Below, piece after piece: positions 1-64,000 of a stretch of 64,000 bases of DNA; the stretch's first letter is position 1, and every line of letters begins with the position of its first letter. The stretch spans positions 20,825 to 84,824 of the forward strand of contig CAYTCI010000007.1 in NCBI GenBank assembly GCA_964436305.1, read 5' to 3'. Position numbers and translations under genes: made by a program. Origin of the DNA: an uncultured Cytophagia bacterium. Its GTDB lineage: Bacteria; Zhuqueibacterota; Zhuqueibacteria; Residuimicrobiales; Residuimicrobiaceae. The notes beneath the pieces are model-generated. The model saw nothing but the letters and a program-made list of their open reading frames with translations. It did no database searches and was not told the origin of the DNA.

Positions 1-1605
1 CTGATTATCGCCATCACCCAGGGATGAATAGGCATTCCGGTCCAGTTGGCTCAAGGCAAACTCCCCGTTGAGCCGCCAGGCGCGGTGCGGGACCGCGGTG
101 AGCTGGAGATCCATCAGGGCGTGGCTCTCGGGGGTGGCGAGCAGCTGGACCGGCAGATAGCGGCCCAGGCCGGCGCCGACAAAGGTATAGGATCCGGCGC
201 CGGCATATTTATACGCCCCCTTGCCTTCGCCAACATCTGAAAAGATCACCGTATAGTCGCCCGAATCCGTGCCAGCGTAGACATAATAGCCTGCAGCACT
301 TTTGCGATAGCGGCCCTTGCCCTCGCCCACGTAGCTCGCGCCATCCTCGGCAGCCAGGGCAGTGCTGTCGCCGGCGGCGCGCAGGATCGCCAGTTTTTTA
401 TCGTCGAGGGTGAAATCGAGAGGATTATCCTTGTCATCGCCCTCGCGGATCAGCGCGCCACTGAGCTTCAGCCGTCCGTTCCACACCGATCCGGCGGCCT
501 GGGCGGCGTAGATGCTGCGCCGGAATTGTTCATCGGAAAACTGAAAGTCGGCGACAATGCGCGAATCGGCCGTGATCAGCCGCCGCCGGGTAAAGGTGAT
601 CTGCGCGGCCGCGTAATCGATGATGTAATCGTTGGTTTCGCCGCGAACCATCAGCTGCCCGTCGACATAGATACGCTCGGTGCCGGCCAGAACGATCATG
701 TCGATCTGCCCGCGGTCGCCGACCAGCTGATAGGGGCCCTGATTGCCCTCCTGGCCGGTGAAGGAGTAAGAAAAATAGGTGCCGCGGGAGACCGCCCCCG
801 AGGCCGCGAACTGCAGATTCTGATAGCGCGCGCTCCCCATGGCGCCCTGCAGCTTGCGGCTGTATTGCGCAAACTCGGAGCCGCTGAAATCGAGGGTATA
901 ATCTCCCATGGTGGCGGAGAGATGGGGGGCGTTGATCTGGACAAAGACCTTGTCGATTTCCTGGAGATTCTGGGTGGTTCCTTCGGGCTGAATGGGGGTG
1001 CTTTGGTCGGTCAGCGCAGCCACCACCTCGACATTCTCGGCCACCTTGCCGGAGACGTTGATGTTGAGGCTCGAGTTGACCTTCAGGCCGCGATTGCTGC
1101 CCACGGTGATCCCGCGGGTGATGCTGCCGTTCTTGTTAAGCTGTGCGGCATAATCGATCTCCTCACTGCCCGGCTCACGCGGCAGGCTCTCGCCTGATGA
1201 GGTGGCGCCGAAGACGCGTTGCACCAACGGGTGGCGCTGGCGAACCCGGTCCAGCGGGGCAGGAAAAATCCGGTATTGCAGACGGATGGCGGCACCCTGG
1301 GGGACCGGATCGGCGAAGCGGATCTCGCCCTTGAGATAATCCAGGGTGTAGCGGTCACGTGCGAGGGGCTGATTGTCGACGAAAACGCGCTCGGACTGCG
1401 AGAGGATGAGACTGTCGGGCAGAAAATAGGGTCCCCTGCGGCCCTCGCCAAGGAAGAGCAGGTCTTTCTCCGCCAGGGCCAGGCGCTCGATCTTGCCAGT
1501 GATCTGGGCTTGAACGGGCAAGCACACCAGCAGCAGCGCCAGAATCCTCCACCCCTGCAAGCCGGACCACCGCATCAGGCGCTCTCTCAAGGAAGGCGCA
1601 GCCAT
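1..1605 (-). CDS. Large secreted/outer-membrane protein of FCB type, partial (runs off the left edge)
   Basis: Missing from the ORF track because it has no stop in the window. Hand translation from ATG 1605 stays open to base 1 (535 codons): signal-like MAAPSLRERLMRWSGLQGWRILALLLVCLPVQAQ, then GSITRGITVGSNRGLKVNSSLNINVSG, DQSTPIQPEGTTQNLQEIDKVF, GQEGNQGPYQL, IVLAGTERIYVDG, DYIIDYAAAQITFT. Confidence 0.75.
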   Translation of the reverse strand, partial: MAAPSLRERLMRWSGLQGWRILALLLVCLPVQAQITGKIERLALAEKDLLFLGEGRRGPYFLPDSLILSQSERVFVDNQPLARDRYTLDYLKGEIRFADPVPQGAAIRLQYRIFPAPLDRVRQRHPLVQRVFGATSSGESLPREPGSEEIDYAAQLNKNGSITRGITVGSNRGLKVNSSLNINVSGKVAENVEVVAALTDQSTPIQPEGTTQNLQEIDKVFVQINAPHLSATMGDYTLDFSGSEFAQYSRKLQGAMGSARYQNLQFAASGAVSRGTYFSYSFTGQEGNQGPYQLVGDRGQIDMIVLAGTERIYVDGQLMVRGETNDYIIDYAAAQITFTRRRLITADSRIVADFQFSDEQFRRSIYAAQAAGSVWNGRLKLSGALIREGDDKDNPLDFTLDDKKLAILRAAGDSTALAAEDGASYVGEGKGRYRKSAAGYYVYAGTDSGDYTVIFSDVGEGKGAYKYAGAGSYTFVGAGLGRYLPVQLLATPESHALMDLQLTAVPHRAWRLNGEFALSQLDRNAYSSLGDGDNQ

Positions 1606-2522
1606 GAAAGTTCAAAAGCCTGTACACGATGATTGGCCGCTTCGACGATGTAGATCCGGTTGCCCTGCACCGCAACGTCAGCGGGATCCTTGAGAGCACC
1701 CAATTTTTCTCCGGCAACTCCCACGCTGCCCAGCAGCCGGCCATCCCGGCCAAAGATCAGCACCTGGTCGCGCCCCTCATCGGCCACGCAGAGCAGGCCC
1801 TCGCGGGTGAGACAAAGACCAGCCGGCTCCTTTAAAACGCCGACGCCGATCTCCTCCAGATACGAGCCAAAATAATCGTAGACCACCAGGCAGCCGCGCC
1901 GCCGGTCGCAAACAAAGAGCCGGTCCTCGCCGTCGAGAGCGAGCTGGTTCGGCTCGGCCAGCTCCCCTTCGCCTTCAGCAAAATCGCCGAAGGAGTTGGT
2001 GGCCTCACGCAAGGCGCTCACCTTGAGGATGCGCAGATTCTCCGCATCGGCGATGAAAAGATCGTTATGGATGGAGAGGACCACCCCGGCGGGAAAGCCA
2101 AGACTCAGCTTGTCATCGCTATCCGGCGGGTACTGATAGGCGTCAATCCAGTGCAATTGACGATCGCAGCGGACGATACGCCGGTTTTGAAAGTCCGCGA
2201 TGAAGAGATCCAGGCCGTTGCCGGCATCCAGATCCACCGGCTGCTGGAACTGATTCTCACCCCAGCCGAATCCGCCGACCATGGCCAGCACCGCGCCGGT
2301 GGCGCTGCATTTCTGGATCCGGTTATTGCCGGTATCGGCGATATAGAGAGCGCCCTCCGGATCGACCGCGAGCGCCCGGGGCGAGCGGAACTGCCCGGGC
2401 GCATCGCCTTCACGGCCGAAGGCATAGAGCCAGCGTACCATCAGACTGTCGCCGGCTGCAGCCCTCCCGGCTGCCAGCGCCAGCAGCAGCAAGATCATCG
2501 CTCTGAAAAAAAACCTGCTCAC
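1587..2522 (-). CDS. NHL-repeat beta-propeller protein with signal peptide
   Basis: Repeated F..P..LAVD...LYIAD..N.RI units. GTG start 2522 has GGAG upstream; the ORF-track extension to 2900 crosses the promoters. Confidence 0.85.
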   Translation of the reverse strand: MSRFFFRAMILLLLALAAGRAAAGDSLMVRWLYAFGREGDAPGQFRSPRALAVDPEGALYIADTGNNRIQKCSATGAVLAMVGGFGWGENQFQQPVDLDAGNGLDLFIADFQNRRIVRCDRQLHWIDAYQYPPDSDDKLSLGFPAGVVLSIHNDLFIADAENLRILKVSALREATNSFGDFAEGEGELAEPNQLALDGEDRLFVCDRRRGCLVVYDYFGSYLEEIGVGVLKEPAGLCLTREGLLCVADEGRDQVLIFGRDGRLLGSVGVAGEKLGALKDPADVAVQGNRIYIVEAANHRVQAFELSWLRLP

Positions 2523-2625
2523 GTCCCGCTCCTGCAAAAAATCCGCACCCCTGCGGGGGCCGGAACGCCCGGGCAGCGGCCCCGCCGCCATCGGACGCCC
2601 TCGCCCCCGGCGCAACGCTTTAGCT

Positions 2626-2654
2626 AAATTAAAGGTAAACAAGGCAAAAGTCAA
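2626..2654 (-). promoter_or_regulatory. sigma70-type promoter TTGACT-N17-TAATTT
   Basis: Direct motif match upstream of the NHL/OMP operon. Confidence 0.6.
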
Positions 2655-2683
2655 GGGAAAAGTCCGCTGGCGAAAAATTACAC

Positions 2684-2712
2684 TTGGAACTTGTACGAAA
2701 TAACCGTAATTT
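2684..2712 (+). promoter_or_regulatory. sigma70-type promoter TTGGAA-N17-TAATTT (divergent)
   Basis: Motif match in AT-rich intergenic DNA upstream of NlpC/P60. Confidence 0.5.
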
Positions 2713-2812
2713 TCAGGCAAGGGTCGCGACAGGACCCGCTGTTGATCCCGGTTCTGCAAAAAAGGTACATGCCTTGCTGCGCCGCCCGCGCTACAGTGGA
2801 AATGCAATAACC

Positions 2813-3379
2813 ATGCCGAAAACAGAAGATACGCGCGCGATGGCGCGCGTCCCGAGGCATCTGTCTGCATGGATGATCCTGCTCCTCCTGCTGCTGGCAT
2901 CGGGATGTGCCTGGAATCCCGGGTTTCGCAGGCCCATGCAAGCGGGTGGGCAAGCGCTCGCAGCCGAAAATACCCGCGGCGAACGGTTCGGCGAGATGAC
3001 CCCGGAACTGCAGGAACAGTTCAAGGCCGAGATCCGCAGCTATTGGAAATCCCCCTATCTGTGGGGCGGCAATGCCCCATCCGGTATCGATTGTTCGGGC
3101 CTGGTGGGACAGATTTACAAACGCGCTGCCGCCATCGATCTGCCGCGAACCACCCTCGACCTCTTCGCCCAGGGCCTGAGAGTGGAAGATCAGCCGCTGC
3201 AGTTCGCCGATCTGGTTTTTTTCCGGCTCGGCAGCGCCAGCCAGCCCGATCACGTGGGATTCTATGTCGCCCGGGGGTACTTCATCCATGCATCGGTCAC
3301 CAGCGGAGTGACCCTGTCGCTGATCACGGCCTCCCCTTATCGCGAAAGCTATGCGGGGGCTCGCCGACTGCTCCAGTGA
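2813..3379 (+). CDS. NlpC/P60 (C40) cell-wall peptidase lipoprotein
   Basis: Lipobox LASGC; PYLWGG, catalytic GIDCSGLV, HVGFY, FIHAS. Confidence 0.9.
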   Translation: MPKTEDTRAMARVPRHLSAWMILLLLLLASGCAWNPGFRRPMQAGGQALAAENTRGERFGEMTPELQEQFKAEIRSYWKSPYLWGGNAPSGIDCSGLVGQIYKRAAAIDLPRTTLDLFAQGLRVEDQPLQFADLVFFRLGSASQPDHVGFYVARGYFIHASVTSGVTLSLITASPYRESYAGARRLLQ

Positions 3380-3417
3380 GGGCGAACGCGAAACTGAACC
3401 AGGCAACCGGACGCGAA

Positions 3418-4905
3418 ATGCACGTCGCCAGCACACAAAACACCACCGGGATTAAAAAAACGGCCACCGGTCTGCGCCGGGGGGATCTGGTCGAATTGGT
3501 CCCGACCGATCTCGCCCTCGGCGGCGCGGCCGTGGCCCGGCTGGACGATCTGGTGGTCTTTGTCGAGCAGGCGCTCCCCGGGCAAACCATCCTGGCCAAA
3601 ATCAGCAAACGCAAGAAAAACTTCGCCGAGGCCAGGCTGCAGGAGGTTCTGCGGCCTGCGCCCGATCAGGTCGAACCGCGCTGCAGCCATTTCGGCCAGT
3701 GCGGCGGCTGTCGCTGGCAACATCTTCCCTATAACCGGCAGCTGCACTTCAAGCAGCGGCAGGTGGAGGAGGCGTTGGTCCACATCGGCGGATTCTCCGG
3801 ACTGGAGGTGCAGCCGGCCTTGCCCTCTCCGGAGATCTACTCCTATCGCAACAAAATGGAGTACTCTTTCTCACCGCAACGCTGGGTCCCCCGCGATGAG
3901 CTGGGTGGCAGCCCTGACGGTGATTCGGCACTCTATCTCGGATTGCATGCGAAGGGGTTTTTCGACAAGATCATCGACGTGCAGGCTTGCCACCTTTTGC
4001 CGCCGGTGACCAATGACATTCTGCTTTACGTGCGTCAATTTGCCGTCGACTCCGGGCGCCCCGCCTATCACGCCCGTGACCACCATGGCTTTTGGCGCTT
4101 TCTGGTGATGCGGCATGCCAGAAAAACAGGTGAGCTCATGGTCAATCTCGTCGCCTCCGAGTATGACCCGGCGCTGGCCCGCGACTTTGCCACGCGGATG
4201 CAGGCGCGCTTCCCTGTCATCACCTCCCTGCTGTTCAGCACGACGCAAAGTCTCTCCGGCGTGGCCTTTAGCGAAGCGGAGTATCTGCTCGCCGGCAAAT
4301 CGACCATTACGGAAAAACTGGGCGATCTCACGTTTGAAATCTCGAGCAACTCGTTTTTTCAAACCAACACGCTTCAGGCTGAACGGCTTTACGATGTCGT
4401 CGTCGACTATGCCCGGCTCCAGCCGGACGAAACCGTCTACGACCTCTACTGCGGTGCGGGCACCATCTCGCTCTATGTCAGCCACCTGGCCCACAAGGTG
4501 GTCGGCTTCGAGTCGGTTCGATCCGCCGTGGAAGATGCTCATCAGAATGCCGCGTTGAATCGCATTGGCAATTGCTCTTTTGTTTGGGGTGACCTGCGGG
4601 ACCTCCTCGAAAACACCGCAGAGACCATCGCGCGCTATGGCCGGCCCGATGTTCTGATCATCGATCCGCCGCGCGGCGGGATGCACCCCAAAACGGTGGC
4701 AGCCGTTTCCCGGCTCGCCCCGGAGCGTATAGTCCATGTCTCCTGCAACCCTGCCACCCTGGCGCGAGACCTAAAAGTGCTCTGCGCCGGGCCGTACCGG
4801 TTAACCAAGATCCAGCCGGTCGACATGTTTCCGCACACCGCTCACATTGAAGTGGTCGTGCTTTTGCAGCGAGACCCCTCATCCCAAGCGGATGCAACAG
4901 TTTAA
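3418..4905 (+). CDS. rlmD: 23S rRNA m5U methyltransferase (TRAM domain + 4Fe-4S)
   Basis: CSHFGQCGGC, YRNKMEY, FFQTN, DLYCGAG, DPPRGG, VSCNPATLARD, VDMFPHTAHIE. Confidence 0.93.
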   Translation: MHVASTQNTTGIKKTATGLRRGDLVELVPTDLALGGAAVARLDDLVVFVEQALPGQTILAKISKRKKNFAEARLQEVLRPAPDQVEPRCSHFGQCGGCRWQHLPYNRQLHFKQRQVEEALVHIGGFSGLEVQPALPSPEIYSYRNKMEYSFSPQRWVPRDELGGSPDGDSALYLGLHAKGFFDKIIDVQACHLLPPVTNDILLYVRQFAVDSGRPAYHARDHHGFWRFLVMRHARKTGELMVNLVASEYDPALARDFATRMQARFPVITSLLFSTTQSLSGVAFSEAEYLLAGKSTITEKLGDLTFEISSNSFFQTNTLQAERLYDVVVDYARLQPDETVYDLYCGAGTISLYVSHLAHKVVGFESVRSAVEDAHQNAALNRIGNCSFVWGDLRDLLENTAETIARYGRPDVLIIDPPRGGMHPKTVAAVSRLAPERIVHVSCNPATLARDLKVLCAGPYRLTKIQPVDMFPHTAHIEVVVLLQRDPSSQADATV

Positions 4906-4920
4906 CACAGGAATCACCCC

Positions 4921-6804
4921 ATGAACCTTTTCAAGAAGCTTTTTGGCAGCAAAACCGAAAAAAAGAGCACCCCGACACCCCGTCCGTCCTCCGGTCAGGA
5001 GCGCTATGGCTCGGGACGCTCCCGCTCCCGTTATCCGCAAAATCAGCGTCCGGGCGGCAGCCCGGGACCCAAACCACAAGGCGGGTCTCCCCAGCGTCCG
5101 GGCGGCCAGCCACCGCGGCCGCAGAGCAGCGCACCCGCCCGGCCGGAGCCGCGCCCCCAGGAGAGTGGTGACGCGCGCCCCCAGGGCAGCAGCTCACGCT
5201 CGCGCCGCCGCAGAAGATCCCGCCGTCCCCAGGGTCAGTCGCCGCAGCCGGATCTCCAGCAACAGCAGGCGGCCATCCCGCCCGCAGCGGAGAGCAAGCC
5301 CGAAGCGGTCAGCGAACCTCTGGAGAGCCCGACGCCCGTCGTCGAAGCACCGGCGCGGGTGCCCAAAGAACCCCTCCCGGAGATCACCCGGGAACAGCTC
5401 TCCCCGGCGCTGCAGGCCGGACTCGCCCGCACCAGCTGGGACGATCTGATGCCGGTTCAGGCGCGCACCATCCCCTATCTGCTGGCTCACCGCGACCTGA
5501 TGGTCCAGTCGCGCACCGGCAGCGGCAAGACCGGCGCCTTCATCCTGCCGATGCTCGAACGCCTCAACGCCTCCCTGCCCGAGACCCAGGCCCTGGTGCT
5601 GGTGCCCACCCGTGAACTGGCCAAACAGGTCACCGGCGAGGCCGAGATGCTATTCGGCGATTCGGGCTTGCGCGTCGCCGCGGTCTACGGTGGTGTCGGA
5701 TACGGCAGCCAGATCGACGCCTTCCGTGAAGGGGCCCACCTGGTGGTCGGCACCCCGGGCCGTATCCTCGATCATCTCCTCAAGGGATCGCTCAACCTGC
5801 GCAGTCTGCAGCTTCTCATTCTCGATGAGGCCGACCGCATGCTCTCGATGGGCTTCTATCCCGACATGAAAGAGGTCCAGCAGTATCTGCCACAGGGCAT
5901 CAATGCCTACATGTTCTCCGCCACCTTTCCCCCCTTCGTCCTGCATCTGGCCGCCGAGTTCCTCGACGATCCGGAACTGATCAGCCTGAGCGGAGACCAG
6001 GTCTATGTCGCCGAGACCGAGCACTCCTTCTATGTCGTGCCGCCGATGGACAAGGACCGCGCGCTGGTCCGCATCATCGAGATGGAAAACCCGGCCCAGG
6101 CGATCATCTTTTGCAATACCCGCTCCCAGGTGCATTATGTCGCCATCGTCCTGCAGCGCTTTGGCTACAATGCCGACGAACTCTCCTCGGATCTGCCGCA
6201 AAACGCGCGCGAGAAGGTGATGACACGCCTGCGCGATGGCAGCCTGCGCTTCCTCGTGGCGACCGATGTGGCCGCGCGCGGCATCGACATCCCGCAGCTG
6301 CCGGTGGTGATCATGTATGAGCCGCCTGAGGATCCGGAGGCCTATATCCACCGGGCAGGACGCACAGGACGCGCCGGCGCCAGCGGCGAGGCGGTCTCTC
6401 TGGTCACTGAAGTGGAGCAGATCGACCTCGATCGCATCGCCAGAAAATACTCCTTCACCCTGATCCAGCGCGTCCTGCCGCAGAACGAGGACGTTGCGGC
6501 ACTGGTCACCGAGCGTGTCACCGCGCTGCTCGAGGCCAAATACCGCGACAAGGACAATGTCGAGAAGGAGCGGCTGCGCCGCTTCCAGCCGCTGGCCCAG
6601 AGCCTCGCGGACAATGACGACCTGAACAACGTCATCGCCATGCTGCTCGACGAATTCTACCAGCAGACCCTGCATGCACCGGTGCAGACCACCGATACGG
6701 TCCTAACGGAAAAACGCCAGGAGAGCAGAGAGGAGGAGCAGCCCCGGAACAACCGGCCGCGCCGTCGTGGCGGCCGCCACCGTCGACCCGGGGGCCGTTC
6801 CTGA
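4921..6804 (+). CDS. DEAD-box RNA helicase with long disordered N-terminus
   Basis: [54 protein letters not shown]. Confidence 0.93.
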
Positions 6805-6835
6805 GAATACCCTCTCCCCGGACCTGATCCAAACC

Positions 6836-6873
6836 ACCGGAGGCTCTGCCATCCCTTTTGCCGAGCCTCCGGT
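6836..6873 (+). terminator. Intergenic stem-loop, possible terminator or processing site
   Basis: ACCGGAGGCTC / GAGCCTCCGGT 11-bp inverted repeat, 16-nt loop, weak U tract. Confidence 0.4.
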
Positions 6874-6901
6874 TCTGTCTTCAATGAAAGGTCTTCCCGC
6901 C

Positions 6902-7750
6902 ATGAAATACCTTGGAGCCCATGTCAGCGCCGCAGGCGGACTGGAGAGCGCCCCGGAAAACGCCCGCGCCATCGGCGCCCGGGCGTTCGCCCTTTTCACC
7001 AAAAACCAGCGCCAATGGCTGGCCAAAAGCCTCGGCGAAGCCGAAATCGAGCGCTTCAGGGTCCGCTGTCAGGAACTCGACTTTTCGCCGGACCACATCC
7101 TGCCGCATGACAGCTATCTGATCAATCTCGCCCATCCCGAGGAGGCCGGCCTGGCCAAATCGCAAGCCGCATTCCTCGACGAGATGCAGCGCTGCGAGGC
7201 GCTGGGTCTGAAACTGCTGAACTTCCATCCCGGCTCACACCTCGGCCAGATCACCCTGGAGGAGGGTCTGCATCGGGTCGCGCTCTCCATCAATCTTGCC
7301 CTGGAGAAGAGCCGCGGGGTCGTCGCAGTCATCGAGAATACCGCCGGACAGGGCAGCAATGTGGGATGCACCTTCGAACAACTCGCGGCCATCATCGCGG
7401 AGGTCGAGGACCAAAGCCGCGTCGGCGTCTGCCTCGACACCTGCCATCTTTTCGCCTCGGGCTATGACCTGCGCACCCCCGCTGCCTATGCCGAGACCAT
7501 GCGTCAATTCGAGGCGACCGTCGGTTTTTCCTATCTGCGGGGATTCCACCTCAACGATGCCAAGAAAGAACTCGGCTCGCGCGTCGACCGGCACGCCCCT
7601 CTCGGCGACGGCCTGCTTGGCCTCGAGGCCTTTCGTCTGCTCATGCAGGATGAGCGGCTTGACGGTCTCCCCCTCATCCTGGAAACCCCCGAGCACGAAC
7701 GCTGGGCCGATGAGATCCGGCTGCTCTACGAGTTCGCCACCGCAGCCTGA
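6902..7750 (+). CDS. nfo: Endonuclease IV (AP endonuclease)
   Basis: [50 protein letters not shown]. Confidence 0.95.
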
Positions 7751-7778
7751 ACCGGCACTCCCGCCAGCCTCCTGGCAT

Positions 7779-7817
7779 AAAAAAACGCCGGAAAAGCGGC
7801 AAGCGCTTCTCCGGCGT
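7779..7817 (-). terminator. Rho-independent terminator between convergent genes
   Basis: Minus strand ACGCCGGAGAAGCG..CGCTTTTCCGGCGT followed by a T run. Confidence 0.7.
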
Positions 7818-7838
7818 CAAATCCCGATCCGGGTCGGT

Positions 7839-8447
7839 CTAGAAGACCTTGATATCGCCCATACCAACGCTGCAGATCAGCAGCAGCCTGGCGGGCATCT
7901 CTTCATATTTGGGTGTCTGGTACTCCAATACCTCGCTGAATCCATCCGCCTTCTGATCAAAGACCTTGATATCCCCCAGCGAAACCCTCGCCTTGACCTT
8001 GACGGGCAGCCCCGGCAGCAAGTCGACGTGCACATCCCCCACACCACTGCGCAGGTAGAGACGATGTTCTCCCGGCTCCAGTGCAACCTGGGAGGCATCG
8101 ATCACCACCGAGCCCACCATGGTGCGGACGCTGCCGCCATTAAAGCCCTGCGCTGGCAATTTGATGCGCAGATCGCCCAGGACCGACTCCCGCGACAGGG
8201 TCCCGGAATAGTCGGGTTCCTCCGCATGCAGGGAAGAGTGGCCGCGAGTTTCGCGGCGCCGCTCTCCTGTCATGAGATAGATGCCCATCAGGATCAGGGC
8301 GACCGGCCAAAAATGGAAGATCCAGCGGATGATGTCAAACAGCGAGGGGCCATCGAAGAGTAGCAGGCAGCCCATGACCACCAGAATCACTCCCACAAAG
8401 GTCGAACCGCGACTGGTTTGCGAATCCATATCCCTCCTCATTGCCAC
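7839..8447 (-). CDS. LiaF-like membrane protein (N-terminal TM pair + DUF2154-like C-terminus)
   Basis: G..LV.MG.LLL / FWPVALILMGIYL TM pair, then GD..I repeats ending SVGMGDIKVF. Confidence 0.75.
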   Translation of the reverse strand: MAMRRDMDSQTSRGSTFVGVILVVMGCLLLFDGPSLFDIIRWIFHFWPVALILMGIYLMTGERRRETRGHSSLHAEEPDYSGTLSRESVLGDLRIKLPAQGFNGGSVRTMVGSVVIDASQVALEPGEHRLYLRSGVGDVHVDLLPGLPVKVKARVSLGDIKVFDQKADGFSEVLEYQTPKYEEMPARLLLICSVGMGDIKVF

Positions 8448-8462
8448 TACCGGACGGCTTTG

Positions 8463-9398
8463 TCATCGCCCGGGATAGGCCGTTCCTTCGAGTTCAGCAA
8501 TATACTTCTCCACCTCGATGGCCGCCATGCAGCCGGAGGCGGAGGCGGTGATCGCCTGGCGATAGATGGCATCCTGAACATCGCCGCAAGCGAAGACACC
8601 GGGCAGATTGGTGCGGGTACGGCGGTCTGTCTCGATATACCCGCCGCTATCCAGTGTGATCTGGCCGGCGAAAAGCTCGGTGTTGGGTTTGTGGCCGATG
8701 AAGACAAATATCCCGTCGACCGGGAACTCCGCGGTCGCCCCGCTCTTGACATTCTTCAGCCGCAGATGGCTCACCGTTGTGCCGCCGGCGATCTCCTCCA
8801 CGACCGTATCCCAGATGAACTCCACCTTGCTGTTGTGCATGGCCCGCTCCTGGAGGATGGCATCGGCCCGCAGCCGGTCGCGGCGGTGAATGATGGTCAC
8901 CTTTTCCGCAAAGCGGGTGAGGAAAAGCCCCTCGTCCAGGGCGCTGTTGCCGCCGCCCACCACAACCACATGCTTGCCGGTGAAAAAGAAGCCGTCGCAG
9001 GTGGCGCAATAAGAGACACCCTTGCCGATGTAGCGCTCTTCGCCGGGGACTCCGAGCCGTTTGGGCGTCGAGCCAGTGGCAAGGATCACCGATCGGGCCT
9101 CAAGGTTCTGCGTGGCCGTATGGACGCGCTTGACCGCGCCTGCCAGTTCGACGCTTTCGACCACATCGTAGATGACCTCCATCCCGAAGCGCAAGGCCTG
9201 CTTTTCAAACAACTGATACATCTCAAAGCCGCTCAATCCCTCCGGAAAACCGGGGAAATTCTCCAGATCGTTGGTCAGGGTGACCTGTCCACCCCGTTCC
9301 ATTCCACTGATCAGCAGGGGCTTGAGGTTGGCGCGGCCGGCATAGATCGCGGCCGTCAAGCCGGCCGGACCCGAGCCAATAATGATGACTTCTCGCAT
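8463..9398 (-). CDS. trxB: Thioredoxin-disulfide reductase
   Basis: GSGPAG, ENFPGF, CATCDG, GGGNSALDE, GVFACGDV, QAITASASG. Confidence 0.97.
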   Translation of the reverse strand: MREVIIIGSGPAGLTAAIYAGRANLKPLLISGMERGGQVTLTNDLENFPGFPEGLSGFEMYQLFEKQALRFGMEVIYDVVESVELAGAVKRVHTATQNLEARSVILATGSTPKRLGVPGEERYIGKGVSYCATCDGFFFTGKHVVVVGGGNSALDEGLFLTRFAEKVTIIHRRDRLRADAILQERAMHNSKVEFIWDTVVEEIAGGTTVSHLRLKNVKSGATAEFPVDGIFVFIGHKPNTELFAGQITLDSGGYIETDRRTRTNLPGVFACGDVQDAIYRQAITASASGCMAAIEVEKYIAELEGTAYPGR

Positions 9399-9480
9399 GT
9401 TTTTCTTCCTGTCTTCTCTGTATTACGATTGATTATTCAATTAGATTCATCAAATCCACAAAGTATTCAAACTTTATCTT

Positions 9481-10221
9481 TCAAATAGGGTTGGGAATAT
9501 CGACGAACTCCACCTCCACCTCCAGCTTGTGCATCAGGTGCTCGCCGAGGGCGCGAATGCCCAAACGCTCGGTCGCATAATGGCCGGCGGCGATATAATG
9601 AATCCCCGCCTCCTTGGCCATGTGCATGGTATTTTCCCGCACCTCGCCGGTGATATAGGCGTCGAGCCCCTCTGCGATCGCCAGCGCCAGTTCGTTCGGC
9701 GCCCCGCCGGAGCAGTAGCCGATGCGGTGGATCCTTTCCGGGCCAAAGGCAAAGGTGAAGGGTTCGCGATCAAAGGTATAGCGGATCAATTCGATGAGTT
9801 CGGGCAGATCCATCTCTTCAACAGAACCCATCAAGCCGATGCGTCCCAGGGGTGCCAGATTATGCAGCCCCAGCGTCTTGACCGCCAGGATGTTATTGCC
9901 CACCTCCTCATGCATATCGAGGCAGAGGTGATAGGCGAGCAGGTTGAGATCGTGCTCCAGCAAATACTTGAGGCGCTGGCGGAAGGGTCCCTCCACCACC
10001 CGGCTCTCCCGGTCCCAGAGCAGGCCATGGTGGACCATAACCAGATCGGCATCCTTTTGCACTGCCGCCGTAAAAAGCTCGAGGCTGGCCGAGACGCCGG
10101 TGACGATGCGCCCGATCTGCCTGCGGCCCTCGACCTGCAACCCCATGGGCCCGGAATCGGGTATCAGCCGCACGCCCAGATAATCGTCGAGATAACTGAT
10201 CAATTCTTCGCGAAGGATCAT
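9481..10221 (-). CDS. Nif3/YbgI dinuclear metal-centre protein
   Basis: GLQVEG, VHHGLLW, AYHLCLD, ITGE, GHYATE. Confidence 0.92.
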   Translation of the reverse strand: MILREELISYLDDYLGVRLIPDSGPMGLQVEGRRQIGRIVTGVSASLELFTAAVQKDADLVMVHHGLLWDRESRVVEGPFRQRLKYLLEHDLNLLAYHLCLDMHEEVGNNILAVKTLGLHNLAPLGRIGLMGSVEEMDLPELIELIRYTFDREPFTFAFGPERIHRIGYCSGGAPNELALAIAEGLDAYITGEVRENTMHMAKEAGIHYIAAGHYATERLGIRALGEHLMHKLEVEVEFVDIPNPI

Positions 10222-10343
10222 ACGAACCTCTGCAGATTACACCCCTGACTTGTCTCTACTAATATAGGGTGCTGGAAATGAAACGCAAGTAAAATCATCA
10301 CGATCCGGGGAGCGTCGGGCCTCGGCCCTTGCCTAAAAAGCAT

Positions 10344-10372
10344 TTGGCATTATGGCCATTTTGTCCTATATT
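10344..10372 (+). promoter_or_regulatory. sigma70-type promoter TTGGCA-N17-TATATT
   Basis: Motif match; a divergent promoter-like element lies near 10261-10289. Confidence 0.5.
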
Positions 10373-10449
10373 GGGAACAATGCAAGCTCACTGCGGTGGC
10401 CCTCCTGGCGGAGCAGCCGCCGATTACAGCAGATCCCGGAACCCCTGGC

Positions 10450-11253
10450 ATGCCCGTCCCGAAGCAGCAACTCAGGGCGCTGCACCGTCTGCGGCTGAAG
10501 AAATTCCGCGAGCAGGAGCAGGCCTTTCTGATCGAAGGTGTCCGGCTCTGTGAAGAGGCCCTCCGGGCGCAAGCCCTCCTGGTGCGCCTCTTTCACACGG
10601 CGGAGGCAGCACACAATCCGCGCATCAAGGCCCTGCTGAACGAGAGCGCCGGGCGCGGGGTTCCGATTGAAGAGCTGGACGGCGCCGCCTTTTCCCAGCT
10701 GGCCGATACCGAAACGCCACAAGGTATCGCAGCCCTCCTGCACAAGCCATTACGCCGCACCTTCGATCCCGCTGCCTGCAGGGATGCGTTGGTGCTGGCC
10801 ATCGACGGACTCGCCGATCCGGGCAATCTGGGCACCATCTTGCGTACGGCAGAATGGTTCGGTGTCCGCACGATCCTGCTCAGTCGCGATACAGTCGAAC
10901 TGTACAATCCCAAGGTGGTCCGCAGCAGCATGGGCAGCCTCTTCCGGCTGCAGGTGCATGAGGGGATCGATCTGCAGCAGACGGCCCTCGCCGCCCGGAC
11001 TGCGGGCTGGCGGTTACTCAGCGCCGAGGCGGCGGGCGGCGATCCGGCCCATGAATTCACTCCCGGTGGACGCGACCTGCTCTTCATCGGCAGCGAGGCC
11101 CATGGCCTGGTCACCCCCTTGCAGGAGACGATCGATCGGCGGATCACCATCCCCGGTGGCGGCGCGGAATCGCTCAACGCGGCCATTGCCGCCGCCATTT
11201 TACTCTACCAACTGACCACTCTTCCATTGCGGACGAATGCCCATGCACGTTGA
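10450..11253 (+). CDS. TrmH/SpoU-family RNA methyltransferase
   Basis: FLIEG.RL, DPGNLGTILRTA, PKVVRSSMGS, IGSEAHG, ESLNAAIAA. Confidence 0.92.
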   Translation: MPVPKQQLRALHRLRLKKFREQEQAFLIEGVRLCEEALRAQALLVRLFHTAEAAHNPRIKALLNESAGRGVPIEELDGAAFSQLADTETPQGIAALLHKPLRRTFDPAACRDALVLAIDGLADPGNLGTILRTAEWFGVRTILLSRDTVELYNPKVVRSSMGSLFRLQVHEGIDLQQTALAARTAGWRLLSAEAAGGDPAHEFTPGGRDLLFIGSEAHGLVTPLQETIDRRITIPGGGAESLNAAIAAAILLYQLTTLPLRTNAHAR

Positions 11254-12067
11254 TGACGACTTTTCCTATCTCGATGGTAAAGAGCTTTCCCGGGTGCTGC
11301 TTTGGACGCTGGCCATGTTCATCTTCAGCCTCTTCGCCGGCTCGCTGCTGATCTTTCTGGCCGGTCCGAAATGGGGTTTGCTGGCCGAAACCCTCTTCAT
11401 CGTCCCGGCCCTGGTCTACGTCCTGAAACACAAACGGCCTTTCGCGCGGACATTCCGCCTCAATCCGGTCCGCTGGCCCGTCCTCTTTTACACCCTGTTG
11501 CTGGCCTTTCCGGTCCTGATCCTCGGCGATGAACTGGACCGCATCATCGCCCTCTTCTTCCCTCTCCCTTCCTGGTTTGATGTCGGCGATCTGCTGGCGA
11601 TTCATTCCCTGACCGACGCCATGCTGATCCTTGGCAACGGGGTTATCGTTGCCGCGATCGCCGAGGAAATGCTTTTTCGCGGCCTGATCCAGCGCTCCCT
11701 GGAGCATCTCAACGATGCTGCCACCGCGATGGCGCTTTCGGCCATTCTCTTCGCTATGTTCCATTTCAATATCTGGTGGATGATCCAGATCACCTTGCTC
11801 GGGCTGGTGCTGGCCTACATCGCCTGGAAAAGCGGCAGTATCTGGCCGGCGGTTCTGCTGCATGGCATCAACAACCTGCTCTCGATTCTGGTGGCCAACG
11901 CCGGGCAGGTCAAGATGGACTGGTACGCCGGCGAGGTCCATGTCAAGGGGGTCTGGATTGCCGCCGCTCTCATCCTCCTGGTCCCGGCCCTGGCCGGATT
12001 TCACAAGGCATGCGAAGCCGCCACGGCCCGCCTGCATGAGCGCATGATTGGAGAAGACCATGAATAA
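11237..12067 (+). CDS. CPBP/Abi (CAAX-like) intramembrane glutamic metalloprotease
   Basis: Multi-TM; EEMLFRG, FAMFH, HGINN. Confidence 0.9.
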   Translation: MPMHVDDDFSYLDGKELSRVLLWTLAMFIFSLFAGSLLIFLAGPKWGLLAETLFIVPALVYVLKHKRPFARTFRLNPVRWPVLFYTLLLAFPVLILGDELDRIIALFFPLPSWFDVGDLLAIHSLTDAMLILGNGVIVAAIAEEMLFRGLIQRSLEHLNDAATAMALSAILFAMFHFNIWWMIQITLLGLVLAYIAWKSGSIWPAVLLHGINNLLSILVANAGQVKMDWYAGEVHVKGVWIAAALILLVPALAGFHKACEAATARLHERMIGEDHE

Positions 12068-13592
12068 CCGTGCACCCCAGGTTCGCATCGGCATGATCCA
12101 GTCCGCCGAGACCATCCGTTTCCAGTGCGAGAGCGCCTTCGATCTTCTCGACCTGCAAGGCAACCGGATGGCCCATGGCAAGGCCAATTCCCCCTGCGAG
12201 GCGGTCATTCGTCAGGCCGAGGCGGCCGAAATACGCTATCATGTTCGGCTGGCGATCGCCATCACCGAGGAGGAGGCGGAGAAGCGGCGCAAAAAACTCA
12301 AGGCACGGGATATCGCCACCTCCCTGTGGCGGCCGGGCATCGTGCTGGCCTTGCATGATTACACCATGGACAACCGCGAATACTGGGTCGTGACCGAGGC
12401 CTTTGCCGATGAAGCTGCGGCCAAACAATTCGCCCTGAGCTTCGAGCCGGTGGGTGAAGCCGTTGTCGTCAAGGAGATCATCCGCAAGCCCTCCGGTACG
12501 CTCGTGCTGATGCACCAGCCCTTTGCCGATGGTTGCCGCATCGCCCCTTGCGATCCAGAGGCCCGCATCCAGCTCTTCGATGTCACCGTCGGCATCGAGT
12601 TCCATTGGCAGCACCAGCGCACCCAGCTGTTGCCCGGAATTCTCGAGATCGCCTTCAACAATGCCGGGCGGCTGCTGGCGGTCAATGAACTGGACATCGA
12701 GACCTACCTCATCAGCGTCAACTCCTCGGAGATGACCCGGGAGAATCCGGTCGAGCTGCTCAAGGCCCAGACCATCGCCGCGCGCAGCACCATTCTCGCC
12801 ACCATGGGCAAACACCACTATGACGAAAAGTTCCATCTCTGCTCCGACGATCACTGCCAGTGCTATCATGGTGTGGCCAACATCTCCGAGTACTCGCAGG
12901 CCGCGGCGGTCGAAACCGAGGGGGTCAATCTGCTGCATGCGGGCCGGGTCTGCGATGCGCGCTATGCCAAGATCTGCGGTGGGATCATGGAGGATTACGC
13001 CCACATCTGGGATGAACGCGAGGTCCCCTATCTGGTGCCGGGCGTGGATGGCAAGGAAAAACTGGGCTTCCCGCTGGCCAGCGAGGAGCAAACCAAAGCC
13101 TATATCGACAGCTCGCCCGATGTCTGGTGCAACACCCAAAAATATGCGATTCCCTCTTCGCTGCCCTACAACACCCGGGATCTCTTCCGCTGGAAGGTCT
13201 CTTATCCGCGCCAGGCGTTGGGTGAGCTGATCAGCCGGCGGCTGGGCATTCAATTTGGCGAGCTGATCGATCTCATCCCCGGGGAGCGCGCGCCCGGTGG
13301 CCGCCTGATTTTCATGGATGTCGTCGGCAGCGAGCGTACTGTCCGGATCGGCAAGGAGCTGGTCATCCGCCGCGCCCTCTCCGAGAGTCATCTCTACAGC
13401 GCCTGTTTCTATATTGAGCGCGAGCGGGACGCCGCCGGCCAGGTGGTGCAGTTCCATCTGATCGGCGCCGGCTGGGGGCATGGCGTCGGGCTGTGCCAGG
13501 TGGGCGCGACCGTCATGGCGCAGCAGGGGTTCGATCATGCGGCCATTCTGGCGCACTATTACAAGCAGAGCCAGTTGGCAAAACTCTACTAA
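12048..13592 (+). CDS. SpoIID/LytB lytic-transglycosylase-domain protein
   Basis: YLISVNSSEM, ELLKAQTIAARS, CQCYHG, GAGWGHGVGLCQVGA, ILAHYY. Confidence 0.9.
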   Translation: MEKTMNNRAPQVRIGMIQSAETIRFQCESAFDLLDLQGNRMAHGKANSPCEAVIRQAEAAEIRYHVRLAIAITEEEAEKRRKKLKARDIATSLWRPGIVLALHDYTMDNREYWVVTEAFADEAAAKQFALSFEPVGEAVVVKEIIRKPSGTLVLMHQPFADGCRIAPCDPEARIQLFDVTVGIEFHWQHQRTQLLPGILEIAFNNAGRLLAVNELDIETYLISVNSSEMTRENPVELLKAQTIAARSTILATMGKHHYDEKFHLCSDDHCQCYHGVANISEYSQAAAVETEGVNLLHAGRVCDARYAKICGGIMEDYAHIWDEREVPYLVPGVDGKEKLGFPLASEEQTKAYIDSSPDVWCNTQKYAIPSSLPYNTRDLFRWKVSYPRQALGELISRRLGIQFGELIDLIPGERAPGGRLIFMDVVGSERTVRIGKELVIRRALSESHLYSACFYIERERDAAGQVVQFHLIGAGWGHGVGLCQVGATVMAQQGFDHAAILAHYYKQSQLAKLY

Positions 13593-13675
13593 AAGCTTTC
13601 CGCAGAGCGGGCCTGTTGCCGCTATCTTATAACAGGTTAACACAAAGCAGGCCCGATGAGAGACCGCGGAATGGT

Positions 13676-14032
13676 ATGAAAATAGTCATTTTTAACGACG
13701 AATTGCGCTCCGGCATGCAGATGTATCTCGCGCTGAGCAACCGTCACGAAGTACGCGTCGCGCGCGATGCAGATGATCTCTTCACGATGCTGGATCAGGC
13801 CGCCGCCGACCTGACGATCCTCGACCTGGCTTTCCCCGAGTCCCGGGATGAGCCGGTGGACGGCTTCGACATCGCCCAGCGGATCCACAGCCAGCATCCG
13901 CAGACCAAACTGGTCGGTATCTACGATCAGGACAATCCGGATCTGGCCGAGAAGGCCCGCGCCCGAGGCATCGATGATTTGATCGCTCGCCCGATCAAAA
14001 ACCGGGAATTGCTCGGGCTGATTGAAAAATAA
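13676..14032 (+). CDS. Stand-alone atypical receiver (CheY-like) protein
   Basis: MKIVIFND, ILDL, DGFD, GIDDLIARP; 118 aa, no output domain. Confidence 0.75.
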   Translation: MKIVIFNDELRSGMQMYLALSNRHEVRVARDADDLFTMLDQAAADLTILDLAFPESRDEPVDGFDIAQRIHSQHPQTKLVGIYDQDNPDLAEKARARGIDDLIARPIKNRELLGLIEK

Positions 14033-14070
14033 GACTCTGTTTCATTACGGTGGGCTTGAGCCCTTGCTCC

Positions 14071-14100
14071 AAGGCCGGCACTCTCATGCCGGCCTTTTTT
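14071..14100 (+). terminator. Rho-independent terminator
   Basis: AAGGCCGGCA-ctctca-TGCCGGCCTT followed by a T run. Confidence 0.85.
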
Positions 14101-14113
14101 ATTAACAAACCTG

Positions 14114-14142
14114 TTGCAAATTATATGGATATGATGTACTTT
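14114..14142 (+). promoter_or_regulatory. sigma70-type promoter of nadB, TTGCAA-N17-TACTTT
   Basis: Motif match 20 nt upstream of the ATG. Confidence 0.55.
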
Positions 14143-14162
14143 ACTAAAAAAAAGAAGGGTGC

Positions 14163-15773
14163 ATGAGCATAGAAACCGATTTTCTCGTCATCGGCAGCGG
14201 CATTGGCGGCCTCTCGACCGCCCTCAAGCTGGCGCAAAACGGGACCGTCGCCATCATTACCAAGAAGCACCAGTCGGAATCGAACACCAACTATGCCCAG
14301 GGCGGCATCGCCTCGGTCTTCGATCAGGGCGATTCCTACGAGGAGCACATCCAGGACACCCTGACGGCTGGCGCCGGCTTGTGCCATGAGGACGCCGTCC
14401 GCCTGATCGTCAGCCAGGGTCCCGCCCGGGTCCGCGAACTCTATGAGCTGGGCGTCCCCTTCACCCGCAACGATGCCGGGCAATTCGACCTCGGCCGTGA
14501 GGGCGGGCACCATCATAACCGCATCGTCCACGTCAAGGACCACACCGGTCGCGACGTCGAGACCGCCCTGCTGGAAGCCGCGCGCAGCAATCCGCGCATC
14601 ATGATCTATGAACACCATATGGCGGTCGAGCTGATCACCGAACACCAGGTCTTCAGCGCTCGCCCGGCGCCCGATCTCTCGATCAACTGTTGGGGCGCCT
14701 ACGTCCTCGATATCAACGCCCAACGGGTCGAACCCTTCATCGCCAAAGCGACGATCCTTGCCTCCGGCGGCTGCGGCCAGGTCTATCTCCATACCACCAA
14801 TCCCTCGATCGCCACCGGGGACGGCATGGCCATCGCCTATCGTGCCGGCGCCACCATCGCCAATATGGAGTTCATGCAGTTCCACCCCACCTCGCTCTAT
14901 CATCCCGAGGCCAACTCTTTCCTGATCTCCGAGGCGGTGCGCGGCTTCGGCGGCCGGCTCATTCACAAGGATGGTGACTCCTTCATGGAAAAATACCATC
15001 CGATGGGAGCACTGGCGCCCCGCGACATCGTTGCGCGGGCGATCGATACCGAGCTTAAAAAACGCGGCGTTCCCTGCGTCTATCTCGACGTCAGTTATCT
15101 GGAGGCCGAGGCCGTCAAGGCCCGCTTCCCCAATATCTATGAAAATTGCCTGCGCTATAAAATTGACATCACCAAAGAGCCGATCCCGGTCGTGCCAGCC
15201 GCCCATTATGCCTGCGGTGGTGTCCGCACCGACCTGGCGGGATCTACCAGCATCAGCGGCCTGCTGGCATGCGGTGAGGTCACCTGCACCGGCGTCCATG
15301 GCGCCAACCGCCTGGCCTCCAACTCCCTGCTCGAAGCCGTCGTCTTCGCCCATGAGGCCAGCCAGGCCGCCATCCGCTTCGCCGCTGCGCGCCAGCCGAT
15401 CCCCAGCAGCATCCCCCGCTGGGATGAAACCGGCACCTTCAATCAGGAGGAGTGGGTCCTGATCTCCCACGACCGGCTCGAGATTCAAAACATCATGTGG
15501 GATTATGTCGGCATCGTGCGCTCCAACGCCCGCCTCGAACGGGCTCTGAGCCGGATCCGCCTGATCCGCCAGGAGATCGAAAACTATTACAAGCGTACCC
15601 GGATCACCGAGGGACTGCTGGAGCTGCGCAATCTGGCCACCGTGGCCCAGATGATCATCCAGTCCGCCATGATGCGCCGGGAGAGCCGCGGGCTGCACTA
15701 CACGACCGACTATCCCAATAGCGATGACGCGTTTCGCCACGATACCCTGATCGAACATACCGTTGTCCAGTGA
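14163..15773 (+). CDS. nadB: L-aspartate oxidase
   Basis: [67 protein letters not shown]. Confidence 0.96.
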
Positions 15774-15799
15774 TTCCCTGACCTCGATGGAGTGCGGCG

Positions 15800-16936
15800 A
15801 TGATCATCTCGAAGATTGAAGTTCGCGCGTTCAAGTCGATTTACGAGCTCGCTCTGCCCCTGGATCCGCATATCAATGTGCTCATCGGCGCCAACGAGAG
15901 CGGCAAATCCAACATCCTCAAGGCCCTCGAAGCCTTCCGCGAAAAGGTGGCGCTCGATGCCTCGTTCACCTGCCAGTACTCGAATCACTACTACATGGCC
16001 AAACCTCCCGAACTGACCCTGGAGTTTTCCGGTTTCACCAACGAAAACCGGCGCCTGCTGCAGCTGGTCTCCGAGTCGTTCAAGGAGGTGGAGCGTTTCA
16101 AGATCCGCAAGGAGGGGCCAACCCTCAACGACTACCATCTGCTGATCAACGGCAATCCGGCCGAGGCGGTCGACATGGCCCGGCTGCTGCGCATCCTCCC
16201 CAAGATCCTCTATTTTCCCGATATCCGTCTGCTCAAAAACCGCGTCGACTATGACGATCTCATCGCCAACCTGCCGGATTGCGCCACCGAACGCAACCTG
16301 CTCAAGATCGGCGGGGTCGATCGCTATGAAACCATCTTCGAGGACAACGCCCGCGGCCGTCGCGCCCTCGAGGAGGCCAGCCGGATCATCACCGAACAGC
16401 TGCGCCGCGTCTGGTCGCAGGAACCGACCATTGAAGTCAAACTCAATGTCAACGGCCGCGCCCTCTATATCGATTTCAGTGACAGCACCACCGTCTTCGA
16501 CACCCCGGAGTCCCGCAGCCTCGGATTCCGCTGGTATCTCTCCTTTTATGTCAATTTTCTCGCCCAAACCTTCGAGGCCCAGGCCAACGAGTATCTCTTT
16601 CTCTTCGATGAACCCGGCATTCACCTGCACCCCTCCGGCCAGAAGGATCTGATGAAGGTCCTCGAGGACCTGGCGCTTAAAAACCAGGTGGTTTTCAGCA
16701 CCCATTCGCCCTTCATGATCAATCGCCAGTTTCCCGAGCGCGTCATTCTGGTGGTCAAGGACAAGAACGGCACCCGCATTGACAACCAGGCCTACCGCGA
16801 ACACTGGAAACCCCTGCGTGACGAGATCGGCCTCAAGGTGGGCGACCTCTTTTTCTTCAGCGATTCCAGCATCATCGTCGAGCTGCCGACGCGCAAGTCC
16901 GGGATCCTGGAAAAATTCAAGTCCAAACCTGAATAG
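15800..16936 (+). CDS. OLD/AAA_15-type ABC ATPase lacking the TOPRIM nuclease domain
   Basis: F(K)SI strand, Walker A GANESGKS, signature-like SLGFRWYLSF, Walker B FDEPGIHLHP, H-loop STHSPFMI; ends at IIVELPT with no EGxxD. Confidence 0.75.
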   Translation: MIISKIEVRAFKSIYELALPLDPHINVLIGANESGKSNILKALEAFREKVALDASFTCQYSNHYYMAKPPELTLEFSGFTNENRRLLQLVSESFKEVERFKIRKEGPTLNDYHLLINGNPAEAVDMARLLRILPKILYFPDIRLLKNRVDYDDLIANLPDCATERNLLKIGGVDRYETIFEDNARGRRALEEASRIITEQLRRVWSQEPTIEVKLNVNGRALYIDFSDSTTVFDTPESRSLGFRWYLSFYVNFLAQTFEAQANEYLFLFDEPGIHLHPSGQKDLMKVLEDLALKNQVVFSTHSPFMINRQFPERVILVVKDKNGTRIDNQAYREHWKPLRDEIGLKVGDLFFFSDSSIIVELPTRKSGILEKFKSKPE

Positions 16937-17029
16937 CCGCATGCCGGAGGCAAGGATCCATAGGCGCCGGGGATCCCGGCCGTTCGGGCCGGTCCGGACT
17001 CCTCACGCCCACGCCGCGGGAGACCGGCC

Positions 17030-17836
17030 ATGCTGAAGGGCGACCTCTCCGGCAAGGAAAAATACTGGCTCTACCAGTACCGCCTCGGGAGCCGCTATCT
17101 TCTGCCGCTGCTGCGGAAATGGGGCGTTCCCCTTGAGGGCGCCCGCATGCTCGATATCGGCTGTGCGGAGGCGGGCATCCTCTGCGCCTTCGCCGATGCC
17201 GGCGGCCGCGCCATCGGGGTGGAACTGAGCCCGAGCCGCCTCCACTTCGCCCGCCATTTTGCTTCACCCGCGCAACGGGACAAGGTGACCTTCATTGCCG
17301 CCGACTTTTTTCATATGCCCCTGACAAAGGAGCATGGCCGTTTTGACCTGATCCTCCTCCGCGATGTCTTTGAGCATTTACCCGACAAGCGCAGCGCCTT
17401 TGCCGCCCTGGCTGGATTGATGCAGCCCGGCACCCGGCTGATCCTGACCTTTCCGCCCTTTCGTTCTCCATTCGGCGGGCATCAGCAGATGCTCGGCGGC
17501 TGGCTCCGCCGTCTCCCCTGGTTCCACATCTTGCCGGGTCCCCTGTGGCGCCTGGTCACCCGATATATCAAATCGCACGATCCCAATCCCCGCTTTCTCG
17601 ACGAAATGGAAAAACTCCGGCACAACCCGATGTCGATCGCCCTTTGCCTCCGGCTGGCCAGGCAGCATAAGCTGCGGATCACCGCACAGCGCTACTATCT
17701 CAGCCGTCCCAGTTTCAAGCTGCGCTACGGCTGGCCGGTGATCGGAGCGCAAACCCTGGGGCGTATCCCGGTGCTGCGCGAGTTTTTCATCACCGGCGCC
17801 ATCATCATGCTGAGCAAACCATGCCCCGAGTCCTGA
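17030..17836 (+). CDS. Class I SAM-dependent methyltransferase
   Basis: MLDIGCAEAG, GVELS, FDLILLRDVFEH. Confidence 0.88.
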   Translation: MLKGDLSGKEKYWLYQYRLGSRYLLPLLRKWGVPLEGARMLDIGCAEAGILCAFADAGGRAIGVELSPSRLHFARHFASPAQRDKVTFIAADFFHMPLTKEHGRFDLILLRDVFEHLPDKRSAFAALAGLMQPGTRLILTFPPFRSPFGGHQQMLGGWLRRLPWFHILPGPLWRLVTRYIKSHDPNPRFLDEMEKLRHNPMSIALCLRLARQHKLRITAQRYYLSRPSFKLRYGWPVIGAQTLGRIPVLREFFITGAIIMLSKPCPES

Positions 17837-19158
17837 TCACCACCTACTACTTTCCGCCTGCCGGAGGCGCCGGTGTGCAGCGGACGCTCAAGTTTGTCAA
17901 ATACCTGCGCGAATTCGGCTGGGAGCCGGTGGTTCTGACCGCCCGCGACGCCGACTATCCCGCCCGCGATGAGACCCTGATAGCGGAGATCCCGGAGGGG
18001 GTCAAGATCTACCGGGCGCCCCTGTTCGAGCCCTACCGTCTTTATCGCCGTTTCACCGGCAAGTCGGCGGATGCGGCCACCGATATCGCTACCCTGACCC
18101 GGGATGCCCGCGGGGCACAGAAATGGAGCGAACGGCTATCCGAGTTCATCCGCGCCGCCCTCTTCGTCCCCGATGCCCGCATGACCTGGCTCTGTCCGGC
18201 GTTTTACCTCGGCCGCAAGATCCTGCAAGCCGAAAAGATCGATCTGCTCTTCTCCAGCGCCCCGCCCTACACCACCCATCTCATCGGCCGCCGGCTGAAA
18301 CGCGCCTCCGGCTTGCCCTGGGTGGCCGATTTCCGCGACTCGTGGATCGGCTGGCTCTCGACCCCGCCATGGCGGCCGGCGCCCGCCCGCGCCCTCGAGT
18401 TCCGCATGGAAAAAAACGTCCTGGCGCAAGCCGACCGCATTCTGACCGTCTCCGCCGGTGTCGAGGAGGATCTGCTGAGCCGCCATCCGGAGCTGCGCGA
18501 TGCGCGCTGGCGCTGCCTCCCGAACGGATTCGATGCCGCGGATCTGGCCGGCATCCAGCCCAAAGCCAAAACGCCCGGCTTCACCCTGATCTATACCGGC
18601 TCGCTCTATGGCAACCGCAATCCCCGCTCCCTGCTGCGCGCTCTCGAACAGCTGCTGGCAGAATCCTTTGCTCCGCTCGAGAGGTTGCACATCCGGCTGG
18701 TCGGGCGCAGCGGCGAGGCCATTCTGCAGGAGATCGCCGCCTCACCGGCAGGACGGTTCTTCGAATATATCCCCTACGTCTCCCATGCCGAAAGCCTGCA
18801 GTACCTGCTGGCCGCCGATGCCGCGCTCCTGATCATCGACGATGCTCCGGCCAACCGCGGCATCCTCACCGGCAAGCTCTTCGAGTATATCGGCGCGCGC
18901 CTGCCCATCCTGGCGCTGGCGCCCGAAGGTGATGCCTCCGCCCTCATCCGCCAACACCACCTCGGCTATGCTCTGCAGCCCGGCGACAGCGAAGGCATCG
19001 CCGCCATTCTGCGTCGGCTGTTGCAGGAGGAGGATCAGACGGTACGGCAGGAAGGCGAAGCGGCCCGCAGCCTCTTTGAACGCCGCGAACAGACCCGCCA
19101 GCTCGCTGCGCTTTTTGACGAGTTGATTGCGGCTCGGGGAAAACAGGGGCAAAGGTAG
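17821..19158 (+). CDS. GT4-family glycosyltransferase
   Basis: YYFPPAGGAGVQRTLKFVKYL, WVADFRDSW, PNGFD, YTGSLY, TGKLFEY. Confidence 0.88.
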   Translation: MPRVLITTYYFPPAGGAGVQRTLKFVKYLREFGWEPVVLTARDADYPARDETLIAEIPEGVKIYRAPLFEPYRLYRRFTGKSADAATDIATLTRDARGAQKWSERLSEFIRAALFVPDARMTWLCPAFYLGRKILQAEKIDLLFSSAPPYTTHLIGRRLKRASGLPWVADFRDSWIGWLSTPPWRPAPARALEFRMEKNVLAQADRILTVSAGVEEDLLSRHPELRDARWRCLPNGFDAADLAGIQPKAKTPGFTLIYTGSLYGNRNPRSLLRALEQLLAESFAPLERLHIRLVGRSGEAILQEIAASPAGRFFEYIPYVSHAESLQYLLAADAALLIIDDAPANRGILTGKLFEYIGARLPILALAPEGDASALIRQHHLGYALQPGDSEGIAAILRRLLQEEDQTVRQEGEAARSLFERREQTRQLAALFDELIAARGKQGQR

Positions 19159-19193
19159 CGGATCGGGAGGGTCAAGATCACCGCGGTTGCAGC

Positions 19194-20222
19194 TCAGAGA
19201 GGCGCCACTTGCTTGAGGAGTGCGGCCAGGTCGTCCTGACGCCGGGAGAGGGTGAAACGGGTGACGATGCGCTGCCGCGCCGCCTGCCGCTGCGCCGGGC
19301 CGGCTTGCAGGGCTTGTTCGACGGCGGCCGTCAGCTGGAGAGCCGAGCGCTCGGCGACCACCCAGCCGGCCTCGCCGACCACTTCGGGCATGGCGCCGTT
19401 CGCCGTCACCACCGGCAGGCATCCGCACGCCATGGCTTCGGCCAGCGCCATGCCGAACGATTCGTGATGCGAAAACTGGCAGTACACCTGGCTGCGTGCA
19501 TAAAGGGCGGCCAGCGCCGTCCGCTCCAGACGGCCGAGCAGACGGACGTTCTCCGGTACCCCCCGTGCGCGGATCCACGCCAATGCTCCGGCCTCGAGAC
19601 CGACCACACTGAAAGCAACCTGCGGCAGCTGCTGTGCCACCTCCAGATAGAGCTCGATACCCTTGATCTCCGCTGCGCGCCTGTCGCGGGCACCGCAAAC
19701 CGTGAGTACCCCCCTCTCCCTCACACTCTCCGTCTCCGCAGCGAAAAAGGCGGTGTCGACGCCGTTATAGAGAATCCTGGCTGGAGCGTGCGGGCCGAGG
19801 GCCGCCAGTTCCGCCGCCGTCGCCTGCGATACCGGCAGCAGCAGGGCCGCATGGCGCAGACTCATCCGGCTGCAAAAAGAGCGCAGCGCCTGCAGATGGG
19901 CGCCATAGCCAAAATCGGGCATGCGGGCGACATCATAGCCGCCGACGACGATGATGACCGGCTTGCGCAGGAACCGGCCTGCCAGGACCGGCACCAGGGA
20001 ATGATAATCGGCGAACCAGGTGAAGAGGGCCGCTGAACCCGGGAGGTGGCGCAGCAGCCAGAACCCCTGCGCCACCTGATCCCAGAGCTGACGCAGCCAG
20101 GGTTTGAAATGAAAGAGGCGTATCCGCAGGCGGAAATGATGGCGCAAGCCCGCCATATCGGCAAGGACGAAGGGCGCCCGGCTGGGCTGGATGAAAAGTA
20201 CGTGCGGGGGCCGGTGCGGCAT
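19194..20222 (-). CDS. GT4-family glycosyltransferase
   Basis: YNGVD, KG, ESFGMALAEAMACG; GAGGTG RBS before ATG 20222. Confidence 0.9.
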   Translation of the reverse strand: MPHRPPHVLFIQPSRAPFVLADMAGLRHHFRLRIRLFHFKPWLRQLWDQVAQGFWLLRHLPGSAALFTWFADYHSLVPVLAGRFLRKPVIIVVGGYDVARMPDFGYGAHLQALRSFCSRMSLRHAALLLPVSQATAAELAALGPHAPARILYNGVDTAFFAAETESVRERGVLTVCGARDRRAAEIKGIELYLEVAQQLPQVAFSVVGLEAGALAWIRARGVPENVRLLGRLERTALAALYARSQVYCQFSHHESFGMALAEAMACGCLPVVTANGAMPEVVGEAGWVVAERSALQLTAAVEQALQAGPAQRQAARQRIVTRFTLSRRQDDLAALLKQVAPL

Positions 20223-20332
20223 GGCGAACACCTCTCTGCAGTCGGTCATCGGGTATCAGGGATCCTCAACCCCAATATAAAAAATCCGGCGATAGGATCA
20301 AAAAACTTCAAAACAAAAGCGTAAAGAATCGC

Positions 20333-20361
20333 TGGACTTTGTTGAAAAATTGTCATATAAT
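20333..20361 (+). promoter_or_regulatory. sigma70-type promoter TGGACT-N17-TATAAT
   Basis: Perfect -10; argues against the ORF-track start at 20339. Confidence 0.65.
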
Positions 20362-20404
20362 AACCAATAATCGGCTTTCATCCCTCTCTTGCAACGAGGC
20401 TGTC

Positions 20405-22948
20405 GTGAAAAAGAAAAAAGTCGCACAGGAAAAAAACTGGATGCCGCCGCCAGCGGAAAAGGAGAACCTGCTCACCCGTCATCCCCTGGCTGCACTCCTG
20501 ATTCTCTCTTTCCTGCTCCTGCTCATTCTCTATAATCAGGTCATGCTGGCCGGAAAAACCTTCCAGATGCCCGATCAGCAAAGCGCGCGCGCCACAGCCC
20601 CCTTCATCAAGGAAGCCCTCTCCCGCGGGATCACACCCCTCTGGTGTCCCTATATCTTCGGCGGCATGCCCTCGTTCGGCTCCCTGCTCAGCGCACCCCA
20701 TGTGAACCGTCTGGATGAGTTCTTCATCGGCTTCTTCCGCCTGCTCTCCCTGCCGGATTTCACCTTCATTTTCTTCAATTACCTGCTCTTCGCGCTTTTT
20801 ATGTTCCTGCTGATGCGGGGCCTGGGGGTCGAGCCACTCCCGGCCTTCTTTTCCGGACTGGCAGTTATCTTCATCCCCCAGTTTGTCGCCTTCACCTCCT
20901 ATGGCCACAACACCAAATTCCTCGCAGCGGTGCTGATCCCGGTCATCCTCCTCTTCGCCAAAAAAATGATGGAGGAGAAAAACGGGCTGTGGTTCAGCCT
21001 GACCGCCCTCGCCATCGGTTTTCAGATGGTTCGGGCGCACATTCAGGTGAGCTACTACACCTTTATTCTGCTCGGCATCTATTTTCTCTATAAGGAGATC
21101 GCCGATTTCCGCCGCAGCCGTGAGATCCAGCCGATGCTGCGCTCGGCCGGGCTGCTCGCCGGCGCCATCGCCGCGGGCGTGCTGCTCTCGATGATTCTCT
21201 ATACCTCGGTGCTCGACTATCAGCGCTTTTCCATCCGCGGTGGCGGCGTCGAAGGCGGCGGGCTGGATTTTGACTATGCCGCCAACTGGTCCTTCCATCC
21301 GCTGGAGATGGTGACCTTTTTCATCCCCTCTTTCATGGGCTTTGGTGGTGCCACCTATTGGGGCAAAATGCCCTTCACCGATTATCCGCTCTATTTCAGC
21401 GTCGTCGTTTTCCTGCTAGCGGGGCTGGCGCTAACCCTGCGCCGCGATCGCACGACCTGGATCATGACGACCGTGGCCCTCTTTTCCCTGCTGGTTTCCT
21501 TCGGCAAACACTTCGGCGTGCTCTATACCCCGCTCTTCAAGATCCTGCCCTTCTTCAACAAGTTCCGCGTCCCCAGCATGATCCATATCATTCTGGATAT
21601 CAGCATGCTCGTCCTCGCCGGCATCGGCTTGCAAGCCCTCTTCGAGCTGCGCACCCAGCTGCCACAACTCAAGCCGCTGGAACGCGCCCGCCGGATCAAA
21701 TCACTGAAACGTTACCTCTACTCGTTTGCCGCCGTGGTGGTTATCCTCGGGCTGATGGTCCTGCTCGGCAAAGCCCTCTATATGGATATGGCCGGCAGCG
21801 GTGGCCACACCCTCAACGATGCCCAGCGCGGTGATGCCTACAGCAAAGCGGTTCTCGACAGTCTCAAATCGATTGCGCTGATTTCGGTCGTAATCGTGCT
21901 CATCCTCCAGTTCCTCAAGAACAGCCTCTCCCGAATGACGCTGGTCCTCTCCCTGTGCGCGCTGGTGGTCTTCGATCTGTGGGCGGTGGATGCCAAAATC
22001 ATCCAGCCCCAGGATAAATCGGATGAAAGGGCCTATTTTGCCGCGACGCCTGCGGTGCAGTATCTGCAGAACGACAAGGAGCTTTACCGCATCTTTCCGG
22101 TTCTGGATGACAAGAGCGGCAACTGGTACATGTACCACTTCATTCCCAACATCTCCGGCTATAGTGCCGCCAAGCTGCGCCTGTATCAGGATTTCCTCGA
22201 TGAAACCGGATTCGGTTCACAGGATCGCTACGGACTGAACAGCTTTGTCTCCAAGTACTGGCGTGTGGGGATGCAAGGCAATCGCTATGCCTGGATCGAT
22301 GTGCCGCCGCAGCAGATAGCGCCGGAACGGCTGGCCTTTGACTCGGCCATGCTGGATATGCTCAACGTCAAATACCTGGTTCAAATGGAATTGCCCTGCA
22401 ACGACCCGCGCTACCAGCCGGTGGGCGATCCCAAAACCATCCCGCTTTATCGCAATACAACGGTGCTGCCGCGCGCCTTTTTCGCCGATTCAGTCCGTGT
22501 CCTCAAGGGCCGAAAAAATATCTTCGACTATATGAAGAGCGGCCGTTTCGATCCGCGCCGGGTGGCCGTGATCGAGGAGAATCCGCCCTTTGGCGTGGCA
22601 GCCGCCGCCGGCAACCGGGCGGAGATCGTCAAATGTGACCTGCACGAGATCGGCATCTCCGCCAAGGTCAAAGCTCCGGCGATCCTGGTCCTCAGCGAGA
22701 TCTATTACCCGGCCGGCTGGAAAGCCTATGTGGACGGCAAGGAGAGCAAGATCTTCAAGACCAATTACCTGCTGCGCGGGCTCTTCCTTCCGGCCGGCGA
22801 CCATCAGATCCTCTTCAAATTCGCCCCCGCCTCGTACCTGGCCGGCGAGTGGATCACCGGAATCGTGCTGCTGCTGTTGCTAGGCCTCCTGGGGTACACG
22901 CTCTGGATGCTCTATCAGAAGCGCCGCAAGCCTTCGGCGACTGCCTGA
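20405..22948 (+). CDS. YfhO-family (GT-C fold) membrane protein
   Basis: LWCPYIFGGMP, many TM helices, WSFHP.E, KFRVP, LVLSEIYYPAGWKAYVDG, NYLLRG, H.I.FKF.P. Confidence 0.85.
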   Translation: MKKKKVAQEKNWMPPPAEKENLLTRHPLAALLILSFLLLLILYNQVMLAGKTFQMPDQQSARATAPFIKEALSRGITPLWCPYIFGGMPSFGSLLSAPHVNRLDEFFIGFFRLLSLPDFTFIFFNYLLFALFMFLLMRGLGVEPLPAFFSGLAVIFIPQFVAFTSYGHNTKFLAAVLIPVILLFAKKMMEEKNGLWFSLTALAIGFQMVRAHIQVSYYTFILLGIYFLYKEIADFRRSREIQPMLRSAGLLAGAIAAGVLLSMILYTSVLDYQRFSIRGGGVEGGGLDFDYAANWSFHPLEMVTFFIPSFMGFGGATYWGKMPFTDYPLYFSVVVFLLAGLALTLRRDRTTWIMTTVALFSLLVSFGKHFGVLYTPLFKILPFFNKFRVPSMIHIILDISMLVLAGIGLQALFELRTQLPQLKPLERARRIKSLKRYLYSFAAVVVILGLMVLLGKALYMDMAGSGGHTLNDAQRGDAYSKAVLDSLKSIALISVVIVLILQFLKNSLSRMTLVLSLCALVVFDLWAVDAKIIQPQDKSDERAYFAATPAVQYLQNDKELYRIFPVLDDKSGNWYMYHFIPNISGYSAAKLRLYQDFLDETGFGSQDRYGLNSFVSKYWRVGMQGNRYAWIDVPPQQIAPERLAFDSAMLDMLNVKYLVQMELPCNDPRYQPVGDPKTIPLYRNTTVLPRAFFADSVRVLKGRKNIFDYMKSGRFDPRRVAVIEENPPFGVAAAAGNRAEIVKCDLHEIGISAKVKAPAILVLSEIYYPAGWKAYVDGKESKIFKTNYLLRGLFLPAGDHQILFKFAPASYLAGEWITGIVLLLLLGLLGYTLWMLYQKRRKPSATA

Positions 22949-22952
22949 TCTC

Positions 22953-22981
22953 AAGGGTGGGCCTTTCGCCCACCCTTTTTT
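22953..22981 (+). terminator. Rho-independent terminator
   Basis: AAGGGTGGGC-ctttc-GCCCACCCTT followed by a T run. Confidence 0.8.
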
Positions 22982-22995
22982 GATAGAAAGGGTCT

Positions 22996-24189
22996 ATGTC
23001 TTTCCGTAAAACGCTCTACATGTCCTCGGGCACCCTGCGCTACCTCTTTGTCATCGTGGTCATCCTGTGCATCGCCGGGATCAATTTTTACGTCCAGGGG
23101 CTGGTCAAGGATCTGCGCAAGCAATCCCGCGATATTGCAGAATTCTACGCCCTTACCTACCAGCGTCTGGCGGTTGCCGCCGACCAGCCGGAGGTGCTCG
23201 ACTGGCTTTTTGTCAACATCATCAGCCGCGCCACCTTTCCTCTCGTCCTGACCGACCGTCAGGGCAATCCCAGCTCCTGGCAGGGACTGGCGGTACCGGA
23301 CACGGCCCGCTCACCGGAGGCCCTCAAGCAGGTGCGCAAGGTCCTCGCCAAGATGCGCGAAGAGAATGACCCCATTCCCATCACCTACAACCAGATCGTC
23401 CTCAGTTATCTCTATTTCGGCGATTCGGTCCTGATCAGCCGCCTGCAATATCTGCCCTGGGTCACCCTGAGTGGTATCGGCCTGCTGGTGCTGGCCGCCT
23501 TTCTCAGCTTCGGCAGCATCAAGAGCAGCGAACAGCGCTTCATCTGGGTGGGGATGGCCAAGGAGACCGCTCACCAGCTGGGCACTCCCATCTCCTCGTT
23601 GATGGGCTGGCTCGAGCTGCTCAGGATGCCCCGTCTCGATGACGCCCAGCGCGAGCAGACCCTGACCGACATGGAGACCGATATCAAGCGTCTGGAAAAG
23701 ATCGCCGCCCGTTTCTCCCATATCGGCTCTGAGGCCTTGCTCGATCCCCAGGAGGTCCAGCCTATCCTCCATGACGTCTGTGAGTATCTGCGCAAACGCC
23801 TCCCCCAAACCGGCAATCAGATTCAATTGATCGAGCGCTATGGGGCGTGCAAACCCGTTCCCCTCAATCGCGAGCTCTTCGAGTGGGCGGTCGAGAATCT
23901 GGTGAAAAACGCCATCGATGCCGTCAAGGGCAAGAAGGGGATCATCGAAATTGCCACCATGCCGCTCAATGGCAGGAACCGTGTCATCATCGACATCCGC
24001 GACAACGGTGCCGGCATCACTGCCAAGCGGCGTAACGACATTTTCAAGGCGGGCTACAGTACGAAGAAACGCGGCTGGGGTCTGGGGCTGAACTTCGCCA
24101 AGCGGATCGTCGAGGAGTATCATCACGGCCGGCTGGTGATCAAGGAGAGCCACATCGGCAAGGGGACGACCATGCGGATGATTCTATGA
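22996..24189 (+). CDS. Membrane sensor histidine kinase
   Basis: Two TM; H-box ETAHQLGTP, N-box NLVKNA, G1 DNGAGI, G2 GWGLGL. Confidence 0.92.
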   Translation: MSFRKTLYMSSGTLRYLFVIVVILCIAGINFYVQGLVKDLRKQSRDIAEFYALTYQRLAVAADQPEVLDWLFVNIISRATFPLVLTDRQGNPSSWQGLAVPDTARSPEALKQVRKVLAKMREENDPIPITYNQIVLSYLYFGDSVLISRLQYLPWVTLSGIGLLVLAAFLSFGSIKSSEQRFIWVGMAKETAHQLGTPISSLMGWLELLRMPRLDDAQREQTLTDMETDIKRLEKIAARFSHIGSEALLDPQEVQPILHDVCEYLRKRLPQTGNQIQLIERYGACKPVPLNRELFEWAVENLVKNAIDAVKGKKGIIEIATMPLNGRNRVIIDIRDNGAGITAKRRNDIFKAGYSTKKRGWGLGLNFAKRIVEEYHHGRLVIKESHIGKGTTMRMIL

Positions 24190-24941
24190 CGGAAAATCGC
24201 GAACCCCTGGCCGGGCGGACCGCCCTGGTGACCGGCAGCGCGCGCGGCCTCGGCGCGGGCATGGTGCGCGCCCTGGCGGACCAGGGCGCCGCGGTAGCAA
24301 TCCACTACCGCACCAGCCGGCAGGCAGCCGAAGCGCTGGCCGCCGAACTGCAGGCGCAGGGCAAGGCCGCAGTGACCTTGCAGGCCGATGTGACCCGATG
24401 GGAGGAGGTCTGCCAACTGCGCACGGCCCTGCTGGAACGCTTAGGCCACCTCGATATCCTGGTCAATAATGTGGGGGATTTTGTCGAAAAACCCTGGGGA
24501 TCTTTCACGCCGGCCGAGTGGGAGGCGATGATAGCGAGTAACCTCTCGAGCGTCTATCATACCTGTCAGGCATTTTGGCCGGGAATGGTGGCTCAGCAGT
24601 GGGGCCGGATCATCAATATCGGGCTGGCCAACAGCGACCGCATTCAGGCCTATCGCAACATCCTGCCCTATGCCATCGCCAAATCCGGGGTGCTCATCCT
24701 CAGCAAATCCCTCGCTGTGGAGGGCGCACCGTATCACATCACCGTCAATGTCCTGGCCCCTGGCCTGATGGACAACGGCACCCTCTGCCAGAACGCCCAT
24801 CAGCAGGCGGCGCAGCGGGTGCCCGCCGGACGCCCTGGCACCAGCGCCGATCTCGCCACCGCACTGACCTTTCTCTGCAGCGAGAGCGCCGGCTATATCA
24901 CCGGCGCACACATTCCCGTCAGCGGCGGCTGGGGCCTTTAG
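24186..24941 (+). CDS. SDR-family oxidoreductase
   Basis: TGSARGLG, LVNNVG, YAIAK, YITG..V.GG. Confidence 0.92.
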   Translation: MTENREPLAGRTALVTGSARGLGAGMVRALADQGAAVAIHYRTSRQAAEALAAELQAQGKAAVTLQADVTRWEEVCQLRTALLERLGHLDILVNNVGDFVEKPWGSFTPAEWEAMIASNLSSVYHTCQAFWPGMVAQQWGRIINIGLANSDRIQAYRNILPYAIAKSGVLILSKSLAVEGAPYHITVNVLAPGLMDNGTLCQNAHQQAAQRVPAGRPGTSADLATALTFLCSESAGYITGAHIPVSGGWGL

Positions 24942-25687
24942 TGCCGCACCTCCTCCGGCCGGCGGGGATATCGCCGCTCCCGTTCGGGGCTGCTCTCCCT
25001 TTTCGCCGGCGGCTGGACCGGCCGGCGGCCCGCAATCCGCAATCCCGTGCCATCCGCCAGCAGATCGTATCCCCCTGACCAGACCGGTTCGGCGCGCTCG
25101 CTGCGATACGAAATCACCTGCGCCCATCCAAGAATCCGGTTGAGCCCCTGCGCCGCTTGCCAGAGCACCTGACCGGTAGTGTTGACCAGCGGGACCGAGC
25201 TTACCTTGCGCATCACCCCCTCCTGACGGTCATACCCCTCGACGGCGGTCAAACGGAACATCGTCCGCAGTCCCACCTTGCCGAGAAAAGCTTTCCACTG
25301 CAGCACCTCACCCTGCAGCGCCCACCCGCTGCCCTTGACCTGGATGCTCCTGGCCGGCCCGGGCTTGCCCTTTTCGTAGGGGGTCACGGTCACGATAAAT
25401 CCGGTTGTTGAACCCAGCTTTTGAAATTCGACACGGGCCACCGGACCCGCACCGTGAAGTGGATGAAAATAATAGAGATAAATACTAAGATAGCCCAGCA
25501 GGAGCGTGGAGAGAAGAAGCAGCAGCATCGTCAGCCCCGGGAAAGAACGGGATCGGGTTTTTCGTGCCGGCGCCTTGCCGCCGCCTTTACCGCCAAGGAG
25601 AGTCAGCAGGATAAAAGCGGCAACCAGACAGCCCACGAGCAAAACCAGATAGACCCCATTCGAATCGGCGGGAAGCAGTTTGTTCAT
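24938..25687 (-). CDS. Hypothetical membrane protein (2 TM + soluble domain)
   Basis: Native codon usage; fits between TBDR-DUF4249 and the convergent SDR; W.L.G.VL.W...G..T.FRL..V.G motif. Confidence 0.6.
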   Translation of the reverse strand: MNKLLPADSNGVYLVLLVGCLVAAFILLTLLGGKGGGKAPARKTRSRSFPGLTMLLLLLSTLLLGYLSIYLYYFHPLHGAGPVARVEFQKLGSTTGFIVTVTPYEKGKPGPARSIQVKGSGWALQGEVLQWKAFLGKVGLRTMFRLTAVEGYDRQEGVMRKVSSVPLVNTTGQVLWQAAQGLNRILGWAQVISYRSERAEPVWSGGYDLLADGTGLRIAGRRPVQPPAKRESSPERERRYPRRPEEVRH

Positions 25688-25694
25688 CCTCTCC

Positions 25695-26417
25695 TCACTC
25701 GGCCAGGACAATCCGTTCATCGAAGGCAATGGCGCCGAAGACCCCGATCCCGCCCTGGATATGCCAAACCGGCTCCTCGTCGTCGCGCATGCGCATATAG
25801 TCATAATAGTTACGATCCAGTGCGGCCACCTTCAGGACATAGATATCGGGCTCGGCGAGATAAAAGGGATAGAATTCGATCGCTGTCGAGTCGCTCATCA
25901 GTTCGGCATTCCAGGCGTGCATATTGCCACGCACGCTCACGAGAAAATGCCCCTCTTCCTGGCCAGGCTCCCAGACGATCGGCAGGGAGGCGTAGGCTGC
26001 GACCACCTGATGGTCGGAGGGTGAGGTCACGCGGGGCGGCGCGGGCATGGTGCATTGCGCCTCCACCTGGCGGCCATCCTGCAGCCGGGCCGCGAGGGCA
26101 TAGGTCACGCCGGCCTGCAAGCGCAGTTCCTCCCCCTCGGCGGCATAGCGGCCTTCACCCCGGTCGGTATAGGCCACCTCCTGCCCCGGTCCACTGATCA
26201 CCACCTGTGCCCCCGCAATGCCCCGGTCCGCCGGCACCCGGTCCAGCGCGCGATAGCTCTCCTCCAGACGAATGACCGTCTGCCCGGAGTTATAGATCAG
26301 CAGCGCGAAGAGGTTGACCTCCGGCTTGTAGTTGAATTCATTGACATCCGGTCCGTTATTGCATGCAGCCAGCAGCAAGGCGGCCGCCAGGACCCCGATG
26401 GGCACTCTAGAAAGCAA
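25695..26417 (-). CDS. DUF4249-family lipoprotein
   Basis: Lipobox LLAAC; GA.V.I, Y.L......G, SNI/HI.GG.GVFG end; follows a TonB receptor as is typical. Confidence 0.75.
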   Translation of the reverse strand: MLSRVPIGVLAAALLLAACNNGPDVNEFNYKPEVNLFALLIYNSGQTVIRLEESYRALDRVPADRGIAGAQVVISGPGQEVAYTDRGEGRYAAEGEELRLQAGVTYALAARLQDGRQVEAQCTMPAPPRVTSPSDHQVVAAYASLPIVWEPGQEEGHFLVSVRGNMHAWNAELMSDSTAIEFYPFYLAEPDIYVLKVAALDRNYYDYMRMRDDEEPVWHIQGGIGVFGAIAFDERIVLAE

Positions 26418-28686
26418 AATCCACTCCCAGCGTCGGCAGCAAGGGGAACATCGAGACCGTCGTCAATCGCGAGGGATTGGCATCATGGTCCCAAAAATAA
26501 TAAAAGACATTCTTGTGGTTGTAGAGGTTGATCACCTGTAAATAGGGAGAAGCGGAGAGGCCGAAGAGGCGACCCTCCCGGCGCAGGCTGACATCCAGGC
26601 GGTGATAGAGCGGGAAGCGGGCGCTGTTCTTCGCCCCGGGACGATCCACCAGGTGGCCCTCAAGCGCATTCTGCGCGAGATTCCATTCGTATCGCACATA
26701 TTTGCCGGGTATGGGCGTGTAGGGCATCCCGGAACCGTACGAAAAAACCAGCCCCAGAGTCCACTTGCGGCCGAGACTCTGGTTGAGAACCACGTGAAAA
26801 GAGTGGCGGCGGTCATATTTGGGATAATAGCTCTTCTGCTGGCCCATCCGGCGTTTGGTGATGCCCCAGCTGTAACCCAGCCAGCCCTGCAGGGGTCCTT
26901 GCTGGCGCTTGAGCAGCAATTCCAGCCCGCGTGCGCTGCCCTCGGCGACAAAATAGTCGTCCGTCGGATCGGAGGCTATCCCCTTCTCGTTGAGATCAAG
27001 CAGGCCGCTGAAGGTTTTCACATAGCCCTCGAGCGTGAAGAGGAGATCGTGCGGCAGCCACCATTCCATCCCCGCCACATAGTGGTCAGCGGTCTGCGGC
27101 TTGTAGCTCTTGCTGATCGGCATCCACAGGTCCATCAGGGAAAAATTCTGTTCATCACTGGCGACGGTGGTGAGATACTGGGCGTAATGGCCGTAGGTGG
27201 CCTTGAGGGCCAGGTTGGCAGCAAGCTGGTACTGCATCCCCAGCCGCGGCGCCAGGCTCCAGCGGTCGCCCAGGGAATAATGCTCAAGCCGCACCCCGCT
27301 GTTGAGCTGGAGGCGTGGCCGGGGCTGCCAGTGGTCCTGCAAGTAGAATGCCTGCAGCGCCGGACGGGCTGTATAGGCAAGGAGCTGGTATTCGTCGATG
27401 GCGATGCCGTAGCGGAATTCGAGGCCGGAGGTGGCGAATCCCGCCTTGATGCCGTGCCCGTGGAGGCCAAAATAGTTGACATCCACCTTGGCGCTGTAGT
27501 CGTTGATGTGGTTGTTGAGGGCCAGTGCCGCGCTCCCACTGCTCTCGATGTTGGCATCGAGGTCATTGTCGAAGCGGCTGCGGGAGAGGATCGTTTCGCT
27601 GAACAGATCGGGGCGGATGATCCAGCGCCAGGTCAGGCTGGTCGTGCGATTGCCCCAGATCCAGTCAAGGTCGACATCCACCTCGGACTCGTCGTCTCCC
27701 TCTGCGGAGAAATCGAGCACATCGTCCCCGTAAAATCCGCTCAGTGTCAGGCGGTGACGCTGCGAAAGATCGAGGTTGATCTTGCCCTGGAAATCATAAA
27801 AATAGTAGGGAAAATCATAGCGGGTATGCTTGAAGACCTGATCGAAATAGGTCCGGCGGGCGGCAATCAGAAAGGAGCCGGCGGGAAGCGGCCCCTCGGC
27901 GAGGGCGCGGGCCGAGAGCAGGCTGATGCTGCCCGCACCCCGATAGTGTTTGCTGTCCCCCTCCCGGTTGGTGATGGCCAACACCGAGGAGAGACGACCG
28001 CCGTACTCCACCGGAAATCCCCCGCTGAGAAACTCCATCTCCTTGATCGCATCCACATTGAAGGTACTGAAGACCCCGCCCAAGTGGAAGGGATTGTAGA
28101 CGCTGACCCCGTCGAGGAGCACCAGATTCTGATCCGGGCTGCCGCCGCGGACATACAGCTGGCTGGAAAAATCGCTGCGGCTGACCACCCCTGGCAGCAA
28201 CTGCAGGGTCCGGAAGACATCGGCTTCAGCCAGCATCGGTACCAGCTGCAGTTGCCGCATCGTCAGCGAGGCGGTAGAGATGTGCACCTCCCGTTCGAAG
28301 CGCTCCCGCTGCGCCGTCCTGGTCACCTCACCCATCTCGATCATCCCCGGGGTCAGGGTGACCGCCAGCACCGTGTCGACCCCGGCGCGCAGCACCAGCT
28401 CACTTTGCCAGCGTTGATAGCCCAGCAGAGAAACCGTGCAGAGATAGCGGCCTTGCTCCAGGCGCGGGATGACAAAATAACCGCGCAGGGTGGTCAGCGC
28501 CCCCAGTTTCGTCCCGGCCAGAAAGACATTGGCATAGGGCAGAGGCTCGCCGTTGGTGGCATCCCGGACGAAACCGCTGATGGAGGCCAGGGTCTCGCCG
28601 GCAGCGGCTGTATTGCTCAAGCCGGGAGAAGCTGACAGCGCCACCAGCAGCAGGGCGGCGATGAGGGAGCGGAGAGAGCGATTCAT
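26407..28686 (-). CDS. TonB-dependent receptor with N-terminal carboxypeptidase-regulatory-like domain
   Basis: SGFVRDATNGEPLPYANV, DVFRTLQLLPGV, VRGGSPDQN, GGRLSSVL, RFPLYHRLD, terminal aromatic DFAF. Confidence 0.92.
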   Translation of the reverse strand: MNRSLRSLIAALLLVALSASPGLSNTAAAGETLASISGFVRDATNGEPLPYANVFLAGTKLGALTTLRGYFVIPRLEQGRYLCTVSLLGYQRWQSELVLRAGVDTVLAVTLTPGMIEMGEVTRTAQRERFEREVHISTASLTMRQLQLVPMLAEADVFRTLQLLPGVVSRSDFSSQLYVRGGSPDQNLVLLDGVSVYNPFHLGGVFSTFNVDAIKEMEFLSGGFPVEYGGRLSSVLAITNREGDSKHYRGAGSISLLSARALAEGPLPAGSFLIAARRTYFDQVFKHTRYDFPYYFYDFQGKINLDLSQRHRLTLSGFYGDDVLDFSAEGDDESEVDVDLDWIWGNRTTSLTWRWIIRPDLFSETILSRSRFDNDLDANIESSGSAALALNNHINDYSAKVDVNYFGLHGHGIKAGFATSGLEFRYGIAIDEYQLLAYTARPALQAFYLQDHWQPRPRLQLNSGVRLEHYSLGDRWSLAPRLGMQYQLAANLALKATYGHYAQYLTTVASDEQNFSLMDLWMPISKSYKPQTADHYVAGMEWWLPHDLLFTLEGYVKTFSGLLDLNEKGIASDPTDDYFVAEGSARGLELLLKRQQGPLQGWLGYSWGITKRRMGQQKSYYPKYDRRHSFHVVLNQSLGRKWTLGLVFSYGSGMPYTPIPGKYVRYEWNLAQNALEGHLVDRPGAKNSARFPLYHRLDVSLRREGRLFGLSASPYLQVINLYNHKNVFYYFWDHDANPSRLTTVSMFPLLPTLGVDFAF

Positions 28687-28709
28687 ACGTTGACCTGACG
28701 GCTGAATCC

Positions 28710-29483
28710 CTATTTTATGAGCTTCATGACATCCAGCGCCATGGTCACCGAACCCAGCTCGGCCCTGCTCTGTATCCGCACCGGGAGCCGCCGCTGGTCG
28801 GTGGTAAGCCAGATCCACATCTGGCCCTTGGGCTCGACGTTGGAACCTGGCTGCTTGCCGGGCACCAGGAGAAAGCATTCGAATTTACCCGCCGGGACCT
28901 TTACGCTCTCCTTTTTCTCGACGGTGAGGCGCAGGGGATAGACCTTTTTGTCCACATAACTGTTGAGATCAATGATCTTGCCGACCTCCAGATCGAGGGT
29001 CCGCACATAATAGATGATCGAAAGCAGGTCCTGGCTGTAGGCGGGAACCGTCAGGGTATCCTTGCCCTCAAAGGCGCGCTGGTTGAGGGGATCGAAGACC
29101 GCCTTGCGAAAGGCCTTGAACTTGCCTTCGCGCAGGGTGCGTTCGTAGCGCCAGGGGAAGAGGCCGCGGCAATCGAGCCAGCTTTTCATGAGATCGTCAA
29201 CGCGGTAAAATCCGGAGAAAAAATCATTGGTCCACAACCGAGAGGTGAGCAGGTAAATGGCGCGTCCATTCAGGCTGTCGGTGGTTGTCAGCGAGAGGGC
29301 GCCGCGACCGGCACTGATCTTGCCAAAGTGGACCGAATACTCGAGATATTCACCAACCGGCATCGCCTGGATGGCCAGTTCGCGCAGCTGCGGCCCGGGT
29401 TGCGCGGGAATCTCCTGTGCACGCGCCACCGCGAACACCCCCGCCAGGAGCAGCACTCCGGTTATCCCTTTCCAGCCTTGCAT
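28710..29483 (-). CDS. DUF3108-domain secreted protein
   Basis: GE.L.Y.VHFG.I.AG, QDLLSIIYY.R, VPAGKF, W.T.D.RR.PV.I. Confidence 0.8.
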   Translation of the reverse strand: MQGWKGITGVLLLAGVFAVARAQEIPAQPGPQLRELAIQAMPVGEYLEYSVHFGKISAGRGALSLTTTDSLNGRAIYLLTSRLWTNDFFSGFYRVDDLMKSWLDCRGLFPWRYERTLREGKFKAFRKAVFDPLNQRAFEGKDTLTVPAYSQDLLSIIYYVRTLDLEVGKIIDLNSYVDKKVYPLRLTVEKKESVKVPAGKFECFLLVPGKQPGSNVEPKGQMWIWLTTDQRRLPVRIQSRAELGSVTMALDVMKLIK

Positions 29484-29485
29484 GG

Positions 29486-30565
29486 TCACCCCTCCTCGAG
29501 CTCCTCTCTTTTGCCCAACTGATGCCTTACTTTGGCAAACACCGCATCGGGCGCGATTAATTCCATACATTCGCCCTGCGGGCAGCGTGTGCCGCTGCAG
29601 GCGGGGCACGGCGGCACTGGCGGCAGCAGGGCCGCATCGAGCTGCCCATAGGGGCCCCAGCGTTCCGGTGCACAGGCCTGCAGCGGGCAGTACAGGCCGA
29701 CGACCCGGCAGCCGACCGCCACCGCCATGTGCAAAGGACCGGTACTGTTGGCCACCATCACCCGTGCTTGCTCGAGCAGGGCGAGCAATTCCTTGATCTC
29801 GAGCTGGCCATCCAGCCGGACGGGCCGGGTTCGCATCCGCTGGACCAGTTCGTCGACGAGGGGGCGCTCTGCCGAAGTGCCGGTCAGCACCACCGTCAGG
29901 GCCAGCTCGTCCTGAATGCGGTCAGCCAGGGCGGCAAAGCCCGACAGCGGCCAGTCCCGCGCCGACCCGCCGCTGCCGGGGTGAAGAACGATAAAAGGGG
30001 TCTCAGGAGGCACACCCTGCAGTTGCAGCCGCTCCCGCAGCCGCTGCCGGGCGGAGTCGGGGATGGCCAGGCAGAAACGCACGGGTGCCAGATCGGCGCC
30101 GACGGCACGGGCCAGATCCAGATTGAGATCGAGTTCATGCCGCCCCGAGCCCTTGCGATGCTGATAGATCCGGTGGTTAAACAACGGGGCGTAGGCGCGG
30201 TATCCGGTGCCGACCCGGTGGCCGATGCCGGCCAGAAAGCAGAGCAGCGCCAGGCGCAGGGAGGGATGCAGGAGCAGGGCCATGTCGAATCGGCGGCGGC
30301 GCAGTTCCCCAAGCAGCCGGAAAAAGCCGGCCAATCCGGCGTGCCGCCCGGTGCGCTCCTCGGTCAGGAGCTCATCGAGGTGCGGATGGCCGCGCACCAG
30401 CTCGGCGGTATAGGGGCGCAACAACATGGCGATGTGGGCATGCGGGAAACGGTTGCGCAGGGCGGTAAGCACCGGCGTGGAGAGGACCACATCGCCGATC
30501 CGGTCGGTCCGCAGGACGAGGATCCGCTGTGGGGTAACGGGGGCAGACGGCTTGAGGGTGCTCAA
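29486..30565 (-). CDS. GT9 LPS heptosyltransferase-like protein
   Basis: RILVLRTDRIGDVVL, HPGSG..RDW, NSTGPLHMA.A; TTG start overlaps the tsaC stop. Confidence 0.9.
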   Translation of the reverse strand: MSTLKPSAPVTPQRILVLRTDRIGDVVLSTPVLTALRNRFPHAHIAMLLRPYTAELVRGHPHLDELLTEERTGRHAGLAGFFRLLGELRRRRFDMALLLHPSLRLALLCFLAGIGHRVGTGYRAYAPLFNHRIYQHRKGSGRHELDLNLDLARAVGADLAPVRFCLAIPDSARQRLRERLQLQGVPPETPFIVLHPGSGGSARDWPLSGFAALADRIQDELALTVVLTGTSAERPLVDELVQRMRTRPVRLDGQLEIKELLALLEQARVMVANSTGPLHMAVAVGCRVVGLYCPLQACAPERWGPYGQLDAALLPPVPPCPACSGTRCPQGECMELIAPDAVFAKVRHQLGKREELEEG

Positions 30566-31200
30566 ACGGATTCCAGCACGGTATCGATCTCCAGCTTGGA
30601 AATGGCGCCCTCGCGCAGTATCCGCACGGGCAGGCGCGTCACATCGACGACGGTGGAGGGCGTCGTCGACAAGGTCCCGGAACCATCGATGATCAAATCG
30701 AGCTGGTCGCCGAACATCTTTTGTACCTGTGCTGCGGTGGTCGCGGGCAGTTCGCCACTGCGGTTGGCACTGGTCGAAATGATCGGAAAACCGCTGCTCT
30801 TGAGCAGGGCCAGGCAGATGGGGCAGTCCGGAATCCGGATGGCGATCGTGTGCGAGCGGTGGAAAAGAGATCCCTGCAGACCCTTGCCGACGCGAAAGAC
30901 AAGCGTCAGCGGACCCGGCCAGAAATTCTCCATCAGACGTTCGGCTGACTCGGGGATCTCCTCCACCAGGTCACTGATCTGGATGAGGTCGGCGGCGATG
31001 ACGATCAGCGCCTTGCTGTGATCCCGGTTCTTCAGGGAGTAGATCCGGTCGACCGCTGTGGTGGAAAAAATATTGGAACCGATGCCATAGACGGTTTCGG
31101 TCGGATAGCCAATGACGCCGTCCTGCTGCAGAACGCGCACGGCCCGGCTGATCAGATCATCTTCCGGCTGCCGGGGATCGATCTTGAGGAGTTCACTCAT
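30562..31200 (-). CDS. tsaC: L-threonylcarbamoyladenylate synthase (YrdC/Sua5)
   Basis: YPTETVYGI, LK.R...K, WPGPLT, IRIPD, STSAN.SG, PSTVVD. Confidence 0.92.
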   Translation of the reverse strand: MSELLKIDPRQPEDDLISRAVRVLQQDGVIGYPTETVYGIGSNIFSTTAVDRIYSLKNRDHSKALIVIAADLIQISDLVEEIPESAERLMENFWPGPLTLVFRVGKGLQGSLFHRSHTIAIRIPDCPICLALLKSSGFPIISTSANRSGELPATTAAQVQKMFGDQLDLIIDGSGTLSTTPSTVVDVTRLPVRILREGAISKLEIDTVLESV

Positions 31201-32233
31201 CTTCATTCTTTCGCGTAACCATTCGCTCGATCTCGTCAAAAACCTGTTCCGGAGTGATGCCGGTCATACAGGCATGGGTGCCAATGGGGCAGGTACGGCC
31301 GCCGTGGATCGAGCAAGGCCGGCACGGGAGATCCCGCTGCACCACAATCGACCGATCGCTGAGAGGCCCGAAACCGAATGCGGGAACGGTTGGACCAAAG
31401 AGGGCGATCGTCGGGGTCCCTGTTGCCGAGGCGGCATGCAGCGGGGCGCTGTCGTTGCTCACCAGCAGGGCAGCGCGCCGGATCACTTCGGCGGACTGGC
31501 GGAAGGTGAACTCGCCCGCTCCATTCAGCCAGCGGCCCGCCAGCCCCTGACTGATCCCGGCGCACAAAGGGCGATCCTCGGCCCCACCAATCCAGACTAT
31601 TGACCAGCCCGCCCTGGCGATCTGCTCGGCCAGCCGGCGGAACGAGGCCGCCGGCCACCGTTTGGTCGCCCAGATCGATCCGGGTGCGATGGCGATCAGG
31701 GGCTGGCCTGGCTCCACCAGATCCGCAAGGCGTTGATCCACCACCGCACAGTCTGCCGGCGTGGGGAATATCTGCGGCCGCTGCGGGCCGGGGAGGATGC
31801 CCAGCGCCGTCAACAGCGAGAGATTCCGCTCCACTTCATGGCGTGTCCGGTCGTAGCGCACCTTGTGGGTCAGCAAGAAGGCTCCGCTGCTGGTATCAAA
31901 GCCGACGCGGATCCCGGCCCGGCTGCACCAGGCCAGCAGGGCGCTGCGCAGGGAGCGGTGCGGCGTCAGGACCAGCGTGTAGTGCTCCCGCCGCAGCCGT
32001 CTGGCCAGGGCGATGAAACCGCGGCAGCCCGCCTGACTCTTGCGCTTGTCATAAAGAATGGCTTGCCGCAAGGCAGGATGGGTTTCGACCAGCGGGCCCG
32101 CCGCCGGGATCACCATGATATCGATGGCCGCCTCGGGAAAATGGGCGCGGCAGGCCTGAATCAACCCCGTCGTCAAAAGGACATCGCCGATGTAGGCGGT
32201 CTGGATGATCAATATCCTGTCAATGCGGCGCAA
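31193..32233 (-). CDS. waaF: LPS heptosyltransferase II (GT9)
   Basis: QTAYIGDVLL, HRSLRSA, APGSIW.TKRWP, NDSAPLH.A, FGPTVP.FGF.P, CRPCSIHG. Confidence 0.8.
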   Translation of the reverse strand: MRRIDRILIIQTAYIGDVLLTTGLIQACRAHFPEAAIDIMVIPAAGPLVETHPALRQAILYDKRKSQAGCRGFIALARRLRREHYTLVLTPHRSLRSALLAWCSRAGIRVGFDTSSGAFLLTHKVRYDRTRHEVERNLSLLTALGILPGPQRPQIFPTPADCAVVDQRLADLVEPGQPLIAIAPGSIWATKRWPAASFRRLAEQIARAGWSIVWIGGAEDRPLCAGISQGLAGRWLNGAGEFTFRQSAEVIRRAALLVSNDSAPLHAASATGTPTIALFGPTVPAFGFGPLSDRSIVVQRDLPCRPCSIHGGRTCPIGTHACMTGITPEQVFDEIERMVTRKNEDE

Positions 32234-33146
32234 CCGGGGGGGTATCCTCTCTGGCTGTGGTCACGGGCGGCGGGGTCTTCCAGCGTTTGTGCATCCAGAG
32301 CCAATGATCGGGGTAGCGACGGATATAGCCCTCGAGCGCTCGGGCATGGCGCTGGGTCAGGGTATGGATGTTTTCCGGGGTGACCCCCTCGAGGTCGCTG
32401 TGGTCGAGACTCTCGAGAAAAAGAGTATGACGGCCCTTCTCGCCCCGTACCACAACGCCGAAGATCAGGGGTGCTCCGGTTTTAAGGGCGAAGAGCGCCG
32501 GACCCGCTGCGGTCGAGGAGGGCCGGCCGAGAAAGTCGACAAAGACCCCTTCGGCATGCGCATCCTGGTCCGCCAGGATGGTGATAAACTTGTTGGCCTC
32601 CAGGGCACGAAAAATCGAACGCACTCCCATCCCCAGCCGGGCGAGTTCAATCCCCCAGGTCGTGCGGTTCTGGTTGATCATCTTGTTGACAAAAGGATTG
32701 CGCTGGTCGCGCGCCAGCCCCACCATGGGAAATCCCATGCGATGAATCAGTGCAGGGAAAAACTCCCAATTGCCAAAATGGCCGGAGACGCACACCGCGC
32801 CATGCCCATCGTCTCCAGCGGCCACGAGCACCTCTCCACCGCTGACCTGGATATACCGGGCATAAAAAGCCTCATCCATCAGGGGGATACGGATGAATTC
32901 GACGATATTTTGGCCGAAATTGCGGTAGGTGTGACGGCCGATCCGCCGGACCTCTTGCACTGTTTTTTCGGGAAAGGCAGCGGCGATGTTCCTCAGGGCA
33001 ACCTGCTTGCGGATCGGCACCAGATAATAGGCGAAATAACCCAGACCGGCCCCCATGGCCAGGGCGACGCGATGCGGCAGCAGCCGGATCGGCAGGGCAA
33101 AAAGCTGCGCAAGCAGATATTCAACGACATTCTGGAGCTTTTTCAT
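32220..33146 (-). CDS. lpxL: Lipid A late acyltransferase (LpxL/HtrB family)
   Basis: HX4E motif GHFGNWE, LADQ, FLGRP, YPDHWLWMHKRWK. Confidence 0.88.
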   Translation of the reverse strand: MKKLQNVVEYLLAQLFALPIRLLPHRVALAMGAGLGYFAYYLVPIRKQVALRNIAAAFPEKTVQEVRRIGRHTYRNFGQNIVEFIRIPLMDEAFYARYIQVSGGEVLVAAGDDGHGAVCVSGHFGNWEFFPALIHRMGFPMVGLARDQRNPFVNKMINQNRTTWGIELARLGMGVRSIFRALEANKFITILADQDAHAEGVFVDFLGRPSSTAAGPALFALKTGAPLIFGVVVRGEKGRHTLFLESLDHSDLEGVTPENIHTLTQRHARALEGYIRRYPDHWLWMHKRWKTPPPVTTAREDTPPVAPH

Positions 33147-33176
33147 CTTATAATGTAAGACAATCCGGTGAATAAT

Positions 33177-34223
33177 TCAAGATTTGATTCCGTCCTCCTC
33201 TTCATCCTCTTTCCCGGGTCCGGCGCTCTCCGCATCGGGCGCCGGCGGCCGGCGAGGCATGAGGTGGGGCGCTACCCAGGGTGTCTCCTCGTAAACCGGG
33301 TCCTCCTCTGCGGGCCAGCCAGCCTCCACCACAGGCCGCGTACCCTCCCATTCCGCCAGCTTGCGGCGGTTGCGGCGACGGATGATCAAAAAGACCAGCA
33401 GAAAAAGAAGGGGCAGAGCCAGCCAGATCAGCTCATCCACTTCACTCAACCAGAGCCACTTCTGGGTCCGCTCCAGATAGCCGCGCCATTCCCGTTCAAA
33501 ACCTGCGACTGTACTGCCGGTGGCGCGCAAAAAAAGGCGATCGGGATCCTCCCCGGCCGCGATCCCTGAGAGCAGGGTGCGCAGCGCCTCGGCATCATAG
33601 GTGGCCAGCAGGTAGCGGACGGCGGAGTAACTCTCCTGATAGGCAAGCTGGGCACGGTTCGGGTCGAATTGCAGCACCGCATCGATCTCCTGCAGGGGGA
33701 TCAGCGAGCCGGTGGCCAGGGCCCGCGAAAGCAGGCTTTTGTTCTCGTACTCGGCATGCTCGGCATAAAAGATCGCCATCCCCTCATCGATCCAGCGGGG
33801 CAGGGTGCGGTTGCCGATCCGCTGATGCAGCAAGAGATGCAGCAGTTCGTGGACCAGACTCTGCCGCAGAGAAGCCTCCGGACGATCCCAGCGCGGCGAA
33901 CGGACGACCATGGTGGCGGCCGCAGGAATGGCGAACGCCTGCGCCCACTCGGGCAGCTCGCCGTGAAGATAGTCCCGGAACCACGCCCGGCTGGGCGCAA
34001 TCAGAACATGCAGGGTCTCCTGCTGCGCCAGGGCCAGATCGTGCTGGATCTCTTCACTCGCCTGCCGCAGAACTGTTAGGCTCTCCTCCACAAAGCGTGC
34101 ATCCTCGGCGCTGGCATAGAGGCAGATCCGCTCCCGACAATGGCGGATCAGGGGCGAGGAGGGCGTCTGCGCACCGGCCATCGTCAACAGCAAAAGGACA
34201 AAGAAAAGCCCGCGTGATCGCAT
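33177..34223 (-). CDS. Peptidase MA-like (gluzincin) metallohydrolase, membrane-anchored
   Basis: Signal peptide, HELLH, WIDEGMA, AYQES, C-terminal TM and acidic tail. Confidence 0.8.
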   Translation of the reverse strand: MRSRGLFFVLLLLTMAGAQTPSSPLIRHCRERICLYASAEDARFVEESLTVLRQASEEIQHDLALAQQETLHVLIAPSRAWFRDYLHGELPEWAQAFAIPAAATMVVRSPRWDRPEASLRQSLVHELLHLLLHQRIGNRTLPRWIDEGMAIFYAEHAEYENKSLLSRALATGSLIPLQEIDAVLQFDPNRAQLAYQESYSAVRYLLATYDAEALRTLLSGIAAGEDPDRLFLRATGSTVAGFEREWRGYLERTQKWLWLSEVDELIWLALPLLFLLVFLIIRRRNRRKLAEWEGTRPVVEAGWPAEEDPVYEETPWVAPHLMPRRPPAPDAESAGPGKEDEEEDGIKS

Positions 34224-34591
34224 CAACGGCCCTCCGGCGGCTGTAAAAAGGAGCGGCAAACCGCCGCCATCGCCAGGATCTGGCGGACCGCCGTTTCCCG
34301 CAGGCACTGCGGCTGTCTGGCCAGACAGGCTTCCATCCGGCACTGCCGGTTATGGTCCGGACAGCTGCTGGCGGCATGCGCCTCAGCCAGGGTGCGCAGT
34401 TCTGTGAGCATCTCCTCCTGCGCAAAGCGCTTCGCCTGCACCCGGAGGCCAAACTCGATCGTCTTTTCCTGGACAAAACGATGGGCCTCGAGAAGTTCCG
34501 CCGGCGAGATCAGCCCGAGCAGCTCCTGCAGTCCCTCTCCCGAAAGGAGCGATCGAATCAGATCGAGTTTCCGGTTTATCCGCAGTGCCAT
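34223..34591 (-). CDS. Small hypothetical protein with Cys cluster
   Basis: ATG 34591 with GGAGGG upstream; C-x6-C-x4-C-x6-C; its stop abuts the peptidase ATG. Confidence 0.6.
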   Translation of the reverse strand: MALRINRKLDLIRSLLSGEGLQELLGLISPAELLEAHRFVQEKTIEFGLRVQAKRFAQEEMLTELRTLAEAHAASSCPDHNRQCRMEACLARQPQCLRETAVRQILAMAAVCRSFLQPPEGR

Positions 34592-34607
34592 GGCCGGCCC
34601 TCCTCCC

Positions 34608-35111
34608 TCACTCCACTCTCTCGAGCAGCAGGTCGAGCAGGGCAAGAACCACCCGGCGAATCGTGGCTGGCTTGTGACTCTGGAAGAAGAGAAAGCGGGC
34701 GGAGGGAGAGAGGAGGGTGTAGGGTTTGAGGGCACCTTCCACAACCGGCAGCGCCTGCTGGCCGAGGTCGGCAGCGATGACAAGGGGAGCGGCAAAAGCG
34801 GCGGTCGTGTCGTCCACCAGATCGCGGCAGGCGGTGTAGGAGGCTTCATCAAACCAGTCAAAATGGGCGATACAGCCGAGCATCCTGGTGCCGACCAGGT
34901 CCCAGGCAAAGGATTGCCGATAGCCGATGCCGTAGCAATAGAGCACCAGTTCGCGATGGATGGTGAGCGAGCCCAGCAGCAGATCCTCACGCCCCAAGCG
35001 GAGATCGGGGCAGAAGGCCTGGAGAAAGGTGCGGCTGCCCGCTCCGCCAGGGCCAAGAACAATGATCTCGGCCGCGCGCTGAATTGCGCCTTCGTCCTCT
35101 GTTCGCTGCAT
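34608..35111 (-). CDS. Degenerate MglA/CvnD-like small GTPase fold (pseudo-GTPase)
   Basis: IIVLGPGGAGSRTF (P-loop Lys lost), LLGSLTI..LVLYCYG, SFAWDLVG..MLG.I..D, PLVIAAD. Confidence 0.65.
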   Translation of the reverse strand: MQRTEDEGAIQRAAEIIVLGPGGAGSRTFLQAFCPDLRLGREDLLLGSLTIHRELVLYCYGIGYRQSFAWDLVGTRMLGCIAHFDWFDEASYTACRDLVDDTTAAFAAPLVIAADLGQQALPVVEGALKPYTLLSPSARFLFFQSHKPATIRRVVLALLDLLLERVE

Positions 35112-35275
35112 AGGGGGCCTTCAAAACGCCGTTTCGCCGCTGCGCCCCCCGCAGAAGGATCAGGGCCGGAGCGCGGTCAGCTTTTGCCTGATGAGTAAAA
35201 GATCCGCCCGCTGCAGAACGATCTGGTGCGGCCCCGGCGCCGGAGCCGCATCCTGTACGGCCGCTGCATCAGGAG

Positions 35276-36361
35276 TCAGTTGAGGTTTTTTTTTTGGCTG
35301 CCGTTGCGGGTGAAAAAGGATGCAATACGCGAGAACGAGTCGGCACTCCCCTGCTGCGCCGCTGCCAGCTTGAGCGAGATATCGCGGGCGATCAGGTCGG
35401 TATCAGATGCCGTTCCGGGCGTAAGGAGGATGCGATGATCGGCCATCAGGCCCTGGATGATCTCGAGGGTCTGCAGAGCATCGGTCGGCATGGCCGCCAG
35501 CAGCAATCGCAGGGGCTGCGGCTTTTCCAGCAGGCTCCAGATCCGCGCTTCGGCTTCATCGGACTCCGGGGCAGCCACCCCTTCCGCGCGGGCCACATAA
35601 CGATCCAGCGACGCCAGCTGGGCCGCCTGATTTTTAAATTCCTGCAGACGCTGCGATCCGGCCTGCAGCAGCTCCTGGTTGGATCGGGTGATTCGCAGCT
35701 CGCGCTCGACCGGCTGCATGGTCAGGTCAAAATAGCCCTGGAGCCAGATCATCATGTTCAGCAGCGCTTCCTCGGGTGGATACTCCTTGAGCACCGCATC
35801 CACGACCACCCCTTTGTCGACGAAGACCAGTCCCTCTTCCGGCTCCTGTACCAGGTGAACCATCGCCGATTTTTTGCCGAGTTCGAGGGTCTGGATCAGG
35901 TCGATCAGCGACATCTCCTCCAGGCTGCCGGTGAATCCCTGGGTCAAGGAGGTCTCGCCGTTCAGGGCTGCGGCGCTCTCCTGCAAGATCGTCTCCACCC
36001 GGGCGACGACCTCTTCAGGAGCGTAGGGTTTGGCAATGAGATCGTCGATCTCGAGCGCCAGCAGCTTGAGCCGCTCCTCCAGCTCCATCTGCCGGGTGGT
36101 GAAGATAAAGGGCGTCTCCTTGAGCGTCGGATGGCTGCGCACCTGCTGGTAAAGGGCCAGGCCGTCAATCCCCTCCTGTTCCACTTCGCTGAGGATCAGC
36201 ATGGGGTGGTCGGTGACCGCGCGCTCCAGGGCCGTGCTGCTCTCCGGCAGGATCAGGCTCTCAAGATGATGATCGCGCAAGGCGCCGGCAAGGGCGGCCG
36301 TCGTCGCGCCATCGCCATCGACAATGAGGATCAGGGGATTGTGGTTGCGAGTCTCGGTCAT
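35276..36361 (-). CDS. Pseudo-receiver + DUF4388/PATAN protein
   Basis: ILIVDGD, LILSEVE (phospho-Asp->Glu), IAKP; GFTGSLEEMSLIDLIQTLELGKKS, G..VDA, EEALL.M..W..G.F. Possible -1-frame extension to 35160. Confidence 0.8.
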   Translation of the reverse strand: MTETRNHNPLILIVDGDGATTAALAGALRDHHLESLILPESSTALERAVTDHPMLILSEVEQEGIDGLALYQQVRSHPTLKETPFIFTTRQMELEERLKLLALEIDDLIAKPYAPEEVVARVETILQESAAALNGETSLTQGFTGSLEEMSLIDLIQTLELGKKSAMVHLVQEPEEGLVFVDKGVVVDAVLKEYPPEEALLNMMIWLQGYFDLTMQPVERELRITRSNQELLQAGSQRLQEFKNQAAQLASLDRYVARAEGVAAPESDEAEARIWSLLEKPQPLRLLLAAMPTDALQTLEIIQGLMADHRILLTPGTASDTDLIARDISLKLAAAQQGSADSFSRIASFFTRNGSQKKNLN

Positions 36362-36369
36362 CGGGCGGT

Positions 36370-38541
36370 CTATTTCATCGTCGTGGGATGCAGGGTTTCA
36401 GCCGGCCGCCCCGGACGGGATTGGGGACGGTAAAAGGTTGCAAAAAGACGGAAGATGATCCGGCGCGAATTGACCGTGGAGAGATCGCTTACCAGCAGCA
36501 GTCCATCGCGCTCGCGCAATCCCAGCCGCTGCCGGATGACCCGTTCCTCCAGCGGCTTTTGCAGAAATTCATTATAGGCAAAGACCACGACCAGGGGTAG
36601 CGCCGCCTTGGCGCGCAGCACCTGCTGCAGATAACGCTGATATCCCCAATCCACCTGGCGGCCATCGATGAGGATGACAAAACCCAGCAGTGAGCCGGCG
36701 AAAAAATCGATGACCGGGGCAAATTCGCGCGCCAGCGACAGAGCGACAAGATTGAGGAGATGTCCGCCGCGGAATTCGGCGGTGCCGAGGAGCAGATCTG
36801 AATCCTGCGGCTGAAAAGCGCTCTTCTCCTGGATCTGCTCGGCTGAAAGGCTGGCAACCATCTGCCGGCATAATTCACGGTTGTTGCCGAGCACCAGGAT
36901 CGCACCATGCGCGCTGCGGAAGCGCTGCTGCAATCGCAGAGTGCGCTCCAGTTCGCGCACCTCGGAGCGTTCTGCGGTTTCCTCGTGCGGGGCGGGCGCA
37001 AAGGGCGGCATCCGCTCCTCTTTCAGGACGGCCGGAGGCGCCTGGGAGCCGGTGTCGACGATGATGCCGCCAAAGGCCTCCTCCGGCGCGGGACCCTCCG
37101 CCAGCTCATCCTCCATCTCGAGCTGGAGCAGGGCATCGGCTGCATGCTGTGGAATGACGTGTCCGAGATCGCTGAAAACCAGCCCGCCATCCTCACCCTT
37201 GGGGCTGCCGAAAAGATCCTGCTCCGCGGCATCGGCATGGCGCAGGTCATAAAAAAGGTCCTGCTCAAAGCTGCTGTCAGCGTCCCAGCGCGGCGGCTCC
37301 TGGGCCGGCAGCGGTGTCGGTTCTTCAACCGGCGGCAGGGGAGGCGCTGCGGCCGGCACCTCCGGTAAGGCGGCCGGCGGGAGTGGCTCCGGCTGCTCGA
37401 AGGCCGGCGGGTTAACCGCGGCGGCCTCGGCGCCGATCTCCTCGTGCAGCAAGTCCTCTGCGCTGGCGGCACCAAGCGCCCGTTCGACATGCTCAAGGGT
37501 ATCCGGGGCGGAGTCATAGCGGCCGGCACTCCCGGCTGCTTCTGCACCGCTCTCCACCGCCCCGGCCTCCGGCGTCGTACCGCCGGGGCTGAAATCCCGC
37601 AAAACGTGCAAAAATCCCAGCTCGTACAGCTTTAGAATCCGTTGCAGCGTGGTGATCTCGTCATATTTGCTTTCATCAATGATCCGTCCGAGCGAGTGAA
37701 TGCCGTCAAACAGGGAGACGAAGTATTCCAGATCCGATGCAAGAGCCTTGCGGGCGATGATTTTTTTAAAATTCTGCGTGGTCACCAACACGGTTTCAAG
37801 CGCCGGCAGATGTCGCAGAATCTCCTCGCGTTGTTCCATTCTCTTGGCTCCTTGCAGTAACAAGCCCATGTTGCTGACCCCGATTTCACTCGTGCCGGTC
37901 ACGGGAGCGAACACCATGGTGAATCGGCCCTTGTCCCAGGCGAGCATCTTGAAAACCGCCTCTTCACTGCGCTGGAGGCCGACCGAAGCCTGGGTGACCG
38001 CACCCTGATTGAAGAGGATTCGCCCGGAAACCCCATTCTCGTTGTAAATCGAGAGGACGCCGCTCTTCCGTTCCGCCCCAAAGACCTCGATCAGTTCGCT
38101 GACGCTGAGGTCGGCCAGCCGGCCGCCGAACTGGTTGCGGCTGCGTTTGCGCGCCTGCCGGTTGCGTTCGCGCCGCCGGAGGACCATCTGCACCCGGCCG
38201 ACGATCTCGCGCACATGAATCGGCTTGACAATGTAATCCTTCGCCCCCAGTTTGAAGCTCTTGACGCGGTTCCAGACATCGCTTTTCTGGGTGAGAAAGA
38301 TAACCGCACAATGGCGGTTGAGGGAGGACTGCTGGACCTGGTCCAGGAGGGCATAGCCGTCAATGCCTGGTGCCGCCACCTCTGCCAGGATGGCATCGAA
38401 CGCATGCCCGGAGAGTTTCTCCAGCGCTTCGCCATTGTTCGCAGCGGCATCCACCTCGAAATGTAAATCGAGGAAGTTGTTACGCAGGATGCGGACATTC
38501 TTGGGATCGGGATCGATGAGCAGTATGCTGAGCGGATTCAT
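36370..38541 (-). CDS. Pseudo-receiver + DUF4388/PATAN + acidic linker + pseudo-GTPase fusion
   Basis: ILLIDPD, AILAEV, DYIVKP; FGGRLADLSVSELIE, G.I.F..G.V..A, W.KG.F; C-terminal FFAGSLLGFVILID and IRQRLGL match the MglA-like GTPase fold. Confidence 0.8.
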   Translation of the reverse strand: MNPLSILLIDPDPKNVRILRNNFLDLHFEVDAAANNGEALEKLSGHAFDAILAEVAAPGIDGYALLDQVQQSSLNRHCAVIFLTQKSDVWNRVKSFKLGAKDYIVKPIHVREIVGRVQMVLRRRERNRQARKRSRNQFGGRLADLSVSELIEVFGAERKSGVLSIYNENGVSGRILFNQGAVTQASVGLQRSEEAVFKMLAWDKGRFTMVFAPVTGTSEIGVSNMGLLLQGAKRMEQREEILRHLPALETVLVTTQNFKKIIARKALASDLEYFVSLFDGIHSLGRIIDESKYDEITTLQRILKLYELGFLHVLRDFSPGGTTPEAGAVESGAEAAGSAGRYDSAPDTLEHVERALGAASAEDLLHEEIGAEAAAVNPPAFEQPEPLPPAALPEVPAAAPPLPPVEEPTPLPAQEPPRWDADSSFEQDLFYDLRHADAAEQDLFGSPKGEDGGLVFSDLGHVIPQHAADALLQLEMEDELAEGPAPEEAFGGIIVDTGSQAPPAVLKEERMPPFAPAPHEETAERSEVRELERTLRLQQRFRSAHGAILVLGNNRELCRQMVASLSAEQIQEKSAFQPQDSDLLLGTAEFRGGHLLNLVALSLAREFAPVIDFFAGSLLGFVILIDGRQVDWGYQRYLQQVLRAKAALPLVVVFAYNEFLQKPLEERVIRQRLGLRERDGLLLVSDLSTVNSRRIIFRLFATFYRPQSRPGRPAETLHPTTMK

Positions 38542-38592
38542 TCGCTGCTTTTCCAGGTTGCCGTTGCGATGTGCCTATACCAAACCGGTAAA

Positions 38593-38621
38593 AATTTATC
38601 TAAAAATATGCCCTATGTCAA
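38593..38621 (-). promoter_or_regulatory. sigma70 promoter TTGACA-N17-TAAATT
   Basis: Perfect -35 upstream of the Rec-DUF4388 operon. Confidence 0.7.
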
Positions 38622-38632
38622 GGTTTTTCTAT

Positions 38633-38660
38633 AAAAAAGAAAGCCGGGAAAATCCCGGCT
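38633..38660 (-). terminator. Rho-independent terminator after the ZAS gene
   Basis: Minus strand AGCCGGGA-ttt-TCCCGGCT followed by TTCTTTTTT. Confidence 0.8.
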
Positions 38661-38699
38661 CTCCAGCCACCCCTGGTCTGTTTGCTTGTCAAATACCCT

Positions 38700-39344
38700 C
38701 TAGGCCACCCGCTCCTGAACCCGGGCGAGTATCTTTTGCCGGCTGCGGCTCCGGCCCTGCATGCCAAAATAGAAGAGCCGATTGTTCAAAAATTCAAAAT
38801 TGACCAGCGGGATCCGTGCCGCGCCGGCGGGGGTAAACTCGGCCCGGGCAAAAAGCCCCGGCGCCTCGAGCGTGCAGGGGGCACAGCGGCCATCGCCTTC
38901 ACCCCAGAGAAAGAGCAGAAGCTGGTTCCGCTGCGGGTCGCTGTAGACCATCACCCCGATCTGATCGCTGCTCAACTCAAAATCCGCCAGCGTGCGCTTG
39001 CTGCCGTCGCCATTGGCCGAAAAAGCCAGCGTGGCCAGGTAGGCTTTCGCCGCCTGCCGGTCTTTTTCAGGAACGGGGCGGCAAACCAGAAGACCATATT
39101 TAACTGAAGGATAGGCGCGCTGCTTGCAGAAGTCCAGCAAGCCCGGCCGGATCGGACGATCCAGTTCTTTGGCAAATAGGGAATAAAAGAGGTGCAGTTG
39201 ATGCACTCTCTTGGCGCAGCGGGGGCACTCTTCGATGTGGGATTGCAGTGATGCTCTGCTTCTTACCGCGGCCAGTTCTCCAATACAAAACAGCTCGAGC
39301 TCTCTGGTGCCGGGGCAACCGACGGGTCTGTATCGCTCGCTCAT
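38700..39344 (-). CDS. Soluble ZAS (zf-HC2) zinc-finger protein, anti-sigma-like
   Basis: C..RELELFCIGEL..SLQSHIEECPRC (HxxxCxxC); no TM segment. Confidence 0.65.
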   Translation of the reverse strand: MSERYRPVGCPGTRELELFCIGELAAVRSRASLQSHIEECPRCAKRVHQLHLFYSLFAKELDRPIRPGLLDFCKQRAYPSVKYGLLVCRPVPEKDRQAAKAYLATLAFSANGDGSKRTLADFELSSDQIGVMVYSDPQRNQLLLFLWGEGDGRCAPCTLEAPGLFARAEFTPAGAARIPLVNFEFLNNRLFYFGMQGRSRSRQKILARVQERVA

Positions 39345-39443
39345 GGTCTGTGCTTATCCAGGCTCAGGCCTGGCTCCCTGTTTGTTACACCCTCCTATTA
39401 CTAATATGTAACATACAGACAATGAGGAGCGAATACGGAAAAT

Positions 39444-47999: not shown

Positions 48000-48812
48000 T
48001 CAAAGTCGGACCTTGCGTGCGCTCGCGGGAATTCTGGTTTTTATCTCTTTGGCGGAATACTTTTTGTTGATGCGGATCGCTTCATAATGCAGCACCACGG
48101 CTTCGCGTTCGGCCGGCCGCTCCACGCGGATCGTCTGCGGAACAAAGACCCCATTGATGCGTTTGAAGTGATCGTACTTTTGCCGCAGAAGAATCTGCCC
48201 GCTGCTGTCGCTCACCGACCCCTCGAGAATGACCCCGCGCTTGGGATCGATCCAGTAGGTATGCAGCCCGAGCGGGCCGGTGCCGGAGAGGATCAACCGG
48301 TCTTGCCCGCGGTTGAGCGCGATGCTGCTCAAGCCCCTGGCCTGTTCCACCCCGCACAGGGTGGCGAGCAGCGCGTCATAATCGGGAACCTGGCGGAACG
48401 TGCGGCCGGTGAGCAGCGAGTCCACCGCACCCGCGCCGTAGAGATTCTCCATCGGGATATAGAAGCGGTAATTCAGCCGGTCGCAGAACAGCCAGCCAAC
48501 ATCGAGCCCGAAGAGGGCTTCGAGGCGCAGATAGAGCGTATCGGGGCGATCGATGAGCAGGTGGGCCGTCAGGGAGAACGAACGTCCGGGAATCGCAACC
48601 GAGAGACGTCCCTCCCCCCTGAAATGATCGATCCGGCTGTAATTGTCCGCCAGCACCCGCATCACCCGCTCCGGCGATTCGCTGCCGGCGGGGAAAAGAT
48701 CGGGCTGGCGCATCGTGGCACAGCCGCAGGCCAGCAGGAGCGCGGCCAGGAGAATTCCACCTCGCCAGCGGGCCAGCGCCGCGCCGGTCATGCTCCCGGG
48801 GCGAACAGCCAT
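48000..48812 (-). CDS. DUF4292-like (LolB-like fold) lipoprotein
   Basis: Lipobox LLACGC; beta-rich; follows a TPR lipoprotein as in FCB genomes. Confidence 0.6.
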   Translation of the reverse strand: MAVRPGSMTGAALARWRGGILLAALLLACGCATMRQPDLFPAGSESPERVMRVLADNYSRIDHFRGEGRLSVAIPGRSFSLTAHLLIDRPDTLYLRLEALFGLDVGWLFCDRLNYRFYIPMENLYGAGAVDSLLTGRTFRQVPDYDALLATLCGVEQARGLSSIALNRGQDRLILSGTGPLGLHTYWIDPKRGVILEGSVSDSSGQILLRQKYDHFKRINGVFVPQTIRVERPAEREAVVLHYEAIRINKKYSAKEIKTRIPASARKVRL

Positions 48813-48816
48813 AGGC

Positions 48817-50823
48817 TCAGCGCTTCTCCCCCGGCACCACCAGCTTGTCCAGTTTGAGATGGACTCCCGGCCGTTCCGGCTCGAGCGTCAGGGCCTGCTG
48901 ATAGGCATTGCGGGCGGATTCCGGCTGGTTCAGCTGGCTGAGGATATCGCCAAGATGCTCCCAGACCTCCGCCGATTTATGCTCCAGGGCGACGGCTTTT
49001 TCCACCTTTTCACGCGCGCCGGCCAGATCGCCCTGCTGGAACAGGATCCAGCCGAGGGTATCCCAGTAGGCGCCATTGCCGGGCTCCAGCTCAAGCGCCT
49101 TCTCGGCCATGGTGCGCGCTTCGTCCAGCTGCACCTTGCGCTCGGCGAGATGGTAGGCATAGTTGTTGAGGACGATCGGGCTCTCGGGGTTTTCCTTGAT
49201 CAGGGCCTGATAGAGCCCGGCGGCGCGCTCGGGATCCTGCACCTGATCATAGAGGGCCGCCAGGGCGAGCATGGTCTGCAGGTTATTGCCGTCAAGCTCG
49301 TGCGCCTTTTCCAGGTAGCGGAGGGCCTGATCCCGTTTTCCCATCTGGTTGCTGATGAAGCCGAGATAGTAGTTGATCTCGGGATCCTCGGGGAAAAGCC
49401 CGACGGCGGTCGTGAAATGCTTCTCGGCAGCGCGCAGGCTGTCCATTTGTGCCAGATTGATTCCGGCCAGCACCCAGATCAGGGAGAGGTCCTTGCGCAG
49501 GGCCAGAGCGTTATCAAAGCGCTGCCGGGCCTGGCTGTACTGGTGGCGGACCATATAGAGCCGGCCGAGGGTGATCGGCACCCGCCAGTCCTCGCCATGC
49601 TCCTTTTCCAGCGCCTCACAGGTGGTGATCGCCTGCAGGGTATCCCCCTTCTGGGCCAGGAGGTTGGCAATCTCGATGCGCGCACCGACATAGGTGGAGT
49701 CGTTGGTGGTCAGGGCCTCATAGAGGGCGATGGCCTCAGTCCAGCGCTGGCGCGCGGCATAAAGATCGCGGAGCCGGCGACGGGCATCGAGGAAGAGGGG
49801 ATTGGTCTTGAGGGCGGTCTCGTAGACCTGGATGGCCGCGGCGGTGTCACGCTGGGCGCGGCGCAGGGCGCCGAGCGCCAGATAGCTGCGTTCACTCTGG
49901 GGATGGTCGGTGACGATCTTTTCGAACCATAGTGCGGCCGCCAGGGTGTCCTTCTTCTGGAAGAGGTACTGACCCAGCTGCACCTTGTCGCCCAGATTGG
50001 TCGAATCGCGGCGTACCAGCTCCTGAAACAGGGCAATCGCCTCATCCAGGCGGCCGCTGCGTTCATAGAGCAGCCGCAGCTCGGCTTTGACCTCCTCAAA
50101 GCTGTTCTGGCGATCCAGGGCGCTGCGGTAGAGACGGATGGTTTCGCTCGTATCCTTTTGGGCGGTGCTCAAGGCGCCGAGCGCCAGCCAGGCGCCTTCG
50201 AAATCGGGATCGCTTTTTTGCACATCCTGGTAAATGGCGTTGGCCTGCGCGAAGGCCCGATGCTGGAAAAAAAGATGACCGATGCGCAGGCGGTACTCGG
50301 GATCCGTCAATCCGGCGGCCACCAGGCGGTGGTAGGAGAGCAGCGCCTTGTCGTAGGTTTTGTTGATGATCTGCAGGGTTGTAAGGCTGTAGAGGGTTTC
50401 GAGATTGTCCGGGGTGAGCTTGTCCATCTGCTCATAGACCTGCACCGCCTCGGTGAACAATCGCTGTTTCTCATAATTGGCGGCGAGCAATTCCAGGGCA
50501 TCGCGGTTTTTGGCGTCGCGCTGGAGCGCTTTTTTGGCCATACGGATGCTGGAGTTGAATTCCTCGAGATAAAAATAGTTCTCCGCGAGGGCCAGATAGA
50601 TCCCGGTGGAGGCGGAATCGATCTCGGCCGCCTGATGGTACTCGACCAGGGCGCTCTTGGGATCCCCGAGCACATCCTCGATGGTGCCGTTGATGATATG
50701 GCGCATGGCCTCGCGATTATAGTGGCGCACTTCCGGCGCACGGGTGGCGAGTTCGCGATGGCCGGAGCATCCGAGGATGCCGGCCAGGCTCAGCCAGGCC
50801 ATTAGAGAGGTAAGACGTTTCAT
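48817..50823 (-). CDS. Tetratricopeptide-repeat lipoprotein
   Basis: Lipobox LAGILGC; many TPR helices; LNNYAY.LA, AYWDTLGWI. Confidence 0.9.
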   Translation of the reverse strand: MKRLTSLMAWLSLAGILGCSGHRELATRAPEVRHYNREAMRHIINGTIEDVLGDPKSALVEYHQAAEIDSASTGIYLALAENYFYLEEFNSSIRMAKKALQRDAKNRDALELLAANYEKQRLFTEAVQVYEQMDKLTPDNLETLYSLTTLQIINKTYDKALLSYHRLVAAGLTDPEYRLRIGHLFFQHRAFAQANAIYQDVQKSDPDFEGAWLALGALSTAQKDTSETIRLYRSALDRQNSFEEVKAELRLLYERSGRLDEAIALFQELVRRDSTNLGDKVQLGQYLFQKKDTLAAALWFEKIVTDHPQSERSYLALGALRRAQRDTAAAIQVYETALKTNPLFLDARRRLRDLYAARQRWTEAIALYEALTTNDSTYVGARIEIANLLAQKGDTLQAITTCEALEKEHGEDWRVPITLGRLYMVRHQYSQARQRFDNALALRKDLSLIWVLAGINLAQMDSLRAAEKHFTTAVGLFPEDPEINYYLGFISNQMGKRDQALRYLEKAHELDGNNLQTMLALAALYDQVQDPERAAGLYQALIKENPESPIVLNNYAYHLAERKVQLDEARTMAEKALELEPGNGAYWDTLGWILFQQGDLAGAREKVEKAVALEHKSAEVWEHLGDILSQLNQPESARNAYQQALTLEPERPGVHLKLDKLVVPGEKR

Positions 50824-50851
50824 TTTCAGACCGCAATTAAATTAAAAATAA

Positions 50852-50880
50852 AATTTAACGCTATTCCGCCTCATTCACAA
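50852..50880 (-). promoter_or_regulatory. sigma70 promoter TTGTGA-N17-TAAATT
   Basis: Motif match in AT-rich DNA upstream of the TPR-lipid A operon. Confidence 0.55.
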
Positions 50881-50901
50881 GAGAAAAATCCGGCGCCACC
50901 C

Positions 50902-51804
50902 TCACGCCGATGGCGCGCTGCCGGCCGGGCTGCCGCTGCGCTCCCCAAGCAGGGTGAGGGCGACCCCGGCCAGGATGATCAGGCCTCCGGTCAGGGTCTG
51001 GCCGCCGATCTTTTCATGCAAAATGAAAAAGGCCAAAATCGTTGCCCCAAGCGGTTCGGCCAGCGTCAGGATCGAGACGGTCGTTGCCGAATAGTGTTTG
51101 AGCGCCCAGTTGAGGCTGGTATGCCCGATCACCTGGGGCAGCAAGGCAATGGCAACCAGCAAAAGCCCGGTGCGCAGGGTGAATCCCGTCATCGGGGCGC
51201 CGCTGCCCAGGGTAGCGGCCAGGGCGACGACCGCCGCCACGCTGTAGACCAGGCCGACGTAAGGAACCGTGTCCACCTCACTGCGCAGTTTGCGGCCGAT
51301 CAGATAATAGCCAGCCGCGCCGAGGGCGCCGGTCAGGGCGAGCAGGTTGCCGGCCATACGGACCTCCCCGTTGCGGCCGGCTTCGAGGGTGATGACCACA
51401 CCGCCAGCCAGCGCCAGGATCATGCCAATGGCGGTCCGCCGTGAGGGCCGTTCATGTAAAAATAACCAGCTGCCGATGACGACAAAGACCGGAAAGGTTT
51501 GCACCAGGATCACCGAGACGGCGACCGAGGTATAGCGCAGGGAGGAGATCCAGGAGAGAAAATGAATGCCGAGGAAGAGGCCCGACAGAAAGGCCCAGCG
51601 TCGCCCGGCTGGCGAGAAGGCGCCCCAGACCGGCCGGCGGCGCAGGCCGGCGATCAGCAGGTAGATCAGGGCGGCGATGAGCAAACGGTAGCTGCTGATC
51701 GTGAAGGGCGGAGCCGGGCAGAGTTTGATCAGCACCGAGGCCAGCGAGATCGAAATCAGGCCCGCGCCGAGGACCACCAGCCGCAGCCGGTCAGACATGA
51801 CCAT
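50902..51804 (-). CDS. DMT/EamA-family transporter
   Basis: ~10 TM, YRLL, W..SL.YTSV, GHTSLNWAL, EP..A..LA. Confidence 0.9.
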   Translation of the reverse strand: MVMSDRLRLVVLGAGLISISLASVLIKLCPAPPFTISSYRLLIAALIYLLIAGLRRRPVWGAFSPAGRRWAFLSGLFLGIHFLSWISSLRYTSVAVSVILVQTFPVFVVIGSWLFLHERPSRRTAIGMILALAGGVVITLEAGRNGEVRMAGNLLALTGALGAAGYYLIGRKLRSEVDTVPYVGLVYSVAAVVALAATLGSGAPMTGFTLRTGLLLVAIALLPQVIGHTSLNWALKHYSATTVSILTLAEPLGATILAFFILHEKIGGQTLTGGLIILAGVALTLLGERSGSPAGSAPSA

Positions 51805-51813
51805 TCCATCCCA

Positions 51814-52446
51814 TCATGAAGCCTTGCGCCGGCCTAGCCGGTTTTCCGTGCCCTTGAGCAGCCGGCCGATATTGGCCCGATGGGTATAGAGGATTAGTCC
51901 CGCGGCAAAAAAGCCAAAGAGGTAAAAGGGCAGTGGCACCTCCTGGTGCAGGCGGTAGCGGAAAAGAGTGAGAATCAGCGGAAAGGCGATCGCCGCCGTG
52001 ATGGAGCTGAGGGAGACATAGCGGGTTGTCAAGAGGACGAGGGCGAAAATCAGGATGCAATAGAGCGCAGCCTGGGGAAAGAGCGCCAGCAGCATGCCGG
52101 CCGCCGTGCCCACCCCTTTGCCGCCGCGAAAGCCGGCAAAGATCGTCCAGATGTGCCCCAGCACTGCCGCGCAGCCCGCCCCCAGCTGCAAGAGATGAAA
52201 CTGGGGGTGACCGGCCGCAAACCAGTACGGCAGCGCATAGGCGGCGACGAAACCCTTGAGGACATCGACCAGGGTGACAAAGAGTCCCGGCTGCCAGCCC
52301 AGCACCCGGAAAACGTTGGTCCCGCCGGCATTGCCCGATCCATGCTCACGGATATCGATTCCGCGCAGCACTTTACCAACGATGATACTGGTGGGGAAGG
52401 ATCCGGTCAGATAGGCCAGAACCAGAACAACCAATGCAACGAGCAT
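51814..52446 (-). CDS. plsY: Glycerol-3-phosphate acyltransferase (acyl-phosphate type)
   Basis: YLTGSFP, GSGNAGGTN, DVLKG, GH, FRGGKGVGT, YVSLSSI, HRANI.RL. Confidence 0.95.
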   Translation of the reverse strand: MLVALVVLVLAYLTGSFPTSIIVGKVLRGIDIREHGSGNAGGTNVFRVLGWQPGLFVTLVDVLKGFVAAYALPYWFAAGHPQFHLLQLGAGCAAVLGHIWTIFAGFRGGKGVGTAAGMLLALFPQAALYCILIFALVLLTTRYVSLSSITAAIAFPLILTLFRYRLHQEVPLPFYLFGFFAAGLILYTHRANIGRLLKGTENRLGRRKAS

Positions 52447-52474
52447 AGCACTTCTTTCTCCCGATAGGGGTCGG

Positions 52475-54289
52475 TTAGTCAGGCAGGGGATCGCCGAGTA
52501 CGGCGATGGCCGCCGCGCCGACGCCGGCATGCAAGCCCAGTGCCGGGGAAGCATCGAGCACGGGAATCTCGATCCCGGCGAATTCCTGCTCGATCGCAAG
52601 GCGCATCGACTCGCCCAGATTTTGCGCCAGCATATGGACGATGATGAAACGCGGATTGAGAACCCGCCGGGCATAGTGCTTCGCCAGCTCCACGGCCTTC
52701 TCCGCGATCCGTTTGCGGCCGATCACCTTGGCGACCTCCACCACCCGGCCTTCGCTGTTCAGCGAGATCAGCGGCTTGATCTGCAGCAAGGTGCCGATAA
52801 ATCCCTGGCTCTTGCGGACGCGTCCGCTGCGAACCAGATACTTCAGGGTGGGGATGGCAACGAAGAAGCGCACCCGCTGTGCCACCTCCTCGATCTTGTC
52901 CCTGATCTCCGTCAGCGGCAGCCCCGATTCGATCATCCGGGCCGCCTCATGCACGATCAGCCCCAGTCCGGCGGAGGTCGAGCGGCTGTTGACCACGGCG
53001 ATCTCCACCGCATCACCCAGCTCGCGGGCGGCCAGGCGCGCGCCCTGGACAGTTCCACTCAGTGCCTCGGAGAGATGGATGGAGAGAATCGTCTCGTATT
53101 GCTCCGCCAGTTTTTTATAGAGGCTGATGAAACTCGCCACGGGCGGTTGCGAGGTCCGCAGACGTTGCTGGTCGCTCTTCAAATAGTGGTAAAAATCACG
53201 GGCACTGATCTCTTCGCGGTCGCGATAGCTCTCTTCGCCGATATGGATCAGCACCGGCACGAGGTGAATGTGATACTTTTCGATCCATTCAATGGGCAGA
53301 TCGCACGAAGAATCGGTCACCAGCGCCGTTCCGCGCCGCGGCGCCCGGCTGACCGCCTCTTCGTTCTGCTTCTTCATGTCCTCCGCCTTGGTCTGCAGCA
53401 GTGTGCCAAAGACCGCTGCCCGGTCAAAGACCGCCTGGGGATCATTGACATGGATATGGATCCGCACCTTGTGGGCGCCGCCGACCACGATCAGCGAATC
53501 CCCGAGGGGCAGCAGCTGCTCCTGAATGGTGGCGCGATCGAGATTCTCGCCCTGGATGAGGCATTCTGTGCAATAGCGGAAGTGAATCTCCTCATCGTTT
53601 TTGCGAAAATGGAAATGACGAATCTTGTCGGCGACATGGCTGCCGGCCTTGAGCGCGGCGACCTTGCCCGAATCGATGAAATCGCTCAGCCCCTCGAGCA
53701 GATGGACAAAACCCTGCGCGCCGGCATCCACCACGCCGGCTTTGCGCAGCACCTGCAATTTGTTGGGTGTATCCGCCAGCGACTCCCTGGCCCGCGCCAG
53801 CCCTTTCTGCAGGAGGCGGGTAAAATCTTCCTCGCCGATTGCTTGCGATTTAAGATAGTCCGACCAATCCTGCATGACCGTGAGGATCGTCCCCTCGCGA
53901 GGGTTGGCCAGGGCCTCTCTGGCCCGGGTTGCGGCGGTCGTCATCGCCTGAGCGAATTCCGCGGGGGAGAGGCGGTCGCGCCCGCCGGCGCCTTCGGCCA
54001 GGCCCTGAAAAAATTGCGCCAGAATTGCACCCGAGTTGCCGCGCGCACCGGTCATTGCCCCCTCGGCCAGGCAGCGGCAAACCTGCGTCAAAGAGGTCTC
54101 CGGGCAGGATTGGGCACTGGCAATGATGCTCTTCATCGTCAGGGCCATGTTGGTCCCGGTGTCGGCATCGGGTACCGGAAAGACGTTCAGATTATTGAGT
54201 TTTTCCTGCATCTCGATGATCCGGCCGGCAGAGCCGATGATGGCGCGTTTAAGGCGCCCGCCATCGATATAGCGAATCTTGATTTGCAT
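52475..54289 (-). CDS. DAK2 (FakA) - DegV (FakB) fusion, fatty-acid kinase
   Basis: NVFPVPDADTGTNM, GARGNSG, EGTILTV, VVDAGA, YCTEC, IHIH; then TDSSCDL, TSQP, IHLS..LSGT, YLVRSGR, IKP, HAG. Confidence 0.88.
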   Translation of the reverse strand: MQIKIRYIDGGRLKRAIIGSAGRIIEMQEKLNNLNVFPVPDADTGTNMALTMKSIIASAQSCPETSLTQVCRCLAEGAMTGARGNSGAILAQFFQGLAEGAGGRDRLSPAEFAQAMTTAATRAREALANPREGTILTVMQDWSDYLKSQAIGEEDFTRLLQKGLARARESLADTPNKLQVLRKAGVVDAGAQGFVHLLEGLSDFIDSGKVAALKAGSHVADKIRHFHFRKNDEEIHFRYCTECLIQGENLDRATIQEQLLPLGDSLIVVGGAHKVRIHIHVNDPQAVFDRAAVFGTLLQTKAEDMKKQNEEAVSRAPRRGTALVTDSSCDLPIEWIEKYHIHLVPVLIHIGEESYRDREEISARDFYHYLKSDQQRLRTSQPPVASFISLYKKLAEQYETILSIHLSEALSGTVQGARLAARELGDAVEIAVVNSRSTSAGLGLIVHEAARMIESGLPLTEIRDKIEEVAQRVRFFVAIPTLKYLVRSGRVRKSQGFIGTLLQIKPLISLNSEGRVVEVAKVIGRKRIAEKAVELAKHYARRVLNPRFIIVHMLAQNLGESMRLAIEQEFAGIEIPVLDASPALGLHAGVGAAAIAVLGDPLPD

Positions 54290-54320
54290 CGGCTCCACTC
54301 CCGGAAAGGCCTTGCGACTT

Positions 54321-55727
54321 TCAACTGGCCAAGGTGGTTTTGACAACTCCGACACCGGCCGCGCCGGCCGAACTCTCGCTGACATAGTGTGCCGGATATT
54401 CGAAGAGGCTCGCATAGCGCGCCAGCAGATTTTGCAGCCGGTCAATGGCACTCGCGCTGGCCAGGACGACCACCGGAGTCGCCTCACCCTGGGGCATCGC
54501 CCGCGCACCATAAAGCCCGGCCGCCGGCCCCAGCGTGGTCACCGCATTCACCAGCCACTCGGCCTGCGGGCTGGCTGGCGCGCAGCTCCGGCTGTACTGC
54601 AGATGAGAGGCGTTCAACACCCCGCCGAGACGGCTGAAACGCTCCTCCTCCGTGTCGGCGGTCTCCTCCTGGAGGATCTGGACAAAAGCCCGTACCCGTG
54701 CCGTCTCTTCGACGAAAAACTCGAGCACATTACGCGGCAAGTAGCGTTTTTCCGGCTCGATCCAACCACCGGCCTCCCCCGCATGACTCTCCAAGAAGGC
54801 CGCCCCGGCACAACGGTGGGGCACCCGTTTTTTTAGGTGGCGCTGCCATACAGTAACCGGGATCTGTTCCAGGTTAACGCTGGCGGCCGCCGGCAAATTC
54901 CCCTCAGCGAAAAGATCCCGGAGCAGCCGGGCACCGATCTGCAGTGCGGCTTCAACCTCCTGCCGACTTTGCCCATCCTCGATCCGGCGTACGCCCGGAT
55001 CGATGGCTAGCAGCTGCAGGTGCGACGGCAGTGCCAGATTCCCGGTGATCGCGACCGGCCGGCCTTGCAACAGGGCGATCTGTGCAGGTTGCGCAGACAG
55101 CGCGGTGAGGAAATCCTCCTCCGCATCGCGACGCAGCCAGACCGCGCCCTCGACCCGTCCGCCGATGGCCGCCAGTTCCCGGTCGTTCAGGGAGAGGCTC
55201 ATGGCCTCGCGGAGGGCCAGCAGCAGTGCAGTCACCAGGGCTGCCGAGGAACCCACCCCCGCCCCGACCGGCAGCGAGCCCTCCACCGCGATGCTGAGGC
55301 CCGGCAGCGGGCGGCTCTCCGGCTGGACGGCGGCCGTCATTGCCACGGCGGCGAGCAGATAGCCGATCCAGCGTTTGTCGGCCGCAGCAAAATTCGCGCG
55401 CAGGCTGCCCCAATCCTCCCGGCGCGCCAGCTCGAGATAGTCATCAAGCCGGTACTCGATCGTCAGGACACGTTCCCTGACAAAGTTGAGGTTGCGCAGG
55501 ACGACCCGGCGGTCCGTGCGCGGCTGGAGTGCAACGATCACGCCCGCACCGAGCGGATAGTGCAGGGTCATCGCGCCGCATCGCTGGGTCAGATTACCCA
55601 GAACCTCCAGCCGGCCGGGTGCGCGCGCAAGACAAAGCGGCCGGCTCGGTGAAAAAATGCCCCCCAGATTTTTCTGCATCGACCGCTGGAACTGGAGCAG
55701 ATCGGCAGGGAGTACCATTTCAGCCAT
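54321..55727 (-). CDS. GHMP-kinase-family protein (galactokinase/arabinokinase-like), degenerate active site
   Basis: RAPGRLEVLG, LPVGAGVGSSAAL, SHLQYS, GLYGAR; expected D-Y and GGG motifs altered. Confidence 0.7.
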   Translation of the reverse strand: MAEMVLPADLLQFQRSMQKNLGGIFSPSRPLCLARAPGRLEVLGNLTQRCGAMTLHYPLGAGVIVALQPRTDRRVVLRNLNFVRERVLTIEYRLDDYLELARREDWGSLRANFAAADKRWIGYLLAAVAMTAAVQPESRPLPGLSIAVEGSLPVGAGVGSSAALVTALLLALREAMSLSLNDRELAAIGGRVEGAVWLRRDAEEDFLTALSAQPAQIALLQGRPVAITGNLALPSHLQLLAIDPGVRRIEDGQSRQEVEAALQIGARLLRDLFAEGNLPAAASVNLEQIPVTVWQRHLKKRVPHRCAGAAFLESHAGEAGGWIEPEKRYLPRNVLEFFVEETARVRAFVQILQEETADTEEERFSRLGGVLNASHLQYSRSCAPASPQAEWLVNAVTTLGPAAGLYGARAMPQGEATPVVVLASASAIDRLQNLLARYASLFEYPAHYVSESSAGAAGVGVVKTTLAS

Positions 55728-55855
55728 AGCAGGGTTTTGCTCCTATCGGTTGTGCATACTGCGCCGGTCCTGTGGAATCCGGAAACCGGCATCCACGCTG
55801 GACCTGGGGACTGGCCACGGCGGCGGCCAGTGGGCCGGGACAAGGCTCCTCTTTT

Positions 55856-57148
55856 TTAGATTTGGGTGCCATCGTGAAGGATGGCGTTTTTCATGATAAT
55901 GGTGATGCCCTTGCTGATCCAGATGCCTTCACGTTCGCGTTCCGCCTCGCTGATGCCGGCGCTGTTGACGATGCGGACCTCCTTGCCGATACGGGCATTC
56001 TTGTCGATGATGGCGCGGCGGATGACACTGCCCGCTCCTATACCCATCGGTGGCGTCCCGCTGGCCAGGTCGGCGGCACGCTCCTCCGCGGTCTGATAAT
56101 AGTCCGCCCCCATCACCAGGCCATCCTCGATACGGACGCCGGCATCGATATAACTGCGTATACCAATGATCGAATGGCGGATCTCCGCGCCGGTAATGCG
56201 GCAGCCCTCGCAGATCATCGAGTTTTCGATGGTGCTCTCCCGTACCGAAGTGGGCGGCAGAAAACGTGGTCGGGCATAGACCGGCTGCTGGGCATCAAAA
56301 AAATCAAAATTCGGGCGCGGTTGCGCCAGCAATTCCATATTGGCGTGGTAAAAAGACTCGATCGTGCCGATGTCTTCCCAGTAGCCGTTGAAAAGGTAAC
56401 TCTGGATGATCAGCTCATCGACCTTGGAGGGAATGATCTCCTTGCTGAAATCCGCCAGCGCACTCTTCTCCCGCAGCAGCCGGATCAGCACCTCCTTGCG
56501 GAACAGATAAACCCCCATGGAGGCCAGATAGGGGCGCGCGTCCGGGATCTCGCCGGCCAGGCCCGGCGCCCCGCCCGCCATCGACATGCCCTCAAGCTCT
56601 TCCAGGCTCCGCGGCTTTTCGCGAAACTCAACCACCCGGCCCTGGCCCTCGACCCGGACGATGCCAAAACCGGGAGCCGCATCCGCTGCAACTGGCACCA
56701 CCGATATCGTCAGGTCGGCGCCGCTGCGGCGGTGCGCCTCGAGAAAGGGCCCGTAATCCATACCGTAGAGATGGTCCCCGGAAAGCACGAGGATCTCGTC
56801 CACCTTCTGCTCCTCGATGGTGGCCACATATTGCCGTACCGCATCGGCCGTCCCCTGAAACCAGTGGGAATGCTCCGGTGTTTGCTGCGCGGCCAGGATT
56901 TCGACGAAACCGTCACTCAGGAGGGAAAAGTGATAGGTCTGATTGATATGGCGATTGAGAGAGGCGGAATTGAATTGCGTCAGGACGTAGATCGAGCGGA
57001 TGCCGGAGTTGATACAATTGCTCACCGGGATATCGATCAGGCGGTATTTTCCCGCCAGGGGCACCGCCGGCTTGGCGCGCAGCTTGGTCAGAGGGTAAAG
57101 GCGGGTCCCTCTTCCTCCACCAAGAATGATGGCCAGGACTCTTTGCAT
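55856..57148 (-). CDS. glgC: Glucose-1-phosphate adenylyltransferase
   Basis: [69 protein letters not shown]. Confidence 0.96.
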
Positions 57149-57197
57149 GATCGACCCTCCAGCCCGAATGACCTCGCGCAGCGGTTAAATTTGGTGT

Positions 57198-57226
57198 AAC
57201 TTACACATTTACCATCTCAATGTCAA
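57198..57226 (-). promoter_or_regulatory. sigma70 promoter TTGACA-N17-TAAGTT
   Basis: Perfect -35 upstream of glgC. Confidence 0.6.
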
Positions 57227-57361
57227 TATCTAGTTGAACCGCGCCAGGGCCGGCAGATGGTTTAAAAAAAGGTTGAATGAATGACAGGTACTCATTATAT
57301 TAGACTTGTAAATAGTGCTCGTCCCGCGCTGCCGGCTACAGCCCTTGAAGGAGTCACCACC

Positions 57362-58942
57362 ATGACACCCAAACTCTCCATCCTCCTCTATGCCCATCCC
57401 GCAATGCCCTATGAGACTGCGGCCTTCGCCCGGATGATCGCCTCCTTGCAGAATCAGTATGACCACAATTTTGAGGTGCTCGTTTTTGGCGATCATGCCG
57501 AAGCGCGCGCCCTGGCGGAGAAGGCCGGTTATACCATTCTCCCCACTGCCCTCGACCACAAAGCCAAAGCCCTGAATGCCGCCCTCCGCCAGTGCCGGGG
57601 GGAGTATGTGCTGTTGTGCAACACCGAGACCAATGCCCTCGAATTCAAGCGCTCTGCGACCAAATTCTACGTCATGGCGATGGACCGCCATCCCGAAACC
57701 ACTCTGCTCTATTCCGACTATGACCTGATCGACAAGGGTGTGCGCAAGGAGCGTAAACTGCAGGAGTGGCACCAGGGCCGCCTCACCGAGGCCTGGGACA
57801 CCGGCTATTGCCTCCTCTTCAGCCGCCGCTTCCTCGAATCGGTTGGCTGGTGTGATGAGCGCTACCGCTTCAATCCGCTCAACGATCTCCGCTTCAAGGC
57901 GATGGAAACCGGCCAAATCATCCACATCTCCAACCGCTTCAACGGCGTGCCCTATCTCGCCTATGCGGCCGAACAGGGCCTCGATGTCTTCGCCTATCTC
58001 AAGACCGGCAAAGAGGTACAGCTGGAGAACGAACGCATCCTCACCGAACATCTCAAGCGTATCAAGGCCTACCTGGCCCCGGGCGCGCACTATCACAAGG
58101 TGGAATACACCGCGGAAGAAGAGGCTGCCTTTAAAAACTGTCTCGCCGCGGTCGTGATCCCGGTCTTCAACCGCCCCGAATTCATCGGCCCAGCGATCGA
58201 ATCGGTACAGGCACAAACCGTGCAGAATATCGAGATCGTCGTTGTCTGCAACGGCGGCGAGCAGGACCCGACCATCGCCGAGGTCCGGCGCTACCAGCCC
58301 GGCGGCGACCGGCATGCCGCCGGCAAACCGCCCGTGCGCCTTATCGTCCATGACATGAACGTTCTCGGACTCTGCTTCAACGATGCCCTGCAAAGCTCCG
58401 CGGCCAAATACTATGTCCAGCTCGATTCCGACGATCTGCTCTTTCCGGAGGCCATCGAAAAGATCCTCCAGGTCTATAACCAGGATGATCGCATCGGCAT
58501 GGTGATCGGCTCTTATCAGGTCTTTGAGAAAAAAGCCGATGGCCGCGTAGAGCCGGTACTGGTCGAAGGCAAGCCCTTCATTGTCACCCATGACGAATGG
58601 ACCGAAGAGAACGGCCGTAACAACCTGCTACGCATCGGCGGTGCCGGCGCCCCCCGTTCGATCAAGATCAAGGTCCTCAAGGAGTTGGGCTGGTTCGGTA
58701 TGAACGATGCCCCCTACTCGCGTAACTATGGCGAGGACTATGAGTTGGTCAACAAGTGCGCGGAGCGCTTCCGCATCGGCCGGGTTTGGGATCCGATTTA
58801 CAAGGTGGTGCGCCACAGCGGCGGCACCGACCACATGATCGATCAGGTGACGATCGATGTCAACGAGAACGCCAAGGATCACATGCGCCTGGTGGCGTTG
58901 CGGCGCCGGCAAACGATCAACGGCTTTGAACCAACCTTCTAG
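57362..58942 (+). CDS. Tandem-domain GT2 glycosyltransferase
   Basis: C-terminal VVIPVFNR, QLDSDD, GEDY; N-terminal GT-A domain degenerate (ALN.AL....GEY, YSDY). Confidence 0.8.
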   Translation: MTPKLSILLYAHPAMPYETAAFARMIASLQNQYDHNFEVLVFGDHAEARALAEKAGYTILPTALDHKAKALNAALRQCRGEYVLLCNTETNALEFKRSATKFYVMAMDRHPETTLLYSDYDLIDKGVRKERKLQEWHQGRLTEAWDTGYCLLFSRRFLESVGWCDERYRFNPLNDLRFKAMETGQIIHISNRFNGVPYLAYAAEQGLDVFAYLKTGKEVQLENERILTEHLKRIKAYLAPGAHYHKVEYTAEEEAAFKNCLAAVVIPVFNRPEFIGPAIESVQAQTVQNIEIVVVCNGGEQDPTIAEVRRYQPGGDRHAAGKPPVRLIVHDMNVLGLCFNDALQSSAAKYYVQLDSDDLLFPEAIEKILQVYNQDDRIGMVIGSYQVFEKKADGRVEPVLVEGKPFIVTHDEWTEENGRNNLLRIGGAGAPRSIKIKVLKELGWFGMNDAPYSRNYGEDYELVNKCAERFRIGRVWDPIYKVVRHSGGTDHMIDQVTIDVNENAKDHMRLVALRRRQTINGFEPTF

Positions 58943-58953
58943 GGAGGGGGGAC

Positions 58954-60315
58954 ATGCCCGAACTGAAAAACCTGATGATCTCGGTTTCCGGGGTGCGCGG
59001 CATCGTCGGTGAGGGATTGACGCCGGAGGTCGCTCTCCATTTCGCCCAGGCGTATGGCTCCCAGTATGGGCCCGGACGCATCGTTGTCGGCCGCGACTCC
59101 CGGGTGACCGGCGAGCTGATCAAGTACGCGGTCTGGGCTGGCTTGCTGGCCACCGGTTGTGATGTCGTCGACCTGGGCATGACCACCACGCCGACCACGG
59201 CGATGGCCACGGAAGGCGGCGACAACGCGGGCGGGATTATCATCACCGCCAGCCACAATCCGCGCGAGTGGAACGCCCTTAAATTGCTCGCCTCCGACGG
59301 CCTCTTTCTCAGCCCCGAAGAGGGTGCGCGGGTGCTGGCGCGGGTCCGCCAGCAGGAGTTCACCCTGGTCCCCTGGGACCGCGTGGGCAAGGTCATCTCC
59401 CTCCCCACCGCGGCGGCCGAACACCTCGATGCCATTGAACGCCTCGCACTGATCGATCCGGCGGGAATCCGTCGCCGTCGCTTCAAGGTGGTCGTCGATC
59501 CCTGCAACGGCGCCGGCGGCACCATCCTGCCGCAGCTCCTGGAGCGCCTTGGCTGCGAGGCCTCCTTCCTCAACCTCGAACCCAACGGACGCTTCCCGCG
59601 CAGTCCGGAACCGGTTGCCGCCAATCTCGGCGAACTCTGCGCGGCGGTGAAAAACCAGGGCGCCGACCTTGGCATCGCCGTCGATCCCGATGTCGACCGC
59701 CTGGCCCTGGTCTCTGAACAGGGGGTCGCGCTCGGAGAGGAATATACCCTGGCTCTGGTGACCGACTTTGTCCTCTCGCATACACCGGGCGAGGTGGTCA
59801 TCAACGCCTCCACCTCCCTGGCCACCGAAGAGGCTGCCCTGCGCCATGGCAGCCGGGTGCATCGGACGCCGGTGGGCGAGATCCATGTGGCCCTGCAAGC
59901 CCGCGCGGTCCAGGCCGTCATCGCCGGAGAAGGCAATGGCGGCGTCATCTATCCGGCCCTCCACCTTGGCCGGGATGCCCTTGTCGGCATCACCCTCATC
60001 CTGCAGATGCTGGCTGAACGGAACGAGCCGCTCTCACAGCTGCAAGCCCGCCTGCCGCAGTACGTCATGGTCAAGGAGCGGATCGATCTTCCCTTTGACG
60101 CCGATGCCCGGAGCCTGGTGAACCGGCTCGCCGCGCAGCATGCCGGGGACCGGATCGACCGGACCGATGGGCTTCGCTTCCTTTACGACCACGCCTGGGT
60201 CCATATCCGGGCCTCCAACACCGAACCGATCATTCGTGTCATGGCCGAAGCCCGGAGCGAAGCCGAAGCCCGGGAACGGGTTCATACCCTGAAAAAGGAA
60301 TTCGCTGCCTTATAA
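58954..60315 (+). CDS. glmM: Phosphoglucosamine mutase / phosphohexomutase
   Basis: SVSGVRG, GRDSR, ITASHNP, DPDVDR, GEGNGG, RASNTEP. Confidence 0.85.
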   Translation: MPELKNLMISVSGVRGIVGEGLTPEVALHFAQAYGSQYGPGRIVVGRDSRVTGELIKYAVWAGLLATGCDVVDLGMTTTPTTAMATEGGDNAGGIIITASHNPREWNALKLLASDGLFLSPEEGARVLARVRQQEFTLVPWDRVGKVISLPTAAAEHLDAIERLALIDPAGIRRRRFKVVVDPCNGAGGTILPQLLERLGCEASFLNLEPNGRFPRSPEPVAANLGELCAAVKNQGADLGIAVDPDVDRLALVSEQGVALGEEYTLALVTDFVLSHTPGEVVINASTSLATEEAALRHGSRVHRTPVGEIHVALQARAVQAVIAGEGNGGVIYPALHLGRDALVGITLILQMLAERNEPLSQLQARLPQYVMVKERIDLPFDADARSLVNRLAAQHAGDRIDRTDGLRFLYDHAWVHIRASNTEPIIRVMAEARSEAEARERVHTLKKEFAAL

Positions 60316-60338
60316 ACTTGAGAACGAGAGGATCTGGT

Positions 60339-62729
60339 ATGGCTGACTTTGAAAAGCTGGGGATGTTTTATCTGGGCAAGGAGTACGATCCAGAAAAACG
60401 GGCCCTTCTCGATAGCCTGGTGATGTACGACTCCAAGGATCTGGTCACCCATGGGGTCTGTATCGGCATGACCGGCAGCGGCAAGACCGGCCTCTGCATC
60501 TCCCTGCTGGAGGAGGCGGCGATCGACAACATCCCCGCTCTCATCATCGATCCCAAGGGGGACATGACCAACCTGCTGCTCACCTTCCCCGGGCTGCTGC
60601 CGGCCGAATTTGCCCCATGGATCAACGAGGACGATGCCCGCCGCGAGAACAAGACCCCCGAGGCCTTTGCCGCGGCGCAGGCAGAGCTCTGGAAGAACGG
60701 GCTCGCCCAGTGGGGCGAAGACGGAGCGCGGATTCAGCGCCTGCGCGATGCCGCCCGCTTCACCATCTTCACGCCGGGCAGCTCGGCCGGTACCCCCATC
60801 TCCATCCTCAGCAGCTTCGCCCGCCCGGCGGAGGATCTCCTGCTCGATTCCGAGGCCACCGGCGACCTGATCTCCTCGACCGTCACCAGCCTGCTCGGCC
60901 TCATCGGTATCACCGCTGATCCGGTCAAGAGCCGCGAGCATATCCTTCTTTCCAACATCTTCAACCAGGCCTGGCAGAATGGCAAGGATCTGGACCTGGC
61001 CACCCTGATCACCGCCATCCAGAATCCTCCCTTCGAACGCGTCGGTGCCTTTGCCGTCGACACCTTTTATCCTGCCAAGGAGCGCTTCGAGCTGGCCCTG
61101 GCCCTCAATAACCTGCTGGCGGCCCCGGGCTTCTCCACCTGGATGGAGGGCGAGCCCATGGACATCGGCCGCCTGCTCTACGCCGAGGACGGCAAGCCGC
61201 GCCACTCGATCTTTTACATCGCCCATCTCAGCGATTCGGAGCGGATGTTTTTCGTCACGCTGCTCTTCAACCAGATGGTCTCGTGGATGCGCAGCCAGCC
61301 CGGCACCACCAGCCTGCGCGCCATCCTCTATATGGACGAGGTCGCCGGCTACCTGCCCCCCGTGGCGGCGCCGCCCTCCAAAAAACCGCTGATGGTCATG
61401 CTCAAGCAGGCCCGCGCCTTTGGCGTCGGGGTGATGCTGGCGACCCAGAACCCGGTCGATCTCGATTACAAGGCCCTCTCCAACACCGGGACCTGGTTCA
61501 TCGGCCGGCTGCAGACCCAGCAGGATATCGAAAAGGTGATCGAGGGCCTGCGCAGCGGCGCCGGCGACCTCGATCCCCGGGTAAGCAAAGCCCTCGCCGC
61601 CCTCGGCAAACGGGTTTTTCTCATGAAGAACATCCATGAGAGCGAGCCCGTGATCTTTCAGTCGCGATGGGCGCTCTCCTATCTGCGCGGCCCCCTGACC
61701 CTGGCCCAGATCAAAAAGCTGGCCGCGCCTGCCGGCAGCACCCCGCGCGCGGCGGCAGCCCCCGCCAGGGCGGCCTTTGCCAGCGATGCGGAAATACGGC
61801 CCGCACTGCCGCCGCAGATCGTCGAGTACTTCGCCCCCCTGCGCGGAAGTCTCAAGTCCGACGCCCGGCTGATCTACCGCCCGGGCGTACTCGGCCTGGC
61901 GGACGTGAATTTCGCCCCGGGGCAGTCCCAGCGCCTCGGCCGGATCGCCTGGATCGACGAGGGACCGGTGCCGGTGGACTGGGAGAAGGCGGTCGAAACC
62001 CCCTTTTCCGAAAACGACCTGGAAAAAACGCCCGAGGAGAAGGCCGAATTCACCCGCCTGGCCTCCCCGGCCGCCAAACCCGAAAACTATACCCTCTGGA
62101 GCAAAAATCTGGCGGACACCCTCTACCGCACCGCCAAGGTCGATCTCTTCACCAGCACCTCGCTCAAGCTGACTTCCCAGCCGGGGGAGTCGGAGCGCGA
62201 TTTCCGCATCCGCATCAGCCAGCTCGCCCGCGAGCGGCGCGATGAAGCGGTCGACCAATTGCGCAAACGCTATGAGAGCAAAATGGCCACCATCCAGGAC
62301 CGCGTCATGCGGGCTGAACAAAAAGTCGAAAAAGAGAAGAGCGATTACCGCGCCCAGACCATGTCCACCGCCGTCTCGGTCGGGGCGACCATCCTCGGCG
62401 CCTTCTTCGGCCGTAAAAGCCTCTCCGCCTCGACCCTGAGCCGGGCCGGCAGCGCCATGCGCAGCGGCATGCGCACCGCCAAGGAACACGGCGATATCTC
62501 CAATGCTGAAGAATCCCTGGATGTCCTCAAGCAGCGACTTGATGAATTGCAGCAGGAACTCAACCTGGAGATCGCCCGGATCGAGGAACAAACCGATCCG
62601 ATGGCGCAGCCCCTGGAGGCTACCGCGCTGCGGCCGAAAAAGGGCGATATCACGGTCCGGCTCACCGCTCTGGTTTGGCTGCCCTACTGGCAGAGCAGCG
62701 ATGGCAAGCGGGAGCCCTGCTACCTCTAG
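60339..62729 (+). CDS. HerA/FtsK-superfamily ATPase (DUF853/DUF87-like) with coiled-coil C-terminus
   Basis: HGVCIGMTGSGKT, IIDPKGD, YMDEV, QARAFGVG..LATQNP.D. Confidence 0.85.
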   Translation: MADFEKLGMFYLGKEYDPEKRALLDSLVMYDSKDLVTHGVCIGMTGSGKTGLCISLLEEAAIDNIPALIIDPKGDMTNLLLTFPGLLPAEFAPWINEDDARRENKTPEAFAAAQAELWKNGLAQWGEDGARIQRLRDAARFTIFTPGSSAGTPISILSSFARPAEDLLLDSEATGDLISSTVTSLLGLIGITADPVKSREHILLSNIFNQAWQNGKDLDLATLITAIQNPPFERVGAFAVDTFYPAKERFELALALNNLLAAPGFSTWMEGEPMDIGRLLYAEDGKPRHSIFYIAHLSDSERMFFVTLLFNQMVSWMRSQPGTTSLRAILYMDEVAGYLPPVAAPPSKKPLMVMLKQARAFGVGVMLATQNPVDLDYKALSNTGTWFIGRLQTQQDIEKVIEGLRSGAGDLDPRVSKALAALGKRVFLMKNIHESEPVIFQSRWALSYLRGPLTLAQIKKLAAPAGSTPRAAAAPARAAFASDAEIRPALPPQIVEYFAPLRGSLKSDARLIYRPGVLGLADVNFAPGQSQRLGRIAWIDEGPVPVDWEKAVETPFSENDLEKTPEEKAEFTRLASPAAKPENYTLWSKNLADTLYRTAKVDLFTSTSLKLTSQPGESERDFRIRISQLARERRDEAVDQLRKRYESKMATIQDRVMRAEQKVEKEKSDYRAQTMSTAVSVGATILGAFFGRKSLSASTLSRAGSAMRSGMRTAKEHGDISNAEESLDVLKQRLDELQQELNLEIARIEEQTDPMAQPLEATALRPKKGDITVRLTALVWLPYWQSSDGKREPCYL

Positions 62730-62786
62730 CGCAACAGCCCGGTCCGTGCCGGTTTGGCAGCGATACCCTTTATGCGAGGGCAGCAT

Positions 62787-63230
62787 ATGCAGAGTGACAA
62801 CGACAGGCTTAACCCGGGATACAGAATCCTCGACCATACCGCGGATGTCGGCCTCGAATTCGAGGCCGGCTCCCTTCCGCAGCTCTTCGCCGTCGCAGCC
62901 GACGGTCTGATGCACCTCATCTGCCCGCATTGTCAGATCAAGCCGCTGCAAAGCCACGCCATGCAGGTCTGCGGCGAGAACCTCGAAGAACTGCTGGTGA
63001 ACTGGCTCTCCGAACTCAACTACCTCTGCCAGGTGCAGCACTTCCTCACGGCCCGGGCGGAGGTACGCGAAATCCACGACCGTTTTTTGCAGGCGGAGGT
63101 ACTGGGCGAACGCTGTGACCCGCTGCGCCACACCCTCCGCAGCGAGATCAAGGCCGTAACCTATCACCGCATCGAGGTGCGCCATGAAACCGCGAGCCAA
63201 TGGCGGGGGCGGGTCTATTTCGACATCTGA
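62787..63230 (+). CDS. Archease
   Basis: DHTADVG, LLVNWL.EL, EIKAVTYH, FDI at the C-terminus. Confidence 0.93.
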   Translation: MQSDNDRLNPGYRILDHTADVGLEFEAGSLPQLFAVAADGLMHLICPHCQIKPLQSHAMQVCGENLEELLVNWLSELNYLCQVQHFLTARAEVREIHDRFLQAEVLGERCDPLRHTLRSEIKAVTYHRIEVRHETASQWRGRVYFDI

Positions 63231-64000
63231 TCCCGCCCTGCACCCCCTCTCCGATTTCCTCTTCGAGATCCCCCGCACCGGCAAGATGCGCGTTCCGGCG
63301 CGCATCTACGCCAGCGAAGCCATGATTCCCGACATCCTCAAGGACAAGGCCGTTGAGCAAGCCGCCCAGGTGGCGTGGCTTCCCGGCATCATCGGTTATT
63401 CCTTCGCCATGCCGGATATCCATTGGGGGTATGGTTTTCCCATCGGCGGTGTGGCCGCCTTTGATCTCGAGGAGGGCATCATCTCGCCGGGCGGCGTCGG
63501 TTATGACATCAACTGCGGGGTCCGGCTGCTGCGCACCGATCTGCGGCGCCAGGAGATCCTCCCCCGTCTGTCGATGGCAGTCGATGCACTTTTTCGGGCG
63601 ATTCCCAGCGGCGTGGGCTCCACCGGCCGGTTCAAGCTCAACGAGAAAGAGCAGCGGCGGGTCCTGCAGCAGGGCGCGCGCTGGGCCGTCGAGAAGGGCT
63701 ATGGCGATGGCGAGGAACTGGACAAAATCGAGGAGAACGGCGAGATGCCGGGCGCAGATCCCGATCAGGTCAGCGCTCGCGCGAGGGAACGGGGACGCGG
63801 GCAACTGGGGACGCTCGGCTCGGGCAACCATTTCATCGAACTGGGTGTGGTGGCCGAGATCTGTGATGCCGCCGCGGCCGACGCCATGGGTTTGCATATC
63901 GACCAGATCACCCTGCTGATCCATACCGGATCCCGCGGGCTCGGCCATCAGGTTTGCGAAGACTCCATCAGGGAGATGTTGCTGGCCTCCCGCAAATACG
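63184..64000 (+). CDS. rtcB: RNA-splicing/repair ligase RtcB, partial (runs off the right edge)
   Basis: Missing from the ORF track. Open frame: MRVPARIYA, MPDIHWGYGFPIGGV, GVGYDINCGVR, GTLGSGNHFIE, IHTGSRGLGHQ. ATG 63184 has GAGGTG upstream. Confidence 0.93.
   Translation, partial: MKPRANGGGGSISTSDPALHPLSDFLFEIPRTGKMRVPARIYASEAMIPDILKDKAVEQAAQVAWLPGIIGYSFAMPDIHWGYGFPIGGVAAFDLEEGIISPGGVGYDINCGVRLLRTDLRRQEILPRLSMAVDALFRAIPSGVGSTGRFKLNEKEQRRVLQQGARWAVEKGYGDGEELDKIEENGEMPGADPDQVSARARERGRGQLGTLGSGNHFIELGVVAEICDAAAADAMGLHIDQITLLIHTGSRGLGHQVCEDSIREMLLASRKY

What the first reader, a model, noticed from the sequence alone, without database searches (positions are those of the whole stretch)
34608..38541. 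Candidate new polarity/signalling module: two PATAN proteins plus two P-loop-dead MglA-like pseudo-GTPases
Seen: operon with its own TTGACA-N17-TAAATT promoter encoding [REC-DUF4388-acidic/Pro linker-GTPase fold], [REC-DUF4388] and a free GTPase fold. Both folds align by eye with MglA/CvnD-like GTPases (DFG.I...L.L.GTPGQ.RF.F.W..L..G.LG.I.L.D) but lack catalytic motifs: P-loop GPGGAGSRT and GNNRELCRQ, no DTPGQ, no NKxD. Established: MglA/RomR-type and PatA/PATAN proteins organise cell polarity, motility or patterning. Inference: a nucleotide-independent scaffold version that I do not recognise as described.
Basis: partly seen in the sequence, partly recalled or inferred. Interest (0 to 1): 0.78.

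Follow-up and report, generated by a model that had tools for sequence, protein, structure and literature searches.

The report
PATAN regulators with dead GTPase partners
A conserved operon of uncultured KSB1-like bacteria encodes two PatA-type response-regulator proteins and two Ras/MglA-like GTPase folds that have lost their phosphorylation and GTP-binding residues. A module that normally acts as a molecular switch therefore seems to have become a fixed scaffold, whose cellular job is still unknown.

Summary

**Genes on the minus strand**
- A (36370-38541): REC, PATAN, a Pro/acidic linker and a G-like domain.
- B (35276-36361): REC and PATAN.
- C (34608-35111): a free G-like domain.

**Fold and homology**
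- A profile of C retrieves canonical GTPGQ/NKxD small GTPases at E 1e-10 to 1e-4 over 1.84 billion proteins.
- hhalign of the C family against these gives 99.9% probability, E 8e-33.
- The AlphaFold model of C has pLDDT 89.5, and its Foldseek matches are only Rab/Ras/Rheb.
- The C-terminal domain of A matches the same family at 98.4%.

**Lost catalytic residues**
- Motifs G1 to G4 are absent from both domains in the window.
- G3 and G4 are absent in every relative aligned. One distant orthologue of A still has GxxxxGKT.
- Both REC domains carry Glu in place of the phospho-acceptor Asp.

**Conservation**
- The order A-B-C recurs wherever the contig reaches far enough: ten distinct gene neighbourhoods plus 12 further metagenome contigs.
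- dN/dS is 0.05-0.3.
- No MglB or pilus gene lies nearby.

**Verdict:** a degenerate derivative of the known PATAN plus MglA-type GTPase association, probably a constitutive scaffold. The function is inferred. I rate it a new variant of a known kind, of moderate interest.

The parts
38638..38664 (-). Terminator-like hairpin (12-bp stem, then TTTTTTAT) ending the upstream 214-aa gene's transcript
   Evidence: The hairpin is conserved in L001, L004, L013 and L022.
38593..38621 (-). Sigma-70-type promoter of the operon: TTGACA-N17-TAAATT
   Evidence: CTTGAC and TA[AC][AG]TT are conserved with the same spacing in six lineages, including L022 (KSB1) and L017.
36370..38541 (-). Gene A, 723 aa: REC, PATAN, Pro/acidic disordered linker, degenerate G domain
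   Evidence: dN/dS is 0.12-0.14.
38191..38526 (-). A: receiver domain (residues 6-117). Glu54 (codon 38380-38382) replaces the phospho-acceptor Asp; Thr and Lys are kept
   Evidence: Pfam E 4e-20. Alignment to PleD D53 and CheY D57.
37828..38124 (-). A: PATAN / DUF4388 core (residues 140-238)
   Evidence: Pfam PF14332, E 3e-15.
36922..37584 (-). A: Pro/Glu/Ala-rich linker of variable length (about residues 320-540), holding the conserved short motif DLFYDLRHA (37234-37260)
   Evidence: Sequence. Linker dN/dS is 0.19-0.22 against 0.05-0.16 for the domains. The linker is absent from the 516-576-aa orthologues.
36406..36921 (-). A: C-terminal small-GTPase-like domain (about residues 541-712). The P-loop position reads GNNRELCRQ (36862-36888), G3 reads LVALSLAREF and G4 reads VVFAYNE
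   Evidence: hhalign against canonical GTPases 98.4%, E 5.7e-15; against the C family 98.4%, E 9.8e-15. Also.
35276..36361 (-). Gene B, 361 aa: REC (Glu59, codon 36185-36187, at the acceptor site) plus PATAN. It is a paralogue of the N-terminal half of A and ends in the basic tail SRIASFFTRNGSQKKNLN
   Evidence: Pfam. BLASTP of A against B gives 30% identity over 237 aa, E 8e-26. Acceptor residue.
35200..35216 (-). Conserved block CTGCAGCGGGCGGATCT inside the 164-nt spacer between B and C; role unknown
   Evidence: No convincing conserved RNA structure.
34608..35111 (-). Gene C, 167 aa: stand-alone pseudo-GTPase. G1 reads GPGGAGSRT (35028-35054), the G2 threonine segment is deleted, G3 reads YGIGYRQ and G4 reads AADLGQ
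   Evidence: AlphaFold pLDDT 89.5. The 50 Foldseek matches listed are all Ras-superfamily GTPases.
34223..34591 (-). Gene D, 122 aa: helical-looking N-terminal part plus an invariant C-x6-C-x4-C-x6-C motif (34304-34363).
   Evidence: Called in relatives. Alignment with 4 invariant Cys. No Pfam or PDB relative. dN/dS 0.25-0.30.
33177..34223 (-). Peptidase_MA_2 gene (signal peptide, C-terminal transmembrane helix, acidic tail). Its start overlaps the D stop (TGATG), so it is possibly co-transcribed. It is an accessory neighbour, not part of the core
   Evidence: It lies next to or near the cassette in 4 of 10 neighbourhood types.

Best explanation
The locus is a conserved operon, A-B-C(-D), descended from the known pairing of PatA-type (PATAN) response regulators with MglA-type small GTPases.

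**What is shown**
- A is REC-PATAN-linker-G.
- B plus C encode the same three modules as two separate proteins, so the operon holds one fused and one split copy of the same architecture.
- In the window's lineage both switch inputs are gone. Both receivers carry Glu instead of the phospho-acceptor Asp. Both G domains lack the P-loop Lys/Ser-Thr, the switch-I Thr, the DxxG/TPGQ motif and NKxD.

**Most likely mechanism (inferred)**
- The proteins no longer cycle through phosphorylation or GTP hydrolysis.
- They form a constitutive, pseudo-symmetric hetero-oligomer. A pairs with B through the paralogous REC-PATAN halves. The G-like domain of A pairs with C, as G domains commonly dimerise.
- The Glu receivers are locked in an active-like conformation.
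- This scaffold recruits or positions a partner through the PATAN domains and the conserved short motifs in A's disordered linker.
- Where present, the Cys4 protein D is an accessory subunit.
- The target is unknown. The only recurrent candidate is the membrane-anchored MA-clan peptidase and envelope genes next door.
For: **Architecture:** Pfam; A and B are paralogues.

**G fold and homology**
- A profile of C finds 117 proteins at E<=1e-3 in 1.84 billion. The weaker hits carry GxxxxGK[ST], GTPGQ and NKxD and match ATP_bind_1, Arf and Ras.
- hhalign: 99.9%, E 8e-33 for C; 98.4%, E 5.7e-15 for the A C-terminal domain.
- AlphaFold pLDDT 89.5, pTM 0.85.
- All 50 Foldseek matches listed are Rab, Ras, Rheb or Rho: probability 1.0, TM 0.52-0.67.

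**Motif loss**
- 0 of 53 C representatives have a Walker A. The P-loop Lys is kept in 16 of 53.
- G3 and G4 are never canonical in either domain in any locus aligned.

**Pseudo-receivers**
- Glu at the CheY D57 position in A and B of the window and of most lineages, with Thr and Lys retained.
- Glu is the commonest replacement in pseudo-receivers and can act as a phosphomimetic (PMC12632262).

**Functional constraint**
- dN/dS 0.05-0.30 for every gene and domain.
- A-B-C order is kept in 10 gene neighbourhoods with different flanks. It is also kept in 12 further metagenome loci wherever the contig reaches far enough.

**Known biology of the parent kinds**
- PATAN regulators bind the type IV pilus motor (bioRxiv 10.1101/2021.06.11.447907).
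- MglA/MglB genes are found near PATAN genes (PMC4316618).
Against: - No binding, complex formation or localisation was tested. AlphaFold-multimer was not available.
- The glycine-rich GPGGAGSR loop of C could still hold a phosphate.
- Some orthologues keep GxxxxGK(T/N/G), so part of the family may bind nucleotide.
- L010 and L019 A proteins keep a canonical DD-D-T/S-K receiver. The ancestral module was therefore probably a real switch, and some present-day versions may still be.
- No pilus, gliding, MglB or division gene is linked in any locus examined, so the polarity or positioning output rests only on what PATAN and MglA do elsewhere.
- All carriers are uncultured.
Confidence: 0.55

Rival explanations
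1. The G-like domains are still nucleotide-regulated. They bind GTP or ATP non-canonically, as some pseudoGTPases bind without hydrolysing, and the module remains a ligand-driven switch.
For: - L020 A keeps GTAESGKT. L019 and L010 keep GxxxxGK(G/N). 16 of 53 C representatives keep the P-loop Lys. The window's C keeps GPGGAG.
- A weak profile match of C to Walker-A segments in PDB: designed P-loop protein at E 0.08, ABC ATPases at E about 1.
Against: - In the window, A has no Gly, Lys or Thr at the P-loop (GNNRELCRQ).
- C has Ser-Arg in place of Lys-Thr.
- The switch-I Thr segment is deleted in C.
- G3 and G4 are absent in every member aligned.
Confidence: 0.2
2. The switch input has moved to protein D. 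Its four invariant cysteines hold a metal or Fe-S centre that senses redox state or metal, and this controls assembly of the A-B-C scaffold.
For: - The C-x6-C-x4-C-x6-C motif is invariant from the window to relatives whose D protein is 22% identical.
- D immediately follows C in 6 of 10 neighbourhood types.
- D is under purifying selection, dN/dS 0.25-0.30.
- The cassette retains no other candidate sensor.
Against: - D is absent from L015, L020, L021 and all 12 loci of the MRIGEIAV subgroup, which still keep A-B-C.
- A Cys4 site may simply be a structural zinc site.
- D has no homology to any known sensor.
Confidence: 0.1
3. The genes are decaying remnants (local pseudogenisation) of an ordinary REC-PATAN plus MglA-type GTPase operon, with no present function.
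For: - Loss of every catalytic motif.
- One metagenome contig (L006) has A and D broken into pieces.
Against: - The reading frames are intact in the window and in nearly all relatives.
- dN/dS is 0.05-0.30.
- 56 clusters at 50% identity reach E<=1e-10.
- Gene order is invariant in every locus where it could be seen.
- The promoter is conserved.
Confidence: 0.02
4. The cassette is an anti-phage defence or mobile accessory system.
For: Remote canonical relatives of C occur fused to TIR and STAND NTPase domains. The only PADLOC hit is PD-T4-6, and it covers the REC domain alone.
Against: - No PADLOC family matches C, D or the G domain.
- The cassette sits in stable chromosomal synteny with lipid A/LPS, Sua5, trigger factor, ClpXP and Lon genes.
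- GC content shows no anomaly.
- No mobility genes are adjacent.
Confidence: 0.02

Closest known systems
MglA-family small GTPases of the GTPGQ type (groups 2-5 of Wuichet & Sogaard-Andersen 2015, including conservon CvnD/MfpB-like proteins; Pfam ATP_bind_1/Arf/Ras hits)
   Same: - Homologous G domain of about 160-175 aa, found by HMM and profile-profile comparison.
- Same predicted fold.
- Shared core motifs outside the catalytic sites: F-G-R/x, hydrophobic beta3, W-D/E-L, LG-x-I-x-L-x-D, P-x-V-V-A-A.
- Some MglA genes lie near PATAN genes (PMC4316618).
   Different: - No GxxxxGK[ST], no switch-I Thr, no GTPGQ and no [NT]KxD.
- No Roadblock/MglB partner in any locus with gene calls.
- One copy is fused to a REC-PATAN protein.
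PatA-type / PATAN-domain response regulators (Anabaena PatA; Synechocystis PixG and TaxP-type regulators that bind the pilus motor PilB1; M. xanthus SgnC)
   Same: PATAN (PF14332) combined with a receiver domain. They are encoded in small signalling operons.
   Different: - The domain order is REC then PATAN. From my own knowledge of the family and its name, PatA has PATAN at the N-terminus and REC at the C-terminus.
- The acceptor Asp is replaced by Glu.
- A carries a long disordered linker and a G-like domain.
- No che-type kinase or pilus genes are nearby.
RomR (M. xanthus polarity factor: REC, Pro-rich linker, acidic C-terminus; partner of MglA)
   Same: A receiver followed by a long Pro/acidic low-complexity linker, in a protein that works with a small-GTPase fold. 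This is an analogy of architecture drawn from my own knowledge and the abstracts found.
   Different: RomR has no PATAN and no G domain. With RomX it is a GEF for a catalytically active MglA. No sequence relationship was tested here.
Eukaryotic class-I pseudoGTPases (p190RhoGAP pG1/pG2, CENP-M, AAGAB psGD)
   Same: A G-domain fold with lost nucleotide-binding motifs, used as a protein-protein interaction module (PMC12490416). A tandem pair of pseudo-G domains recalls p190RhoGAP pG1 and pG2 (my own knowledge).
   Different: Independent origin. These are bacterial, derived from the MglA/CvnD branch, and lack of nucleotide binding has not been shown experimentally.
Glu-type pseudo-receivers / aspartate-less receivers (plant PRRs, fungal Rim15p and many bacterial examples)
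   Same: Glu at the acceptor position with Thr and Lys retained. A constitutively active-like state is the usual hypothesis (PMC12632262, PMC4395418).
   Different: Here two such receivers are paired in one operon, and each is joined to PATAN.

Membership tests
Ras-superfamily / MglA-family small GTPase | G-domain fold (six-stranded beta sheet with flanking helices) | tested here: met
   For C: AlphaFold pLDDT 89.5, with the order b1-a1-b2-b3-a2-b4-a3-b5-(short)-b6-a5, and all 50 Foldseek matches listed are small GTPases. For the A C-terminal domain the evidence is homology only: hhalign 98.4%.
Ras-superfamily / MglA-family small GTPase | G1 P-loop GxxxxGK[ST] | tested here: not met
   C has GPGGAGSR and A has GNNRELCR. 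0 of 53 C-family representatives have the motif. Among A orthologues only L020 has GTAESGKT.
Ras-superfamily / MglA-family small GTPase | G2 switch-I Thr and G3 DxxG (TVPGQ/GTPGQ in the MglA family, PMC4316618) | tested here: not met
   The Thr-bearing segment is deleted in the C family (alignment). G3 columns: the Pro present in 20 of 22 canonical sequences and the Gly in 18 of 22 are not among the common residues in 53 pseudo members. The same holds in every A and C domain aligned.
Ras-superfamily / MglA-family small GTPase | G4 [NT]KxD guanine specificity motif | tested here: not met
   C has A-A-D-L-G-Q and A has F-A-Y-N-E. The Lys column is Val or Leu in 37 of 53.
Ras-superfamily / MglA-family small GTPase | GTP binding and hydrolysis | not testable with these tools
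   This needs biochemistry.
MglA/MglB module | Cognate Roadblock/LC7 (MglB) gene within a few genes of the GTPase (390 of 449 MglA are coupled, PMC4316618) | tested here: not met
   No Robl_LC7 hit in the Pfam lists of the flanking genes in any locus with gene calls. D has no Pfam hit at E<=10.
PATAN-domain (PatA-type) response regulator | PATAN domain (PF14332) together with a receiver domain | tested here: met
   Both domains score above Pfam gathering thresholds in A and B and in all orthologues.
PATAN-domain (PatA-type) response regulator | Phosphorylatable receiver (acceptor Asp with an acidic pair, Thr/Ser and Lys) | tested here: not met
   Glu54 in A and Glu59 in B. The acidic pair is reduced to D-P and D-G. 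Thr and Lys are kept.
PseudoGTPase (G fold that cannot bind and/or hydrolyse GTP) | G-domain fold plus loss of the residues required for nucleotide binding or catalysis | tested here: met
   Fold. Motif loss. Actual absence of binding was not tested.
Aspartate-less receiver / pseudo-receiver | REC fold recognised by profile but lacking the acceptor Asp | tested here: met
Known anti-phage defence systems (PADLOC) | Match of the signature proteins to a PADLOC model | tested here: not met
   Only REC-level hits for A and B; nothing for C or D.

The most novel reading that the evidence does not exclude
The cassette is a new type of bacterial spatial or signalling switch. Both classical inputs of its ancestors, Asp phosphorylation and the GTP cycle, have been discarded. 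The fused and split REC-PATAN-pseudoG units form a fixed heteromeric scaffold whose assembly is governed instead by the Cys4 protein D (a redox or metal input) or by the neighbouring membrane-anchored MA-clan peptidase. It would be the first bacterial signalling module built entirely from paired pseudoenzymes.
Probability: 0.12. Interest if true: 0.75.

Novelty: new variant of a known kind. Interest (0 to 1): 0.5.

Why it matters
- **A bacterial pseudoGTPase family.** PseudoGTPases are well documented in eukaryotes but barely in bacteria. Here there is a whole bacterial family: at least 56 clusters at 50% identity, with no Pfam or NCBIfam model, and labelled 'hypothetical protein' wherever a source names it, apart from one ABC-ATPase label.
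- **Clear origin and fixed partners.** The family is clearly derived from the MglA/CvnD branch. It is always encoded with two PATAN response regulators, and one of these carries a second pseudo-G domain.
- **A natural series of decay.** The relatives run from a canonical receiver plus a GxxxxGK P-loop, through Glu-receivers with a Walker A, to complete loss. This gives a system for asking how a phosphorylation- and GTP-driven polarity switch turns into a constitutive scaffold, and which surfaces of MglA-type G domains and PATAN domains matter apart from catalysis.
- **Annotation value.** It also provides two new domain families for annotating KSB1-like and related uncultured genomes.

Tried and rejected
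- **Direct sequence searches of C and the A C-terminal domain.** Pfam, NCBIfam and PDB gave nothing. BLASTP of C against A was non-significant.
- **Word-indexed homologue searches.** They found only 4 and 3 close relatives, which wrongly suggested a tiny family. The exhaustive HMMER search corrected this.
- **First AlphaFold run.** With a 4-sequence alignment it was useless, pLDDT 38.9.
- **hhalign of the two shallow alignments.** It gave only 36% probability. Adding distant orthologues raised the A-domain match to 98.4%.
- **Protein D.** No Pfam, PDB or Roadblock relationship. The only hits were chance matches to Cys-rich LDL-receptor repeats.
- **The upstream 394-aa protein.** No Pfam or PDB relative. 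My guess that it is a sigma-like factor is unsupported.
- **Rfam on the whole window.** No match.
- **The B-C spacer.** RNAalifold found no convincing structure, and the spacer does not fit sigma-54 or sigma-70 consensus.
- **A sigma-54 promoter for the cassette itself.** None was found. The genome-wide pattern count is at chance. The one conserved site belongs to the upstream operon.
- **PADLOC.** No defence-system membership.
- **Taxonomy.** Source names give only 'bacterium', 'candidate division KSB1 bacterium', 'Bacteroidetes bacterium' and 'bacterium BMS3Abin05'. The window's phylum is therefore only inferred from shared synteny with the KSB1 contig.

Full report
**1. What is at the coordinates**

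The minus strand carries three tightly packed ORFs: A (36370-38541, 723 aa), B (35276-36361, 361 aa) and C (34608-35111, 167 aa).

- Pfam finds a receiver plus DUF4388/PATAN in A (residues 6-117 and 140-238) and in B (11-123 and 144-241), all above gathering scores.
- Nothing in Pfam, NCBIfam or PDB matches C or the last 190 residues of A.
- The quoted strings are present: GPGGAGSRT at C 20-28 and GNNRELCRQ at A 552-560.

The promoter TTGACA-N17-TAAATT lies at 38621-38593, in the 158-nt gap after the upstream gene. Such a match is not rare by chance: 2 were found against 1.3 expected. However, CTTGAC and TA[AC][AG]TT at the same spacing are conserved in six lineages, down to relatives whose C proteins are about 35-40% identical. 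A conserved hairpin with a T-run precedes it. The claim that the operon has its own promoter is therefore well supported.

**2. A fourth gene was missed**

Gene calls in related contigs show a 122-139-aa gene directly after C.

- In the window it is D, 34223-34591 (MALRINRK...).
- Its TGA overlaps the ATG of a Peptidase_MA_2 gene (33177-34223). That protein has a signal peptide, a C-terminal transmembrane helix and an acidic tail.
- D has four invariant cysteines in the pattern C-x6-C-x4-C-x6-C, down to 22% identity.
- D has no Pfam or PDB relative.

**3. Are the two extra domains GTPase folds?**

Word-indexed searches found only 4 and 3 close relatives. A first AlphaFold run on 4 sequences failed, with pLDDT 38.9. 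An exhaustive HMMER search with the profile of C against 1.84 billion representatives changed the picture.

- It returned 117 proteins at E<=1e-3 and 56 at E<=1e-10.
- The top 60 or so are 160-170-aa proteins, and none has a Walker A.
- The weaker but still significant hits (E 4e-10 to 1e-4, whole-library E-values) carry GPFNAGKT, FGTPGQ and AANKQD. On their own they hit ATP_bind_1 (24 members), Arf (20) and Ras (14).

Further tests agree.

| Comparison | Result |
|---|---|
| C family (53 sequences) vs canonical set (22 sequences), hhalign | 99.9%, E 8e-33, 165 columns |
| AlphaFold model of C with the 53-sequence alignment | pLDDT 89.5, pTM 0.85, G-domain strand/helix order |
| Foldseek of that model against PDB | all 50 matches listed are Rab, Rheb, Ras or Rho; probability 1.0; TM 0.52-0.67 |
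| A C-terminal domain, shallow alignment, vs C family | 95.4% |
| A C-terminal domain, shallow alignment, vs canonical set | 79% |
| A C-terminal domain plus one distant orthologue, vs canonical set | 98.4%, E 5.7e-15 |
| A C-terminal domain plus one distant orthologue, vs C family | 98.4%, E 9.8e-15 |

The canonical HMM hits the A C-terminal domain of distant orthologues directly: L010 at E 4e-26 and L015 at E 9e-15. Pfam Arf weakly hits that of L020, at E 0.005.

**4. State of the catalytic motifs**

In a joint alignment, the canonical set has G 22/22, K 22/22 and S/T 22/22 in the P-loop. The C family differs at every site.

- The second Gly is kept in 8 of 53, Lys in 16 of 53 and Ser in 3 of 53.
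- The Pro and Gly of GTPGQ are lost.
- The Lys of NKxD is Val or Leu in 37 of 53.
- The Thr-bearing switch-I segment is deleted (alignment).

The P-loop position of the fused domain of A shows a gradient across lineages.

| Locus | P-loop position of the A G-domain |
|---|---|
| L020 | GTAESGKT (intact Walker A) |
| L019 | GTANSGKG |
| L010 | GVSASGKN |
| L015 | GASGSGRE |
| window | GNNRELCR |

G3 and G4 are non-canonical in every A and C domain aligned, including those of 12 further metagenome loci. The window's two domains are therefore the most degenerate end of a family that is non-canonical throughout.

**5. The receivers are pseudo-receivers too**

- Alignment to PleD (D53) and CheY (D57) puts Glu54 of A and Glu59 of B at the acceptor position.
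- Across 11 lineages, A has Glu in 9; only L010 and L019 have Asp. B has Glu in 8; L022 and L020 have Asp and L010 has Ala.
- Thr/Ser and Lys are mostly kept.
- Glu is the commonest substitution in pseudo-receivers and can mimic phosphorylation (PMC12632262).

**6. Conservation and selection**

The order A, B, C recurs in ten gene neighbourhoods with different flanks.

| Neighbourhood | Genes around the cassette |
|---|---|
| Window clade | lpxB/lpxK, NtrC-like, 394 aa, 214 aa, A-B-C-D, Peptidase_MA_2, LPS genes |
| L022 (KSB1 genome) | same layout as the window clade |
| L017 | different upstream genes; same downstream genes |
| L021 | NtrC-like upstream; no D |
| L015 | followed by PALP/CBS genes; no D |
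| L010 / L011 | SpoU, Rce1, SpoIID upstream |
| L019 | SpoU, Rce1, SpoIID upstream; trigger factor and ClpPX downstream |
| JGI contig carrying P0132 | trigger factor, ClpPX and Lon downstream |
| L020 | FGGY upstream; ABC transporter opposite |
| L006 | window-clade relative with A and D broken into pieces |

- In 12 further metagenome contigs, every contig that reaches far enough shows [PATAN...G-like][PATAN][pseudo-G].
- D is present in 6 of the 10 neighbourhood types and in none of the 12 extra loci.
- The peptidase lies next to or near the cassette in 4 of the 10.
- A and B are paralogues: 30% identity over the 237 residues of REC-PATAN, E 8e-26. B plus C is therefore a split counterpart of A.
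- Nei-Gojobori dN/dS against three relatives is 0.05-0.09 for A REC and A PATAN, 0.06-0.16 for the G domain of A, 0.19-0.22 for the linker, 0.09-0.16 for B, 0.17-0.22 for C and 0.25-0.30 for D.

These are functional genes, not decaying ones.

**7. Surroundings**

- In the window, only A and C match the canonical or pseudo-G HMMs.
- Pfam on the remaining genes shows helicase, SpoU/Rce1/SpoIID, glycosyltransferases, a histidine kinase, a TonB receptor, LPS genes, TPR, FakA/DegV, GlgC and others. There are no pilus, gliding, chemotaxis or Roadblock genes.
- The flanks of the loci with gene calls show none either.
- PADLOC gives only REC-level hits. Rfam gives nothing.
- Source names for family members are 'hypothetical protein', plus one mis-annotation as an ABC ATPase. 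The organisms are 'candidate division KSB1 bacterium', 'Bacteroidetes bacterium' (a MAG), 'bacterium BMS3Abin05' and 'bacterium'.

**8. Mechanism**

Shown:
- One fused and one split copy of REC-PATAN-G.
- Loss of the acceptor Asp and of G1 to G4 in the window.
- Strict co-inheritance of A, B and C.
- Purifying selection on all of them.

Established for the parent families:
- PATAN regulators bind the type IV pilus motor, and PATAN genes neighbour mglA/mglB homologues (bioRxiv 10.1101/2021.06.11.447907; PMC4316618).
- Eukaryotic pseudoGTPases act as interaction modules (PMC12490416).
- Glu receivers can be constitutively active-like (PMC12632262).

Inferred:
- A, B and C form a constitutive, pseudo-symmetric complex that scaffolds or positions a partner without a phosphorylation or GTP cycle.
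- The linker motifs of A and the PATAN domains are the likely docking sites.
- D is an optional subunit.

The output is unknown, and a role in polarity or envelope organisation is only a guess from ancestry and neighbours. The main rival is residual non-canonical nucleotide binding. It is supported by the P-loop remnants in some orthologues.

**9. Comparison and novelty**

By homology and fold the two domains belong to the MglA/CvnD (GTPGQ) branch of small GTPases. They fail every catalytic membership criterion and lack MglB, so they should be filed as pseudoGTPases derived from that branch, not as MglA. A and B are PATAN response regulators with reversed domain order and aspartate-less receivers.

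The PATAN-MglA/MglB genomic link is already known. The following appear undescribed: the conserved, doubly degenerate, fused-plus-split architecture, the two unnamed G-like families, and protein D. I found no paper describing them.

Verdict: a new variant of a known kind, and of moderate interest. All carriers are uncultured, but the proteins are small and tractable in vitro.

Noticed in passing
window 40704-40718 (-), between 40896-42296 and 39444-40712: A sigma-54-type promoter, TGGTAC-N5-TTGC, lies between the NtrC-like enhancer-binding protein gene and the 394/422-aa plus 214-aa (weak zf-HC2, anti-sigma-like) genes. The exact pattern TGGYAC-N5-TTGC is found at the same place in L001-L009 and L013. 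This upstream unit also accompanies the cassette in L022 and partly in L021.
   Followed up: partly
window 35200-35216 (-), in the 164-nt B-C spacer: The block CTGCAGCGGGCGGATCT is conserved from the window clade to L017. It has no convincing RNA structure and no promoter consensus. Lineages with a short B-C spacer lack it.
   Followed up: partly
window 10396-13592 (+): A SpoU methylase, Rce1-like and SpoIID gene trio is the immediate upstream neighbour of the cassette in L010, L011 and L019. In the window it lies 21 kb away on the other strand, which suggests a rearrangement between related lineages.
   Followed up: no
window 35279-35332 (-), C-terminus of B: A conserved basic, possibly amphipathic tail, SRIASFFTRNGSQKKNLN, is also present in L001, L004, L013 and L017 (SRLASFFRR...). 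It could be a membrane-targeting helix. This was not tested.
   Followed up: no
window 37234-37260 (-), linker of A: A short conserved motif, DLFY[DE]LR(H/T)A, and a second block (IPQHPADALL) sit inside an otherwise fast-evolving Pro/acidic linker. They are conserved in L001, L004, L013 and L017. They are candidate linear docking motifs.
   Followed up: no
L015 4112-6698; L021 7688-10224: In two cassettes that lack D, the genes after C are a PALP/CBS (cystathionine-beta-synthase-like) and a Cys_Met_Meta_PP enzyme. This cysteine-metabolism pair sits where the Cys4 protein otherwise sits.
   Followed up: no
L008 (DAOOPF010000047.1): The cassette genes give mirrored hits on both strands, for example 9857-10498 (+) and 10711-11352 (-). 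The contig is an inverted duplication, most likely an assembly artefact.
   Followed up: no
L006 4883-7041 and 8846-9202: Gene A and gene D are split into fragments on this metagenome contig. The cause is either sequencing frameshifts or a genuinely broken copy.
   Followed up: no
proteins P0074, P0075, P0077 (remote hits): Canonical relatives of the same GTPase branch occur fused to TIR plus HEAT repeats and to an nSTAND1 NTPase. These look like defence or signalling-type architectures unrelated to the cassette.
   Followed up: partly
window 60318-62729 (+) and 15800-16936 (+): An 803-aa protein has no Pfam hit at E<=1e-5, and there is an AAA_15/AAA_21 (AbiEii/OLD-like) ATPase.
   Followed up: no
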